From an uncultured Verrucomicrobiae bacterium (GTDB taxonomy: Bacteria > Verrucomicrobiota > Verrucomicrobiia > Chthoniobacterales > Chthoniobacteraceae), in NCBI GenBank assembly GCA_963769025.1, contig CAVYKI010000002.1, positions 320,001-384,000 on the forward strand: DNA of 64,000 bases. The letters are read 5' to 3'. The notes beneath the pieces are model-generated. The model was not told the origin of the DNA. It did not search any database and worked only from the letters and a program-made list of their open reading frames with translations. Below, piece after piece: positions 1 to 64,000 of the stretch (positions are counted from its first letter, which is position 1; each line of letters begins with the position of its first letter). The position numbers and the translations under genes are program-made.

Positions 1-2
1 CG

Positions 3-518
3 CTGTGGACTGCCGCGACGCGGAAGCTCAAGGACGCAAAATGGCGCGGCCCGGACGGCGCGAAGCTGGTCTTTGAAATCCGCTCCGAGACCGACAACGC
101 CCTCGTCGTCACCGTGAACACCAATGCATGGGGCGCGTTCGGCGCTGGAAAGCCCGCCGTGGACTACAGCGCCGTGAAACCGGTGAAGGCATGGGCCGAC
201 TGGCAGACCGTCGCCGTCTCACTCGACGAACTCGCCGCGACCAATCCGAAAGTCACCGCGCCGCTCGCAAACTGGCAGACGGTCACCGAACTCATCATCA
301 GCCCCAGCGCGACGATTTTGAAAGACGGACAAAAGGTGAAAGTGGAAGGCAAACCGTGGCGCGGCCCACGGGAGATCCGCGCGATGCGTTGGGAAGGCGG
401 CGAGTATCCGGCTCACGGGGCAGTTGATTCCGTGCTGACGCCGGATGCGCTGAAAAGGAGCTTCGACGACGCGATCCGAAAGTCGCTCGAGGAGGAAAAG
501 GCGGGACAAAACAAATAG
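3..518 (+). CDS. C-terminal part of a hypothetical protein (5' truncated by window edge)
   Basis: Frame open from base 3 (LWTAATRKLKDAKWRGPDGAKLVFEI...) to TAG at 516-518; typical codon usage. No catalytic motif visible in this part. Confidence 0.7.
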   Translation: MWTAATRKLKDAKWRGPDGAKLVFEIRSETDNALVVTVNTNAWGAFGAGKPAVDYSAVKPVKAWADWQTVAVSLDELAATNPKVTAPLANWQTVTELIISPSATILKDGQKVKVEGKPWRGPREIRAMRWEGGEYPAHGAVDSVLTPDALKRSFDDAIRKSLEEEKAGQNK

Positions 519-635
519 CCACGCACCAAACCCGACAGTCTTTAACCGAAGCTTCCTCCGCGCTTCCTCCGCATTCATGCAGTCGATGCCTGTGGAGGCC
601 GTGGCGGATCCAACGATACTCAAGTGAACACATCC

Positions 636-3074
636 ATGAAAACTCTACGCACTCTCATCTCATGCACCATCGCGGCGCTGCTCATCCTTCCGCTCTGCCC
701 GGAGGCGATCAGCCAGCAGAAAGCCGTGCCCGTCCCTGATCTCACCATGGACGGCAAGCGCGACGAAGCCCACGACTGGACGCTCGGGCCGACCGGCGCG
801 CGCGGCTGGATTTTCACGGCAAACGGGCACTCCCGCGATGCCCGGCAGATTCTCATCACGGAAGTGGCGAAGGGCTCTCCGGCGGATGGCGTGCTCGCGG
901 TGGGCGATGTGATTCTCGGCGTGGACGGGAAACCGTTTGCAGACGATGCGCGTGTGCTTTTCGCGAAGGCCATCGCGGCGGCGGAGTCGGAGAAAGGCGT
1001 GCTGCGTCTGCTGCTCTGGCGTGCGGGGAAGACGGAGGCGGCGGAGTTGATGCTCGCGGTGCTCGGCAGCTACAGCGCCACCGCGCCGTATGCGTGCGCG
1101 AAGTCGAAGCGCATTTTCGAGCTGGGTTGCGCGTCGCTCGCGAAGCGCATGGCTGACGAGAAAACTTACACGAAGCGCCTCGACCCGATTCCACGCGCGC
1201 TCAACGCGCTCGCGCTTCTCGCCAGCGGCAACAAGGAATGGCTCCCGCTCGTGAAACGCGAGGCGCAGTGGGCGGCGGACTTCACCACGAGCGGCTATCT
1301 CTCGTGGTATTACGGCTACAACATGGCGCTCGCAGCGGAATACGTCATGGCCACCGGCGACCAGTCGGTGATGCCCGGCCTGACGCGCCTCGCGCTCGAA
1401 ACGGCGCGCGGGCAAAGCGGCGTTGGCACGTGGGGCCATCGCTTTGCGCCCTCGGGCGGAAATCTCGGCGGCTACGGCGCGATGAATGCGCCCGGTCTGC
1501 CGCTCACCATCGGCATGGTGCTCGCCCGCGAGGCCGGCGTGAAACATCCAGACCTCGACCGCGCCATCGCCAAGGCGTCCGGATTCCTGCGCTGGTATGT
1601 GAACAAGGGCGCGGTGCCCTACGGAGACCATCAGCCGTTCCCCGCGCATGAGGACAACGGCAAGTGCTCCGCCGCGACCGTGCTCTTCGATCTGCTCGGC
1701 GATCGCGAGGCGGCGGAGTTTTTCGCGAAGATGTCCACCGCCGCCTACAGCGAGCGCGAGCGCGGGCACACGGGCAATTATTTCAACGTGCTCTGGGCCA
1801 TGCAGGGCGTCGCGCGCGGCGGTCCGCTGGCCACCGGCGCGTATTGGAAAGAGCAGTCGTGGTATTACGACCTCGCCCGCGCTTGGGACACGAGCTGGCG
1901 CTACCAGGGCTCGCCCGTCGGCGAGGAGGAGCACGGCAGCTACAAAGGATGGGACACGAGCGGCAGCCATCTGCTCGACTACGCGCTTCCGCTGAAAAGC
2001 CTGCGCCTCACCGGAAAAAAGCCGTTCACCGTGACTCCGCTCAATGCCGCGCAAGTCGCGGAGGTCATCGCCGCCGGACGCGACTACGCCTACAAGGGCG
2101 ATGAGAACCGCTACGAAAAGCGCACCACCGAGCAACTGTTCGCCGGCCTCGCGAGCTGGTCGCCCTTCGTCCGCAAACGCAGCGCCGCCGCACTCGGCAA
2201 GCGCGACGGAGAGCACGTCCCCGCGCTGCTTAAGCTGCTCGCCAGCTCCAGCCGCGATGCCCGCTACGGCGCGTGTGAAGCGCTGGGAAATCTCGGACCA
2301 AAAGCCGACGCCGCCGCGCCGCAACTCCGCGCCGCGCTCAAGGACTCCGACCCGTGGATACAATCGCTCGCCGCCGAAGCCCTGCCCGCGCTCGGCCCCG
2401 ATGCGCGCAAAGCGAGCGTGAGCGACCTGCTCGCCATGACCGTGCGCCCGAACCCCGCCGACCCGCGCCGCATGGCTTCGCGCTCCGCCGCCATCGCGCT
2501 GTTTTCGAACTACCCCGGCAAGCGCGGCCCGAAAAGCATCCTAGCCGAATCGCTCGACGGCGTTGACCGCAAGCTCCTTTACCCGGCCGTGCAGGTGCTC
2601 CTTCAAAACGAAGACAGCGTCGTCCGCAGCTCGGTGGGCAAAACGCTGAACGACCTCGACGAACGCGACCTCGTGGTGCTGCTTCCCGCGATCACCAAAG
2701 CCGTCGAGCATCTCGCACCGAGCAACGAAATGTTTGGCGACGGAATCCGCCTCGCCGGTCTCGATCTGCTCACGCGCCTCCACATCCGCGAAGGCATGGC
2801 GCTGTGCGTGTCCGTCATCGAACCCAGCCGCTGGGGCCTTGCCAACCGCGTCGCCAAATGCGCCGAATACCTCCCACGCTACGGCACCCACGCCAAGGCC
2901 GCGCTGCCGCAGTTGAAGGAAATCCGCGCGCAACTCGTGGCCGGCGCCGGCAAGAATCCCAAAAGCGAGCATGTGGAGAAGATAGACAAATGCATCGCCG
3001 CGATCGAATCGAGCACCGCCACGCCCACCGTCATCAACCTCGCAGATTTCAAGGTGCGTCCCGCTTCCAGGTAG
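636..3074 (+). CDS. Secreted DUF6288-type protein with PDZ-like segment and HEAT-like repeats
   Basis: Signal peptide MKTLRTLISCTIAALLIL; WTLGPTGARGWI and ILITEVAKGSPADGVLAVGDVILGV (DUF6288/PDZ-like); HEAT-like repeats such as ARYGACEALGNLG and IQSLAAEALPALG. Confidence 0.75.
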   Translation: MKTLRTLISCTIAALLILPLCPEAISQQKAVPVPDLTMDGKRDEAHDWTLGPTGARGWIFTANGHSRDARQILITEVAKGSPADGVLAVGDVILGVDGKPFADDARVLFAKAIAAAESEKGVLRLLLWRAGKTEAAELMLAVLGSYSATAPYACAKSKRIFELGCASLAKRMADEKTYTKRLDPIPRALNALALLASGNKEWLPLVKREAQWAADFTTSGYLSWYYGYNMALAAEYVMATGDQSVMPGLTRLALETARGQSGVGTWGHRFAPSGGNLGGYGAMNAPGLPLTIGMVLAREAGVKHPDLDRAIAKASGFLRWYVNKGAVPYGDHQPFPAHEDNGKCSAATVLFDLLGDREAAEFFAKMSTAAYSERERGHTGNYFNVLWAMQGVARGGPLATGAYWKEQSWYYDLARAWDTSWRYQGSPVGEEEHGSYKGWDTSGSHLLDYALPLKSLRLTGKKPFTVTPLNAAQVAEVIAAGRDYAYKGDENRYEKRTTEQLFAGLASWSPFVRKRSAAALGKRDGEHVPALLKLLASSSRDARYGACEALGNLGPKADAAAPQLRAALKDSDPWIQSLAAEALPALGPDARKASVSDLLAMTVRPNPADPRRMASRSAAIALFSNYPGKRGPKSILAESLDGVDRKLLYPAVQVLLQNEDSVVRSSVGKTLNDLDERDLVVLLPAITKAVEHLAPSNEMFGDGIRLAGLDLLTRLHIREGMALCVSVIEPSRWGLANRVAKCAEYLPRYGTHAKAALPQLKEIRAQLVAGAGKNPKSEHVEKIDKCIAAIESSTATPTVINLADFKVRPASR

Positions 3075-3284
3075 CAAAAGGCCCCTCATCGCCGCACTGA
3101 CAGACTCGGACTGCACCAAGCCATAAGCCTCGGCTCAGCGGCGGTCGCAGCGAGTGTGAGCGGGAGGAGAAACCTCAACATATGACGCATGGCTGATTTG
3201 TGGCATTGGCGTATCTCCGAGGGGATGTTATGCGCGGACTCAGAAACTCCAACCTGCGGAAGAAATCTCCCACCATCCAAATCC

Positions 3285-4813
3285 ATGAAGACCCTCCTCA
3301 TCGCTCTCTTCGCCGCATTTTGCCTCACCGCAAATGCCCGCGCGGAACTCGCCGCGTCCAAGCCGAACATCATCCTCGTGATCACCGACGACCAGGGCTA
3401 CGGCCCGGTAGGGCGTCACGGGCATCCGTGGCTGAAGACGCCGCATCTCGACGCGCTCTACGACAAGAGCCTTCGCTTCACGCGCTTCCTGGTGAGCCCC
3501 ACATGTTCGCCCACGCGCAGCGCGATCATGACGGGGCGGCACCCGCTGAAGAACGGAATCACGCACACCATCCTGGAGCGCGAGCGCATGACGCTGGACG
3601 CCACCATCCTCCCGCAGGTGCTGAAGACGGCGGGCTACACTTCCGGCATTTTCGGCAAATGGCATCTCGGCGACGAGGAGCCGTACCAGCCGCATCAGCG
3701 CGGATTCGATGAAGCCTTCATCCACGGCGCGGGCGGCATCGGGCAGGGGTATCCGTGCTCGTGCGCCGACGTGCCGGAGAACAAGTACACCGACCCGGTG
3801 ATCCGCCACAACGGCAAGTTCGTGAAGACGCACGGCTTTTGCACCGATGTGTTTTTCACCGCGGGCCTCGGCTGGATCCAGGAGCAGAAAAAGAAGGGCC
3901 AGCCGTTCTTCGCCTACATCTCGACGAATGCGCCGCACGGGCCGTTCATCGCGCCGGAGAAGAATGCGAAGCGCTTCACCGACCTCGGCTTCGGCAAGGA
4001 GCAGGCGGGCTTCTACGGGATGATCGAGAACATTGACGAGAACATGGGACGGCTCGCCGCGAAGCTGGAGGAATGGGATCTCTACAAGAATACGGTCGTC
4101 ATTTTCATGTCCGACAACGGCATGACTGGCGGCGGCTCCGGCCAGCCGGGCAAGGATCTCGCGCCCGGCTATCCGTTCTTCAACGGCAACCAGAGCGGAC
4201 TGAAAGGCTCGACCGATGAAGGCGGCGTGCGCGTGCCGTTCTTCATCCGCTGGGATGGGAAGATCGCTCCCGGCCGCGACATCGGCACCATCGCCGCGCA
4301 CATCGATCTGCTGCCGACCTTCGCCGCGCTCGCGGCGCGGAGCTGCCGAAGAACCAGGTCGAAGGCCGCAGCCTGCTGCCGCTCATCGAGGGCAAGGCCG
4401 ACGCGTGGCCGGACCGCTATCTCTTCACCCACGTCGCGCGCTGGCCCACTGGCAGCGAGCCGAACGATCACAAGCTCGTGAACTACGGCGTACGCAATCA
4501 GAAGTTCCGATTCGTCGGCCCTCGCGGCGGCGGAGGCAGGGCGAACAAGAAGGCCGCGCAGCAGCCTGCGCAGGAAACCAAGGGCGCACTCTACGACATC
4601 GAATCCGATCCCTACCAGAAGACCAACGTCATTGCCCAACATCCCGAGGTCGCCGCGAAGATGAACGCCGCGTATGAGGCATTCTGGAAGGAAGCGCGCC
4701 CGCTCATGGTGAATGAGAGCGCCCCAATGTCGCCGACCCAGCCCTTCCGCGAACTCTACGAGAAGCAGCTCAAATCCGGCGGCATCCCCGACTGGACTCC
4801 GCCCGCGCTGTGA
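3285..4813 (+). CDS. Arylsulfatase (formylglycine-dependent), one frameshift near 4335
   Basis: Signal peptide, KPNIILVITDDQG, CSPTR motif, GKWHLG, SDNG. The C-terminus (LYDIESDPYQKTNV) continues in another frame to TGA 4813. Confidence 0.9.
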
Positions 4814-5118
4814 GTCCGGGCGCAGTCACGGAGTCCGTGGCTTCCACCCCGCCCCCACAATGAAAGCTGGCTCGATGAATTCGCCAGACGCCGCGGAACC
4901 GCGCGAAACGTGCGACCGTGCTCGCTGCGTATCGGAAGCTTGCCGGGAAGGTCTGGAGGACATCGTTGCCGAGGTCGTGAAGTGACGGACGCCCGCACAA
5001 GGACGGAGCCGGTATGCCGAGTTTCATGCTGGCGCGCATTTCCGTGCCAAGACGCGATGCGGTGGCGAGGATAGCGTTCCTCCCAGACTTTTGATCGTCC
5101 GAGCTTGTTGTTCTCCGC

Positions 5119-6222
5119 ATGAAAATCACCCGCATTCTCGCCTATCGCGTCGCGCTTCCGTTGCACGAGACCACCTACAACTGGAGCGGCGGCAAATCGG
5201 TCACCGTTTTCGACAGTACCATCGTGCGTGTGGAGACGGACGCGGACATCGCTGGACACGGTGAGGTGTGTCCGCTCGGGCCGTTTTATCTCCCGGCGTA
5301 TGCGGAGGGTGTGCGCGCGGGCTTGCGGGAACTGGGGCCGCATCTCATCGGGCAGGATCCGCGCGAACTGGCGAAGCTGAATCATCGCATGGACGCCGCG
5401 CTCAAAGGGCATCCGTATGTGAAGAGCGGCATCGACATCGCGTGCTGGGACATCCTCGGTCAGGCGACCGGGCTGCCGGTGTGCGTGCTCATGGGCGGAC
5501 GTTTCGGCGAAAAGGTGCGGCTGTATCGCGCCATCTCGCAGGAGTCGCCGGAGGAGATGGCGGCAAAGGTCGCGGGCTACCGCGCTGAGGGCTACACGCG
5601 ATTTCAGCTCAAGGTCGGCGGCGATCCGGATACGGACATCGCGCGCATTTTCGCCGTCGCCGGGAAGCTCCAGCCCGGCGACCGGCTCGTGGCCGACGCG
5701 AACACCGGCTGGGTGCAGCACGAAGCCGTGCGCGTGGCGAAGGCCGTGCGCGACGTGGACGTGTACATCGAGCAGCCGTGCCTGACTTACGAGGAGTGCC
5801 TCGCAGTGCGGCGGCAGTGCGCGCATCCGTTCGTGCTCGATGAGAATGTGGATTCACTGGACATGCTGCTCCGCGCAAAGGCGGACCTCGCGATGGACGT
5901 GGTGAATTTGAAAATCAGCAAGCTCGGCGGGCTCACGAAAATCAAGCAGGCGCGCGACCTCTGCGTGAGCATGGGCATCGCGATGACACTGGAGGATTCG
6001 TGGGGCGGCGACATCACCACGGCGGCCATCGCGCATCTCGCGCACAGCACGCCGGAGGAGTTCCGTTTCACGAGCACGGATTTCAACAGCTATGTGACCG
6101 TGAGCACCGCCGAGGGCGCACCGCAGCGGCAGAATGGCTTCATGTCCGCAAGCACCGCGCCCGGCCTCGGCATCACGCCGAGGATGGAAGTGCTCGGGAA
6201 GCCCGTGGTCGTCATTGAATAG
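5119..6222 (+). CDS. Enolase-superfamily (mandelate racemase/MLE) enzyme, cis-3-hydroxyproline dehydratase / hydroxyproline-betaine epimerase-like
   Basis: [42 protein letters not shown] and EDSWGG motifs. Confidence 0.85.
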
Positions 6223-6233
6223 AAGCCCGCGCT

Positions 6234-7821
6234 GTGAAACTCCCCGCCGCTGCCGCCGTCCTTCTCGCCGCAATGGCGTTCGGGGTTGCGCCCCTTCATG
6301 CCGGCGATGCCGCGAAGCCGCAGACGAAGCCCAACATCGTCCTCATCCTCGCGGACGATCTCGGTTACGGCGATGTCGGCTGCTACAACCCGGAGTCGAA
6401 GGTTCCCACACCAAATCTCGACCGGCTCGCCAGCGAGGGCATGAGGTTCACGGACGCGCACTCGGCCTCCACGGTCTGCACGCCGTCGCGCTACAGCATC
6501 ATGACAGGCCGGATGTGCTTTTCGCACCGGGTATCGCGGGGGAGTCTTCACCGGCGTGGGCGGGCCGAGTCTGATCGAGAAGGAGCGTCTTACGCTGCCC
6601 GGGATGCTGCGCGACAGGGGCTACGCGACGGCCTGCGTGGGCAAGTGGCATATGGGCATGACGTTTCAGACCAAGGACGGCACGCCCGCGCACGAGGTGA
6701 AGATCGACGGCCCAGCGAACGGAGCGGCCAAGGAACTTGCGCGCGTCAAGCTCGTGGATTTCAGCAAGCCCATCACCGACGGGCCGGTGAATCGCGGCTT
6801 CGATTATTTCTTCGGCACCGCCTGCTGTCCCACGACGGACTGGCTGTATGCGTTCATCGAAAATAACCGCGTTCCCGTGCCGCCCGATCATCTGCTCGAT
6901 GCGAGCGCGCTGCCGCAGCATCCGTATTCCGCTGATTGCCGGCGCGGCTGGGTGGCTCCCGGTTTCGAGCATGAGAAGGTGGACCTGGTTTTCCTCGACA
7001 AGAGCAAGGCGTGGCTCACGCGGCATGTGCAGCGCGAGCCGAAGCAACCTTTCTTCCTCAATCACGCGATGCAGGCCGTGCATCTGCCGTCCTTCGCCGC
7101 GCCGGAGTTTCAGGGGAAAACGAAGGCCGGGCCGCACGGGGATTTCATCGCCGAACTGGACTATATCGTCGGCGAACTGATGGCGACGCTGGAAGAACTC
7201 GGCGTGGCGGACAACACGCTGATCCTCTTCAGCAGCGACAACGGCCCGGAGACGACGAGCGTGGTCCACATGCGCGCCGATTATGGTCACGACGGCGCAC
7301 GGCCCTGGCGCGGCGTGAAGCGCGACGACTGGGAGGGCGGCCACCGCGTGCCGCTCATCGTGCGTTGGCCGGGGCGCATCAAAGCGGGGGTGTCGGATGC
7401 CACGGTCTGCCTCACGGACATCATGGCCACCTGCGCCGCGATCACCGGCGCGAAACTGCCTGCGAGTTCCGCGGAGGACAGTTTCAGCTTTCTCACCGCG
7501 CTCACGGGCGCGGCGGACACGGGACCGGCGCGCGACTACACGCTCCATCAGACCATCCGGCTCGACATGGCGATCCGTCGTGGCGAGTGGAAGTATCTCG
7601 ATCATCGAGGCTCCGGCGGAAACAGCTACGACAAGGGCGAGATGCAACCCTATGCCCTTCCCGACACCGCGCCGGACGCCCCCGGTCAGCTTTACAACCT
7701 CACCGCGGATCCCGGCGAAACGACGAATCTCTACTTCAAGCACCCGGAGATCGTGAAGGAACTCAAGGCCCTGCTCGAAGCGAGCAAAGCCTCCGGACGC
7801 GGCGACGCGAGACTCCAGTGA
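6234..7821 (+). CDS. Arylsulfatase, one frameshift near 6530
   Basis: [54 protein letters not shown]; joins ORFs 6234..6866 and 6556..7821. Confidence 0.9.
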
Positions 7822-7826
7822 CCTTC

Positions 7827-10559
7827 ATGCAATCCATGAAATGCAGATTCTCCGCAGCGGCTCGGCGTGCGGCGAGCATGCTGCCGCGGATCGCGCTGGG
7901 CCTCATGCTCTGCTCCGGTGGCGTTTCGGCTTCGTTTGCGGAGGTGATCGTTGGCGGGATCGCGTCCAACCGGCTCGATCCGGAGCTGAAGGGGCTGGTG
8001 CTGATCGAGGAGTTGAATTGCGCGGCCTGTCACGCGGGCGACGTGTCGTTGGCGGCACGATCGAAGAAGGCGCCGCGGCTCGCTGATGTCGGCTCGCGCG
8101 TGAATCCGAACTACCTGGAGGCATTCATCCGCGATCCGCACGGGACCAAGCCCGGCACGACGATGCCGGACGTGCTGACGCAGTTGGGCGCGGAGGAAAA
8201 GCGACAGGCGGCGACGGAACTCACGCACTTTTTGTCATCGCTGAAGAAAAATGACTTTGCATTGCAGCCGCCCGATGCGGTGGCTGCTCGGCACGGGAAG
8301 GACCTTTTCCATTCGCGCGGATGCGCGGCATGTCATTCGCCGCGCGATGAGAAAGGGACTGAGTTGCTCCTGAAGACTTCCGTGCCGCTGGGTGCGCTGG
8401 AGAAGAAGTATAGCTTCAGGAGTCTCGTGGATTTTCTGCGTCAGCCGCACGTGAGCCGGCCGTCTGGACGCATGCCCGACATGCGTCTCCCAGGGCAGGA
8501 TATTGAGCGCATCGCGCATTACTTGCTCCAGGATACGCGAGTGCCGGGGGCGCTTTCGTACACGCTGTATCGCGGGCAGGTGTGGGAAGGATTGGAAAGC
8601 GACAAGGTGACTGCGGAGCGTGCGGGGCATGTGAAGGATTTCGAACTGGGGAGCCTGGGCAAGCCGCAGCAACACACGGCAGTCCGATACGAGGGCTGGA
8701 TGAACATCGCCAACAAGGGGCGCTACACGTTCTTTCTGACAATGAATGGCGGCTCGCTGTTCGTGGATGGAAAGCCAATCATCGAGCAGGAGCCGAGCGA
8801 CCGGCGCGGGCCGAAGCAACTGGAGGGCGCGGCGGAACTCGACGCGGGCTGGCGCAAGATTCAGCTCACGTATTCCCACACGGGGCGCGAAGCGAAGTTT
8901 TCCTTCGAGATGCAGGGCCCGCAGTTTCCGCGCGGGCCGATTCCGTCGTCGTTGCTGTCTGTCTCGAACGAAGCGATTCCGGCCTTTGAACCGCTCAACG
9001 TGGATGCCGAACTTGCGTCGCGTGGACGGGAGCAGTTTGGAAAACTCGGCTGCGCGAACTGCCATGACGACCTTCGCGTTCCTTCCAAATTCAGCATCGC
9101 CTTTGCGAAGCTCGATCCGGGCCGCGGATGCCTCAGCGATGCCGCAGGTGCGTGGCCGCGCTTCGATCTCAGTGAGCTGCAGCGCGGATGGATCACCAAG
9201 GCGCTGCCGCACGCGGAAAAGCCGCAGCTCGACGACAGCCAGCAGATCAACAAAACGCTCGTCACCTTCAACTGCATCGCCTGTCACGAGCGCACCGGGC
9301 TCGGCGGGATCGCTCCGGAGCGCAATGCGCTCTTCACCGGGACGCAGCCTGCGCTCGGCGATCAGGGCCGGCTGCCTCCGCCGCTTTCCCACGTCGGCGC
9401 GAAGCTGAAACCCGAATGGCTCGCCGAGGTGCTGCTGAACGGGAAGCGTCAGCGCGATTACCTCGACGCTGCGATGCCGCAGTTTGGCGAGGCGAACGTC
9501 GGGCATCTCGTGGAGCTGTTTGGGAAGGTGGACAAATTGGAAACGGTCGTGCTGCCGAAGGTCGGCAACATTCAGGAGTCCAAGAGCGCCGGTTACGAGA
9601 TGGTGGGAGCGGGCGGGCTGAGCTGCATCGCATGCCATGAATTCAATGGGCAGAAATCGGGCGAAGTCGCCGCGCTCGACATCGCGCGCGTGCCGGAGCG
9701 GCTGAAGAAAAACTGGTTTGCGCTCTACATGCGGCAGCCGTCGCGTTTCCACCCGACGGTGATCATGCCGAGCTACTGGCCGGATGGGATTTCCACCCGC
9801 CCGAACATTCTCAGCGGCGACACCGCGCAGCAGATCGAGGCGCTGTGGACTTATCTCGAGGATGGAACGCGCGCGAAGAAACCGGCCGGCCTGGGCCGGC
9901 AGTCGAACGAGTTGCGCGTGGGCGATGTCGCGGAGATCTGCCGCGGGCGGGGGACCGCCGGATTTCGCGGCATCGGCGTGGGTTATCCGGAGCGCATCAA
10001 CCTGGCTTTTGACTCGGAGGAAATGGCGTTGCGCCAGCTTTGGAAGGGCGACTTTGCCAATGTGGACGCGGGTTCTTTTCGTCCCCGGGGCACGGACGCG
10101 ATTTCATTCCCGCCCGGCATTCCTTTTCACCGTCTGAAATCCCTCGACGACCACTGGCCCTACAAGGGGAAGACCAACCATCTTTTCCCGCAGGACCACG
10201 GCTACGAATTCCGCGGCTATCATCTGGATGCGAAGCGTCGGCCCACATTCCTTTACCGCTACGGCGACATCGCGGTGGAGGATTTCTTCGAGGACGCGCG
10301 CGACGAGGACGGCAGGGCGTACTTCAAGCGGACGTTTCGTTTCGACGCTCCCGCGGAGCAAACGCCCTTCCATTTCCGCGCAGCCGCGGGAAAGAAAATC
10401 ACCACGCGATCCGACCGGAGCTTCGGCATTGATAGGCTCGAACTGCGCATCACCAGCGACCACAAGGGCATCGTGCGCGAGGGCGAACCCGGCGAGGTGT
10501 TAATCCCGCTCACGCTGCCCAAAGGCCGCTCCACTCTCACCTTGGAATACCAATGGTAA
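7827..10559 (+). CDS. Multiheme c-type cytochrome with PA14-like domain (start 7827, 7836 or 7878)
   Basis: Five CxxCH motifs (CAACH, CAACH, CANCH, CIACH, CIACH), several PxxxMP axial-Met motifs, PA14-like segment (AVRYEGWMNIANKGRYTFFL...LDAGWRKIQLTY), signal peptide. Confidence 0.85.
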   Translation: MQSMKCRFSAAARRAASMLPRIALGLMLCSGGVSASFAEVIVGGIASNRLDPELKGLVLIEELNCAACHAGDVSLAARSKKAPRLADVGSRVNPNYLEAFIRDPHGTKPGTTMPDVLTQLGAEEKRQAATELTHFLSSLKKNDFALQPPDAVAARHGKDLFHSRGCAACHSPRDEKGTELLLKTSVPLGALEKKYSFRSLVDFLRQPHVSRPSGRMPDMRLPGQDIERIAHYLLQDTRVPGALSYTLYRGQVWEGLESDKVTAERAGHVKDFELGSLGKPQQHTAVRYEGWMNIANKGRYTFFLTMNGGSLFVDGKPIIEQEPSDRRGPKQLEGAAELDAGWRKIQLTYSHTGREAKFSFEMQGPQFPRGPIPSSLLSVSNEAIPAFEPLNVDAELASRGREQFGKLGCANCHDDLRVPSKFSIAFAKLDPGRGCLSDAAGAWPRFDLSELQRGWITKALPHAEKPQLDDSQQINKTLVTFNCIACHERTGLGGIAPERNALFTGTQPALGDQGRLPPPLSHVGAKLKPEWLAEVLLNGKRQRDYLDAAMPQFGEANVGHLVELFGKVDKLETVVLPKVGNIQESKSAGYEMVGAGGLSCIACHEFNGQKSGEVAALDIARVPERLKKNWFALYMRQPSRFHPTVIMPSYWPDGISTRPNILSGDTAQQIEALWTYLEDGTRAKKPAGLGRQSNELRVGDVAEICRGRGTAGFRGIGVGYPERINLAFDSEEMALRQLWKGDFANVDAGSFRPRGTDAISFPPGIPFHRLKSLDDHWPYKGKTNHLFPQDHGYEFRGYHLDAKRRPTFLYRYGDIAVEDFFEDARDEDGRAYFKRTFRFDAPAEQTPFHFRAAAGKKITTRSDRSFGIDRLELRITSDHKGIVREGEPGEVLIPLTLPKGRSTLTLEYQW

Positions 10560-12044
10560 GCGCGCGAAACATCGTGGCCTTTGCGATCCTTGGGCTCAGC
10601 CCGTTCCTGCGCGCCGAGGAAGACCTCGGCGCCATGTGGGGCACCGCTGCGGAGGAGGCGAAGTACTATCCCATCGTCAACATCCCGATTCCGCCCGGAG
10701 TGCCGATGCGGCCCGGCAGTTTTGAAATATTGCCGGACGGCCGGCTCGCGGCGGGCACGCGGCGCGGCGACATCTATTTCATCAAGGGCGCATTCGATTC
10801 GCCGCCAGCGCCCGAGTATCACCTCTTCGCGAGCGGGCAGGATGAAATCTTCGCGCTCTCGTGGAAGGACGGCGCGATGACGGCGACGACGTGGGGAGAA
10901 GTCACCCGCATCTCGGACACGGACGGCGATGAGGTCGCCGACCGGTACGACACGCTGACGAACGAATGGGGCTACGCCGAGGGCCACGAGTTTGCCTTCG
11001 GTTCCAAGCCCGATCCCGAGGGCAACATCTGGGTCGCGCTCGGTCTCAGCGGCTCGTACGAGTCGCACAATCTTTTCCGCGGCTGGGCGGTGAAGGTGAC
11101 GCCGGATGGAAAGATGATCCCCGTCTGCAGCGGACTGCGCAGCCCCGGTGGAGTGGGCGCAAATGCGCAGGGCGCGATGTTTGTCACCGAAAGCCAGGGG
11201 CCGTGGAATGGCTGCTGTTCGCTGAAGCATCTCAAGCCCGGCGCGTTTCTCGGCCATCCCGCGAGTTACAATTGGTATCCCTTTTCCGGCACGAAAGCGC
11301 CGCAGGTGACGCCGAACACGAACTCGCGCATGGGCGTGGAGAAGAAGCGCGTGAAGGAGCTGGTGCCGCCGGCGGTGAAGTTCCCGTACATCAAAATGGG
11401 CCGTTCGATCTCCGGCTTCCGGCTCGACAACACCGGCGGAAAATTCGGGCCGTTCGGCGGTCAGCTTTTCCTCGGCGACTACACGCAGAGCATCATCATG
11501 CGCGCGACGACCGAGCAGGTGAACGGCGTGTGGCAGGGCGCGTGTTATCCATTTCGCGAAGGACTCGCCACCGGGATCATGAACGTGGAATTTTCACCCG
11601 ACGGGCCAGCTCATCGCCGGAGGCTTCACCACGAGCCGTCAGTGGCCGGTGCGCGGGACAGAGCCGTTTGCCATCCAGCGCATCGACTGGAATGGCGTCG
11701 TACCCTTCGAGATCAAGGAGATCAACATTCGGAAGGACGGCTTTCGCATCACCTTCACCAAACCCGTGGACAGGCAGCTCGCCGCGCGGACCGATGCCTA
11801 CAACATCACCACCTACACGCACATCTACCACGCCGGCTACGGCAGCCCCGAGGTGGACCAGACGACGCCGCGCGTGACCGCGGCGGTCCCCGCGGCAGAC
11901 GGACTTTCGGTGATGGTGCATTTGGATCGCATCACGGAAGACCACATCCACGACTTCGACCTCGCGAAGATCCAATCGCAGGACGGCAAACATCTCCTCC
12001 ACACCAAGGCTTATTACACCGTGAACGAAATCCCCCGAGAGTAG
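10553..12044 (+). CDS. Secreted beta-propeller (PVC-type glucose/sorbosone dehydrogenase-like) protein, frameshift near 11604
   Basis: Overlaps the cytochrome stop; signal peptide; RISDTDGDEVADRY, SGLRSPGG, GQLFLGDY, VNGVWQGACYPF; C-terminus in ORF 11649..12044. Confidence 0.75.
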
Positions 12045-12102
12045 CCCGCGACCTGTCGCCGATTCATTCGCAAATTTCCCCGCCACTTTTTATCCACTCA
12101 AA

Positions 12103-12838
12103 ATGAAAACCCTCATCGTCCCGCTGCTCATGCTGCTTTGCCTTCACGCTTTCGCGGCGGAAAAGACGCCGCTGCCCACTGCCCACACGACCCGGAACAT
12201 CGAAGGATGGAACATCCGCGTGGATGACCGCCTCTTGCGCGGCGAAGGCACGGCGGTCGGCGAGCGTGCGCTGAAGCTGCTCGCGGCGCGGCTGGTCGCC
12301 ATCGCCATCATCGTGCCGGAGCCGGCACTCGCGAAGCTGCGCGCCATCACCATCCAGCTCGATCAGGACTACGGCGACCTGCGCGCGATGCAGTATCACC
12401 CGAGCGCCGGATGGCTGAAGGGAAAAGGATACAGCGAGCATCTCGCGAAGTGCGCCCACATCCCCGACGCGGAGCAGTTTCTCTCGCCATTTGAAAACCA
12501 CCGCATGCCGTGGGTCGTGCTGCACGAGCTTGCGCATGCCTTTCACGACCAGACGATCGGCTTCGACGACCCGCGCGTGATCGCCGTGTGGAAGAAGTTT
12601 TGCGACAGCGGGAAATACCAATCCGTCCTCACCAGCCCCGGCCACATGCGCGAGCATTACGGGCTGACGAACCAGAAGGAGTTCTTCGCCGAGATGACCG
12701 AGGCGTACTTCGGCTCGAATGACTTCTACCCGTTCGTCACCGGCGAACTGAAGCAGGCCGAGCCGGAGACCTTCGCCCTCCTCGCAGAAATCTGGGGCCC
12801 GCTGCCCGAGCCGCTCCAAACCGTCGTCAAAACCGTGA
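12103..12838 (+). CDS. Secreted zinc metallopeptidase (HExxH, anthrax-LF/M90-like); 3' end uncertain
   Basis: Signal peptide; VVLHELAHAFH, TNQKEFFAEMTEAYFGSNDFYPF. As given it runs in frame into phoD; an out-of-frame TGA at 12836-12838 is the likely true stop. Confidence 0.7.
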
Positions 12839-12993
12839 AACACATCCCGGCCCTCCCCGCCGCTTCCGCATTTGCGTGGATGGGTGTGGCGCATGCGGAG
12901 GCAATGCGCTTGGCGCAAATTGCGAGGCATGCGCTTTGTCGTTTGCAGCGGATGTGCGTCCTCCGCGTGAATCCTGAACCTCAAAACCTCCCC

Positions 12994-14476
12994 ATGAAAC
13001 AACCCGCCTCTCCGATCACCCGCCGCGCGTTTGTCGCGCAGTCCACCGGCGTCCTTGCCGCAGCCGCCTGGATGCCGGAACTTGTCGCGCACGCTGCGGA
13101 CGCCGGTGGCGCACTCCATCAGGCGATGGGCACGCGCGCGGGAGAAGTGACCGACCGCAGTGCGATCGTGTGGACGCGGTTCACGGCGGCAGCCGTGCGA
13201 AATAACGCAGGCAAGGTGATTCCCGGGCGGGTGAAGGGCGCGAAGAAGGACAAGCCCGCTGAAGTGAGCGTCCCCGTGGAGCAACTGGAGGGCGCGTGCC
13301 CCGGTGCTCCGGGCCGCGTGCGTCTGCGATATGGGACCAAGGCGGATCTGAGCGATGCCCTGACCACGGACTGGGCCGAGGTCACGGAGGAGACAGACTT
13401 CACGCACCACTTTGCATTGACCGGTCTGAAGCCCGGCACTGCCTATCACTATGAGAGCGAGACTGCGGGCGCGGATGGCAAATCGCAAGGGAGCTTCCGC
13501 GGCGAGTTCCGCACGGCGCCGGCGGCGGATGTCCCGGGTGATTTTCAGTTTTGCGTGATGACCTGCCAGGGCTATCCCGACCGCGGGCATCCCGATGGGC
13601 ACGCGATTTATCTCTCGATGCTAGCGCTAAAGCCGTCGTTCGCCTGCCTCACGGGCGATCTTGTCTATTATGATAACGATGAGCCGCGCGCCACTTCGCC
13701 CGCGCTGGCGCGCTATCATTGGCAGCGCATGTTCAGCCTGCCGCGCCTCGTGGAGTTCAACCGCCACGTCGGCACCTATTGGCTGAAGGACGACCACGAC
13801 ACGCTGAACAACGACTCGTGGGCCGGGGCGAAGATGGGCACGCTCACTTTTGCCGAGGGCCAGCGCATTTTCCGCCAGCAGGCGCCGATGGGGGAGGGGC
13901 CCGGCTACCGCACCTTCCGCTGGGGGCGCGATCTGCAGATATGGCTCACCGAAGGCCGTGACTTCCGCTCGCCTAACAAGATGCCCGACGGCCCGGACAA
14001 GACCATCTGGGGCAGCGGAGCAGAAGGAGTGGTTCCGGCGCACGGTGAAGGAGAGCGACGCGACGTGGAAGGTGCTCGTCAGCCCCACGCCGCTCGTCGG
14101 CCCCGACCGCGGGGGCAAGAACGACAACCACAGCAACGAAGGATTCCGCCACGAGGGCGACGAACTTCGCGCGTGGCTGAAGGCGAATGTCCCGGACAAT
14201 TTCTTCGTCATCTGCGGCGACCGCCACTGGCAATACCACTCCGTGCATCCTACGTCGGGCCTGCACGAGTTCAGCGTCGGCGCGGCGAGCGACCAGCACG
14301 CCGGCGGCACTCCCGGCGAGGATCCGCGCTATCACCGCTTCCATCGTGTCAAAGGCGGCTTCCTCTCGGTGAATTTCAGGCGCGACGGCCGCAGGAGCGC
14401 GATCCTTTTCCAGCACCGCGATGTGGATGGGAGCGTGGTCTATGAATGGACCGCGCAGCGCGAGGCGAAAGCGTGA
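12994..14476 (+). CDS. phoD: Alkaline phosphatase D family metallophosphatase with Tat signal, frameshift near 14010
   Basis: ITRRAF twin-arginine signal; GEVTDRSAIVWTR, LTGLKPGTAYHY, GDLVYYD, KDDHD, GDRHWQY. Confidence 0.85.
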
Positions 14477-14530
14477 TGGATTGTTCGCCGGTGGGAAGCG
14501 CGACGTTGTTCGTCCTGCCCGCCGCGTGGG

Positions 14531-14582
14531 GGAAGATGGAAGATGGAAGATGGAAGATGGAAGATGGAAGATGGAAGATGGA
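14531..14582 (+). repeat. Heptamer tandem array (GGAAGAT)x7
   Basis: Seven perfect GGAAGAT copies at 14531-14579 followed by GGA. Confidence 0.98.
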
Positions 14583-14668
14583 GGCCGCATTCCTGTTCGC
14601 CTGACGGGGGCGCTTGATGGGGCGGGGAGGGGAGTGGAGTGTCGCAGAGTCGGCTCAGCTTGGCGTGG

Positions 14669-14690
14669 GTGAAAATGGAGGATGGAAAAC
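14669..14690 (+). repeat. Degenerate second heptamer array
   Basis: GTGAAAAT GGAGGAT GGAAAAC, three degenerate copies of GGAAGAT. Confidence 0.7.
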
Positions 14691-14736
14691 GACAAGTGCA
14701 CCCGGCACGATGCGCGGCCTCACCGAACAAACTGCA

Positions 14737-15270
14737 ATGGCCAAGTACGAACGCTTTGAAGACCTCCCCGTGTGGCAGGAGGCCGCGAGACTGTATGATA
14801 CCGTCCTCGATTTGATCGAAACCACCCCGGCTCCATTCTCCCCCGGATTTCGCAACCAGCTCGACCGCGCGGCACTCTCCGTGTCGAATAACATCGCCGA
14901 GGGCTTCGAGCGCACCACCACCGCCGAACTCCTCGCCTATATCGGCATCGCCCGCGGCTCCGCCGGTGAAGTCCGCTCCATGATGGCCGTCATCCGCGAC
15001 CGCCCCAGCCTGCGAAAGCACACCGCCGCACTCGACCGCATCCGCGCGCTCGCCGAATCCTGTTCCCGCCAGCTCACCGGCTGGGCCGGCGCCGTCGAGC
15101 GCCTTCCTTTCGAGGGGAAACGGCGCATGCCTGAGAAAGTGAAACACCAGCGGGAAGCCGAAAAGAAGGCCGACGACTTCCGCCTCCTCTTCCTCAGAAC
15201 CCTCAAGCCCACGCACCCCCTCTACAACACCCCCGAAGCCAAGTCCGCCCGCGAATCCCCCGAAGCCTAA
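14737..15270 (+). CDS. Four-helix-bundle protein (23S rRNA IVS protein / Avd-like family), 177 aa
   Basis: RFEDLPVWQEA, NQLDRAALSVSNNIAEGFER and YIGIARGSAGEVRSM are the family signatures; about 55-aa C-terminal extension. Confidence 0.92.
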   Translation: MAKYERFEDLPVWQEAARLYDTVLDLIETTPAPFSPGFRNQLDRAALSVSNNIAEGFERTTTAELLAYIGIARGSAGEVRSMMAVIRDRPSLRKHTAALDRIRALAESCSRQLTGWAGAVERLPFEGKRRMPEKVKHQREAEKKADDFRLLFLRTLKPTHPLYNTPEAKSARESPEA

Positions 15271-15280
15271 CTCCCGCGCT

Positions 15281-15308
15281 CTTTTCCATTTTCCATCTTC
15301 CATCTTCC
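15281..15308 (-). repeat. Inverted heptamer array (reverse complement of GGAAGAT), 4 copies
   Basis: CTTTTCC ATTTTCC ATCTTCC ATCTTCC, ending 1 nt before the ATG at 15310. Confidence 0.92.
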
Positions 15309-15309
15309 G

Positions 15310-16155
15310 ATGCTCCGTCCCCGCAAAAAGTACACCGTCTCCGACCTCCAGCAGCTCAAGGGCAAACGCGTCCTCACCCACATCCACGTGAAATCCCCCG
15401 AGGAAGCCGCCGCCGCCGAAGCAGGCCGGCGTGGATCTGATGAGCTGCAGCTTCGACAGCCCGGAGGCGCAGTCCCGCCTGCCCGCGCTCGTCGCCGCCG
15501 CGCCGCACAGCTTCCTCTCCGCCGCCACGCCGCACGGCCTCGCTTCGCCGGAGGAAGCGATCCGCGTCGCCTTCCGCGCGCTCGAGCTCGGCGCCAGCTC
15601 CGTCTATTGCTCCGCCAGCCCATTCATCATCGAGGCCATGGCGCGCGAAGCGCATCCCCGTCGTCGGCCATCTCGGCCTGGTCCCGCGCCACGTCACGTG
15701 GACCGGCTACCGCGCCATCGGCCGCACCGTCGAGGAAGCCACGCGAGCTTCACCGCCGCATGAAGGAACTCGAAAACGCCGGCGCCTACGCCGCGGAACT
15801 CGAAGTCGTCCCGCACAACCTCGCCCGCTTCCTCTCCTCGCAGACGAAGATGCTCCTCATGTCCCTCGGCTCCGGCCCCGGCTGCGACACCCAGTTCCTC
15901 TTCTCCGACGACATCCTCGGCGACTACGACGAACGCCCCCCGCGCCACGCCAAGGCCTACCGCAACTTCGCCGCCGAGCACCGCCGCCTCCAGGACGAGC
16001 GCATCGCCGCCTTCCGCGAATACATCGCCGACGTGCAGGACGGCCGCTTCCCCGAGCGCAGCCATCTCGTGGAAATGGACGCCCCGCTCCTCGACGAAGT
16101 CGCCCGCACCATCGCCGCACCCCCGCCGAACTCCACGCCACCCTCCGCGCATTAG
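15310..16155 (+). CDS. panB: 3-methyl-2-oxobutanoate hydroxymethyltransferase-like (PanB family), about 3 frameshifts
   Basis: TVSDLQQLKG, IPVVGHLGLVP (shifted frame), LENAGAYAAELEVVP, SLGSGPGCDTQFLFSDDILG, PRHAKAY. Confidence 0.75.
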   Translation: MLRPRKKYTVSDLQQLKGKRVLTHIHVKSPEEAAAAEAGRRGSDELQLRQPGGAVPPARARRRRAAQLPLRRHAARPRFAGGSDPRRLPRARARRQLRLLLRQPIHHRGHGARSASPSSAISAWSRATSRGPATAPSAAPSRKPRELHRRMKELENAGAYAAELEVVPHNLARFLSSQTKMLLMSLGSGPGCDTQFLFSDDILGDYDERPPRHAKAYRNFAAEHRRLQDERIAAFREYIADVQDGRFPERSHLVEMDAPLLDEVARTIAAPPPNSTPPSAH

Positions 16156-16187
16156 CCATCCGGTTAGCCATCGGCCCGCCCGTCCCC

Positions 16188-16324
16188 CCTTGGACTGCGG
16201 CAGCTGGCTGCCGCTCTGCGGTTGGCGAGCCTCGGCGAGCGCGGCAGGCCGTCGCATCCAAAAACACCCGCCGCGCTCGGCAAGCCTCGCGCCTAAAGCG
16301 GAGGCAAGCCTCCGCACTCCAAGG
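16188..16324. repeat. 137-bp REP/MITE-like nested palindrome
   Basis: Terminal inverted repeats CCTTGGACTGCGG / CCGCACTCCAAGG (12 of 13 match), end hairpins GCGGCAGC..GCTGCCGC and GCGGAGGC..GCCTCCGC, inner inverted pair GAGCGCGGC / GCCGCGCTC. Confidence 0.8.
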
Positions 16325-16467
16325 CTCCCTCCGTCACCCCGTCACTCTGCTCCGCCAGCCCCACAAGAACATCCTTCCGGAAAACCCCGCCCACTGCTTC
16401 CATCCCGGCGACGCACCGCCATCCATGATGAATGGCCTTCGGCTAATGTGTCCGCGCCCGAAAGCCG

Positions 16468-17034
16468 TCACCGCGGGATGCTCAGCTGCTTCTCCTTAGC
16501 CCCGTCCGCCGGCTCCCATACGCAGTCCATCAGCGGAATCCTCCGGAGAAACTCCGCCGCCACCCGCGACTCCTCCTTCGCCTGCTCCCGCGGCCGCATC
16601 CCCTGGTTCGCCGCCGCCATGCCCGCCCCGTGCGCATGCGCGATCTCCCCGCCAAACCACGCCTGAAAGAAAGTCAGCGCCATCATCAGCAGCGCCGCCG
16701 AGAGATACCCCAGCCCCGGCGCATCCAGCTTCCTGCGCAGCGCCCCCCGCCACAGCGCCATGAAGCCGATCCCCGCAAATACCACCCAGCCCATTTTCAT
16801 GTGCAACTGCACCATCGCCTGCGACTCCACCGACAGCGACGCCCGCCCCATGTCCCAATACCCCGCCGCCACCGTCAGCACCCCGCCCACTGCCGCCCCC
16901 GCGATCGCCCACGCCCCCGCCGCCCGCGCCGAATGGCTGTCCCGCAAATACCCCACCGCCTCCGCGATGAACGCCAGCGCCATCAGCGCGATCGGAAAAT
17001 GCACCAGCGCTGGATGAATCGGAGTCATGACCAT
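16468..17034 (-). CDS. DUF2231-type membrane protein
   Basis: IHPALVHFPIAL motif, 4 hydrophobic helices, QAWFGGEIAHAHGAG. Confidence 0.85.
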   Translation of the reverse strand: MVMTPIHPALVHFPIALMALAFIAEAVGYLRDSHSARAAGAWAIAGAAVGGVLTVAAGYWDMGRASLSVESQAMVQLHMKMGWVVFAGIGFMALWRGALRRKLDAPGLGYLSAALLMMALTFFQAWFGGEIAHAHGAGMAAANQGMRPREQAKEESRVAAEFLRRIPLMDCVWEPADGAKEKQLSIPR

Positions 17035-17411
17035 TTGCCCCTCACATCGCCCCTCCGCCCCCCGCCGGACGCCTCGTTTCACCTCCTCACCTCACGTCGC
17101 CCCAATGAACTAATTCATGTTCGGTTCCCCCGCTGGCTGGCTCGCCATCGAAAGTGGCGAGTCATGCTCCATCACGACCACCTTCGGTGCAGCACCACCC
17201 CCGAAACCCACCGTGGCAGGATTTAATCCCCCCCGCCGCAAGTCCGGAGCCCCACTGAACCACGATTCTTATTTGATATGAACAAAAAAACCAAAAAGAG
17301 CCCGGCCGCGCCGGAGCACGGCGGCCCGACCCGGTAAAGGTAAAATCAGGTTCCTTGCAGTTCAGGGAGAGTTTTCACGACCACACCGCAAAGCGCCCGC
17401 GAACAGTCTGT

Positions 17412-17552
17412 ATGCTCTATACAATCGCCCTCATTCTCGTGGTGCTCTGGCTCATCGGCTGGCTCGGCTTTAACCTCCTCGGAGGCTTCATCCACATCCT
17501 CGTCGTCCTCGCCATCATCTCCATCGTCATGGCGCTGGTGAAGAAGGCCTGA
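17412..17552 (+). CDS. lmo0937-family (DUF5670) small membrane protein, 46 aa
   Basis: MLYTIALILVVLWLIGWLGFNLLGGFIHILVVLAII matches the family pattern. Confidence 0.9.
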   Translation: MLYTIALILVVLWLIGWLGFNLLGGFIHILVVLAIISIVMALVKKA

Positions 17553-17627
17553 CCCTTCCCGGCGCGCAAAACGCCCACGCCCGCCCTCCCACGGGAGCCA
17601 GCAGCGAAGCGGTCTCATCTCCCCACA

Positions 17628-17900
17628 CCGCACCCCGGAACGAAGCCTGCATCGCCCGGAAGGAAGACTGCATTCGGGAAAAGAAAGACAGAATTCCGGA
17701 AAAGCAAGACTGCATCGCCCGAAAGCAAGACTGCATCGCTGAAAAGGAAGACAGAATCCCAGGAAAGGAAGACTGCATTCGGCAAAAGGAAGACAGAAAC
17801 GCGGAGAAGTAAGACTGCTTTCCCCAAAAGTAAGACTGAATCCGCGGGAAGTAAGACTGCTTTTCCCAAAAGTAAGACTGCTTTTGGCAAAAGTAAGACA
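17628..17900. repeat. 21-nt period tandem array, 12 clear units plus 1 degenerate
   Basis: Units start at 17649 and recur every 21 nt to 17900 with no indels; consensus G(C/A)(A/T)TYNSNSRRAAGNAAGAC(T/A); invariant AAG-N-AAGAC core. Confidence 0.97.
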
Positions 17901-18381
17901 GAAAACGACATTTTCCGGGACGAAAATGTGCCATGCAAGTGTGAATCAGGCGAATGCAACAGACTATCGCCCAAGCATTTGCCAGCGAACCGGCTGGTTT
18001 AGAGTTCTCCACCGCCCCCTTCCCGTCCTCCGTCGAACCGCTGTTCCACGGTTCCACAGTCCCAGGCTTTTCGCTCATTTCCCCCGCCCATGCGGCGGCG
18101 TTCACCGAGGAGGGCGGCTTTACGGAGCGGCTGCACCGGATCCGGAGTGAACGGAGAAAGCACGGTGCCCGATGAACCGGACCACGCCTGCGCCACACAG
18201 GCAAGAGGCGCACGACGGCAGGCGGGTCGGCGTGGTGGTTTCACGATATTGCAACGCACTGGTTAGAAGTTCCAAAACGCATCTTTGAGAACGAAGGCAT
18301 CTCAACAGTGATAGCCGGATGGCCCAAGGCGGCGGCGAGAATTGGGCGCGTATATAGGGCTTCGGAGTGGAGCAAGGCATC

Positions 18382-18397
18382 TGGCACGGCATTGGCT
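18382..18397 (+). promoter_or_regulatory. Candidate sigma54 (-24/-12) promoter
   Basis: TGGCACGGCATTGGCT = GG-N10-GC, about 80 nt upstream of ATG 18476. Confidence 0.6.
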
Positions 18398-18475
18398 ATA
18401 TGCAGAAAACAGGAACCGGGTGAGTGCCTGGTGCCGTTCAAATACACAATACAAAACCAAGGAGACACCGACCCC

Positions 18476-19183
18476 ATGCCACACTGGAACGATGGAACCC
18501 GTTGGGACAGCGGGGCGCGTTGGGCGCCGGCGGCTCCTGTAAAGAAACCAAAATACACCATGGCAATCATCGTCACAAACACAGCCAAGCTGCCCATCCC
18601 GGAAAAACTCCTGAAGGGGCAGGAAATCATCACCATGAGCACGTCGAATCCAAACGTGCCCGGAAACGCCACGATCCTCGCGGCATTTAGCAATGCACAG
18701 GAAGACCTCGTTGCCGCCAACAACGCCCACATCGCCGCCGTGGGCGCATTGAAAAACCTGATGGACCAGCGCGACGACGCGCTCGCGGTCTGGAACAATG
18801 CGCTGAGCAATCTCGCCTCGTTTACGGAGAGCGCCACGCAGGGCGACGGGACCAAGATCACGAGCGCGGGATTTGGCGTGCGGAAGGGGCGCACGCCCAA
18901 GCCCCCGCTCGAAGCGCCGGTCAACCTGCAGGCAAAGACCAATGGTTCGCCCGGCGTGACCAAGCTGTCTTGGAACCCGCTCATCGGGGCCGTGACTTAC
19001 CTTGTTCAGCAGACCCCGGCGCCCGTGGAGGAACCGGTGTGGACGCAGGTGGCCAGCCCCACAAAGTCCTCCTGCGAGACCAACGGCATCGAACCCGGAA
19101 AGACCTACTGGTATCGCGTCGCCGGAGTGGACGCACAGGGCCAGGGCCCGTGGAGCGACCCCGCGTGCCGCCCTGTGATGTAA
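18476..19183 (+). CDS. Fibronectin type III domain protein with helical N-terminal region and Trp-rich leader (alternative start 18560)
   Basis: AGGAG upstream; FN3 pattern [46 protein letters not shown]; no signal peptide. Confidence 0.85.
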
Positions 19184-19197
19184 CACACCCCGCCGCC

Positions 19198-19234
19198 CCC
19201 GCGGCAGGTGGCCGGAAAGGCTGCCTGCTGCGGG
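19198..19234 (+). other. 16-bp stem hairpin with GGAAA loop between FN3 and collagen genes
   Basis: CCCGCGGCAGGTGGCC-GGAAA-GGCTGCCTGCTGCGGG pairs fully when G-U is allowed; no U-tract follows. Confidence 0.75.
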
Positions 19235-19328
19235 CGTAGCGCGGGCTATCCTGCCCGCGAACGAAGCAAACCAATTCACTAGCATACTGACCAATACCCT
19301 TCGCGGACAGGATGGTCCGCATTCCGCC

Positions 19329-19934
19329 ATGCCCTACAACCCTGCACTCCCACTCGATGGCTCGCTCATGGAAGCGGGCGAGATGCGCTCGCAATTCGGC
19401 GGGCTCAAGACGCTGATAGATAACGTGCCTGCCGGGCCTCCCGGGCCGCAGGGTGTGCCAGGGGCGCAGGGACCGCAGGGCGCGCAGGGGGAGCAAGGAC
19501 CGGAAGGGGCGCAGGGCGAACAGGGGCCGCAAGGTCCGCCTTTTGCCAATGCGGTGGTGGATGGCGTGACGACGCTGAACCCCGGTGAGCCGGCCACGGT
19601 GTCCGCACACCTATATGGAAACGATGTGCGGTTCAGCTTTGGCATCCCGCAGGGCTATCCCGGGCCGGACGGCGTTCCCGGGCCGCAAGGTCCGCAGGGC
19701 GTCGAGGGGCCGCAGGGAGCGCAGGGTCCGCAGGGCCCGGAAGGTCCCCAAGGCCCGCAAGGCCAGATGGGCGATGTGAGCATGCAGCAACTGAACGACG
19801 CCATCGCCACGACGGCGCGCAACCCAAGCGCGGTGGGACCTTTCGCCGGAGGTTTCAGCGACCCGCCGACGCAGGTGGAATTGCAGGCATTTGCCAACTA
19901 TGTGGAGTCGCTGCGCATGGCGCTCCTGCGGTAG
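19329..19934 (+). CDS. Collagen-like (Gly-X-Y) fibre protein, 201 aa
   Basis: Two Gly-X-Y blocks (12 and 14 triplets) split by [22 protein letters not shown]-terminal [20 protein letters not shown] helix; no signal peptide. Confidence 0.9.
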
Positions 19935-19970
19935 GGAAGGGCGGAAGCCTGGGAGCGTGGAGGACTGCGG

Positions 19971-22616
19971 CTAATGGAAGAGGGCAGTCACCCGGTCCCA
20001 GAAGTCCTGGAGCGAATGGTCCCATAGGAAGGCCAGCAGTGCGCCCAAGCCGATCAGCAAGGCGGCGATCAGCAGATACAGCAGGACGCGCCAGCGGAAG
20101 AGTTTCACGATCACTTGGGTGACCAGGAGGAACAGGAATGAGAGGACAACGATGAGCTTGTCCAGGATGGCGAGTGGCACCCGGAGGAAGAATGCGGCTT
20201 TCGATTCAGCCAATGACTGGCGGAGGATTTTCAGCAGCGTGACGGCAGCGCGCCAACTCCAGGCGATTTTCGTTTCGCATGGAAGGGCCTTCATGCCCTC
20301 CATGCCGAGCAGGTCCTTCCTCGGGGGAGGGCCGCCGGCCACTTCGGGAGGTGTCGAGGGTGGCTTGTTGGTGATGCCCATGCCGAGGCTGCGCATTTCG
20401 AGGGCAATCTCCCTCTGCGCCTCGGCGACCATCGCCCTTTTCTGCTCTTCCGTGCCGGGATGCAATTTGCGGATGAGGATCTCGGCGGTGTCGAGGCGTC
20501 CCCATGTCAGGTCATTGCCGCGCCAGTCCTCGTTCAGGAATCCGCCAAAGTGGGCCAATGTCTCCCCCGCGAGCTTTTCCTGGGCCGACAGGCCGGGCAT
20601 GTAGAGATTGGCATCGGCAGGGCTGATGCGGGAAAAATTGATCTGCTGCGTCTCGGCGTCCAGATCCTCGCCGGACATCAGCGGGTAGATAATCATGTCC
20701 CGGAGATAGAAGGAAATGAGGGCATCCCGCAGGACGAGATAGCCATCCGTGACCTTTGCGAGATATGGATTCTCGGAATCCGCGGTGCTGGCCTCCTTCA
20801 ATTTCTCGGTCAGCTCGTCGGTCGCATTCTTCAGCTTGAGACGCACGGTTTCGCACAACCGGGCGAGAAAGTCGGAACGGCGACGGATGAAGGGGGTGCT
20901 ATACAGATTGCCAAACAGCTCGTCGAGCAGCGCCAGGGGGGATCCTGTGTTGGCCTTTCCCTTTCCGGGGAGATGCTCCGAGACTTCCCGGACCCGCGCC
21001 TCGATCTCCACCAACTCCGCGGTAAACGCGTGGGCTTCCGCCTCCTGTCTGCGGACGAGAAGTTCATCCTGCTCGTAGAGAAAGTCCTTCAATCGGTTGA
21101 GCCGCTCCGTTACGCCGTCGATATAGATTTCCCGAAGGCCCGTCCCGTCGCCGGTGCCCGAAGGGCGCTCGGGGTAGAGGGTGCGAATCACGTGCACCAG
21201 ATACTTGCAAAACCGCCGATGATACCGGAGGTCGAGCGAGCCGACGAGGAGGCACTTGATCTGGTAAACCTTTTCCGCGATCTGATGGTTCGGCTTTGCC
21301 TTGGGATGCGCCCTGCCGGCCGCTTCCTCCATGTCTGTCAGAGTCCTGAAGAACTCGGTGATCACTCCGAAGAATTGTTTGGGAAATTCCCGCTGGAGGC
21401 GCAAATCCAGATAAGCGTCCTCTTGTGCGCGGAAGAGCGCAGTGGGGGGATTCTCGGGCGGAATATATTTGAATTTTGATTGAGCGGCTTCTATCTCATC
21501 CTGCTTCGGTTCCGCCTCCGTGGCTGCGGCCGGCGGCTGCTTTTTGTCTTCCTCAAAGCCTTTCCACGCGCGGAATCGGGCCACCTGCGTCTCATAATAA
21601 CTGAGCGTGCGCTGCAAGTCGCGCACATCCACATTGCGCTGCTCGATGTCCTGGAGTGCCGTGGTGATGCTTTGGTAGCCTGGAAGGCCGAGCAGCGCCT
21701 TCATCACGACTTCGGGTCCCGTATAGGGTTTGGGGTCGATCTGGCAGACGCGTGAGCCGACCTGCTCGGGGTCGGGATCGATGTAGAATAGGAGGCGGTG
21801 CACCTTTTTGTTGGCGCGACGTTTTGCGATGGCGCGGAGGGCGAGGTCGATCGGCTTGTTGTCCAGCACGCCGCCATCGATGTGGTATGCATCGGCCTCG
21901 AGGTTGCGGGCGCGTTCCCCGAGCCCGTCCTTTTTTACCAGCACCGGCTCGAATGCGAGCGGGAAGGATGAACTCGCGCGTGCCGCCTGCGCGAGGAGGC
22001 ACATGTCCTCTTCATTATTGAAATCATTGATCTCGGGCGTGTCGGTTCCCGGTTGCTTCTTGCGATAGCGAAAGTGGAAGACCTGGCGGTGGGTCCTGGT
22101 GGGGATCTCCTCGTTGTCCGGGGTCCTAATGAGGACCCTGTCGCCGTCCACGTTCGTGGAGGTCAGGAACAGTTCCAGCGCGTCCTGCAGCGTCTCATCC
22201 AGCGGTGCCGTCCGCTTCGCCAGCAAAGCCTCGAAAATCACGGCGCGAAACCGATCGCCATCGAGCAGGGACTTCGGGCCGGCCTTCCACACGCCGTAGA
22301 GCAGTTTGTCGATGTCACCCTCGGTGCGCCAGAGGTCCAGGAGCTTCCGCATGTCGCCGCGGTTCACGAGGGCGTTTCCGAGAAATGCCCCGTTCAGCCC
22401 GCCGGCGGATGTCCCGGTGATGATGTCCACCACCACGTCGCCGATCAGGTCTTTCAACTGCGCGTAAACGCCTTCGCCTTTCACGAGCCGGAAGAACTCG
22501 AGTGCGACTCCGCTCTCGTAAACCGCGAGGGCGACCCCGCCGAAAAATGAGAGGGCGATGCGCGTTTCACAAATACTCCCAACGGTGGGAGCGGACTTGG
22601 CGGAGTCGGTGTTCAT
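19971..22616 (-). CDS. Patatin-like phospholipase with DUF3376 and C-terminal membrane helices
   Basis: GGVALAVYESGV glycine loop, GTSAG nucleophile, DGGVLDNKP, LAHFGGFL..WRGNDLTWGRLD (DUF3376), two hydrophobic C-terminal segments. Confidence 0.9.
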   Translation of the reverse strand: MNTDSAKSAPTVGSICETRIALSFFGGVALAVYESGVALEFFRLVKGEGVYAQLKDLIGDVVVDIITGTSAGGLNGAFLGNALVNRGDMRKLLDLWRTEGDIDKLLYGVWKAGPKSLLDGDRFRAVIFEALLAKRTAPLDETLQDALELFLTSTNVDGDRVLIRTPDNEEIPTRTHRQVFHFRYRKKQPGTDTPEINDFNNEEDMCLLAQAARASSSFPLAFEPVLVKKDGLGERARNLEADAYHIDGGVLDNKPIDLALRAIAKRRANKKVHRLLFYIDPDPEQVGSRVCQIDPKPYTGPEVVMKALLGLPGYQSITTALQDIEQRNVDVRDLQRTLSYYETQVARFRAWKGFEEDKKQPPAAATEAEPKQDEIEAAQSKFKYIPPENPPTALFRAQEDAYLDLRLQREFPKQFFGVITEFFRTLTDMEEAAGRAHPKAKPNHQIAEKVYQIKCLLVGSLDLRYHRRFCKYLVHVIRTLYPERPSGTGDGTGLREIYIDGVTERLNRLKDFLYEQDELLVRRQEAEAHAFTAELVEIEARVREVSEHLPGKGKANTGSPLALLDELFGNLYSTPFIRRRSDFLARLCETVRLKLKNATDELTEKLKEASTADSENPYLAKVTDGYLVLRDALISFYLRDMIIYPLMSGEDLDAETQQINFSRISPADANLYMPGLSAQEKLAGETLAHFGGFLNEDWRGNDLTWGRLDTAEILIRKLHPGTEEQKRAMVAEAQREIALEMRSLGMGITNKPPSTPPEVAGGPPPRKDLLGMEGMKALPCETKIAWSWRAAVTLLKILRQSLAESKAAFFLRVPLAILDKLIVVLSFLFLLVTQVIVKLFRWRVLLYLLIAALLIGLGALLAFLWDHSLQDFWDRVTALFH

Positions 22617-22794
22617 AAGGTTTTCAGGCTGACGTTCGGACGAATCCTAAGCGTCCACGTATGAACAGGGCCAGTCTATTCGTTCACGTTTGCGAACGTT
22701 TGTCGAAAAAGGCCAGGGGCTCCGGTCGCGATGATTGCCGACACGGAGAAGGTGGCAGCGGCGGGTGGCCGGCTGCGCGGCTATCGGAGCAAGG

Positions 22795-22944
22795 TCACTT
22801 GCCTAACAAAATGAGGACTCCGGCGGCGACGGCGAGGGCGGGGGTGATGAAGTGGAGCTGGCCAAGCGAAATCCCGAAGAGGCCGATGACGCCGACGAGG
22901 ATGAGGTAGATGGCAAGGAGGAGCATTCCGATGTTCTTTTTCAT
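22795..22944 (-). CDS. Small two-helix membrane protein, 49 aa (below the ORF-track cutoff)
   Basis: MKKNIGMLLLAIYLILVGVIGLFGISLGQLHFITPALAVAAGVLILLGK, read directly; co-oriented just downstream of the L,D-transpeptidase. Confidence 0.8.
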   Translation of the reverse strand: MKKNIGMLLLAIYLILVGVIGLFGISLGQLHFITPALAVAAGVLILLGK

Positions 22945-22977
22945 GTTGGATTGGGGGGCATTTGGTTGCGTGGTTGT

Positions 22978-23508
22978 TCAGCGGCGGACGGTCACTGGGG
23001 TTCCGATTTTGCTCGCTGCGAAAAACTGCCGGGCGCGCAAGGAGGAGAGGCGGACGCAGCCGTGGGAGGCGGGATAGCCGGGGCGATCGCCCTCGTGCAG
23101 GCCGTAGCCGGGCTTGAATTCCAAATAGTAATACATCGGCGCGCCGAGGTAGCGCGAGCCGGGGGGCTTGCGATCCTTTCGCACGTCCACGTTGGCTTTC
23201 ACGATGCGGCCATAGGAATCGACATAGTCGCCGTAGAGGCCGGAGCGGTGATCGATGTCCTTGCGGATGACGCTGAAATTGCCGACGGGCGTGCGGTAGC
23301 CTTCGCGTCCGGTGGAGATGGAGGCCTCGGCGACACGCTCGCGGCCCTGGAGGAGGTAGGCGCGCTGTTCGTGCAGGACGATGAGGATGGAGGTCTTGGC
23401 GCCGCGGACGGGTGTGACCTTTCCTCCGAGCCGGGCGGGAATGACCTCGCATCCGGTGAAGGAGCACACGGCGAGGAGAAGCAGGAGGGACTTGAGGAGC
23501 GAATTCAT
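22978..23508 (-). CDS. L,D-transpeptidase (YkuD family) lipoprotein
   Basis: Lipobox FTGC; ISTGREGYRTPVGNF; LHEG..PGYPASHGCVRL catalytic His/Cys. Confidence 0.9.
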   Translation of the reverse strand: MNSLLKSLLLLLAVCSFTGCEVIPARLGGKVTPVRGAKTSILIVLHEQRAYLLQGRERVAEASISTGREGYRTPVGNFSVIRKDIDHRSGLYGDYVDSYGRIVKANVDVRKDRKPPGSRYLGAPMYYYLEFKPGYGLHEGDRPGYPASHGCVRLSSLRARQFFAASKIGTPVTVRR

Positions 23509-23685
23509 GAGTGAGTGGTAAAAGGTGGGTGCGTGGCTCGTGCGGTTATCATTTCAGCGCGATGCGCAGTCGAGACTCATCGCGGACGGGTGCTCCCGGC
23601 GCCTCTATTCGTGGCCGCTGGGGAAATGGACGGGAAAATTGCGTGGCGCAGGCTCAGGGATGCGTCGCAGGATGGGGCATTCCCT

Positions 23686-24907
23686 ATGAAATTCTCCCGT
23701 CTCCCCGCCGCAGCCATTCTCTCCGTCGCGATCTCCGTCGCGGTCACCGCCGCCTTTGGCCTGACGCATTCCGCCATTGCCGATGAACCGAAGCTGCCGG
23801 GCGTGGGCGCGACGATGGAGGAGTGAATCGCGAAGCATGAAATCGCGGGTGCGGTGACGATGGTGGTGACGAAGGACAAGGTGCTGCATTTGGAGACCAA
23901 CGGCATGGCCGATGTGGCGGCGAGGCGGCCGATGACGCCGGATACGCTTTGCTGGATCGCCTCGATGACGAAGCCGATCACCGGCACGGCGGTGCTCATC
24001 CTGCAGGACGAGGGGAAGCTGAACGTCGCCGATCCGGTGGCGAAGTATCTTGCCGGAATTTGCGAACCTGAAGACGCCCTCGGGCAAGCCGGCGAATCTC
24101 ACCATCGCGCAGATCCTCACGCACACCTCCGGGCTCGGCGAGGCGGGCGGGCCGGCGGCGAAGGATGCGAAGACGCTGGCGGATCTCGTGCCGCTGTGGC
24201 TCGCGGCGCCGATGCAGTTCGAGCCGGGGACGAAGTGGAAATACTGCCAGAGCGGAATCAACGCCGCGGGACGGATCGTGGAAGTGGTGAGCGGGATGAC
24301 TTTCGACGCGTTTCTGCAGCAGCGGCTTTTCGAGCCGCTGGGGATGAAGGACACGACCTTTTACCCGACCGATGCGCAGCGTGCGCGGCTCGCGACCTCA
24401 TACGCGAAGGACAAGGACACGGGCGCGCTGAAGCCCGTGCCGCCGCGCGATGGCTATGAGGGAACGCGCAACCGTCCGCCGCAGGGCAATGGCGGACTTT
24501 ACTCGACGGCGCCGGACTATGCGCGCTTTTGCCAGATGCTGCTCGGCGGCGGTTCGCGCGAGGGGCGTCGCATCCTGAGCAGCGATGCGATGAAATTCCT
24601 GAGCACTCCGCAGACGGGCGACCTGCCGGTGGGATTTTTCCAAAACGACACCTACGGCCAGCACGGGCAGAAGTACGGATGGGGGCTCGGCACGAGCATC
24701 CTGCGCACGCCGCACGAGGGCGTGGCGGCGATGCTGTCGCCGGGGACCTTCGGCCATGGCGGCGCGTGGGGCACGCAGGCGTGGGTCGATCCGGTGCGCG
24801 GCGTCGCGTATGTGATGATGGTGCAGCGCGCGAATTTCCCGAACAGCGACGCTAGCGAAGTGCGCGGAGCATTCCAGGCCGCCGCGGCGAAGGCGCTCAG
24901 GCGCTAG
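23686..24907 (+). CDS. Serine hydrolase (beta-lactamase class C-like); in-frame TGA at 23824 and frameshift near 24050
   Basis: Signal peptide, ASMTK (SxxK), ILTHTSG, PGTKWKY, GGLYST, FGHGGAWGT. Confidence 0.85.
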
Positions 24908-24933
24908 GAGCGGCGCTTTCCAAGTCGCCGCTC
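24908..24933. repeat. Short REP-like palindrome
   Basis: GAGCGGCG-CTTTCCAAGT-CGCCGCTC directly after the stop codon; single copy in the window. Confidence 0.45.
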
Positions 24934-25041
24934 GCGGTGTGCTTACTTTCATGCGGGGGTGGCTTTCGACGCCAAGACGGGGCGGGGGAAGTCAACGAAG
25001 CTGCGTCGCATTTCACCGTCCGATCCCGACCATCACCAGAC

Positions 25042-28036
25042 ATGAGAACCCTCGCTGCAATCCTGCTCCTGCCAATCCTCGCCTTCGCGCAGGACAAGCC
25101 TGTTCCGACCGCCGCGCAATACGCGGGCTGGCGGCACTCGGGGGAGCTTGCGATTCTCACCACGCCCGATGGCGCGAATCTGGCGGCTTCGGCGTCGGTG
25201 GAGCAATTCCCGCTGCTGGTCCGGCTTCACAAGGACTGGTTCGATTTCAAGCAGGCGAAGGCGGGCGGCGAGGATGTCCGCTTTTCCAGCAGCACCGGAA
25301 CGCCGCTGCCGTATGAGATCGAGGAGTGGGATGCGGCGACGGGCGCGGCGAGCATCTGGGTGCGCATCCCGCGCATCGAGGGGAATGCGCGGCAGATGAT
25401 CCGCATGCACTGGGGCAAGGCGGACGCAGCGGACGAGTCGGACGGGAAGGCGGTATTCAACGAGTCGAACGGCTACCTGAGCGTGTGGCACATGGGCGAC
25501 GCGGTGCGGGATGAAACGGGGACGATCGAATCGAAGGACACGGGCACGGTGGCGACCGGCGGCGTGATCGGGAAGGCGCGGCACTTCGCGGAGAAGCGGG
25601 GCATCTTCGGTGGCGACAAGATTGCGGGATATCCCGAAGGCGCGGGACAGCACAGCACGGAGGTGTGGTTCCGGGCGGAGAAGCCGAACGCGACAATCAT
25701 CGCCTGGGGCAACGAACACGCGCAGGGCAAGGTGGTGATGCAGTTCCGCAGCCCGCCGCACGTGCAGATGGACTGCTATTTTTCCGGCGGCAATGTGGCC
25801 GGTGTCAGCCGCGTGCCGCTGGGCGAATGGACGCATGCGGTGCACACTTACCGGCAGGGCGAGTCGGTCATCTACGTGAACGGCGATGCCGGACGGAACG
25901 AACACGAAGAGCGGTCCGCCGCTGGCCATCAAAAGTCCGGCGCGACTGTGGATCGGCGGTTGGTACAACAACTACACTTTTGCCGGCGACATCGACGAGG
26001 TGCGCGTGTCGAAAGTGGCGCGCCCTGCGGAGTGGGTGCGGTTGCAATTTGAAAACCAGAAGCCGCTGCAGACGCTGGTCGGTCCGCTCGTGCAGGCGGG
26101 TTCGGTGTTCGCAGTGTCGCCGGCGCAGGCGACGGTGATGGAGGGGGAAAGCGCGACATTCACCGCGCAGGCCGGTGGGGCGCAGAAGCTGGTGTGGTCG
26201 GTCGTGCGCGACGGCGTGGAGACCGTCGCGGCGGTGGACCGGTTCTCGTTTGTGTTCCATGCCGGGCGCGTGACGGGCGACACAGCGGCGACGCTGCGGC
26301 TGAAGGCGGTGACTGCGGAGGGCGTGAAGACGGGCGACATTCCAATCACGGTGAAGGAAGCGATTCCCGATCCGGTGCTAGTCCTGAACGCCCCAGCCAA
26401 GTGGAACGGCCGGGACACGATCGAGGTCGCCCGGGGCATCCGCAATTTCGTCGCGATGAAGGACAAGGGCGCTGGAGAATTGAAGATCGAGTGGAGCGCC
26501 GGACCCTTCGCCGTGATCAAGGAGGCCACACCGGAGAAGCTCATCCTCAAGCGCGCGCAGAACAGCGGCACGCTCACTGTGACTGCGACCGCGAGCAATG
26601 GAGGCAGGCCCGTCACGCAGAGCGTGACCATCGAAGTGACGGAGCCGAAGCGCGACGCGTGGGTGGCGCGCACGCCGGAAAAGGACGAGAAGCCGGAGGA
26701 AGGGCAGTTCTACGCGCGCGACGACAAGAACGAGGGAACGCTCCACTACAACGGCACGCTCGCCGACGCAGCGGACTCCGTTTTCCTGAAACTCTACGCC
26801 GACGGGAAGCTCGTGAGGACGGAGACGGCGAAGCCCGGCGCGGACAAGGCGTATGCGCTGTCCGCGAAACTGAAGCCGGGCCTGATCCACTACAGCGTCG
26901 AGTTTGGCACGAAGACCGGCGGGCGCGAGACGATGCTGGAAACGGTGGGCAATCTCGTCTGCGGCGATGCCTACATCATCGAGGGCCAGTCGAACGCGCT
27001 GGCGACGGATACCCGCGAGCAATCTCCGCCGGAGACCAATGAGTGGATTCGCAGCTACGGACGCCCTTCGCAGAATCCGAAGGACAACGAAGGCAACCTC
27101 TGGTGCAACCCGGTCTGGAAAGCGCAGAAGGGCGAGAAGGCGGAGCTGGGCTGGTGGGGCATGGAACTGGCGAAGCGGCTGCTCGAAAGCCAGAAGATGC
27201 CGATCTTCATCATCAACGCCGCGGTCGGCGGAACGCGCATCGACCAGCACCAGCGCAACGCCGGCGACCCGGCGGACCTCACGACGATTTACGGACGGAT
27301 GCTGTGGCGCGTACAACACGCGAAGCTGACCCATGGCATCCGCGGAATCCTGTGGCACCAGGGCGAGAGCGATCAGGGCGCGGACGGACCGACGGGCGGC
27401 TACGGATGGGAGACTTACCAGCCGCTCTTCGTGGAGATGGCGGCTGGCTGGAAGCAGGACTTCCCGAACGTGCAGCAGTACTACGTTTTCCAAATCTGGC
27501 CGAACGCGTGCAGCATGGGCGGACGCGACGGCTCCGGCGACAGGCTGCGCGAGAAACTGCGGACACTGCCGCAGCTTTTTTCCAACATGAGCATCATGTC
27601 CACGCTCGGCATCCGGCCGCCTGGCGGCTGCCATTTTCCGCTGGTGGGCTGGGCGGAATTTGCGCGCCTGATCCAGCCGCTCATCGAGCGGGACCACTAC
27701 GGCAAAGTGCCTGCCGGCTCGATCACGCCGCCCAATCTCCGTCGCGCCTCCTATGCGGCGAAAGACACGATCGAACTGGAATTTGATCAGCCCGTGGTCT
27801 GGACGGATGCGCTGGCGGGCCGGTTTTACCTCGATGGCGAAAAGGACCAAGTCGCCTCGGGCAGCGTCTCTGGAAATGTGCTCACGCTCAAACTGAAGGA
27901 GGCGTCCGCGGCAAAGACGATCACCTATCTCAAGGAGGTCGCGTGGAATCAGGACACGTTGCTCAACGGCGTGAACGGCATCGCCGCGCTGACCTTTTGC
28001 GAGGTGCCGATTCTGCCCGCACGGGTGCCGCGCTGA
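25042..28036 (+). CDS. Large secreted DUF2341 + LamG + SGNH (sialate/carbohydrate O-acetylesterase) protein, frameshift near 25885
   Basis: FPLLVRL..GEDVRF..LPYEIEEWD..IWVRIP (DUF2341); GEWTH..IYVNG..FAGDIDEVRVS (LamG); GQSNA, LWHQGESD, HFP (SGNH). Confidence 0.85.
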
Positions 28037-28049
28037 AACCCGGCAAAGA

Positions 28050-29495
28050 TCAATCGTTGCCCTTCTTGCGGCCTTTGCCTTTGCCGGGTTTGGCGGCTGG
28101 GGTGGGCTTGATGTCCGTGTTCGGCGTTGGCATCGGAGCTTTGATCGCCTCGCGCCACGCGATCATCTTTGCGTGCAGTTCCTTCGCCTTCTCCGGCATT
28201 CTCTCGGCGAGGTTTTTCTTTTCGCCGATGTCGTCGCGGAGGTTGTAGAGTTCGAGCCGGCCGATCTTCGAAGAACTCCATCAGCTTCCAATCGCCCGAC
28301 TGGATGAGGCCGACGGGCGTGGTGCGCCACGTGCCGCCGCCCGACGCCGAGGTAGCCGGGGAAGTGCTGGAAGATCGCGTCGCGCTTCAGTGATGCGCCG
28401 GCATCGCGGAAGAGCGGCACGAGGCTTTCACCGTCGAGCACGTAGTTCGCCGGCGCGTTTCGCGCCGGCGATTTCGAGGAAGGTCGGGATACACATCCAC
28501 GTGGATCGCCGGCACGTCGCAGGTCGTGCCGGGCTTCGTCGACGCCGGGCCAGCGCACGATGAACGGCTCGCGCGTGCCGCCTTCGTAGAGGCTGCCTTT
28601 GCCGCTGCGCAGCGGTGCGTTGTCGGTGATGTCGCCGCCTTCTTGATGCCTTCGCGCACGTAGCCGCCGACGCCGCCGTTGTCGCTGGAGAAGATCAGCA
28701 CGGTGTTGTCCGCGAGCTTCAGTTCGTCGAGCAGCGCCATCACGCGGCCCACGCTTTCATCCACGCTCGCGATCATCGCCGCGTAGGTCGGGTTGTGATG
28801 TCCGCCCACGGCCGGCTTCGGCTTGAACTTCTCGATCAGCTCCTGCTTCGCCTGAAACGGCGAGTGGACGCCGAAGTGCGGCAGGTAGAGGAAGAACGGC
28901 TGCGTCCTTGTGCCGCCGGATGAAATCGACCGCCTTGTCGGTGAGGAAGTCGGCGAGGTAGGTGCCCTGCGGATACGTCGGTCTTCGGATTCGTCTCGAA
29001 GTCGAAGTGCTTGCCCATCGAGACGATCGCCTCGTCGAAGCCGCGCTGCGCTCGGATGATGCTCCGCCATCCTCGCCGAGGTGCCATTTGCCGAACATGC
29101 CGGTCGCGTAGCCCGCCGCCTTCAGCGATTGCGCGAGGTGATCTTGTCGAGCGGCAGCTTGTCCACGTTGTCCACCGGCCGCAGCGGGCGCGACTGCCAT
29201 TCGAAGCGGTCGATGCCGCCGACCGTGTAGACGCCGGTGCGCGGCACCGTATTGCCCGCTCATCAGCGCCGCGCGCGTGGGCTGGCAGTTCTGGCAGTTG
29301 TGATAGCGGGTGAGCCGCATGCCCTGCGCCGCGAGGCGATCGATGTTCGGCGTTTCGTAATACTTCGCTGCCCTGCACCGCGAGGTCGGTCCAGCCGAGA
29401 TCGTCGGCGAGGATGAAGATGATGTTCGGCTGCTTCGCCGCGTGCGCGGTGAGGGCGCACAGGAGCAGGCTTGCGAGGAAGATGAGAGGCCGCAT
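28050..29495 (-). CDS. Sulfatase, many frameshifts
   Basis: QPNIIFILADDLGW, CQPTR, GKWHLG, HFGVHSP, SSDNGG, LYEGGTR and LYNLRDDIGE spread over several frames. Confidence 0.85.
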
Positions 29496-29550
29496 GCAGG
29501 GAAGGACGTGATGTTTCATTGGATTCGCAGGTTCAGGATTCCGTCAGCGG

Positions 29551-30858
29551 CTAGTCTTGTTTGGCGAACCGTGCCGGGCGCGGGCCTTCAAACTGTTTGA
29601 GCGCCGTCTGCAACTTCGCCTTGGCCGCCTTCGCATTGGCATCGAGCCCCGGATCTGCGAGCGGCGATTTTTCGAGGTCGTCCTTATCGACGGCGTAGAA
29701 GCGGCCATCGGTGTACAGCTTGAAGTTGGCATCGTGCGTGAACTCGGCCGAGGCCTTCGGGCCGCCGCCCCGGTTATACCAGGCGTAGAGCCATTCGCGC
29801 GGGTTGCCTTTTTCGCCGCGGAGCTGCGGGAGGAAGCTGCGTCCGTCGATCTTCAGCTCGGCCGGAATGGGCGTGCCCGTCGCTTCGCAGATCGTCGGGA
29901 GAAAGTCCGTGGAGTCGATCAGGTCGGCGCACACTTTCCCGTTTGCGACGTGGCCGGGCCAGTTTCCGATGAAGGGGACGTGCGTGCCCCATGCCGTCGT
30001 CGTACCTTTGCCGCCGACCACATCGCGGCCCTTGAAACGCGACTTCGTTCCTTTGCCCGTCCCGTTGTCCCCGAGGACGAGTATCAGCGTGTTGTCGCGC
30101 AGTTTCAGTTCATCGAGCTTCGCCACGACCCGGCCGATCATTTTGTCCGCGTAGGTGACCATGTCGGGAAAATGTCCCGACGGGCCACGGCCCTTTCCTT
30201 TGCCGCCTTGGCCGCCTTTTGCATCGAGATAGTCGGCGCTGTCCGGCGTCGGATCGTAGGGATCGTGGGTGAGGATCATCGGGTAGTAGAGGAAGAAGGG
30301 CGCGTCCTTTTTCCGCGTGATGAAGTCGAGCGCGTAGTCGTTCACGAGGTCCGGGCCGTATTCGTTCATCGTGTAGTCGCGGAGCTTGCCGTTGATTTCG
30401 AGGCCGGGGTTTTTGTAGCGCCCGGGGCGGCGTGTGAGCTGCCAGAGCGCGTATTCGTCGAAGCCAAAAACGCCGGGCCCCTCGAGCCCGTTGCCGAGCT
30501 GCCACTTTCCTACAACGCACGTCGCGTAGCCCGCCTTCTTGAGGATGTTGCCAAAGGTCATCTGCGACGGATCGAGATGGCCGAATTGCGTGTAGTTGCG
30601 GCGATTGCTCATGCCGGTCATGAGCTGCACGCGCGTCGGCGTGCAGAGCGGCTGCACGTGGCACTGCTCAAAGCGCACGCCGGTCGCCGCGAGCCGGTCC
30701 ATCACGGGCGTCTTGTAGCTCTCGCCGCCGTTGGCGCTGACGCATTCGTAGCCAAAGTCGTCGATGAGAAAGAGGACGATGTTGGGCTTTCGCCCGGCGG
30801 CGTGGAGCGCGGCGAACGGGAGCATCAGGAGAGCGGCGAGTGCGGAGGGGAATTTCAT
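29551..30858 (-). CDS. Sulfatase (arylsulfatase A-like)
   Basis: Signal peptide MKFPSALAALL, KPNIVLFLIDDFG, CTPTR, GKWQLG, GDNGT, DGRSFLPQL. Confidence 0.92.
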   Translation of the reverse strand: MKFPSALAALLMLPFAALHAAGRKPNIVLFLIDDFGYECVSANGGESYKTPVMDRLAATGVRFEQCHVQPLCTPTRVQLMTGMSNRRNYTQFGHLDPSQMTFGNILKKAGYATCVVGKWQLGNGLEGPGVFGFDEYALWQLTRRPGRYKNPGLEINGKLRDYTMNEYGPDLVNDYALDFITRKKDAPFFLYYPMILTHDPYDPTPDSADYLDAKGGQGGKGKGRGPSGHFPDMVTYADKMIGRVVAKLDELKLRDNTLILVLGDNGTGKGTKSRFKGRDVVGGKGTTTAWGTHVPFIGNWPGHVANGKVCADLIDSTDFLPTICEATGTPIPAELKIDGRSFLPQLRGEKGNPREWLYAWYNRGGGPKASAEFTHDANFKLYTDGRFYAVDKDDLEKSPLADPGLDANAKAAKAKLQTALKQFEGPRPARFAKQD

Positions 30859-30886
30859 CGGGGGATTTGGAGGATGCGGCGGTGGC

Positions 30887-30961
30887 CTGCCTGGCGAAGT
30901 CGCGCAGTTCGTTGGGGTCGGTATGAAGATTGAAGGGCTGCGCTTTGTCGATGCCGGGATC
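30887..30961 (-). pseudogene. Remnant of a sulfatase C-terminus
   Basis: DPGIDKAQPFNLHTDPNELRDFARQ resembles the sulfatase QLFNLxxDPxExxNLA motif seen intact in the gene at 6234-7821. Confidence 0.5.
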
Positions 30962-31047
30962 GCGATGTGACACCGGCGATGCGTGCAAATCGGAGCACAC
31001 AGCACTCCCACGTTGCCGTTCGCCGTGCGCGACCTCACATTTGGCAC

Positions 31048-32385
31048 ATGTTCCCACTCCCTGCTTCCGTTGTGCGCGTCGTCGCTTTTTCCCTCGGCTT
31101 CGCCGCGGCGGTGCAGGCGGTGGATTGGCCGGAGTGGCGGGGCAGGGGACGGACGGGCGTCTGGAATGAGACGGGCATCGTGGAGAAATTTCCGGAACCG
31201 GGTCTGAAGGTCGCGTGGCGCACTCCGCTGAATGGCGGCTACAGCGGGCCGGCGGTGGCGGATGGGCGGGTATTTGTCACGGACTTCGCGCCGACGGAGA
31301 GGAAGGGCGGGATCGAGCGCGCGCTGTGCCTTGATGAAAAGACGGGCACGATTTTGTGGAAGACGGAATGGCAGGCGGACTACGCGGGAATCTCGTACGA
31401 AACCGGCCCCCGTGCGACTCCGACGGTGGATGGCGAGCGGGTGTACGTGGTCGGCGGGCGCGGCATCTTGAATTGCCTTGAGACGAAGACGGGCCGCGTG
31501 GTGTGGGGCAAGGATTTCGTCGCGGATTACGGGCTCAGGCCGCCGCAGTGGGGCACGGCAAGCGCGCCGATCGTGGACGGGCCGCGCGTGATCTGCGTCG
31601 CCGGGGGCGGCGCGCAGGGCGCGACGCTCGTCGCCTTTGACAAACTGACCGGCAAGGAACTCTGGCGCGCGATCGAAACGAATGCCGAACCGGGCTACGG
31701 GCAGCCGATTCTCATCGAGGCCGGCGGCGCACGGCAGCTGATCTTCTGGCACTCGACGGCGCTCTTTTCGCTGAACCCGGAGACGGGCGCGATCTACTGG
31801 CAGGTGGCGTTTCCCGTGCGGGTCGGTCTCAGCATCGCCACGCCTGTGCACAACGGGAACCGGCTTTTCGTGAGCGCATTTTACAACGGCTCGCTGATGC
31901 TCGAACTCGATCCCAAGAAACCCGCGGCGCGTGAGGTGTGGCGGAGCAGCGTGGCGAGCGAGATCAACACGGGGGAATTGCATTCGCTCATCTCCACGCC
32001 GGTCATCAAGGACGCGCACATCTACGGCATTTGCAGCTACGGGCAGTTCCGCTGCATCGCCGCCGCGGACGGCGCGCGCGTGTGGGAGACGCAGGAGGTC
32101 ACGCGCGAAAAGGCGCGATGGGCCACGGGCTTCATCGTGCCAAATGGCGGGCGATACTTCATCAACAACGACCGCGGCGAACTGATCATCGCCGACCTGC
32201 GTCCCGACGCGTACCGCGAGATCAGCCGCACGCAGCTCATCACGCCCGACAACAAGCGCGGCGGACGCCGCGAACTCGGCGCCGTAAACTGGGTCCATCC
32301 CGCGTATGCGAACAAACACATCATCACGCGCAACGAGCAGGAAATCATCAGCGCCTCTCTCGACGCGGCAGATTACGCGAAGTAG
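31048..32385 (+). CDS. PQQ-binding-like (BamB-type) beta-propeller protein
   Basis: DWPEWRGRGRTG, GYSGPAVADGRVF, GPRATPTVDG, AFDKLTGKELW, WVHPAYAN. Confidence 0.9.
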   Translation: MFPLPASVVRVVAFSLGFAAAVQAVDWPEWRGRGRTGVWNETGIVEKFPEPGLKVAWRTPLNGGYSGPAVADGRVFVTDFAPTERKGGIERALCLDEKTGTILWKTEWQADYAGISYETGPRATPTVDGERVYVVGGRGILNCLETKTGRVVWGKDFVADYGLRPPQWGTASAPIVDGPRVICVAGGGAQGATLVAFDKLTGKELWRAIETNAEPGYGQPILIEAGGARQLIFWHSTALFSLNPETGAIYWQVAFPVRVGLSIATPVHNGNRLFVSAFYNGSLMLELDPKKPAAREVWRSSVASEINTGELHSLISTPVIKDAHIYGICSYGQFRCIAAADGARVWETQEVTREKARWATGFIVPNGGRYFINNDRGELIIADLRPDAYREISRTQLITPDNKRGGRRELGAVNWVHPAYANKHIITRNEQEIISASLDAADYAK

Positions 32386-32399
32386 CGACGCCCCGGACG

Positions 32400-34119
32400 T
32401 CAGCGCGTCTCGGTGATCGCCTCGTCGGCCTGCGTGACGCGGACGATTTCCTCGACGGTCGTCTGGCCTCGGAGCACGCGGCGCCAGCCGTCGGTGCGCA
32501 GGCGTTTCCATGCCGTCCTGCGATGGCCCGGGCTTTCAGCGCGCTGCCGGTTTCCTTGCGGATGATCATGCGGCGCAGCTCCTCGGTGACGATGCAGACC
32601 TCGAAGATCGCGGAACGTCCGCGGTAGCCGGTCTGCCGGCAGGTGTCGCAGCCTGCGCCTCGGTAAAGCTTCGTGTCCGGGCGGCACGTGGAGCTCGATT
32701 TCGCGGAGGTAATCCGCATCGTAGGTGGCCTCCTCGCGGCAGTCGGCGCAGATGGTGCGCACGAGGCGCTGGGCGAGGAAGCAGCGCACGACGCTGGCGA
32801 GCAGGAAGGGCTCGATGCCCATGTCGAGCAGACGCGTGATGCCGCTCACGGCGTCATTCGTGTGCAGCGTGGAAAAGACAAGGTGGCCGGTCATCGCCGC
32901 GCGGATGGCGATTTCGGCGGTCTCGAAATCGCGGATTTCGCCGACCATCACGATGTTCGGATCCTGACGAAGGATGGCGCGCAGGCCGTTGGCGAAGGTG
33001 AGGCCGATCTCGGATTTCACATCGATCTGCGAGACGCCGGGGAGGCGATATTCCACGGGCTCCTCGATGGTGATGATGCGGCGCGAGGGCTGGTTGATGG
33101 ACGAGAGGAAGGAGTAGAGCGTGGTGCTCTTGCCGCAGCCGGTGGGGCCGGTGACGAGGATGATGCCGTTGGGCTGCGGAGATCATCTTTTTCATCTCGG
33201 CCATCTGCCGTGCGCCCATGTCGAGCCGGTCGATGCCGAAGGTGAGCGTCTCGGTGCGGGAGAGGAGACGCAGCGAGATGCTCTCGCCGTTCACCGTCGG
33301 GATCGTGGAGACGCGGACGTCGATCGCGCCGGCGACGGTGGTGAGATTGATGCGGCCGTCCTGCGGCAGGCGGCGCTCGGCGATGTCCATGTGGGCCATC
33401 ACTTTCAGGCGCGAGATGATGGCGCTTTGGAGCACGCGGAGCTGCGGCGGGCACGGCGACTTCGTGGAGGATGCCGTCGACGCGGTAGCGGATGCGGAGA
33501 TCGTTTTCGAGCGGCTCGACGTGGATGTCCGTCGCGCGCTCGGTGATGGCTTCGCGGATGATCTGGTTGACGAACTTGACCACGCTGGCCTCGGGATCGT
33601 CGTTCGTGATGTCGAGCGCGGTGTCCTGCTCGATGCTCTCGAAGGCGCGGTTGTTCTTGAGGATTTCCTCGAAGACATCCGCGCCGACGCCGTACAGCCA
33701 TGCGGAGCGCGCGGAGGAGCTGGCTGCGCGGGGTGAGCTGCCACTGCGATCTTTTTCCCGGCGAGCTGCTGCTGCGCGAGGCGGCGCGCGGTCTGGTTGA
33801 AGACGTCGTAGGTCGCGAGGACGACGGTGTTCTCATCCGGTGCCGCGACGGGGAGGATGTGGTGCTTGAAGACGAAGCGGCCCGGCAGGAGCTGGAGCAC
33901 GCCGCGCTCGATTTTCCCCGCCTCGATCTGCGCAACCGGCGTGTGGAAAATCTTCCCGAGTTCCGCGGTGAGGCGGGCTTCGTCGGCCTTTCCGGAATTG
34001 AGAACCTCGACCGTCCATGTGCCGCCCGCGGGCGGCTTGATGGCGAGCAGCTCTGCGGCGTCGTGATCGTTGACGCCGCTGGCCAGCAGGGCGTCGAGGA
34101 GGGCGCGGAGCTGGCTCAT
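32400..34119 (-). CDS. gspE: Type II secretion / T4P assembly ATPase GspE/PilB, several frameshifts
   Basis: [27 protein letters not shown], Walker [38 protein letters not shown]. Confidence 0.9.
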
Positions 34120-36593
34120 CGCCTGCGCGGGGTGCCGGTATCCTCGCGGAGCTTCGGCGCGGGACCGCGCAGCGAGGAGGGCTTCTCGGGCGTGATTCGC
34201 TCGCGGATGTTCGTCGGCAGGATGGCGCTCTCGAGATCCGCCGGGACATTGAATGCCTCGAATGTCTTTTCGCGCAGTGCGGCGGTCTCCGTCGGCGCGA
34301 GGGTGACGACCGGGCGCATGATCATGATGAGCTCGTTGCGGATTTTGGACTTGGTGTGCTTGCCAAAGAGCGGGCCGATGATCGGGATGTTCACGAGCTT
34401 GTTCACTCCGCTCTTGGCGTAGTCCTGGCTTTCCTTGATCAGGCCGCCGAGGATGAGCGTGCCGTTGTTGGGCACGGTGACGTAGGTCTTGAGCGCCCGG
34501 TTCGAGATGTTGGGGATGGCGTTGTTATCCACCGTCGTGGTGCCGGCCTGGTCGGAGATATTCTGGACGATTTCGAGCGAGACATCCTTGTCGCTGTTGA
34601 TGAGCGGCAGCACCTCGAGCCGGAGCTGGATGTCCTTGTATTGGATCGAGCTGTTGGTGACCAGGCCGTTGCTCGTGGTGGTGGTGGAGCTGAGGGAGCT
34701 CTGGATGCTCGTGGGCACGGGAACCTGCGAGCCCGAGGTGATGACGGCGCGCTTGTTGTTGCTGGTCATGATGCTCGGGCGCTGGATGACGCGGAAGCGG
34801 TCGGAGTTTTCGAGCGCATTGAGGGCGACGTTGAAGGTATTGCCCGCAGTGACGAGCCCGCTGACGCCGCCGGACCCGACGGCGAACGCCTTGCTGATGG
34901 CGGTCTGGTTCAGCAGGCTGTTGAGCCCGAGGACCGCCTGATTGTTGCTGTTGAATCCGACGGATGAACTGCCGGTGGTGCCGGTCGTGGTAGTCCCGGC
35001 CGTGCCTGTGCCCGTGGTGCCAGTGGTCGCAGACGGCAGAATGCCACCATTCCGGAGGATGTATTCCAGGCCGAAGTTCTCGTTCTTGGTCAGCGTGAGT
35101 TCGCCGATGATGCAGTGGATCATCACCTGCGCCTGCGGCACGTCGAGCTTGTCGATGACCGAAAATGCCTTCGCCGTGACGTCCTTCGCACCGACGATGA
35201 TGATCGTGTTCGAGCGCTTGTCGGCAATGATGGTGCTCTTGCCGACCTGCTGCGTGACGGGCTGCGTGTCGCGCTCGGAGGTGGAGAGCGTCTCGCCGCC
35301 GGTCGCGGAACTGGAACTGCTGGCGTTGCTGGAAGACTGCGTGCCGAGCGTGTTCTGATTCGTATTGCGGGTGGTCGGCTGCTGCGTCTGCGTTCGCGCG
35401 CCGGCGGCTCCGGCCGCTCCGCCTGCGGCGCCCGCGTCCTTTTCACCGGGATCCTTGATGGCTGCGACGACAGCGTCGATGACCTCCTCGACTGGCCGGA
35501 ACCGCAGCGGGCGCACGGCGGGCGGGGCGAGGGGGACCTCGGAATCGTATTCCGAGATGAGCGCCTTGATCAGTCTCATGTTCACCGGGCGTGAAACGAC
35601 ATGCAGGCGGTTCGTGCGCTTGTCCGCAGTGATGCGCACTTTTCCGACGACGAAGTTATCCTCCGTCGGTCCGGACCCGGCCGTACTGCCGTTGATCTGG
35701 ATGGAGAGATTTCCCTCGGTCGCCGGAACGCCGGGAGGCAGGGGGGCGCCGGATCCATCCGTGGTTGCGCGGACGACCCGTTGTTGCGTGGGAACTCCCG
35801 GAACGCCGGGCGATGCCTGCTGCGCCTGCTGTTTCTCGAAAAGCTTCTCGAGGTAGCCCGCGATCTCCTCGGCCTGCGCGTGCTCGAGGTTGATGAATTC
35901 GCTCACGACCTCCGCGGGCTCGACGTCGATCGCGCGGACGATGCGGATGAGTGTGCGGATGATGTTCGTGTTTTCCGTGACGAGGAGCGACTGCGACTTC
36001 GGCAGGGGAGTCACGCTGGACGTGCCGGCCTGGTTCGGCACGAGGATGCCGTTCTGGATGGTCGCCGCGAGTTCGGTCGGGTCGGCCCACGTGAGCTTGA
36101 AAAGATACATCACGGTCTGCTCCCCGGCGGGCAGCAGCTCCTCGCGATCGACAAATGGCACACCGACCGACTTCGGATTCTGGCCGGCGCCGGTGACTTT
36201 CCAGATCTTCGGATCCTCGGTCGGGACGATGTTGAAGCCATTCATCATCAGCGTCATCTCGACGAGCTTGATGGCCTCGGTCTGCGGGACCTGGCCAGAG
36301 ATGAAGATTCGGATCGGTCCGGCTAGCTGGGTGCTGTAGATGAGACGCCGGCCGGTCCATTTTTCGTAAAGTGCGAGCACGTCCTTCACGTCGGTATCCA
36401 GCATTTGCAGGGGGACGGGCGATCCCCCGCCGGGGATCGGGAACTGGTTGCCATCCGGAGCCGGCGGGATGGGAGAGGGGATGGGCGGGACGCCCGGAAC
36501 TGCGATCGGGGAAGGGACGGGCGGAGGCACCTGCGCCGGAACGCGCGCGGTGAAGAACAGGATCGAGGAGAGGAGAAGGTAGCGGCGCAACAC
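34116..36593 (-). CDS. gspD: Type II secretion secretin GspD
   Basis: N0-N3 repeats (ADKRTNRL, ADKRSNTII), IDKLDVPQAQVMI, GTLILGGLI, IPIIGPLF, NELIMIMRP. Confidence 0.9.
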   Translation of the reverse strand: MLRRYLLLSSILFFTARVPAQVPPPVPSPIAVPGVPPIPSPIPPAPDGNQFPIPGGGSPVPLQMLDTDVKDVLALYEKWTGRRLIYSTQLAGPIRIFISGQVPQTEAIKLVEMTLMMNGFNIVPTEDPKIWKVTGAGQNPKSVGVPFVDREELLPAGEQTVMYLFKLTWADPTELAATIQNGILVPNQAGTSSVTPLPKSQSLLVTENTNIIRTLIRIVRAIDVEPAEVVSEFINLEHAQAEEIAGYLEKLFEKQQAQQASPGVPGVPTQQRVVRATTDGSGAPLPPGVPATEGNLSIQINGSTAGSGPTEDNFVVGKVRITADKRTNRLHVVSRPVNMRLIKALISEYDSEVPLAPPAVRPLRFRPVEEVIDAVVAAIKDPGEKDAGAAGGAAGAAGARTQTQQPTTRNTNQNTLGTQSSSNASSSSSATGGETLSTSERDTQPVTQQVGKSTIIADKRSNTIIIVGAKDVTAKAFSVIDKLDVPQAQVMIHCIIGELTLTKNENFGLEYILRNGGILPSATTGTTGTGTAGTTTTGTTGSSSVGFNSNNQAVLGLNSLLNQTAISKAFAVGSGGVSGLVTAGNTFNVALNALENSDRFRVIQRPSIMTSNNKRAVITSGSQVPVPTSIQSSLSSTTTTSNGLVTNSSIQYKDIQLRLEVLPLINSDKDVSLEIVQNISDQAGTTTVDNNAIPNISNRALKTYVTVPNNGTLILGGLIKESQDYAKSGVNKLVNIPIIGPLFGKHTKSKIRNELIMIMRPVVTLAPTETAALREKTFEAFNVPADLESAILPTNIRERITPEKPSSLRGPAPKLREDTGTPRRR

Positions 36594-36753
36594 GCGCGTT
36601 GTGTAGCCGCGCAGGGGACACGGGTCAACTGATGCCTGCCTTGCCTGGCGGCTCATTTTGTAAAGGGATCGTGAGCGCGCCAACGGACCCCGGCCGGCGC
36701 CATCCGGAGGCCATGGTTTCGCTCTGCGCGGTCCCTTTGCTATCCGCAGTTTG

Positions 36754-37275
36754 CTACGCAGCCTCTCCCGCGCCCTGCTGCAGCTTGCTCCACTTTTCCG
36801 TGAGGTCGCTCGCGAGCTGCTGGACCTCGGAAGGATCGAAGGGCTTGCGAAGAATCAGCAGCCGGTCGGGCTTCCCGAGGCGATCGAAAATCTGCTCCCG
36901 CGAGTAGTCGGAGTAGGCCGTGCAGATGACGGTCTGCAGATGTGGCGCCACCTGCCAGATATGGTCGATGGTTTCCACGCCGTCCCAGCCCGGAGGCATG
37001 CGCACATCGACAAATGCCAGTGCAAAGGGATGTCCGTCGGTCTCGGCGCGTTTCACGAGATCGAGCGCGTCCCGGCCCTGGTAGGCGGAGGAAAGTTCAA
37101 ACTGCTCGCGATCCGGAGCCGGCGACGTTTCGCCGAAAAGCGCATCCTCCAGCGATGCGAGCGCGGGGTCGTCCGCCGCGGCGTTGCCGAGAATCTTGCC
37201 GAAGTCCTCGTGGATCGCACGGTTGTCGTCGATGATCAGGATGCGGCGGTTGACCGGGGGCATGGCGCTGTTCAT
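36754..37275 (-). CDS. Stand-alone response regulator receiver with acidic insertion
   Basis: RRILIIDDN, FVDVRMPPGWDG, ICTAYSD, ILRKPFD. Confidence 0.9.
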   Translation of the reverse strand: MNSAMPPVNRRILIIDDNRAIHEDFGKILGNAAADDPALASLEDALFGETSPAPDREQFELSSAYQGRDALDLVKRAETDGHPFALAFVDVRMPPGWDGVETIDHIWQVAPHLQTVICTAYSDYSREQIFDRLGKPDRLLILRKPFDPSEVQQLASDLTEKWSKLQQGAGEAA

Positions 37276-39449
37276 GCGGCTTTCTTTGCGGCGGCCGGCT
37301 GCGCGAGCGGCAGCGAAAGTGTGAACATCGCGCCGGTGCCGGGTCCGTCGCTGGTCCCGGTGAGGCTGCCGCCGATTTCCTTCGCAGCATTCGCCGCGCT
37401 GTGCAGGCCGAACCCATGCCCCGTCGCCTTCGTCGTGAAACCGTGGTTGAAGACGCGGGTGAGATTTTCCTGTGCGATGCCGCAGCCGGTGTCGCGGATC
37501 ACGATGCCCACGTGCTCCGCTCCGTTGCGATTTGCGGTGATGGAGAGCTTGCGTTTCGCGGCCGGAGTTTCCTCCATCGCCTGGCGCGCATTTGTGATCA
37601 GGTTGATGAGAATTTGCAGCACCTTGTGCCGATCGACGGACACCTGCGGGAGGGTGGGAGGGCAGTCCAATGCCAGGCTCACCGAGGCCCGTTCGAGTTC
37701 CGGGCCGGCCATGCGCAGCGCCTCGTCGAGCAGCGCGCGCGGCGCGAAGTCCTCCATGACGCCGGTGACCTTCGCATAGTCCTGCTGCATCGCGACGATG
37801 TCCTTGATGTGCGAGATGTTCTTCGTGAGCTGCTCGATTTCCGAAAGGCGGCCCTGCTGCTCCGCGTCGATCTGCTGCGCGAGCGTCGCGAGGTAGCCCG
37901 GCAGCATCTGGCCCTTGCCTCCCGGGCTGAAAAACGCGGGCAGGTCCGCCTTGTTCGCATCGAGGAGATCCGAGACTTTGCGGATACTGGCGGCCTTCGA
38001 TTTGCGGACGCTGTCGGAGAGGACGTTTGCGGAGACGTTCACGCTGTTGAGCACGTTGCCGACATTATGCAGCACGCCCGTGGCCACCTCCGCCATGCCG
38101 GCGGCGCGCGAAGCCTCCACGAGCTGCTTGTGCATTTCATCGAGCTGCCGCTGGGCGCGGTTGCGCTCGGTCACGTCGTTCGCGAGCACAATTTTCGTCA
38201 CCTTTCCCGCGAAGACAATCGCGTGCGCGGTGAGCTGCACCTCGATGATCTCGCCGTTGCGCTTCTTGTGCCTCCATTCGCCCGCGTCGAACGACTTCTG
38301 ACTCGTGCGGAACGCGCGCTCGACCGCGAGCGCCTCCGGACCTTCGGTGATGACCGGCAGCGAGAGCAGCAGGAATTCCGCCGGACCGTAGCCGTAGTGG
38401 CGGATGGCGGCGTTGTTCACGGCGACGAAATCGAGCGTCTCCAGATCCATCACCATCATCGGCATCGGATTGTTTTCAAAAAGGTTCCGGTAGGCGGTCT
38501 CGGAGTTCTTCAGCGCGGCCTCCGTCTGCTCCCGTTCGATGACCTCGCCGTGGAGCTGGCTCGTGCGTGCCGCGACGTTGGCTTCTAGATCGACCTGCGC
38601 CTGGCTCAGGGCTTCGTCCCGCTTCTGGACCTCGGCGAGCACGCTGTTGAACGTCTCAGCAATCCGCCCCACCTCGTCGTCACTGCGCTTCTCCGCTCGC
38701 AGCGCATAGTTGTTGTCCCTCGCGACCGAGTCGGCGAGTTGGGAAAGCTCGACGATTGGATCCGAAATCATCCCCTGCAGCCGCTTGAGCAGCAGCCGCG
38801 CGACGACGGCGGCGAGGATGCCGACGACGATGGTGATCACCGCATAAAGGCGCAGCCTCGCCCACAATTCGGAGAGGCTGATCTTCATCGCAATCGTGCC
38901 GAGCCTTTTTCCCCCATCCATCACCGGTTCGAAGTGGTTCAGGCCCGTGCCGCTGAGACGCGTGCCGGCAGGATGGCCTGGCTCGATGAGTCCGGGCAGC
39001 ACGGCGGGCACTCCTTTTGTCGGCCTGCCAAAGGCGCGCCCATCCGCCCCGTAAATCATCGCGCCCGTGACGTGCGGATAGTCCATCAGTGCGTTCAGCG
39101 TCGAAACCGTCGTGTGGGCGGTGCCTTGCTGGAGAGGTTCGCGGCTGTTCTCCGCGGCGACGCGGCTCAGCGATGCGAGCGAACTGCGCGTCGCCAGGAA
39201 CTGCGAGATGATGTCGAAGGTGAATAAGAGGATCCCGGAGAGCACGAGCGCCGCCGTGCAGGCGAGCATGGTGATGGCCGTCAGCTTCCGGCGGATCGGC
39301 TTTGGTCCGAGCCAGCACTTGGTCTTCCGCTCAAGGCGCGCGAGCAGTCCGGTGGATTCAACCGGTGTCGCGCCACGCGCCGCTGTCGCAGGCGGAACCG
39401 GCTTTGCCCCATCGGGGCCGATAGCCGGTCTCTGTTGAAGGTCGAACAT
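37272..39449 (-). CDS. Membrane sensor histidine kinase (periplasmic sensor, HAMP, PAS, HATPase)
   Basis: Two TM helices, DEVGRIAETFN HAMP, LFENNPMPM PAS, GMAEVATGVLHNVGN H-box, NLITNA, DTGCG, FTTK..GHGFGL. Confidence 0.92.
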   Translation of the reverse strand: MFDLQQRPAIGPDGAKPVPPATAARGATPVESTGLLARLERKTKCWLGPKPIRRKLTAITMLACTAALVLSGILLFTFDIISQFLATRSSLASLSRVAAENSREPLQQGTAHTTVSTLNALMDYPHVTGAMIYGADGRAFGRPTKGVPAVLPGLIEPGHPAGTRLSGTGLNHFEPVMDGGKRLGTIAMKISLSELWARLRLYAVITIVVGILAAVVARLLLKRLQGMISDPIVELSQLADSVARDNNYALRAEKRSDDEVGRIAETFNSVLAEVQKRDEALSQAQVDLEANVAARTSQLHGEVIEREQTEAALKNSETAYRNLFENNPMPMMVMDLETLDFVAVNNAAIRHYGYGPAEFLLLSLPVITEGPEALAVERAFRTSQKSFDAGEWRHKKRNGEIIEVQLTAHAIVFAGKVTKIVLANDVTERNRAQRQLDEMHKQLVEASRAAGMAEVATGVLHNVGNVLNSVNVSANVLSDSVRKSKAASIRKVSDLLDANKADLPAFFSPGGKGQMLPGYLATLAQQIDAEQQGRLSEIEQLTKNISHIKDIVAMQQDYAKVTGVMEDFAPRALLDEALRMAGPELERASVSLALDCPPTLPQVSVDRHKVLQILINLITNARQAMEETPAAKRKLSITANRNGAEHVGIVIRDTGCGIAQENLTRVFNHGFTTKATGHGFGLHSAANAAKEIGGSLTGTSDGPGTGAMFTLSLPLAQPAAAKKAA

Positions 39450-39489
39450 TTGCAGGTGCTGAGGCGTAAAGGGTTCTGCCCCCTGAGAC

Positions 39490-39505
39490 GCAGGATTTGC
39501 GCCAA
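39490..39505 (-). promoter_or_regulatory. Candidate sigma54 promoter for the kinase operon
   Basis: Minus strand TTGGCGCAAATCCTGC = GG-N10-GC, about 40 nt upstream of ATG 39449. Confidence 0.55.
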
Positions 39506-39549
39506 TTTGCCGCCGAATCTCACCCGGCCGCCCCCCCGCGGCAAAGCAC

Positions 39550-40242
39550 CTACACGCCGGGCTGTCCCGTCTGATCGCGCCCCGCCGTTTCCGTCTCGAT
39601 GCCGCCGGGCACCCAGAGGCCGGCGAGCGTGCGCGAGCCGTCGGTGTGGTGGTGAAGGGGCAGGATCGAGCAATTCGGCACCATGACGCCGTGCATGAAA
39701 TTGTAGAACCGGCGCATCGCCGTGGAGTCGATCACGGCGGGCCGTGACACCACAAGCCACGTGATCGTCTGCATGACCAGTCCGTGGCAGAAAACGAAAA
39801 TGCGGCGCTCCGGACGTTGGGCCGCCGTTTCGATCGCGTCGCTGACGCGCGTCGCAAATCCCGCGAACGACTCCGCGCCGGGCGCCGCGTAGTGCGGGTC
39901 GCAGCGCTTCCAGTATTCCTCGGATTGCGCGCGCCGCTCCTCCTGCGTCGTGTCCACGCAGAGCGCCGGGTCGAGGTACTGCACTTCCTGCACCGGCCAT
40001 TGCTCCACGCGCGCCCGCGGGAAGCGCCGGATCGCCGGCTCAGCCGTCTGCCGCGCGCGGACGTAGGGCGAAACGACGATCAATTCCGGCTCCACGTGCA
40101 GCGCCGTCGCGAGCTGTTCCGCCTGGCGGAATCCGAGCGGGCTCAGCGAATAGGTCGGCGCCTCGCGGGTCCGCGCGCCGGCGTTGGCGACACTCTCCGA
40201 ATGGCGGATGAACCAGACTTCGCGATGATTATTTCCCTGCAT
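39550..40242 (-). CDS. Histidine phosphatase (phosphoglycerate mutase family)
   Basis: FIRHSES (RHG variant), SPYVRARQTA, GAES, FCHG. Confidence 0.85.
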   Translation of the reverse strand: MQGNNHREVWFIRHSESVANAGARTREAPTYSLSPLGFRQAEQLATALHVEPELIVVSPYVRARQTAEPAIRRFPRARVEQWPVQEVQYLDPALCVDTTQEERRAQSEEYWKRCDPHYAAPGAESFAGFATRVSDAIETAAQRPERRIFVFCHGLVMQTITWLVVSRPAVIDSTAMRRFYNFMHGVMVPNCSILPLHHHTDGSRTLAGLWVPGGIETETAGRDQTGQPGV

Positions 40243-40486
40243 CCGACTCCAGCTTTTCAAATCGTCCCGCGAATACCTGCATCACCACGCCCAGCGCGAG
40301 AAAGCCGCCGCAGTACAGCCAGCGCGCGAGGAGGTATCGCTGGTATTTCGACTGCGGCTCGTCGCGCACGTGCTCGACGCTGGAATCGCCCCCGAGCGCA
40401 CGGACGGCGCCGGTGCGCATCGCATCCACGGCGGTCCAGCCGTAGAACATCGCGACTGCAAAACAAACGATGCCGAAAATGCGCAC
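40229..40486 (-). CDS. Small two-TM hypothetical protein
   Basis: 85 aa, two hydrophobic segments, fills the gap between sufT and the phosphatase. Confidence 0.6.
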   Translation of the reverse strand: MRIFGIVCFAVAMFYGWTAVDAMRTGAVRALGGDSSVEHVRDEPQSKYQRYLLARWLYCGGFLALGVVMQVFAGRFEKLESDAGK

Positions 40487-40489
40487 GTG

Positions 40490-41038
40490 TCAGATCAGCC
40501 CGAGCTTCATCTTCCCCGCCTCGGAAATCATCGCCTGATTCCACGCCGGTTCCCACACGAGTTCCACTTCCGCCTCGGCGACGCCCGGAACGCTCTCGAT
40601 TTTCGCCTTCGCCTCCGCTGCGATCGTCGGCCCCATCCCGCAGCCCGGCGCGGTCAGCGTCATCTTCACGTTCACCTTCGCCGGCTGCGTGTCCTGTTGC
40701 GCGACGGTGCAGTCGTACACGAGCCCGAGGTCCACGATGTTCACGGGAATCTCCGGGTCGTAGCACGTGCGGAGCTTTTCCCACACGGCCTGCTCATCCA
40801 CTTTCACCGGCCCGGCTGCGTCCTCGGCCGCCTTGGCGATGACCGTGATGCCGAGCGCGTCCGCATTGCTGTCCGTGATGCGCGCGAGCCCTTCGTTGGT
40901 CGCGATGGTGAAGCTGCCGCCGAGCGCCTGCGTGACGACGACGCGCGTGCCTTTTGCGATGTTGAATGTCTCGCCGCTCGGGATGCGGATGGCTTCGCAG
41001 TCGCGCGTGAGGGTTTTCGTTCCTGTGTGGTCTTCCAT
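40490..41038 (-). CDS. sufT: Fe-S cluster assembly protein SufT (DUF59)
   Basis: TQALGGSFT N-domain; TCYDPEIPVNIVDLGLVY, MTLTAPGCGMG, LVWEPAW. Confidence 0.92.
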   Translation of the reverse strand: MEDHTGTKTLTRDCEAIRIPSGETFNIAKGTRVVVTQALGGSFTIATNEGLARITDSNADALGITVIAKAAEDAAGPVKVDEQAVWEKLRTCYDPEIPVNIVDLGLVYDCTVAQQDTQPAKVNVKMTLTAPGCGMGPTIAAEAKAKIESVPGVAEAEVELVWEPAWNQAMISEAGKMKLGLI

Positions 41039-41045
41039 GAGATTG

Positions 41046-41562
41046 CTATTCGGCTTTGGGTTTCAAAATCACGCGCACGGGTTTCGGCGCGGTGTTCGGA
41101 GTCGGGGAAAAGCTGTCCATCAGCGTCGGCGCGTTCGCGGGCGCGGGTGCGGCCGGTTTCGGTGCGGATGCACCGGGCTTCGGTGCGGGCGCATCCGGAA
41201 AGCGCCTGGCGCAGCGCGCCCTCGACGAGTTGCGCGCAGTGGATGCGCATCGGCGGCAGCGGCCCCAGCGGCGCGCTCAGCGCCTCGCTGTCCATGGCCA
41301 TCGCCTCCTCGGGCGTCTTGCCCTGGATGAGCTGCGTGGCGAGGCTCGCGACGGCGATCGCCGTCTCGCAGCCGAAAGTCTGGAAAGTCGCCTTGTCGAT
41401 CACCTTCTTCCCGCCCTCCTCGCGGAACTTGATCCACATCCGCAGCATGTCGCCGCAGTCCGCGCTGCCTGCCGTGCCCACGGCGTCCGCATTTTCCATC
41501 TCGCCGAGATTCTTCGGCTCGCCGATGGCGTTGTCGATTTTCTGCTGAAGGTCGTCGCTCAT
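41046..41562 (-). CDS. IscU/NifU-like Fe-S scaffold with Pro/Ala-rich tail, frameshift near 41200
   Basis: CGD, FGC and HC ligands; the tail PDAPAPKPGAS..RVILKPKAE ends at TAG 41046-41048 in the shifted frame. Confidence 0.85.
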
Positions 41563-41565
41563 CGG

Positions 41566-42102
41566 TTACTCCAATTCGTAACGCGGGATGTTCGCATCCA
41601 CCTCGCAGCTCCACGCGTCGATTCCGCCGCGGAGGCAGCGCACATTTTCCATCCCATGACCGGCGAAATACGCCGCCGCATCGATGCTCCGGACACCCTG
41701 GTGGCAGACGAAAATGAGCAGCTCGTCCTTCGGCAGCCCGCCGAGCGAGTGCATGAGTTCCTGCGTGAAAAACGTGCTGCCCTCGATGTGCGCCGCGTCC
41801 CACTCCTCGCGCGAGCGAACGTCGATCAGCCGCGCCTTGCCGGCCCTCACCAGCTCCGCGGCCTCGGCCGGGGCGATCTGCATCCGCTGATCCTCGTCGT
41901 GCGCCGAGAGGATGGTCTGCACGGCCGTCTCCACCGGCAGATTTTCATTCCGCGAGCACACCTGCGCGAGCGTTTCGCCCGGCTGGAAGCCGCAGCTCGA
42001 GCATCCGCCGATGTGGTGCGCGCGAAACAGCGCCCGCTGCGCCCCCGGAAAGAGCGACACGAGTTCGCCCATGGTGATTTGTGGATCGATCGTTGCAGTC
42101 AT
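41566..42102 (-). CDS. Rhodanese-domain protein with N-terminal CxxC (DUF1858-like) domain
   Basis: HIGGCSSC..ETLAQV; LIDVR..EW..HI, active-site loop VCHQGVRS, LRGGIDAW. Confidence 0.88.
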   Translation of the reverse strand: MTATIDPQITMGELVSLFPGAQRALFRAHHIGGCSSCGFQPGETLAQVCSRNENLPVETAVQTILSAHDEDQRMQIAPAEAAELVRAGKARLIDVRSREEWDAAHIEGSTFFTQELMHSLGGLPKDELLIFVCHQGVRSIDAAAYFAGHGMENVRCLRGGIDAWSCEVDANIPRYELE

Positions 42103-42347
42103 GTCGCGCGAACTTAGAGCGTGCATCCCGCGATGGCAACAGCCGCCCTCACGGCTTCGGTCGCTCCGGTGCATTCGTGCTGAAAAGGATGCTTTGCGGG
42201 GAGACGGTCGCCAGTGGCGTTTAGTGTTGCGAGTGTTCGATTCGCAACAGCCGCAACAGGCCGGAACGCCCTCCATTTTCATCCGGGAAAGCGCCCGAAA
42301 ATTTTAACCCGCTTGCCGGTAGCCGGTTGAGCTCCGGGTGCAAATGC

Positions 42348-42363
42348 TGGCACGAGGGACGCT
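42348..42363 (+). promoter_or_regulatory. Candidate sigma54 promoter for the cysteine hydrolase
   Basis: TGGCACGAGGGACGCT = GG-N10-GC; ATG lies 14 nt after the GC, implying a very short leader. Confidence 0.45.
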
Positions 42364-42376
42364 AAGTGCGGGCCGG

Positions 42377-43048
42377 ATGAGTACGATGTTCAGCGTCGGT
42401 GCCGAGCCCTACGAGTTCACTTTCGAACCCGCGAAGTGCGCCCTCGTGATCATCGACATGCAGCGCGACTTCCTGGAGCCCGGCGGCTTCGGCGAGATGC
42501 TCAGGAACGACGTGTCGCAGCTTCGCCGCACCATCGAGCCGAATCGCCGCCTGCTCGACGCCTGGCGGGACAGCGGCCTCCAGGTCATCCACACCCGCGA
42601 GGGGCACCGGCCCGATCTCACGGATTTGCCGCCTGCCAAAAAGGTGCGCGGGCGCAGCCCCACGACCATCGGCGACACCGGGCCGATGGGCCGCATCCTG
42701 ATCCGCGGCGAGGTGGGCTACGACATCATCCCGGAGCTTTACCCGCTCCCTCACGAACCGGTGATCGACAAGCCGGGCAAGGGCGCGTTTTTCGCCACGG
42801 ACCTCCACGCGATCCTGCAAAATCGCGGCATCACGCAGCTCGTCGTCACGGGCGTCACCACCGAGGTCTGCGTGAACACCACCGTGCGCGAGGCGAACGA
42901 CCGCGGCTACGAGTGCCTGATGCTCCCCGACTGCACCGGCGCGACTGATCACGGCAACCACCTTGCCGCGATCAAGATGATCAAGATGCAGGGCGGAGTC
43001 TTTGGCGCGGTGGCGGATTCCGCGGCGTTCATCAAAGCGATCTCCTGA
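42377..43048 (+). CDS. Isochorismatase-family cysteine hydrolase of the biuret/triuret hydrolase group
   Basis: IDMQRDF, HTREGHRPDL, DKPGKG, TTEVCV (D-K-C triad), REANDRGYEC, MQGGVFG. Confidence 0.9.
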   Translation: MSTMFSVGAEPYEFTFEPAKCALVIIDMQRDFLEPGGFGEMLRNDVSQLRRTIEPNRRLLDAWRDSGLQVIHTREGHRPDLTDLPPAKKVRGRSPTTIGDTGPMGRILIRGEVGYDIIPELYPLPHEPVIDKPGKGAFFATDLHAILQNRGITQLVVTGVTTEVCVNTTVREANDRGYECLMLPDCTGATDHGNHLAAIKMIKMQGGVFGAVADSAAFIKAIS

Positions 43049-43126
43049 ACCGTGCGCTGCGCCAGTGCGCGAAGGGAGCTTCCCCAAACAGGCATCCGCG
43101 CCCATGGTCTGTCCGAATTCATCTTT

Positions 43127-43525
43127 GTGGAACCCATTGCAGCCCCCCAATACCCGCGCATCGAAATCGCCGATATCTTTCGCGTCGCGACCCATCCTGA
43201 AGAAATCCCGTGGCGGCCGTTCCAGGACGGAGTGGAGATCCACCGGCTCTACGGCGATGGCATCATGGGCCCCACGGCCGCGCTCATCCGCTTTCGGAAG
43301 GATGGCGTGGTCCCTTTCCACGAACACACCGGCTATGAGCACATCATCGTCCTCGCCGGCACGCAGCGGGATCAAAATGGCACCGCAGCCGCAGGAAGGT
43401 TGATCGTCAATCCGCCCGGCACCCGGCACAGCGTGGTGAGCGAGGCCGGCTGCATCGTCCTCGCGATCTACGAAAAGCCCGTGAAGTTCCTGCAGCAGGG
43501 CGATCCGGATTTCCCGAAGGCGTGA
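43127..43525 (+). CDS. ChrR-like cupin protein (start uncertain)
   Basis: WRPFQDGVEIHRLY, VPFHEHTGYEHIIVLAG, NPPGTRHSV..GC. Confidence 0.8.
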   Translation: MEPIAAPQYPRIEIADIFRVATHPEEIPWRPFQDGVEIHRLYGDGIMGPTAALIRFRKDGVVPFHEHTGYEHIIVLAGTQRDQNGTAAAGRLIVNPPGTRHSVVSEAGCIVLAIYEKPVKFLQQGDPDFPKA

Positions 43526-43619
43526 CGCTCCGGGCGGCGATTGCCCGAGCCGCGAATCGGGACGCCGACTGAGGGCAATGCGCTTGACGCTCACGCCCGT
43601 GTGGCGACGATGAGGGGAC

Positions 43620-44321
43620 ATGCGATTTCAGACACTTTATGAAGGGCGGCATTTTCTCCTGCCCTCGCTGCTCGTGACGATTTTCGGCGGATGGCTCGCG
43701 GCGGACTGGCTCGGGTGGCTGTGGATCGCGATCCCCGCGGCGCTCATTTTCATCTTCTGCGTTAATTTTTTCCGCGACCCGGATCGCGCGGCGCCGGGAG
43801 GCACCGACCTCGTGGTCTCACCCGCCGACGGCGTCGTGGATGCCGTGGAAATCGCGGACGAAAAGGAAGTCCTCGGCCGTCCGTGCCGGCGCGTGAGCAT
43901 TTTCCTGAATGTCTTCGACGTGCACGTGAACCGCGCGCCCATCGCGGGCCGCATCACCTACACGAAGCACCACCCCGGCACGTATCTCGACGCGCGCGAC
44001 CCGTACTGCCACCAGAAAAACGAGGCGCTCACGTGGGCCTTCGCGGGAGAACGCGCGACGCTCGTCGTGAGGCAGATCACCGGGGCCATCGCGCGCCGCA
44101 TCGTGCCTTGGAGCAAGCTCGGCGCGACCGTGGAAAAAGGTCACCGTTTCGGGATGATCCGCTTCGGCTCGCGCACGGATGTCTATCTGCCGCTTGACGC
44201 GGAGATCCTCGTGAAAATCGGCGACCGCGTGGAAGGCTGCTCCAGCCCGCTCGCGCGCCTCACCGCGCCGGACCCGGGTTACGTCGCGAACGCGGCGCTG
44301 CCTGCTTCCATTTTGATCTGA
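43620..44321 (+). CDS. psd: Phosphatidylserine decarboxylase
   Basis: FFRDPDR, SPADG, IFLNVFDVHVNRAP, RFGSRTD autocleavage site. Confidence 0.95.
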   Translation: MRFQTLYEGRHFLLPSLLVTIFGGWLAADWLGWLWIAIPAALIFIFCVNFFRDPDRAAPGGTDLVVSPADGVVDAVEIADEKEVLGRPCRRVSIFLNVFDVHVNRAPIAGRITYTKHHPGTYLDARDPYCHQKNEALTWAFAGERATLVVRQITGAIARRIVPWSKLGATVEKGHRFGMIRFGSRTDVYLPLDAEILVKIGDRVEGCSSPLARLTAPDPGYVANAALPASILI

Positions 44322-44333
44322 CGCCCACCCTCG

Positions 44334-45233
44334 ATGCCCGAGACCCGACCATCCAGCGCGCCGAAGAAGGAGGCCGACGACGGCTCTCCGAAAATCTACC
44401 TCCTCCCGAACCTGATGACGGCGGGGAATCTTTTCTGCGGATTCCTCGCCACGCTGAAAATCCTCAGCGGCACGCTCGCCGTGACCACCGCGCAGCTCTC
44501 CGCGCAGGCCGCCGGACAGTCGATGGACGGGATGCGCGCGCTCGACGCCGGCACGCACGATTTCAAGTTCGCGATCTGGTGCATCCTCGCCGCCTGCATT
44601 TTCGATCTGCTCGACGGACGCCTTGCGCGCCTCGGCGGGACGGACAGCGCATTTGGCCGCGAGTTCGATTCGCTCGCCGACATCGTGAGCTTCGGCGTCG
44701 CGCCTGCGCTGATGGTCAGCCGCGTCGTGCTGCGTGATTTCGAAAAACTCGGCTGGCTCGTCGCGTCGCTTTACCTCATCTGCGGCGCGCTGCGACTGGC
44801 GCGGTTCAACTGCATCGCCGCATCCGGCGTGCCAGGCGCGAGCAAGGACTTCAAGGGCTTCCCCATTCCCGCCGCAGCGGGCCTCGTCGCGAGCATCACG
44901 CTTTTCATGCTGTGGCTGAACAACGACCGCTTCGAGCACGGCCTCACGAAATGGGTGCTCCCGCCGCTGCTCGTGTTCCTGTCGTGGATGATGTTCAGCG
45001 GGTTCCGGTATCCGAGCTTCAAGGCGATCAACTGGCGCACGACGCGCAGCGTGCCGAAGTTCATCGCCATCGTCGGCATCATCAGCCTCACGGTGATGTA
45101 CTACCAGTGGATGCCCGCGGTCATCTTCATCACGTACCTGCTCTACGGGTTTCTTCGCCCGTTCCTCTCGCGGAGGATCAAGGAGGAGATCGAGGATGAA
45201 ATCGAGGACGACGATGAGCCCGCGAGCCCGTGA
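44334..45233 (+). CDS. pssA: CDP-diacylglycerol-serine O-phosphatidyltransferase
   Basis: LPNLMTAGN, DLLDGRLAR..FGREFDSLADIVSFGVAP, LRLARFN; adjacent to psd. Confidence 0.93.
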   Translation: MPETRPSSAPKKEADDGSPKIYLLPNLMTAGNLFCGFLATLKILSGTLAVTTAQLSAQAAGQSMDGMRALDAGTHDFKFAIWCILAACIFDLLDGRLARLGGTDSAFGREFDSLADIVSFGVAPALMVSRVVLRDFEKLGWLVASLYLICGALRLARFNCIAASGVPGASKDFKGFPIPAAAGLVASITLFMLWLNNDRFEHGLTKWVLPPLLVFLSWMMFSGFRYPSFKAINWRTTRSVPKFIAIVGIISLTVMYYQWMPAVIFITYLLYGFLRPFLSRRIKEEIEDEIEDDDEPASP

Positions 45234-45240
45234 TGGAGAT

Positions 45241-45321
45241 GGCCGCGGAGTCCTGACCGACGCGGCCTTTTCGCCGGCCTGCTAAACGCGTGCGCCCCCG
45301 GCATTGGAATGCTGGGGGCGC
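45241..45321. terminator. Two hairpins between convergent genes
   Basis: GGCCGCG..CGCGGCC followed by TTTT (45241-45271), and GCGCCCCCGGCATT-GG-AATGCTGGGGGCGC (45292-45321). Confidence 0.55.
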
Positions 45322-45365
45322 GTTCGGTTCGGCATTTCCGCCATGCGGCGGCAGTGAATCGTCGG

Positions 45366-45683
45366 CTACTTCTTGAACTCGAATTTCGAGATTTCGATCG
45401 TCTTCGTGCCGTCCAGCTTCTGGCCGGCGTCGCCCCAGACGGTCACCGCCTTGGTCTCCTTGCAGATGTTCGAGTGCAGGGCCTTGTCCTGATCCTTGTC
45501 GCTGCCGGCTTTCACCCAGTAAACGAGTTCCTTGCCGCTCGCATCCTTGGTGACGATTACGGTGTGGCAGTTTTCGCTCTTGCCGAGCGCGCACTTGCCG
45601 CATTTGGCGTCGCCTTCGATCTTCACATCCTCTGCGAAGGCAAAGGTCGAGAGGCTGAGCGCGATGATGGTGATGAGTTTCAT
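45366..45683 (-). CDS. Small secreted CxxC protein (DUF6370-like)
   Basis: Signal peptide [34 protein letters not shown]. Confidence 0.75.
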
Positions 45684-45898
45684 GGTTGGTCGTGTTTGGT
45701 TTGAGTTGGGATGCCGGCGTCGGCATGTCGCCGACTCCGGAACATTGATCGAATCGTCCGTGCGTCCGCGGGTGGACTTGTCGCGCGCGATTTTTTTTGC
45801 CGGGCCTCGAATGCCCCGCAAGGGGACGTCCGATCGGACGAATCCCGTACGTGCAACTCTGTCAAAGGTAAGCCCGGCAGCCCGCCGGGCGGTCGGGC

Positions 45899-48821
<2,923 letters not shown>

Positions 48822-48944
48822 GGCGCGCGGAGGCTAGACGTGCGGTCTGCCGGTGCAAAAGGAAATTGCTCTCGCAATCACCGGCGGGTATCCGCCAATT
48901 TGGGTGGAGCGCACGGACCTGCTCCGGACGATTTTTCAAACGCC

Positions 48945-49757
48945 ATGAATCTACCAGCCATCCTTTCCACTGTGGTCCTGGCGGCCGCCGCCTCCGGCGC
49001 TCCGCTGTCGCCTCCGCTGCAACAGCTCGACATGGAAAAGCTGCCCTCGCAGGCCAAAATGATCGATCGCGTGGTGGTGCCGGTGCCGAACGAAGTCTTT
49101 GCCGTTCTCGACAAGCTGGGGAAACCGCGCTGGGCGGGGCTCATCCACCGGGACACGAGCAAGGCGAAGCCTTACGGCGAAGCACCGCAGGTCGCGATGA
49201 TGCTCGGGGTGATCATCGCGGAGGGCTTCATCGCAGTGGAGGCGGAGGACGCGGAGGAGGTGAAGGAACTCGGGCGTGCAATCCTGACCTTTTCGAACGC
49301 AATCGGCGTCCGGAAGGCCGTCGTGCGCAGGGCCAACAGCGTGATCGAATTTGCCGACAAAAAGCGCTGGAACCGCGTGCGCTCCGAACTTGATGGCGCG
49401 CTCGCAGACGTGCGGACGGCGATGATCGAACTCGACAGCGAACCCCTCGCGCACCTCGTGAGCCTCGGCGGCTGGCTGCGAGGCACGGAGGTCCTGGCGC
49501 AGGTGGTCGGCATGGATTTCAGCCAGAAAGGCGCCGAGCTGCTTTATCAGCCGGGTCTCGTCCAGCATTTCGAGGGGCAGATGGACGGCATGAAGTCGCG
49601 CATCCGCTCGAACCGTGTCGTCGCGAAGGCCCGCCAGGGTCTGACAAAAATCGGTCCGCTCATCGGCGACGGTGACGGCAGCAGGATTTCGGCAAAGACC
49701 GTGAAAGAGATCGCCGGGCTCACGGGCGGGCTCGTGGCACTCATCAGCAACAAATGA
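48945..49757 (+). CDS. Secreted alpha-helical hypothetical protein
   Basis: Signal-like N-terminus, typical codon usage, ATGA overlap with the next gene. Confidence 0.75.
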   Translation: MNLPAILSTVVLAAAASGAPLSPPLQQLDMEKLPSQAKMIDRVVVPVPNEVFAVLDKLGKPRWAGLIHRDTSKAKPYGEAPQVAMMLGVIIAEGFIAVEAEDAEEVKELGRAILTFSNAIGVRKAVVRRANSVIEFADKKRWNRVRSELDGALADVRTAMIELDSEPLAHLVSLGGWLRGTEVLAQVVGMDFSQKGAELLYQPGLVQHFEGQMDGMKSRIRSNRVVAKARQGLTKIGPLIGDGDGSRISAKTVKEIAGLTGGLVALISNK

Positions 49758-50197
49758 AACTGACCGTGAAAACATTCTTCCGCTCCCTTTTGATCCTCGT
49801 CGCGGCAATCACGCTGCCGGTGGCATTTGCCTATGTGGACGACGCGCACTCCCGCGCGATGGAGGCCGCCGCCGCCGCGGTGAAGGACGGCTACCTGGTC
49901 CGCCAGGAATATTGGGCCGGCTCGATGGCCGTCCGGCAGCCGAGCGTCATCAAGCACCAGCTCTTCAAGGGCAACAGCTACTGGTTCTGGGTCGGCAGCG
50001 ATGAGGATTCCGCGCAGGTGACCGTTCACGTGTACGATTCGGCTGGAAAAATCGTCGATGCGGAATCGTGGCAGCGGGGAAACATGGCTGCGGTGCGCGT
50101 GGCGCCGAAGAAGACAGGCACCTATCTCATCGTGTTCAGCATCGAGCAGTCCAAGGCGAAGAAGACCCGCTGGGCGCTCGCTTATGGGTACAAGTGA
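49754..50197 (+). CDS. Secreted hypothetical protein with PPC-like beta-sandwich
   Basis: Signal peptide ending AFA; LFKGNSYWF..VHVYDSAGK..PKKTGTYLI pattern. Confidence 0.75.
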   Translation: MKLTVKTFFRSLLILVAAITLPVAFAYVDDAHSRAMEAAAAAVKDGYLVRQEYWAGSMAVRQPSVIKHQLFKGNSYWFWVGSDEDSAQVTVHVYDSAGKIVDAESWQRGNMAAVRVAPKKTGTYLIVFSIEQSKAKKTRWALAYGYK

Positions 50198-52118
50198 GTC
50201 TGGGAAGAAGGCGCTCGCCGACGCCGCGGAATTCAACGGCTGGAAGCCGATGGCAATCCGGTCCGCGGTGTGCCTCGTGTGCACCGTCGTCGGGCTGCTG
50301 ATCCGGGCGCGGCACCCCGGCGCGTCGCATTTTTGGATTGCGGGCGCGTACCTCTTTGGAGGCTGGGACCTCACGGCGAAAGTCTGGAAGGGCGTGTGGC
50401 AGCGCGAATTCGGGACGGATTTCCTGATGTGGCTGGTTGCGTTCGGCGCGGTCTTCATCGGCGAGCAGGCCGAGGCAGCCGTGCTGCTGGTCCTTTTTTC
50501 CGCGTCCGGCGCGATGGAGCGGTTTGCCTACGGCAGGACGCAGCGCGAGATCAGCGGGCTGTTGAAAAACGCGCCGAAGCTCGCTCGCCTCGTCGAGAAT
50601 GGCGTCGGAGCGCGAGGTGCCGGTCGATCGGAACTCCGGCCGGAACAGACCGTGCGCGTGACCGCGAACGAACAGGTGCCCGTGGACATCCGCGTCGAGA
50701 AAGGCGAGAGCGCGTGCGACGAGGCGATGCTCACCGGCGAGGCCGAGCCGATTTCGAAGGGCGTCGGCGACACGTGCATCGCCGGCACGCTGAATCTCTG
50801 GGGCGTGATCGAGGGTCGCGTGCTCCGCGCCGCGGAAGACAGCGCGCTGCAGCGGATCATCCGTCTCATCGAGAGCGCGCAGGAGCTGAAGGCCCCGGTG
50901 CAGCGGTTCACGGATCGCTTCGGCACGCGCTACACGGCGTTCGTGCTCACTTTATGCGCCGCGGTCTTCTTCATGTGGTGGCTCGTGTTCCATCTGCCGC
51001 CGTTCATCCCGGATGCCGGGCACGCGAGCGCATTTTACCGCGCGATGACGCTGCTCGTGGTGATGTCCCCGTGCGCGCTCGTGCTCTCGGTGCCCTCGGC
51101 GATTCTTTCCGCCATCGCATTTGGCGCGCGGAACGGCGTGCTCTTCCGCGGCGGCGCGGCCATCGAAAATCTCGCCAGCGTCACCACCGTCGCGATGGAC
51201 AAGACGGGCACGCTCACGCGCGGAAAACTCGAACTCACCGGCATCGAGGTCCTCCGCGGCTCGGAGGAGGAAGGCTTCCTCGCCGCCGCAAATCTTGCGC
51301 GCCTTTCCAATCACCCGATGTCCCGCTCCATCGCGAGGGAGGCGGACCGGCGCCGGCTGGCCGTGGAGCATCCGACCGAGTCGGAGACCGTTTCGGGGCA
51401 GGGGATTCGCGGAATGTGGCGGGGCGAGATGGCGATCCTCGGCCACCGTGACTTGGTGGCATCGGTGCACCCCGGCGTCGAACTTCCGCCGCAGGCGGCG
51501 CAGGCGAGCGAGGTGTGGTTTGCATCGCCGACCCTGCTCGGGCGGCTGCTGCTCCGCGACCAATTGCGCCCGCAGGCCCCGGCGCTCGTCATGAAGCTTC
51601 ACGACGCGGGCCTCAGGACCGTGATGCTCACCGGCGACAAGTCCGGCGCTGCCGAGGAAATGGGGCGCATGGCCGGCGTGGGGACCATCCTCGGACAGCT
51701 CACTCCCTCGCAGAAAGTCGAGGCCATCGAACGGCTCAAGAAATCCGGCGAGACGGTCGCGATGATCGGCGACGGCGTGAACGACGCGCCGTGCCTCGCC
51801 GCCGCGGACGTCGGTGTCGCGATGGGCGCGCGCGGTTCCGATGCAGCGATCGAGCAGGCAGAAGTCGTGCTGATGAACGACCGGCTCGAGAATTTCCTGC
51901 TTGCGCTCGACCTGAGCATCCGCGCCCGCCGCATCATCCGGCAAAATCTCACCATCGCGCTGGGCGTCATCGTCGGGATGTCGCTCACCGCGCTTTTTGC
52001 CAAGGGACTGCCGCTCGCCGTCGGCGTGATGATGCACGAGGGCAGCACGGTGGTCGTCGTGCTCAACAGCCTCCGGCTGCTCTTCGCTCCGAGCGGTGTC
52101 CAGGCGCGGAAGGCCTGA
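50184..52118 (+). CDS. Heavy-metal P-type ATPase, P1B-4 subtype (start 50184 or 50250)
   Basis: LTGE, SPC in TM4, DKTGT, GDGVNDAP, HEGST in TM6. Confidence 0.93.
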   Translation: MGTSESGKKALADAAEFNGWKPMAIRSAVCLVCTVVGLLIRARHPGASHFWIAGAYLFGGWDLTAKVWKGVWQREFGTDFLMWLVAFGAVFIGEQAEAAVLLVLFSASGAMERFAYGRTQREISGLLKNAPKLARLVENGVGARGAGRSELRPEQTVRVTANEQVPVDIRVEKGESACDEAMLTGEAEPISKGVGDTCIAGTLNLWGVIEGRVLRAAEDSALQRIIRLIESAQELKAPVQRFTDRFGTRYTAFVLTLCAAVFFMWWLVFHLPPFIPDAGHASAFYRAMTLLVVMSPCALVLSVPSAILSAIAFGARNGVLFRGGAAIENLASVTTVAMDKTGTLTRGKLELTGIEVLRGSEEEGFLAAANLARLSNHPMSRSIAREADRRRLAVEHPTESETVSGQGIRGMWRGEMAILGHRDLVASVHPGVELPPQAAQASEVWFASPTLLGRLLLRDQLRPQAPALVMKLHDAGLRTVMLTGDKSGAAEEMGRMAGVGTILGQLTPSQKVEAIERLKKSGETVAMIGDGVNDAPCLAAADVGVAMGARGSDAAIEQAEVVLMNDRLENFLLALDLSIRARRIIRQNLTIALGVIVGMSLTALFAKGLPLAVGVMMHEGSTVVVVLNSLRLLFAPSGVQARKA

Positions 52119-52124
52119 GCGGGC

Positions 52125-52823
52125 TCAGCCCTTTTTGCGCTCCGACTCCACCCAGCACACGGCGCGGTGCAGGAGTTCCGACGCGGTCTTCACGCCGAGC
52201 TTTTCCTTTATGTGCCCGCGATGGACCGCGACGGTCTTTGGGCTGATGTGCAGGCGATCCGCGATTTCCTTCGTCGCGAGACCTTCGCCGAGCAGGCGGA
52301 AGACCTCGAACTCACGGTCGCTCAACCCATGCAGATGCGCGTTGATCCCCGGCGTCTTCACGCCGGAAAAATTGTCGAGGATCTGCGCGTTCATCCGCTC
52401 GCTGACGTAAACGCCGCCGGCGAGCACCTGCCGGATCGCCAGGAGCATTTTCTCCGAGCCGGCTTCCTTCATCAGGAAACCTCGCGCGCCCGAGCGCAGC
52501 GCGCGCGCGGCGAAGAGCAGCTCGTCGTGCATCGAGACGACGAGCACGCGCTGCTCCGGCCGGATGGCGAGGATGTCGCGGATGAATTCGAGTCCGTCCC
52601 GTCCCGGCAGCGTGAGGTCGGTAATGACGAGATCCGGCTTTGCTCCCGGGACGTGCTCGATTGCAGCCTCCGCGGAGGTGGCTGAGCCGCAGACTTCGAG
52701 GTCGGGTTGTGCGTTCAGGAGAAGCTGAAATCCCGTGAGCACAATGGGGTGATCGTCCACGAGGAAGATGCGCTGCTTGTGCGCCGGCGCGCTCTTGGTG
52801 GCCTGGAGCTTCGCACTCTTCAT
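52125..52823 (-). CDS. NarL/LuxR-family response regulator
   Basis: [36 protein letters not shown]. Confidence 0.93.
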
Positions 52824-53932
52824 GGCTGGTAAAAGAGCGTGCAGCGAAAGCGGACGCCGTCGCCGGGGATGGATTTCATGTCGAGGTTCGCGCCGATGAG
52901 CCGCGCGCGGTATTGCATCGTCGAAAGTCCGAGCCCGCGCTTTTCCGCCAAGTCCGGCGGCAGTCCCTTTCCGTTGTCCTCGACGATCAGCTCCATCCGC
53001 GCCCCCGAGCGGGCGAGGCCGATGCGGATGTGCGTCGCTCCCGAATGCCGGATGGCGTTGCCGACGGCTTCCTGCGCGATGCGGTAGAGCTGCGTGGCGA
53101 CGTTGAGGTCGGCGAGGTGCACCGGTTCCGGACACGCAAACTCGCAGGCCATCTTGCCGGATGTGCGCGTGAGTTCGGCGAGTTCCCTCAGCGCATTCAT
53201 CAGTCCGTCTGCGGTAAGGGAAACCGGGCAGAGGCCGTGCGAAAGCTGGCGGGTCTGCGTGATGATTTGGCGGATGTTCCTGGAGATTTCGTTCGCGAGG
53301 GGCTCGAGCCCGGGTGCCTGCTCGCGAAGCTGCCCGACGAGCGTGTGGTTCATCATCTCGAGCGCGGTGAGGTGCTGGCCAAGCCCGTCGTGAAGGTCGC
53401 GCCCGATGCGGCGCTGCTCGCGCTCGGTCGAATCGATGAGCTGCCTTTCGAGCCGCGCGCGGTCCGCCGCCTCGTGCATGCGGGCGGTGATGTCCGTGCG
53501 GATGGCGACATACTGCACCGGCTTTCCCTCGGTGTTCACAAATGGAAAAATCGTGGTGTCCACCCAGTAGTGCGTGCCGTCCTTCGCGCGGTTGCGGAGC
53601 TCCCCGCGCCAGACTTTCCCCTGCGTGATCGTGCCCCACATGCGGCGAAAAAACTCCTTCGGGTGGTGGCCGGAATTGATGATCCGGTGGTCCTTTCCCA
53701 GCAGCTCCTCGCGCGGGTATTTGGAGATCTCCACGAACTTGTCGTTCACGTAGGTGATTTTGCCCTTCGCGTCCGTGATCGCGACGATCGAGTGGGAATC
53801 CAGCGCCGCCTCCAGGTCGCGCACGTGCTGCTCGACGATGGCCATCTCCTCGCGGTGCCGCTGCCGCTCCGCGACGTCACCGGGCGTCGTGGTCGGCAGT
53901 TTCGATGGGGCGCTCGTCGGGCATCCCGCCAC
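52820..53932 (-). CDS. PAS-domain histidine kinase (HisKA_3 type; start uncertain)
   Basis: [45 protein letters not shown]. Confidence 0.9.
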
Positions 53933-54024
53933 CTTATAGGCGGAAACTTCCCGGCAGACAACCGTCTCCGCATGGCGAGCTGCGACTGGATGAGCATCGT
54001 TCGCGAACCTTCCTCCGGAGCGCC

Positions 54025-54915
54025 TCAGGCCGCGAGGGGCATGGCGATGGAATCCCGATACGCGGTCGGCGCCTGCCCGGCCATTTTCCGGAAGATACGG
54101 TTGAAATGCGTCAGCGACTGGAAGCCCACTTCGTATGCGATTTCGCTGATGCGCAGGTTGGGGTTCGCGAGCAGTTCCTTCGCGCGGTCCACGCGCAGGC
54201 GGGAGACGTATTCCGTGAAGTTCATCCCGGTGTGCCGCTTGAAGAGCTTGCAGATGTAGAAGGTGCTCGTGCAGGCCGCCTTTGCGACATCGGAGAGCGT
54301 CATGTCGTTCTGCAGGTTCTGCCGGATGTAGTCCTTTGCCCGGATAATCGCGATGGGTTCGGCATTGGCGCGGCGGACGGCGAGCTGGTTGACCTTCATC
54401 GAGAGATGATCCGCGAAAATCGAGAGCAGCCGGGTGGCCGAGTTCAGCTGCGAGCGCGGCATCACGCGCGTGGCCATGAAGGCCTTGTGCGCCTCCGAGC
54501 GGTTCACCTTCACCCCCATCCGCTTGATCGTGCGCATGACCTTTTTAAACTGCCCCTCGCTGGGTGTCTGCGTGAAGACCTGTCCGGTCGCGAGCACGCC
54601 GAGTGTGGATTCCCCGAGCTTCACCGGCACCGCGGCCTCGGTGAGGCCGAAGTGGCACTTCGCCACCGCCGATCCTTCCGTCGCCGCCTCATTCATGCGC
54701 TCCTGCATGCGGAGGCATGCGGCGCATGTGGCGTTCTGCCCGGCCATCAGCGCGCAAAAGCTGTTTTCGCGCGGCTTGCCGCGAAACGTGGGCTGCCATG
54801 TCTCCGTGGCGCGCAGCGCGAGCGGCAGCCCGGTGGCTTCGCTGAAGGCGCGTTCGTAATCGCGGTAGATGTCCGATTCGGTCAGGGCGTCGAGGAGTGC
54901 GGTTTGGTCGTTCAT
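54025..54915 (-). CDS. AraC-family regulator with PocR ligand-binding domain
   Basis: [30 protein letters not shown] region [18 protein letters not shown]. Confidence 0.9.
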
Positions 54916-55064
54916 GGTGTGCTTGGTTTTCGCGCACCATGGTGGCCGCACGCCGCCGCCGTGCCTATTGGGCTTGGGTTCCACACGTCCGCGGCCCCAC
55001 GGTCCTACCCGCATAGGACGAATGCCTATGCCTCCCGCTTTGCCCTGCAGCGGTGCATCCCGGC

Positions 55065-55622
55065 CTACAGAAAGTCCCGCTCCTCGGGCCGCACGCTCAG
55101 CACGGGGCAGGGGGCATGGCGCACGATTTTCTCCGCCACGCTGCCGAGCAGCACGTGCTTCAGGCCCGTGTAGCCGTGCGTCGCGAGGATGATCATGTCC
55201 GTCTGCTGCTCGCGTGCAATTTCGATCACCTCCTGCCAGGCGCGTCCGAGGCGGACGACATGATGCGTCTTCACTCCCGAGCCCGCGTCCAGCGAGCGCA
55301 GCCGGTCGATCATCTGCTCGCGCTTCTCCGCGGCAAAGTCCGTCACGGCCAGCGGCGGATACATCCAGTCACCGGGATACACCATCTGCTCGACGATGTG
55401 CACGAGCGTCACCTCCGCCTCGAATTGCAAGGCGAACGCCAGCGCGTACCGCAGCGCCTTCTGCGAATGCTCGGAAAAATCAACAGGCACGAGGATCTTG
55501 TTGATATGGAACTGCAGCGGCGACATGGCCGCAGCCGGGGCCGAGGCGGTCTTGCGGCCCGACTTGTCGGTCACGACGAGTTTCGCCGCGATCGTGGGAG
55601 AGCTGGATTTGGTAGGTTTCAT
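55065..55622 (-). CDS. Universal stress protein
   Basis: ILVPVDFSEHS, ILATHGYTG..LLGSVAEKIVRHAPCPVL. Confidence 0.92.
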   Translation of the reverse strand: MKPTKSSSPTIAAKLVVTDKSGRKTASAPAAAMSPLQFHINKILVPVDFSEHSQKALRYALAFALQFEAEVTLVHIVEQMVYPGDWMYPPLAVTDFAAEKREQMIDRLRSLDAGSGVKTHHVVRLGRAWQEVIEIAREQQTDMIILATHGYTGLKHVLLGSVAEKIVRHAPCPVLSVRPEERDFL

Positions 55623-55804
55623 GGCTTGGGGTTTTGGAGATTGGGGTGCCCTGGGCGGTTGTCCTGTCATGAATAAACCATCACTGCTCCGTCTTGGCGA
55701 GTCTCCGCAACGATTGGCTGGAACACGCCGTTTCTTGCCATCCGGTCGCGCCCAGCATCTCCGTGACTTCCGGCGTTCCCCGTGCGAAATCACCGCCCGT
55801 CTCC

Positions 55805-56677
55805 ATGAAAAACCTCCGCCTCCGCACGTTCACCGTTTTCGCCGTCCTGTTCACGTTCGTCGTCGCCGGGAAAGCCGAGCAGCCCGCGCCCGTGCGCGTC
55901 TTCGTCTGCGCGCACAGCTTCATGATCTTCACGTCCAAGCTGCTCCCCAACATGGCGCAGGCCGCGGGCTTTCCCTACACCGCCGCGGGCCAGCAGATGC
56001 TCGGCGGTTCGCGCGTCATCCAGCACTGGAATCTCCCCGACAACCGGAACCTCGCCAAGGCCGCCCTCCGCGAGGGGAAGGTGGACATCCTCACACTCTC
56101 GCCGCACCGCCAGCTGCCCGATGAAGGCATCGACAACTTCACGAAACTCGGCCTCGAGAAAAACAAGCGCCTCCGCGTCTTCGTGCAGGCCTCATGGCCC
56201 GGCTTTGACGGCGTCTGGACCGGCTTCAAGAATGAGCAGCGCAACGCCGCCACCCTCGACAGCCTCCGCGAAATGCGCCGCGGCTTCCACGAGCTGTGGC
56301 TCACCGGGCTAGAGGCTCAGGTCCGCACATTGAACCAATCCGTCGGCCAGGACACCGTCCACATCGTCCCTGTGTGCGACGCCGTCTTCGCCCTCCGCGA
56401 GCACATCGCGAAAGGCACCGCCCCCGGCCTCACCAAGCAGACCGACCTCTTCTACGACGACATCGGCCACGCCAAGCCCGCTCTCGCCGGCCTCGTCGGC
56501 TACTGCCACTTCGCCGCCATCTCCGGCCGCACCCCCGTCGGCCTCCCCGTCCCCGCGGAGCTGCAAAATCTCCCCCAAGCCGCGGAGCTGAACACCCTGC
56601 TCCAGCACCTTGCCTGGGAAGCCGTCTCCACCTACCCCCTTAGTGGCGTGCAAGCCGCGCCCGCCGCCGCAAAATAG
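55805..56677 (+). CDS. Secreted SGNH-hydrolase-like hypothetical protein
   Basis: Signal peptide; VFVCAHSF block I-like motif, LFYDDIGH block V-like motif. Confidence 0.7.
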   Translation: MKNLRLRTFTVFAVLFTFVVAGKAEQPAPVRVFVCAHSFMIFTSKLLPNMAQAAGFPYTAAGQQMLGGSRVIQHWNLPDNRNLAKAALREGKVDILTLSPHRQLPDEGIDNFTKLGLEKNKRLRVFVQASWPGFDGVWTGFKNEQRNAATLDSLREMRRGFHELWLTGLEAQVRTLNQSVGQDTVHIVPVCDAVFALREHIAKGTAPGLTKQTDLFYDDIGHAKPALAGLVGYCHFAAISGRTPVGLPVPAELQNLPQAAELNTLLQHLAWEAVSTYPLSGVQAAPAAAK

Positions 56678-56736
56678 CCCTGCACAATCGGCGGCGGGGA
56701 TCGGCTTCTTTCAAAACACCCCGACGCTGGGCTAAC

Positions 56737-57087
56737 TCATAATAGAAACTCTTGGACGAAAGTGACCACGAAAGCGGCGAGTCCGGCAAAGAGCCCGATG
56801 ACTGCGGCCCAAAGCAAGGTGAGGAAGGCGCGCGCGCCCCTCGTTTGGAAAAGATAGACTGGCACAACGACGGGCCATGCGAAGAAAACGAAGGAGTCGT
56901 AGTCGTAGCAGAGCTGCCGGCCGCGATTGCGGGCGTCGGACATGACCCACGCCGCTACGATAAAGGGAAAGGCATAGCTCGCCGCGAGGTCCGCCAGCTT
57001 CGGCAGTTCGGCATCATCGGGAACAAGGGCCGATGCAACGCCGACCGCGGCTGCGTAACGCCAGAGCATCAGCGTCGGCGCGTTCAT
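56737..57087 (-). CDS. Small membrane protein
   Basis: Four hydrophobic segments; WVMSDARNRG..FFAWPVVVPVYLFQTRG. Confidence 0.7.
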   Translation of the reverse strand: MNAPTLMLWRYAAAVGVASALVPDDAELPKLADLAASYAFPFIVAAWVMSDARNRGRQLCYDYDSFVFFAWPVVVPVYLFQTRGARAFLTLLWAAVIGLFAGLAAFVVTFVQEFLL

Positions 57088-57312
57088 CAGGTGGGACCGT
57101 TTCGCCATCCGCGGGATCATGGCGGATCGGCGGGTGAAAAGACGATTGGAAAAATCGCGGCGCTGCGTGATCGGGGCGGATACGGAGCGGGTGCGATTTT
57201 TCCCGAAAGAATGGGAGAAAGTTTCTTGCCGCGGGGAGGCGGGGCGCTAGGGTCCGGCGCTTGTTCCCCTTCCCAGAGAACGTCCCGAATTTAGAAAAAA
57301 CGAAAGGGTAAC

Positions 57313-59885
57313 ATGCAATCGATCCACACCTATAACGTAGTCCCGAAACTGCCGGCCCAGCTCGAACCGCTCCGGCGGCTGGCACTGAACCTCTGGTGGA
57401 CGTGGGAGCCGACGGCGCGGTCGCTGTTCCGGCAGGTGGACCCGGAGATCTGGCATTCGACGAATCACAACCCGGTGCGGCTGCTGCAGCGCTGCCGGCA
57501 GGCGACGCTGGAGGAGATTGCCGGCGAATGATGATTTTCTGAGGGCGATGAAGTCGGTCGTGGCGAAGTTCGACGCATACATGGCGCGGAAGGACACGTG
57601 GGGAAAGACGCGCAAGGAGGCGGTGATGGCGGGGCCGGTGGCGTATTTTTCGGCGGAGTTCGGGTTTCATGAGTCGTTCCCGAATTACTCGGGCGGCCTG
57701 GGCATCCTGTCGGGGGACCATTGCAAGTCGGCGAGCGATCTGGACCTGCCGTTCGTGGCGGTGTCGCTGCTCTACCGGCACGGGTATTTCAAGCAGCAGA
57801 TCAACAAGGAGGGCTGGCAGGAGAATCTGGCGCTGAACCAGAATTTCTCGCATCTCGCGGTGCAGCCGGTGCTGGATGCTGAGAAGAACCACCTGACGAT
57901 CGGGGTGAAGATCCTGGACCGGTGGGTGCGGGTGCGGGTGTGGCAGCTCGCGGTGGGGCGCATCACGCTGTATCTGATGGATACGAATGTGCCGGAGAAT
58001 GCGCCGGAGGATCGGGAGATCACGTCGCAGCTTTACGGCGGGGACCATGAGATGCGGATCAAGCAGGAGATCATCCTGGGCATCGGCGGCGTGCATGCGC
58101 TGAACGCGATCGGCATCAAGCCGTCGGTGTATCATCTCAATGAAGGCCACGCGGCGTTCCTTTCGCTGGAGCGGGTCCGACGGCGGGTGGCGGAGGAGGG
58201 GCTGGATTTTTACGCGGCGCTGCAGAGCACGGCGTCGGGGAATGTGTTCACCACGCACACGCCGGTGCCGGCGGGGAACGATGCGTTCCCGCTGGATCTG
58301 ATGCGGAAGTATTTCGGCGGACTACCCGGCGTCGGTGAAGATCGATTTCGAGACCTTCATGAGCTTCGGCCAGAGCCGGGTGGATCCCTCGGAGCCGTTC
58401 AGCATGACGATTCTGGCGCTGCGCACGAGCCGGCACGCGAATGGCGTCTCGGCGCTGCACGGGCGGGTGTCGCAGGGGCTGTGGCGGGATGTGTGGAGCG
58501 GGGTGCCGCAGGAGGAGGTGCCCATCACGAGCGTGACGAATGGCATCCACACGAAGACGTGGATGGCGCCGGATTTCATCAAGCTGTACGACAAGTATCT
58601 GCCGGGCTGGGAAGAGCATCTCACGGACAAGGATTTCTGGCGCAAGGTGCAGGACATCCCGGACGAGGAACTGTGGGAACTGCACCAGCGGCAGAAGAGG
58701 CGGACGCTGGAGTTCATCCGCGAGCGCACGCGCCAGCAGTGGAAGCGGACCGGGGACACGCCGGACAAGATCCGGTCGATTTCGCGGATGCTGAACCCGG
58801 AAATCCTGACGATCGGCTTTGCGCGGCGCTTTGCGACCTACAAGCGCGCGACGCTGCTTTTCAATGACCGCGAGCGGCTGGCGAAGCTCATGAACAACGT
58901 GGAGCAGCCGGTGCAGTTTGTCTTCGCGGGCAAGGCGCATCCGAAGGACGAGCCGGGGAAGAAGTTCATCCAGGATGTGTACAAGTTCAGCCGGATGCCG
59001 GAGTTTGAAGGACGCATCGTTTTCGTGGAAGACTACGACCACTATGTCGGCCGCCGGCTTTACCAGGGCGTGGATCTTTGGCTGAACAATCCGCGCCGCC
59101 CGCTGGAGGCGAGCGGCACGAGCGGCATGAAGCTGCCGCCGAGCGGTGGCCTGAACCTGAGCGTGCTCGACGGGTGGTGGTGCGAGGCATGCACCGGCAA
59201 GAACGGCTGGGCCATCGGTCCGGAAATCCCCGAGAGCACGATCCCGCCCGACCCGGGTTCGAGGACGATGTGGACGTTCACAGCCTCTTCCACGTGCTGG
59301 AGACGCAGATCCTGCCGCTCTATTACGCGAAGCCGGACGGCCGTCTGCCGCTGGCGTGGATCAACCTGATGCGCGAGTCCATCCGCACGATCGTGCCTGT
59401 CTTCAACACGCACCGCATGGTGAAGGAATACACCGAGCGCCTCTACGATCCCGCCGCTGCGGCGCACGAGACGCTGACCGCGAACGCGTGCAAGAAGGCC
59501 GTGGAGGTCGCGCGCTGGAAGGACAACATCCGGCGCGACTGGCGTCATGTGAAGCTGACGGAAGTCACCATCCACACGGGCAACGGGCCAAACGTCACCG
59601 TCGGCGACGCCGTGGAGGTGAGCGTCCGCGCATCCCTCGGGCCGATCGCACCGGAATTCGTCCGCGTGCAGGCGCTGGTCGGCGAGGCCACCGACGGGGC
59701 GGTCCTGCAGCCGGCGACCATCGACCTCAGGCAGACGGAGAAGCTCGGCAACGGCGCCTTCCGCTTCGTCGGCGCGATTCCGGCGCCGCGAGAGCGGCAG
59801 CTACGGGCTGAATGTGCGCGTCATCCCCACGCACCCGAACCTGATCCAGGAACACGAACTGCGCCTGATCACCTGGGCGCAGTGA
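57313..59885 (+). CDS. glgP: Alpha-glucan (glycogen) phosphorylase, about 4 frameshifts
   Basis: NLWWTW, AYFSAEFG..YSGGLG, HLNEGH, FTTHTPVPAG, FARRFATYKR, EASGTSGMK PLP-Lys motif. Confidence 0.95.
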
Positions 59886-60063
59886 GCGCGCGCCAGGCGC
59901 CGTCCTGTTTGCGGGTTGCGATACGGCGGGATTCCCGCTTCCCTCCGCGTCCCCTGTAAAAGGGAGCCACGGTCCACCCGGCGACCGCGAGCGCGACCGC
60001 GCGTTTGCATCGCACGGCTGGCGTGCTTCCCTTGCACATCAAGCACCCACTCCTTTCCCACGC

Positions 60064-60975
60064 ATGCTGAGCTGCTCCACCTGCTGGAATTCCGGCCGCC
60101 ACACCGATGGCGCCGCGATGCTCCAGGAAATTCTCGAACTCGGTTTCCAGAACGTGGAACTCGGCCATGGCATCCGGCTGACGCTCGTGGAGGGCATCCT
60201 GAAGATGGTCGAGGCGGGCAGCGTCAAAATCACGTCGCTCCACAATTTCTGCCCGCTGCCGCCGGAAATCCCCCGGGCGTCGCCGGACTGCTACCAGATC
60301 AGCTCGCACCTCGAAGGCGAGCGCGACCGCGCGGTGCGCCACAGCTTCAAGACGATTGATTTTGCGAAGCGCGTCGGCGCGAAATTCGTGGTCATGCACC
60401 TCGGCTCGGTGCCCATCGGCGACTACACGCGCGAACTCGTGAAGCTCGCCGAGGAAGGCAAGCACCTCTCGAAGGAATACGTCGCGCTCAAGCTCGAGGC
60501 TGTGCAGCAGCGCGAGGCGAAGCAGGAGAAGCCGTTTTTCCGGATGCTCGAATCCCTGCGCCGCATCGTGGACTACGCGGGGGAGCGCGGCATCAGGCTC
60601 GGCGTCGAGAGCCGCCACAGCTTCGAGGAAATCCCGAGCGAGCGCGAAATGCTCGATGTCCTCGCGCGGATGGATCCTGCCACCGTCGGCTACTGGCACG
60701 ACTTTGGCCACGTGCAGGTGAAGCACAACATCGGCTTCCTCGATCACGTTGAATGGCTCTCGCACGTCGCGCCGCGGCTGCTCGGCTGCCACCTGCACGA
60801 CACGAAATGGCCGGGCCGCGACCATCTCGCGCCGTTCATGGGCGACGTGGAATACGACCGGCTCATCCCGCTTCTGCCAAAGGACACGCTGTACGTTTTC
60901 GAAATGAGCCCGCGCCGGACGAAGGAGGAGATCACCACGTCGCTCGCGCAGTGGAAGGAACGTTTCGGGGAATGA
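60064..60975 (+). CDS. Sugar phosphate isomerase/epimerase-like TIM barrel
   Basis: SLHNFCP, VMHLG, GVESR, HDFGH, HLHD, DHLAP, FEM metal ligands. Confidence 0.85.
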   Translation: MLSCSTCWNSGRHTDGAAMLQEILELGFQNVELGHGIRLTLVEGILKMVEAGSVKITSLHNFCPLPPEIPRASPDCYQISSHLEGERDRAVRHSFKTIDFAKRVGAKFVVMHLGSVPIGDYTRELVKLAEEGKHLSKEYVALKLEAVQQREAKQEKPFFRMLESLRRIVDYAGERGIRLGVESRHSFEEIPSEREMLDVLARMDPATVGYWHDFGHVQVKHNIGFLDHVEWLSHVAPRLLGCHLHDTKWPGRDHLAPFMGDVEYDRLIPLLPKDTLYVFEMSPRRTKEEITTSLAQWKERFGE

Positions 60976-61002
60976 ACGCCCGCGATTGAGCGCCCTGCGG
61001 CC

Positions 61003-61997
61003 ATGAAAAAATTCCTCCTCGCGTTCTTTCAGCTCGGCGTGACCGTGCTGCTGCTGTGGTGGGTTTTCCATGATCCGGAAAAGCGCCAGGCGCTGAATGA
61101 CGCGCTCCTGCCTGGCCAACTGGTGGTGGCTCGCCGCAGGCGTGGCGGCGTACGGGCTCTTCGAGATTCTCGCCGGCATCCGCTGGCAGATCCTGCTGCG
61201 CGTGCAGGGCATCCATCTTTCATGGTGGCGGCTCTACGGGCTGCTGATGGTCGGCCTTTTCTTCAGCCTTTTCATCCCCGGCGGCACCGGCGGCGACATC
61301 ATCAAAGGCTACTACCTGCTGAAGGAGGCGCCGGTCGGCCAGAAGACATCGGCGGCGCTGAGCGTGGTGATGGACCGCCTGCTCGGTCTCATCGGCGTCG
61401 GCGTGCTCACCGTCGTGGTCACCTCGCTGCGATGGGACTGGCTCACCAGCGAGCCCATCACGAGGAATTGCGTGTACACCGTCCTCGCCGTGCTTGCCGT
61501 GAGCGTGTCCGGCATCCTGCTCGCCGGCCTCGTGTCGAGCCTCCGCCTCGTGCATGCGCTGCCGGAGAAAATGCCGGGCCGGAATTTCCTCGCGAGCGTC
61601 TCGGGCGCCTACGCGCTCTACGCCCGTGCCTGGTTCCCGACGCTGTGCGCCATCATCATTTCCATCCTCGCCCACACCGCGCATTACGCGACCTTCTGGT
61701 GTGCGACGCAAGTCCATCGACCATTCCGGCCCGCGCAAGCCGTCCGCAGTCGAACTCTTCTCCGCACTCCCCGTGATCGAGGGCGTCGCCGCGCTGCCGC
61801 TCACGCCCGGCGGACTCGGCACCCGCGAAAAGCTGTTCGATAACATGCTCACTCCGCTCGCCGATTTGGACAAAGGCGTCGCCCCGGCCATCTCCGTGCT
61901 CGGTTATCTCTGCATCGCGTTTTGGGGGCTGGTCGGCGGAATGTTCTACCTCTTCTACCGACCGAGCGCGCAGCGAGCGGCAGGCGATCCGCGCTGA
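61003..61997 (+). CDS. Lysylphosphatidylglycerol synthase TM (flippase-like) protein, 2 frameshifts
   Basis: RWQILL, FFSLFIPGGTGGDIIK, SVVMDRLLG, LPLTPGGLGTRE. Confidence 0.85.
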
Positions 61998-62033
61998 GGC
62001 CGAGGCGCAGCTCACGGGCACCCATTTCGGCTC

Positions 62034-62726
62034 ATGAGCGGCGGAAACCCGAAGCTGCCGCGTCCGTTCGTCACGGCGAATTTCGCCGTCACCGCGGATG
62101 GCCGCATCAGCACGCGCAACTTCACGCCGAGCGATTTCTCCTCAAAGCGCGACAAGCGCCGTCTCGTGAAAATCCGCGCCGGCTGCGACGCGGTCCTCGT
62201 CGGTGCGCGCACGCTCGCCTCCGACACGATGACGCTTGGCATTCCCGGGATCCGCGGCAAGGCGCCGCTGCGCGTCATCGTCAGCAACAGCGGGCGCATC
62301 GCGCCAGCGCTGCGCGTCTTTCAGAGCGCGGGCGCGCCCATCGTCATCTTCACGACGAAAAAAATGCCCGCCGCCGCGCGCGACGCACTCGAAGGCGTCG
62401 CGGACATATTCTTCCATCCCACGCCGACCGTGGATCTCGCGCTCGCCCTCGCGATTCTCCGAGCGGACTACGGCGTGAAGCGGCTCGTGTGCGAGGGCGG
62501 CGGAACGCTCCTTCGCTCCTTTGCCGCAGCCGATCTGCTCGACGAGCTGCACCTCACGCTCTGCCCGTTCATCTTCGGTGGTCGCGGCGCGCCGACGCTC
62601 ACGGGCCTGCCGGGAACATTCCTGCCCATGAGCACCCAATTGCGTCTCGTGGAGATGCGCAGCGCAGGCGGTGAGTGCTTCACCCGCTGGCGTGTCATCC
62701 GCGGCAGGAAGCCCGCTGCAAAATGA
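62034..62726 (+). CDS. RibD C-terminal / dihydrofolate reductase-like protein
   Basis: RPFVTANFAVTADGRI, DAVLVGARTL..D, LVCEGGGTL, LDELHLTLCP. Confidence 0.88.
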   Translation: MSGGNPKLPRPFVTANFAVTADGRISTRNFTPSDFSSKRDKRRLVKIRAGCDAVLVGARTLASDTMTLGIPGIRGKAPLRVIVSNSGRIAPALRVFQSAGAPIVIFTTKKMPAAARDALEGVADIFFHPTPTVDLALALAILRADYGVKRLVCEGGGTLLRSFAAADLLDELHLTLCPFIFGGRGAPTLTGLPGTFLPMSTQLRLVEMRSAGGECFTRWRVIRGRKPAAK

Positions 62727-64000
62727 CCGCCGCCCGAATCACGATGCCCGCTTCCGACAACCTCCAGCCACGCCGTCGCGCCGTCATCACCGGCATCGGC
62801 CCCATTGCCGCGTGCGGCATCGGTCTCGAGGCGTTCTGGAATTCCATCCGCGAGGGTCGCAGCGGCATCGCACCCGTCACGGCGTTCGACGCGTCCGTCT
62901 TCCGCGCCCGGAACGCCGGCGAAGTCCGCGACTGGGATCCCGCGCCATTCTTCCCGCCGCACCGGCTGAAGCGGCTCGACCGTTACGCGCAATTCGCCGT
63001 CGCCTCCGCGCTGCTCGCGCTCGAGGACGCGCGGCTGCCGTGGAGCCGCGAGAAACCCGACCCGCGGCGCGGCGTGAGCTTTGGCACCGCGCTCGGCGGC
63101 ATCTCAAATGCCGAGGCGGAGCACGCGCGCTTTTTGAAAAAGGGCCCGCGCGGCGTGAGCCAGACTCTCGCGCTCCAAGTCTTCGGCGGCAGCGCGCACA
63201 GCAACATCGCGATCGAGTGCGGCTTCCGCGGTCCCGGCAACACGTACTCGAATTCCTGCGCGAGCGGATCCGTGGCGGTCGGCGAGGCGCTGCGTTACAT
63301 CCGCGACGGCATGGCGGACGTGATCATCGCCGGCGGCGCGGAGGCGCCGCTGTGTCCGCTCACGTTCGTGGCGTTCGATTTCATCAAGACCATGAGCCGC
63401 TGGCAGGGCGAACCGGCTGCGTTCGCCTGCCGGCCGTTCGACAAGGATCGCGACGGATTCGTGATGGGCGAGGGGGCCTGTTCGCTCGTGATCGAGGAAT
63501 ACGGACACGCCGTGCGCCGCGGCGCGCGCATCTACGCCGAGGTGCTCGGCTACGCGCTGAACAACGACGCCTTTCACATGACCAGCCCGCTGCCGAGCGG
63601 CGAATGCGTCATCGCCTGCATGAGGGCCGCGCTCGCCGACGCCCGGGTGGAACCGTGTGACATCGGCTACATCAACGCACACGCGAGCAGCACGCAGCTC
63701 AACGACGCGAACGAAGTGATGTGCATCCGCACCGTCTTCGGCGAAACCCCGCCGCCCGTCAGCGGGACAAAGCCTTTCACCGCGCACCCGCTCGGCGCGA
63801 CCTCGGCGATGGAGACTGCGATCTGCGCCCTCGCGCTCAGGGACCAGTGGCTGCCGCCGACGTTGCATCACCGCACGCCCGACCCGGCCTGCGACGCGGA
63901 CATCGTGCCGAATGCCGGACGCGCCCACGCCCTCCGCCACGCGATGAACAACGCGTTCGGCTTTGGCGGCGTGAATTCGTCGCTCGTGCTCGGTCTCGTC
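62723..64000 (+). CDS. fabF: Beta-ketoacyl-ACP synthase II (3' end just outside the window)
   Basis: Not in the ORF track because it has no stop. RRAVITGIG, SNSCASG Cys, RPFDKDRDGFVMGEG, INAHASST, TAHPLGA, NAFGFGGVN. Confidence 0.9.
   Translation, partial: MTAARITMPASDNLQPRRRAVITGIGPIAACGIGLEAFWNSIREGRSGIAPVTAFDASVFRARNAGEVRDWDPAPFFPPHRLKRLDRYAQFAVASALLALEDARLPWSREKPDPRRGVSFGTALGGISNAEAEHARFLKKGPRGVSQTLALQVFGGSAHSNIAIECGFRGPGNTYSNSCASGSVAVGEALRYIRDGMADVIIAGGAEAPLCPLTFVAFDFIKTMSRWQGEPAAFACRPFDKDRDGFVMGEGACSLVIEEYGHAVRRGARIYAEVLGYALNNDAFHMTSPLPSGECVIACMRAALADARVEPCDIGYINAHASSTQLNDANEVMCIRTVFGETPPPVSGTKPFTAHPLGATSAMETAICALALRDQWLPPTLHHRTPDPACDADIVPNAGRAHALRHAMNNAFGFGGVNSSLVLGLV

Follow-up and report, generated by a model that had tools for sequence, protein, structure and literature searches.

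A phased 21-nt repeat array precedes a two-gene FN3 and collagen-like cassette in a Verrucomicrobiae genome and recurs upstream of the same gene family

In an uncultured Verrucomicrobiae bacterium, a tandem 21-nt repeat array, a promoter and two genes lie close together, and the locus raises the question of whether these parts form one unit and what role the array has in it. The window analyzed is a stretch of 64,000 nt, and the five parts that an earlier note had picked out from the sequence alone (array, promoter, FN3 gene, hairpin, and collagen-like gene) were all found at the positions given there. The FN3 and collagen-like genes are co-oriented, both on the + strand, and the parts belong together as a recurrent cassette rather than as a chance cluster. 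The note had also described the region as locally lower in GC, which is true of the array and of the first gene in its 5' part (0.50–0.56 versus 0.64 for the genome) but not for the collagen-like gene (0.66–0.70). Its suggestion of a mobile or phage-derived cassette was not borne out, with integrase, transposase, and other phage genes absent among the locus open reading frames and domains examined. The genes flanking the cassette encode DUF2231, DUF5670, patatin/DUF3376, YkuD, and PhoD-like proteins. A prophage or tail-fibre module was rejected because matches to the phage library (PHROG) are confined to the FN3 and Gly-X-Y parts and the neighbors are non-phage. A synteny search with the flanking patatin gene gave matches in none of five related genomes. 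Two soil-metagenome DNA runs contain 9–12% of the words of the locus, with a few identical pieces of 150–190 nt and weak matches to the collagen tract, and no piece from these two runs spans the array. The view that the layout corresponds to no named system held up, since the cassette has no named-family match in Pfam, NCBIfam, PADLOC, or PHROGs beyond the FN3 and collagen parts; a literature search found no description of such a phased-array element.

The array occupies positions 17639–17911 (no strand assigned), has a GC content of 0.50 and, when laid out in register, consists of 13 units, each with a core of AAGnAAGAC(T/A)G(C/A)(A/T)T and about seven variable bases. TRF reported period 21 at 17642–17881 (11.4 copies) and at 17807–17899, and a repeat search gave 10 in-register copies with nine consecutive spacings of exactly 21 nt each. 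Nine positions are invariant across the units, and the 7-nt spacer is different in almost all of them. The units also vary by half, with AAG(G/A/C)AAG in the 5' half and AAGTAAG in the 3' half, and nearby units are more alike than those far apart. In the 5.34-Mb genome there are 22 occurrences of the 14-nt core, confined to this array and one sister array (C2:421.8 kb), and a search for isolated copies at other places, such as next to a regulator gene, found none. Comparison of the locus with this sister by blastn resulted in similarity confined to the array region, and a comparison by eye indicated that an edge of ~45 nt past the last unit is the only flank the two have in common. At the 3' edge of the array there is a short inverted repeat (17908–17929, no strand assigned), read from the sequence and comprised of ACATTTTC, a 6-nt loop, and GAAAATGT. 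The array is separated from the promoter by a non-coding spacer of ~450 nt (17930–18381, no strand assigned, GC ~0.60–0.62), whose small open reading frames show no raised third-position GC and have no relatives in the genome or in the homologous loci. There is no terminator-like site between the array and the first gene on the + strand, and Rfam gave a single match on the locus, with an E value of 0.96 that is far under the gathering score.

For the array the earlier note had offered three roles, a heptad peptide, a non-coding RNA, and a DNA-binding platform, each used with the FN3 protein. The array is non-coding. Four of its six reading frames are open, but the codon-position GC is at most 0.59 everywhere, compared with third-position values of 0.75–0.9 in real genes, and sister arrays include 22-nt periods. 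A coding heptad repeat was rejected on these grounds, as there is no genome-like codon bias and the period of 22 found in relatives is not a multiple of 3. A structured RNA also finds no support in the folding of the array, which gives z = -0.6 compared with shuffles, and changes in the dyad arms mostly disrupt pairing (111 deviations broken, 51 of G-U type, and 19 compensated). In CRISPR arrays, repeats of ~23–50 nt are separated by unique spacers about as long as the repeats, and cas genes lie close by. A CRISPR array was rejected here, given the 14-nt core with a 7-nt spacer, the absence of Cas domains in the 5 flanking genes scanned, and the sub-threshold Rfam match. The FN3 protein is not supported as the factor that binds the array, with a median net charge of 0 for the helical domain in 30 relatives. 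The platform role is also the best reading of the present analysis, which may equally well be right or wrong in preferring it.

The first cassette gene (18476–19183, + strand) encodes a protein of 235 amino acids, described here from Pfam, an AF2 model, and the family alignment. The protein is comprised of a Trp-rich leader (aa 1–17), a basic linker up to Met29, a helical domain (aa ~30–145), and an FN3 domain (aa 147–229). The identification of the latter as FN3 is confirmed by a Pfam match to fn3 above the gathering score (PF00041, E 3.6e-8, 34 bits versus a cut-off of 25) and by the FN3 fold in the AF2 model (pLDDT 86.6), which shows the helical domain together with a seven-strand sandwich at aa 152–226. 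Comparison of the FN3 part with FN3 chains resulted in a TM value of 0.8 (Foldseek). In the fold searches only FN3 chains were matched, with no structural match for the helical domain, and the Atlas matches to the helical part are unnamed clusters at 0.88–0.90. There is no Pfam or NCBIfam model for the helical domain, which has matches in 6351 representative clusters (50% identity), and the first gene is hence a member of a large family that no library names. Its paralogs in this genome were detected only with a broad profile of the helical domain, a narrow profile of this domain having found none. A single-protein search of metagenome contigs gave matches to the FN3 part only, with no close relatives, and the protein has no match in PADLOC. 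The cassette first genes have a common N-terminal Trp-Asp/Asn-x-Gly leader. Neither cassette protein has a hydrophobic N-terminal stretch as judged by eye only, in agreement with the lack of signal peptides pointed out previously. As far as inspection of the sequences by eye can indicate, a common Trp-rich leader on proteins without Sec/Tat signals hints at an unrecognized sorting or assembly route.

A perfect 16-bp hairpin with a 5-nt loop (19198–19234, + strand), as described in the earlier note and recovered by RNA folding, lies 15 nt past the stop codon of that gene's upstream partner, the FN3 gene; it has no U-run and was not called an intrinsic terminator. RNA folding also gave a second, long-range stem (19241–19320, + strand), which closes just ahead of the start codon of the collagen-like gene, and the spacer between the two genes has a folding z of -4.7 compared with shuffles. 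In paralogous cassettes the place of the second stem is taken by simple repeats of 7–8 nt. The second cassette gene (19329–19934, + strand) encodes a collagen-like fibre protein of 201 amino acids, as indicated by Pfam and by its paralogs. The collagen-like assignment stands, with Pfam Collagen matched in two stretches above the gathering score (PF01391, E 1.8e-14, 53.7 bits versus a cut-off of 27.2). The protein has a conserved N-terminal motif, Gly-X-Y tracts at aa ~34–71 and 108–149 that flank a small beta module, and a conserved SDPPTQ...LR tail at the C terminus; row L066 of the alignment, which is in the wrong frame, was disregarded. There are six paralogs of the gene in the genome, all seven copies follow a cassette first gene, and the nearest clusters are collagen-like proteins of Verrucomicrobiota.

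To establish how far the layout extends, relatives of the 18476–19183 protein were collected, giving 32 homologous loci from 23 genomes of the order (plus two from the phylum sample). An array with a period of 21, 22, or 42 lies upstream of the gene in 21 of the 32 loci, downstream in one, and inside the gene in none. The enrichment of 21-nt-period arrays at homologues, on which the earlier note had made its proposal depend, is strong and favors the link. In this genome, upstream periodicity of at least 0.6 is found in 7 of 9 cassette genes compared with 6 of 1000 random 1.5-kb segments, and one further cassette gene scores 0.58, above the 99th percentile. Another genome, with arrays of ~30% GC (G142), has an array of its own at four of four paralogs, and across genomes the arrays of the family span 30 to 73% GC. 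Both the position and the orientation of the array are linked to this gene family across a wide evolutionary distance. The proposed link with the collagen-like gene is narrower, as this gene follows in 5 loci of this genus but is a genus-level addition outside the conserved core.

The period and length of the array are kept while its sequence is replaced, within a core-plus-spacer layout. The homologous arrays are mostly 200–275 bp long (10–13 units), and the gap between array and gene is 135–630 nt, with 565 nt to the ATG here. The unit sequence changes at nearly every locus, any common 9-mer being found in only 28 of 190 array pairs. Two loci of the same genus (L041 and L045), whose proteins are 67% identical, retain the half-site CGATTCA/TGAATCG and have 36 common 9-mers. 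Invariant positions are clustered in 6 of 16 arrays (P < 0.05). A 42-nt super-period equal to or stronger than the 21-nt period is present in 11 of 21 arrays, and some sister arrays consist of 8.7–10 units of 42 nt around a 15-bp palindrome. The single downstream array among the 32 loci is really a 7-mer repeat. The same layout, built from different repeats, is found both in this bacterium and in related ones, which suggests a gene-control element not described before, and conserved spacing and length with replaced sequence would be an unusual rule for a bacterial control region.

The promoter reported earlier was recovered as TGGCACGGCATTGGCT (18382–18397, + strand), a GG-N10-GC site of the σ54 -24/-12 type that matches 11 of the 12 specified positions of TGGCACG-N4-TTGCW in the correct orientation, 79 nt before the ATG at 18476. 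It is one of 23 sites scoring at least 11 in the whole genome, counting both strands. The genome contains rpoN (one Sigma54_DBD match, E 3.4e-59) and 11 Sigma54_activat matches in ~7 loci. TGGCAY-N8-GC(T/C) sites are found in ~8 of the 32 homologous loci, 75–172 nt before the equivalent of Met29, and a best -24/-12 score of at least 9 occurs in 9 loci on the forward strand compared with 4 on the reverse strand and 2 downstream, a modest excess. Elsewhere in this genome, 15 further array or cassette regions were checked, and in none did a -24/-12 site score 10 or more. Among the homologous loci, 4 clear ones (plus one weak locus) have both elements, and in these the array comes first, followed by the promoter 70–490 nt away and then the gene. 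There is no σ54 activator gene beside this locus, and the 122 upstream and 78 downstream open reading frames of the homologous loci include no regulator that recurs next to the cassettes. The regulator domains in those 200 flanking frames are one GerE, one Put_DNA-bind_N, one GntR (below the Pfam cut-off), and one response-regulator/histidine-kinase frame; in this genome an XRE gene and a GerE gene lie beside two cassettes. As this genome has ~15–19 long arrays of several unrelated families and only ~7 activator loci, one activator per array family is impossible.

We give about an even chance to the array being a platform on which protein docks at many helically phased sites and through which the cassette is controlled. 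The array would be a cis-acting DNA element providing a row of 13 docking sites, all of which would be positioned on the same face of the helix since they are exactly two helical turns apart, and it would act from 470 nt upstream of the σ54-type promoter driving the cassette. A sequence-specific regulator would coat the array cooperatively, and the coated array would switch the promoter either on by looping, as an enhancer does, or off, as an operator or silencer does. The transcript would contain the gene for the Trp-leader, helical, and FN3 protein and then, by read-through or attenuation at the intergenic hairpins, the collagen-like gene. We infer that protein binds to the array and that this binding may control transcription in one direction or the other. 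The products of the two genes may be exported as parts of a fibre or of the surface, the shared Trp-rich leader possibly acting as a sorting or assembly tag. The distance of 470 nt and the 13 sites go, to our knowledge, far beyond those of σ54 enhancers, which counts against the platform. In a further, rather unlikely reading, each cassette would have its own "address", a locus-specific array that is read by a matched factor, either the product or leader of the cassette itself or an RNA derived from the array. If this were the case, a genome with several cassettes could switch its fibre genes on singly, much as expression sites are controlled in antigenic variation; this bacterial counterpart would rest on a previously unrecognized helically phased DNA element serving at least 6351 protein clusters.

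Several other explanations of the array were weighed against the docking platform. The array could be transcribed, with the repeats acting as an RNA scaffold, sponge, or antitoxin-like partner of the cassette protein in the manner of ToxI, which we regard as unlikely. The type III loci ToxIN, CptIN, and TenpIN have 1.9–5.6 repeats of 31–62 nt, a terminator hairpin, and a gene mostly 1–50 bp away (PMC3401426). The succession of tandem repeats and a protein gene resembles these loci, and the 42-nt super-period falls within the range of their repeat lengths (PMC3401426), whereas the 10–13 units and the gaps of 135–630 nt lie outside the values given there (PMC3401426). Nine of 29 homologous loci have restriction-modification, TIR, or integrase genes as neighbors, a common setting for defence genes, and locus-specific repeats would suit recognition by the equally divergent protein of the same cassette. 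However, this protein is a helical domain with FN3 and not a ToxN/AbiQ-type nuclease, and the helical domain lacks a basic character; the array RNA does not exceed shuffles in stability, and changes in the arms seldom compensate. The σ54 site between array and gene would leave the array outside that transcript. A type III toxin-antitoxin assignment was rejected, with no ToxN/AbiQ-like fold or PADLOC match, an array of 13 × 21 nt, and no terminator before the gene. It is similarly doubtful that the array is a contingency (phase-variation) switch, in which slippage of 21-nt units alters the promoter geometry and toggles members of a surface-fibre family. Gain or loss of a whole 21-bp unit keeps the helical phase, making it a poor spacing switch, and array length is alike in unrelated loci, with exactly 12 units in 7 of 21. 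The multi-copy family (9 cassette genes and 7 collagen-like genes here), the greater likeness of neighboring units, which is a mark of local duplication, and the simple repeats directly before the collagen-like gene in paralogous cassettes would nevertheless fit such a switch.

Functionless satellite DNA that arises easily in the lineage and accumulates in long intergenic regions is a quite improbable explanation. It would account for period 21 being the commonest tandem-repeat period in the genome (91 TRF rows compared with 51 for period 18 and 26 for period 24), for the fast sequence turnover, and for arrays away from cassette genes; an array from the same family as one cassette array also precedes mfd, and others adjoin insertion sequences without a cassette gene. 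Its difficulty is that arrays stand on just one side of a single gene family across genomes that differ widely in array GC, that length and period are preserved with invariant cores beside variable spacers, that half-sites are retained between the L041 and L045 arrays, and that the background in random segments is low. Very improbable is a replication origin made of iterons or a sopC-like partition centromere of an integrated plasmid-like element. The size, period, and repeat number resemble those of iteron and sopC arrays, but a single chromosome here contains all of the ~15–19 arrays, and the arrays are tied to a structural-looking gene. Iterons and centromere were rejected on Pfam searches of the locus and of the 200 open reading frames of the homologous loci, in which no Rep, ParA, or ParB genes were found.

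An array of this kind, conserved in spacing and length but not in sequence, would make two matters testable, namely in what way a long row of sites on one helix face is read and how fibre cassettes present in several copies are controlled. Among known systems, type III toxin-antitoxin loci, as described in the source cited above, are similar in having locus-specific tandem repeats upstream of a small gene, and some relatives of the cassette lie in defence-gene neighborhoods; the fold of the protein, the number and length of the repeats, and the gaps are different here, and there is neither a terminator nor an RNA-structure signal. The cassettes are like the simple-sequence contingency loci of surface-protein genes in being a multigene fibre-like family with repeats in front, including the 7–8-nt repeats of the paralogs, and unlike them in that array length is similar across loci. 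Because a 21-nt unit keeps both the helical phase and the reading frame, the usual on/off switching of contingency loci is not expected.

The sopC centromere of plasmid F is built of 12 tandem repeats of 43 bp that each contain an inverted repeat. Like iterons and sopC, the arrays described here are long, with units of ~21–22 or 42–43 bp, a conserved core, a variable spacer, and small dyads. In contrast to these elements, rep and par genes are absent, and a single chromosome has many arrays, each linked to a small gene of the FN3 family. The upstream activating sequences of σ54 promoters, such as the NtrC sites at glnAp2, are binding repeats located upstream of a -24/-12 promoter at variable distance, usually as 2–5 sites that are often dyads on one helix face. 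The arrays differ from these enhancers in having 10–13 sites with a strict 21-bp period up to 490 nt from the promoter, in their locus-specific sequence, in lacking an adjacent activator gene, and in that many array cassettes are without a -24/-12 site. They resemble σ54 enhancers in that array, promoter, and gene follow one another in this order wherever a locus has both elements, in a genome in which rpoN is present.

The cassette lies in a genome of 5.34 Mb (64% GC, 13 contigs) from the Chthoniobacteraceae, a label carried by one homologue of the first-gene protein, and Verrucomicrobiota is the commonest phylum among the nearest Atlas clusters. The five parts that an earlier note had listed were all found in place. 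These are a tandem array of 13 units of exactly 21 nt (17639–17911; TRF, repeat search and register layout), a sigma-54-type −24/−12 site, TGGCACGGCATTGGCT (18382–18397; consensus score 11 of 12), a plus-strand first gene of 235 aa with an FN3 domain at residues 147–229 (18476–19183; Pfam), a perfect 16-bp hairpin between the two genes (19198–19234; RNA folding), and a plus-strand second gene of 201 aa with two collagen tracts (19329–19934; Pfam). RNA folding predicts a second long intergenic stem at 19241–19320, and the intergenic spacer gives a fold z of −4.7 relative to shuffles. The promoter site is positioned 470 nt 3′ of the array and 79 nt 5′ of the first-gene ATG. Locally lower GC, claimed for all 2.3 kb of the cassette region, is seen in the array (0.50) and the 5′ part of the first gene (0.54–0.59), whereas the collagen-like gene shows no drop. 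A mobile or phage-derived origin had also been proposed as possible and is not supported, as no phage, integrase or transposase gene is present among the ORFs and domains examined at the locus and the phage-library matches of both cassette proteins are confined to their FN3 and Gly-X-Y parts. Next after the cassette, and convergent with it, is a gene for an 881-aa patatin-like phospholipase with DUF3376 (19971–22616, minus strand), which weakly matches a PADLOC phospholipase effector model (E 2.2e-6) and has no match at E ≤ 1e-30 in five related genomes. On the other side, a gene with a 23S_rRNA_IVP (four-helix-bundle) domain at 14686–15270 is flanked by 7-mer simple repeats in opposite orientations, (GGAAGAT)x7 upstream at 14532–14581 and inverted (TTCCATC)x3.6 downstream at 15284–15308.

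The element is a real, recurrent combination of a cis-element and a gene cassette. It is apparently undescribed so far; in a full-text literature search no publication on arrays of this kind beside the gene family came up, only unrelated work and the toxin-antitoxin literature. At E ≤ 0.001, 111 of 780 candidates are related to the first-gene protein (42–71% identical), every one of them unnamed or called an FN3 protein. Whole-genome searches used a profile built from 16 relatives. It matches 44 of 401 genomes in a phylum sample, mostly via the FN3 part alone, with matches extending into the helical domain in the genome under study and the related genomes G287, G048 and G142, and partially in G354; in an order sample, 23 of 201 genomes match at E ≤ 1e-10, in 30 places. 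When 32 homologous loci were oriented by the gene and their 1.5-kb flanks scanned with TRF, the suspected periodicity did recur: 21 loci have such an array (period 21, 22 or multiples of these) 5′ of the gene, one has it downstream (really a 7-mer repeat) and none has it inside the gene. The link between array and gene family is one-sided. In G142, where the arrays are about 30% GC, each of four paralogs (46–51% identical) has its own 21-nt array. A broader profile identifies five clear members in the genome under study, namely the window gene and those at C6:596.6 kb, C6:654.5 kb, C9:551 kb and C9:1247 kb. Upstream periodicity reaches at least 0.6 in seven of nine cassette first genes of this genome, compared with 6 of 1000 random 1.5-kb segments; the eighth, at 0.58, exceeds the 99th percentile of random segments, and the ninth, on contig C10, has a 22-nt array 3′ rather than 5′ of the gene. 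Restriction-modification, Vsr, TIR, antitoxin or integrase genes stand immediately 5′ of the array at 9 of 29 homologous loci (L002, L033, L036, L039, L047, L048, L056, L057 and L058), which suggests that the cassettes often reside in variable or defence islands.

Each unit of the window array is comprised of a core, AAGnAAGAC(T/A)G(C/A)(A/T)T, with about 7 variable bases after it. The 5′ units carry AAG(G/A/C)AAG and the 3′ units AAGTAAG, indicating that the array also grew by local duplication. Genome-wide, the 14-nt core occurs only here and in a sister array at C2:421.8 kb, and what the two loci share is limited to the array and an edge of roughly 45 nt on its 3′ side. The sister (C2:421829–422177; 1330–1678 of extracted locus L072) has about 15 units with the identical core but is not followed by a cassette gene; 8-mer repeats of CCGTCCCA type come next, and then an ISL3 transposase. 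Across the homologous loci arrays are mostly 200–275 bp long, equal to 10–13 units, with exactly 12 units in 7 of 21. In 11 of 21 arrays autocorrelation is at least as high at 42 nt as at 21 nt, a sign that units of two types often alternate. A dyad of ~15 bp, or a pair of opposed 7-nt half-sites about 10.5 bp apart, is present in many units; unlike these dyad-bearing arrays, the window array is of the direct-repeat type. Unit sequences are unrelated from locus to locus, any common 9-mer being found in 28 of 190 array pairs. The half-site CGATTCA/TGAATCG is common to the arrays of L041 and L045, two loci of the same genus with the most similar cassette proteins (67% identical). Six of 16 arrays show significant clustering (P < 0.05) of the invariant positions within the unit. 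The geometry of the array is kept while its sequence is replaced, and the units consist of core and spacer. Period 21 is the commonest tandem-repeat period of the genome, accounting for 91 TRF rows with a score of at least 50, compared with 51 for period 18, 26 for 24, 12 for 22 and 10 for 20. After merging, 106 arrays of period 21, 22 or multiples remain, 65 of them in coding-like frames and mostly about 40–50 nt long. Directly 5′ of mfd, which encodes the transcription-repair coupling factor, is an array (C9:1222853–1223053, L073) that belongs to the family found at the C6:654 kb cassette, indicating that array families extend beyond fibre cassettes.

The AlphaFold2 model of the first-gene protein, based on a 54-row alignment (mean pLDDT 86.6, pTM 0.46), shows a poorly ordered N-terminus, helices at residues 41–55, 65–120 and 125–130, and a seven-strand FN3 sandwich. 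Foldseek searches of the PDB and of viral models matched the FN3 part only, and PADLOC gave no match for the protein. Pfam gives no model for the helical domain of the window protein or of 12 other members tested, and NCBIfam on three members gave no significant family, one match being far below cut-off. A profile of this domain alone, from 24 loci, retrieves, at a threshold of E ≤ 0.001, 6351 representative clusters (3002 of which reach E ≤ 1e-10), mostly proteins of about 205 aa that consist of the helical domain and FN3. Across 30 relatives the helical domain has a median net charge of 0 and so does not resemble one that binds nucleic acid. A scan of all six-frame ORFs in the genome for the Trp-rich leader motif W-(D/N)-x-G...W-(D/N)-x-G gives eight occurrences, of which seven are N-termini of cassette first genes and one is a simple-repeat artefact; two further cassette genes have variants of the motif. 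A Pro/Lys-rich linker follows, and then a second Met at which the 207-aa family forms start. Among 14 proteins of the wide family with N-terminal extensions, four have leaders of like design (aromatic-Asp-x-Gly) and two more have heptad-periodic N-termini resembling translated arrays. The leader is also carried by first genes with bodies not detectably related (for example at C13, C10 and C2:176 kb), and it may be a sorting or assembly tag. One first-gene paralog (C6:596353–597355, L095) is split by a frameshift that separates leader and linker from the helical and FN3 parts, which continue in the next frame; a pseudogene, an assembly error or programmed frameshifting could account for this.

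The collagen-like gene has six paralogs in the genome, each within about 2 kb of an array and each with a leader-bearing gene 5′ of it. The paralogs have in common an N-terminal motif, a small beta module with Gly-X-Y tracts on either side and a C-terminal SDPPTQ...LRR tail. Downstream in the homologous loci, across the order, this family is the only recurring one (five loci, all in the genus of the genome under study), and the gene is a genus-level addition. The proposal that the parts belong together holds for array and first gene across the order, whereas the collagen-like gene joins them in this genus only. No Pfam-defined neighbour recurs among 122 of 158 listed upstream ORFs (those of the window locus or over or beside arrays were dropped by hand) or 78 of 80 downstream ORFs (two from the window locus were dropped), indicating that array and first gene form the conserved core. 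Simple repeats of 7–8 nt in 4–7 copies (16-mers at C13) lie directly before, and sometimes after, the paralogous collagen-like genes (C9:550–553 kb, C9:1246–1249 kb, C6:654–656 kb, C3:2–6 kb and C13:19–22 kb); the window cassette has its two strong stems there.

The promoter is a good −24/−12 site, one of only 23 of this quality on both strands of the genome, which encodes rpoN and about seven sigma-54 activator loci, none of them adjacent to the cassette. Eight homologous loci have a TGGCAY-N8-GC(T/C) site 75–172 nt before the equivalent of Met29, the second Met. The order array, promoter, gene is kept in four clear loci with both elements and in one weak-array locus, at array-to-promoter distances of 70–490 nt. 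Best scores of at least 9 occur on the forward strand in 9 of 32 loci, compared with four on the reverse strand and two in downstream controls, a modest excess that makes recurrence of the promoter only tentative. Elsewhere in the genome, 15 further array or cassette regions were checked, and none has a site scoring at least 10.

We give roughly even odds to the array being a cis-acting DNA platform that controls the downstream promoter. Its sites, two helical turns apart, would all face one side of the helix, and a putative sequence-specific regulator could coat them cooperatively and control the promoter, here of sigma-54 type, via looping or occlusion; the intergenic hairpins might set the ratio of the two products. 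Protein binding, the control of transcription and its direction, and the destination of both proteins are inferred. Several points weigh against the platform: array families (about 15–19 long arrays) outnumber the sigma-54 activator loci (about seven), most cassettes lack a −24/−12 site, and some arrays lie before mfd or next to insertion sequences. The array does not code for protein: four of six frames are open across it, its GC is at most 0.59 at every codon position (third-position GC in real genes of this genome is 0.75–0.9), and sister arrays at related loci have 22-nt periods, so the heptad peptide once suggested is discarded. The short ORFs in the interval from array to promoter show neither codon bias nor relatives.

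It is unlikely that array RNA is the repeat partner of the cassette protein. The array fold is no more stable than shuffles (z = −0.6), Rfam gave nothing above threshold, and among dyad-arm cells that deviate from the array consensus, pairing is broken in 111, of G-U type in 51 and compensated in 19, which argues against selection for RNA hairpins; on the same evidence a structured form of the suggested ncRNA is not supported. A contingency switch is likewise improbable, and functionless satellite DNA is a poor candidate. Iterons or a centromere are scarcely credible, as the locus and 200 flanking ORFs of the homologous loci have no rep or par gene. The fold, repeat number and gaps all fall outside the type III toxin-antitoxin criteria of PMC3401426, and the element also fails the defining tests for CRISPR and a prophage. 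The earlier interpretation is partly supported: the recurrent element and cassette stand and a DNA platform is the likeliest role of the array, with no support for a heptad peptide, a structured ncRNA or a phage origin. In look, the element is closest to iteron and sopC arrays, but it has none of their rep or par genes; in its proposed working, the DNA platform is closest to a sigma-54 enhancer or long operator array.
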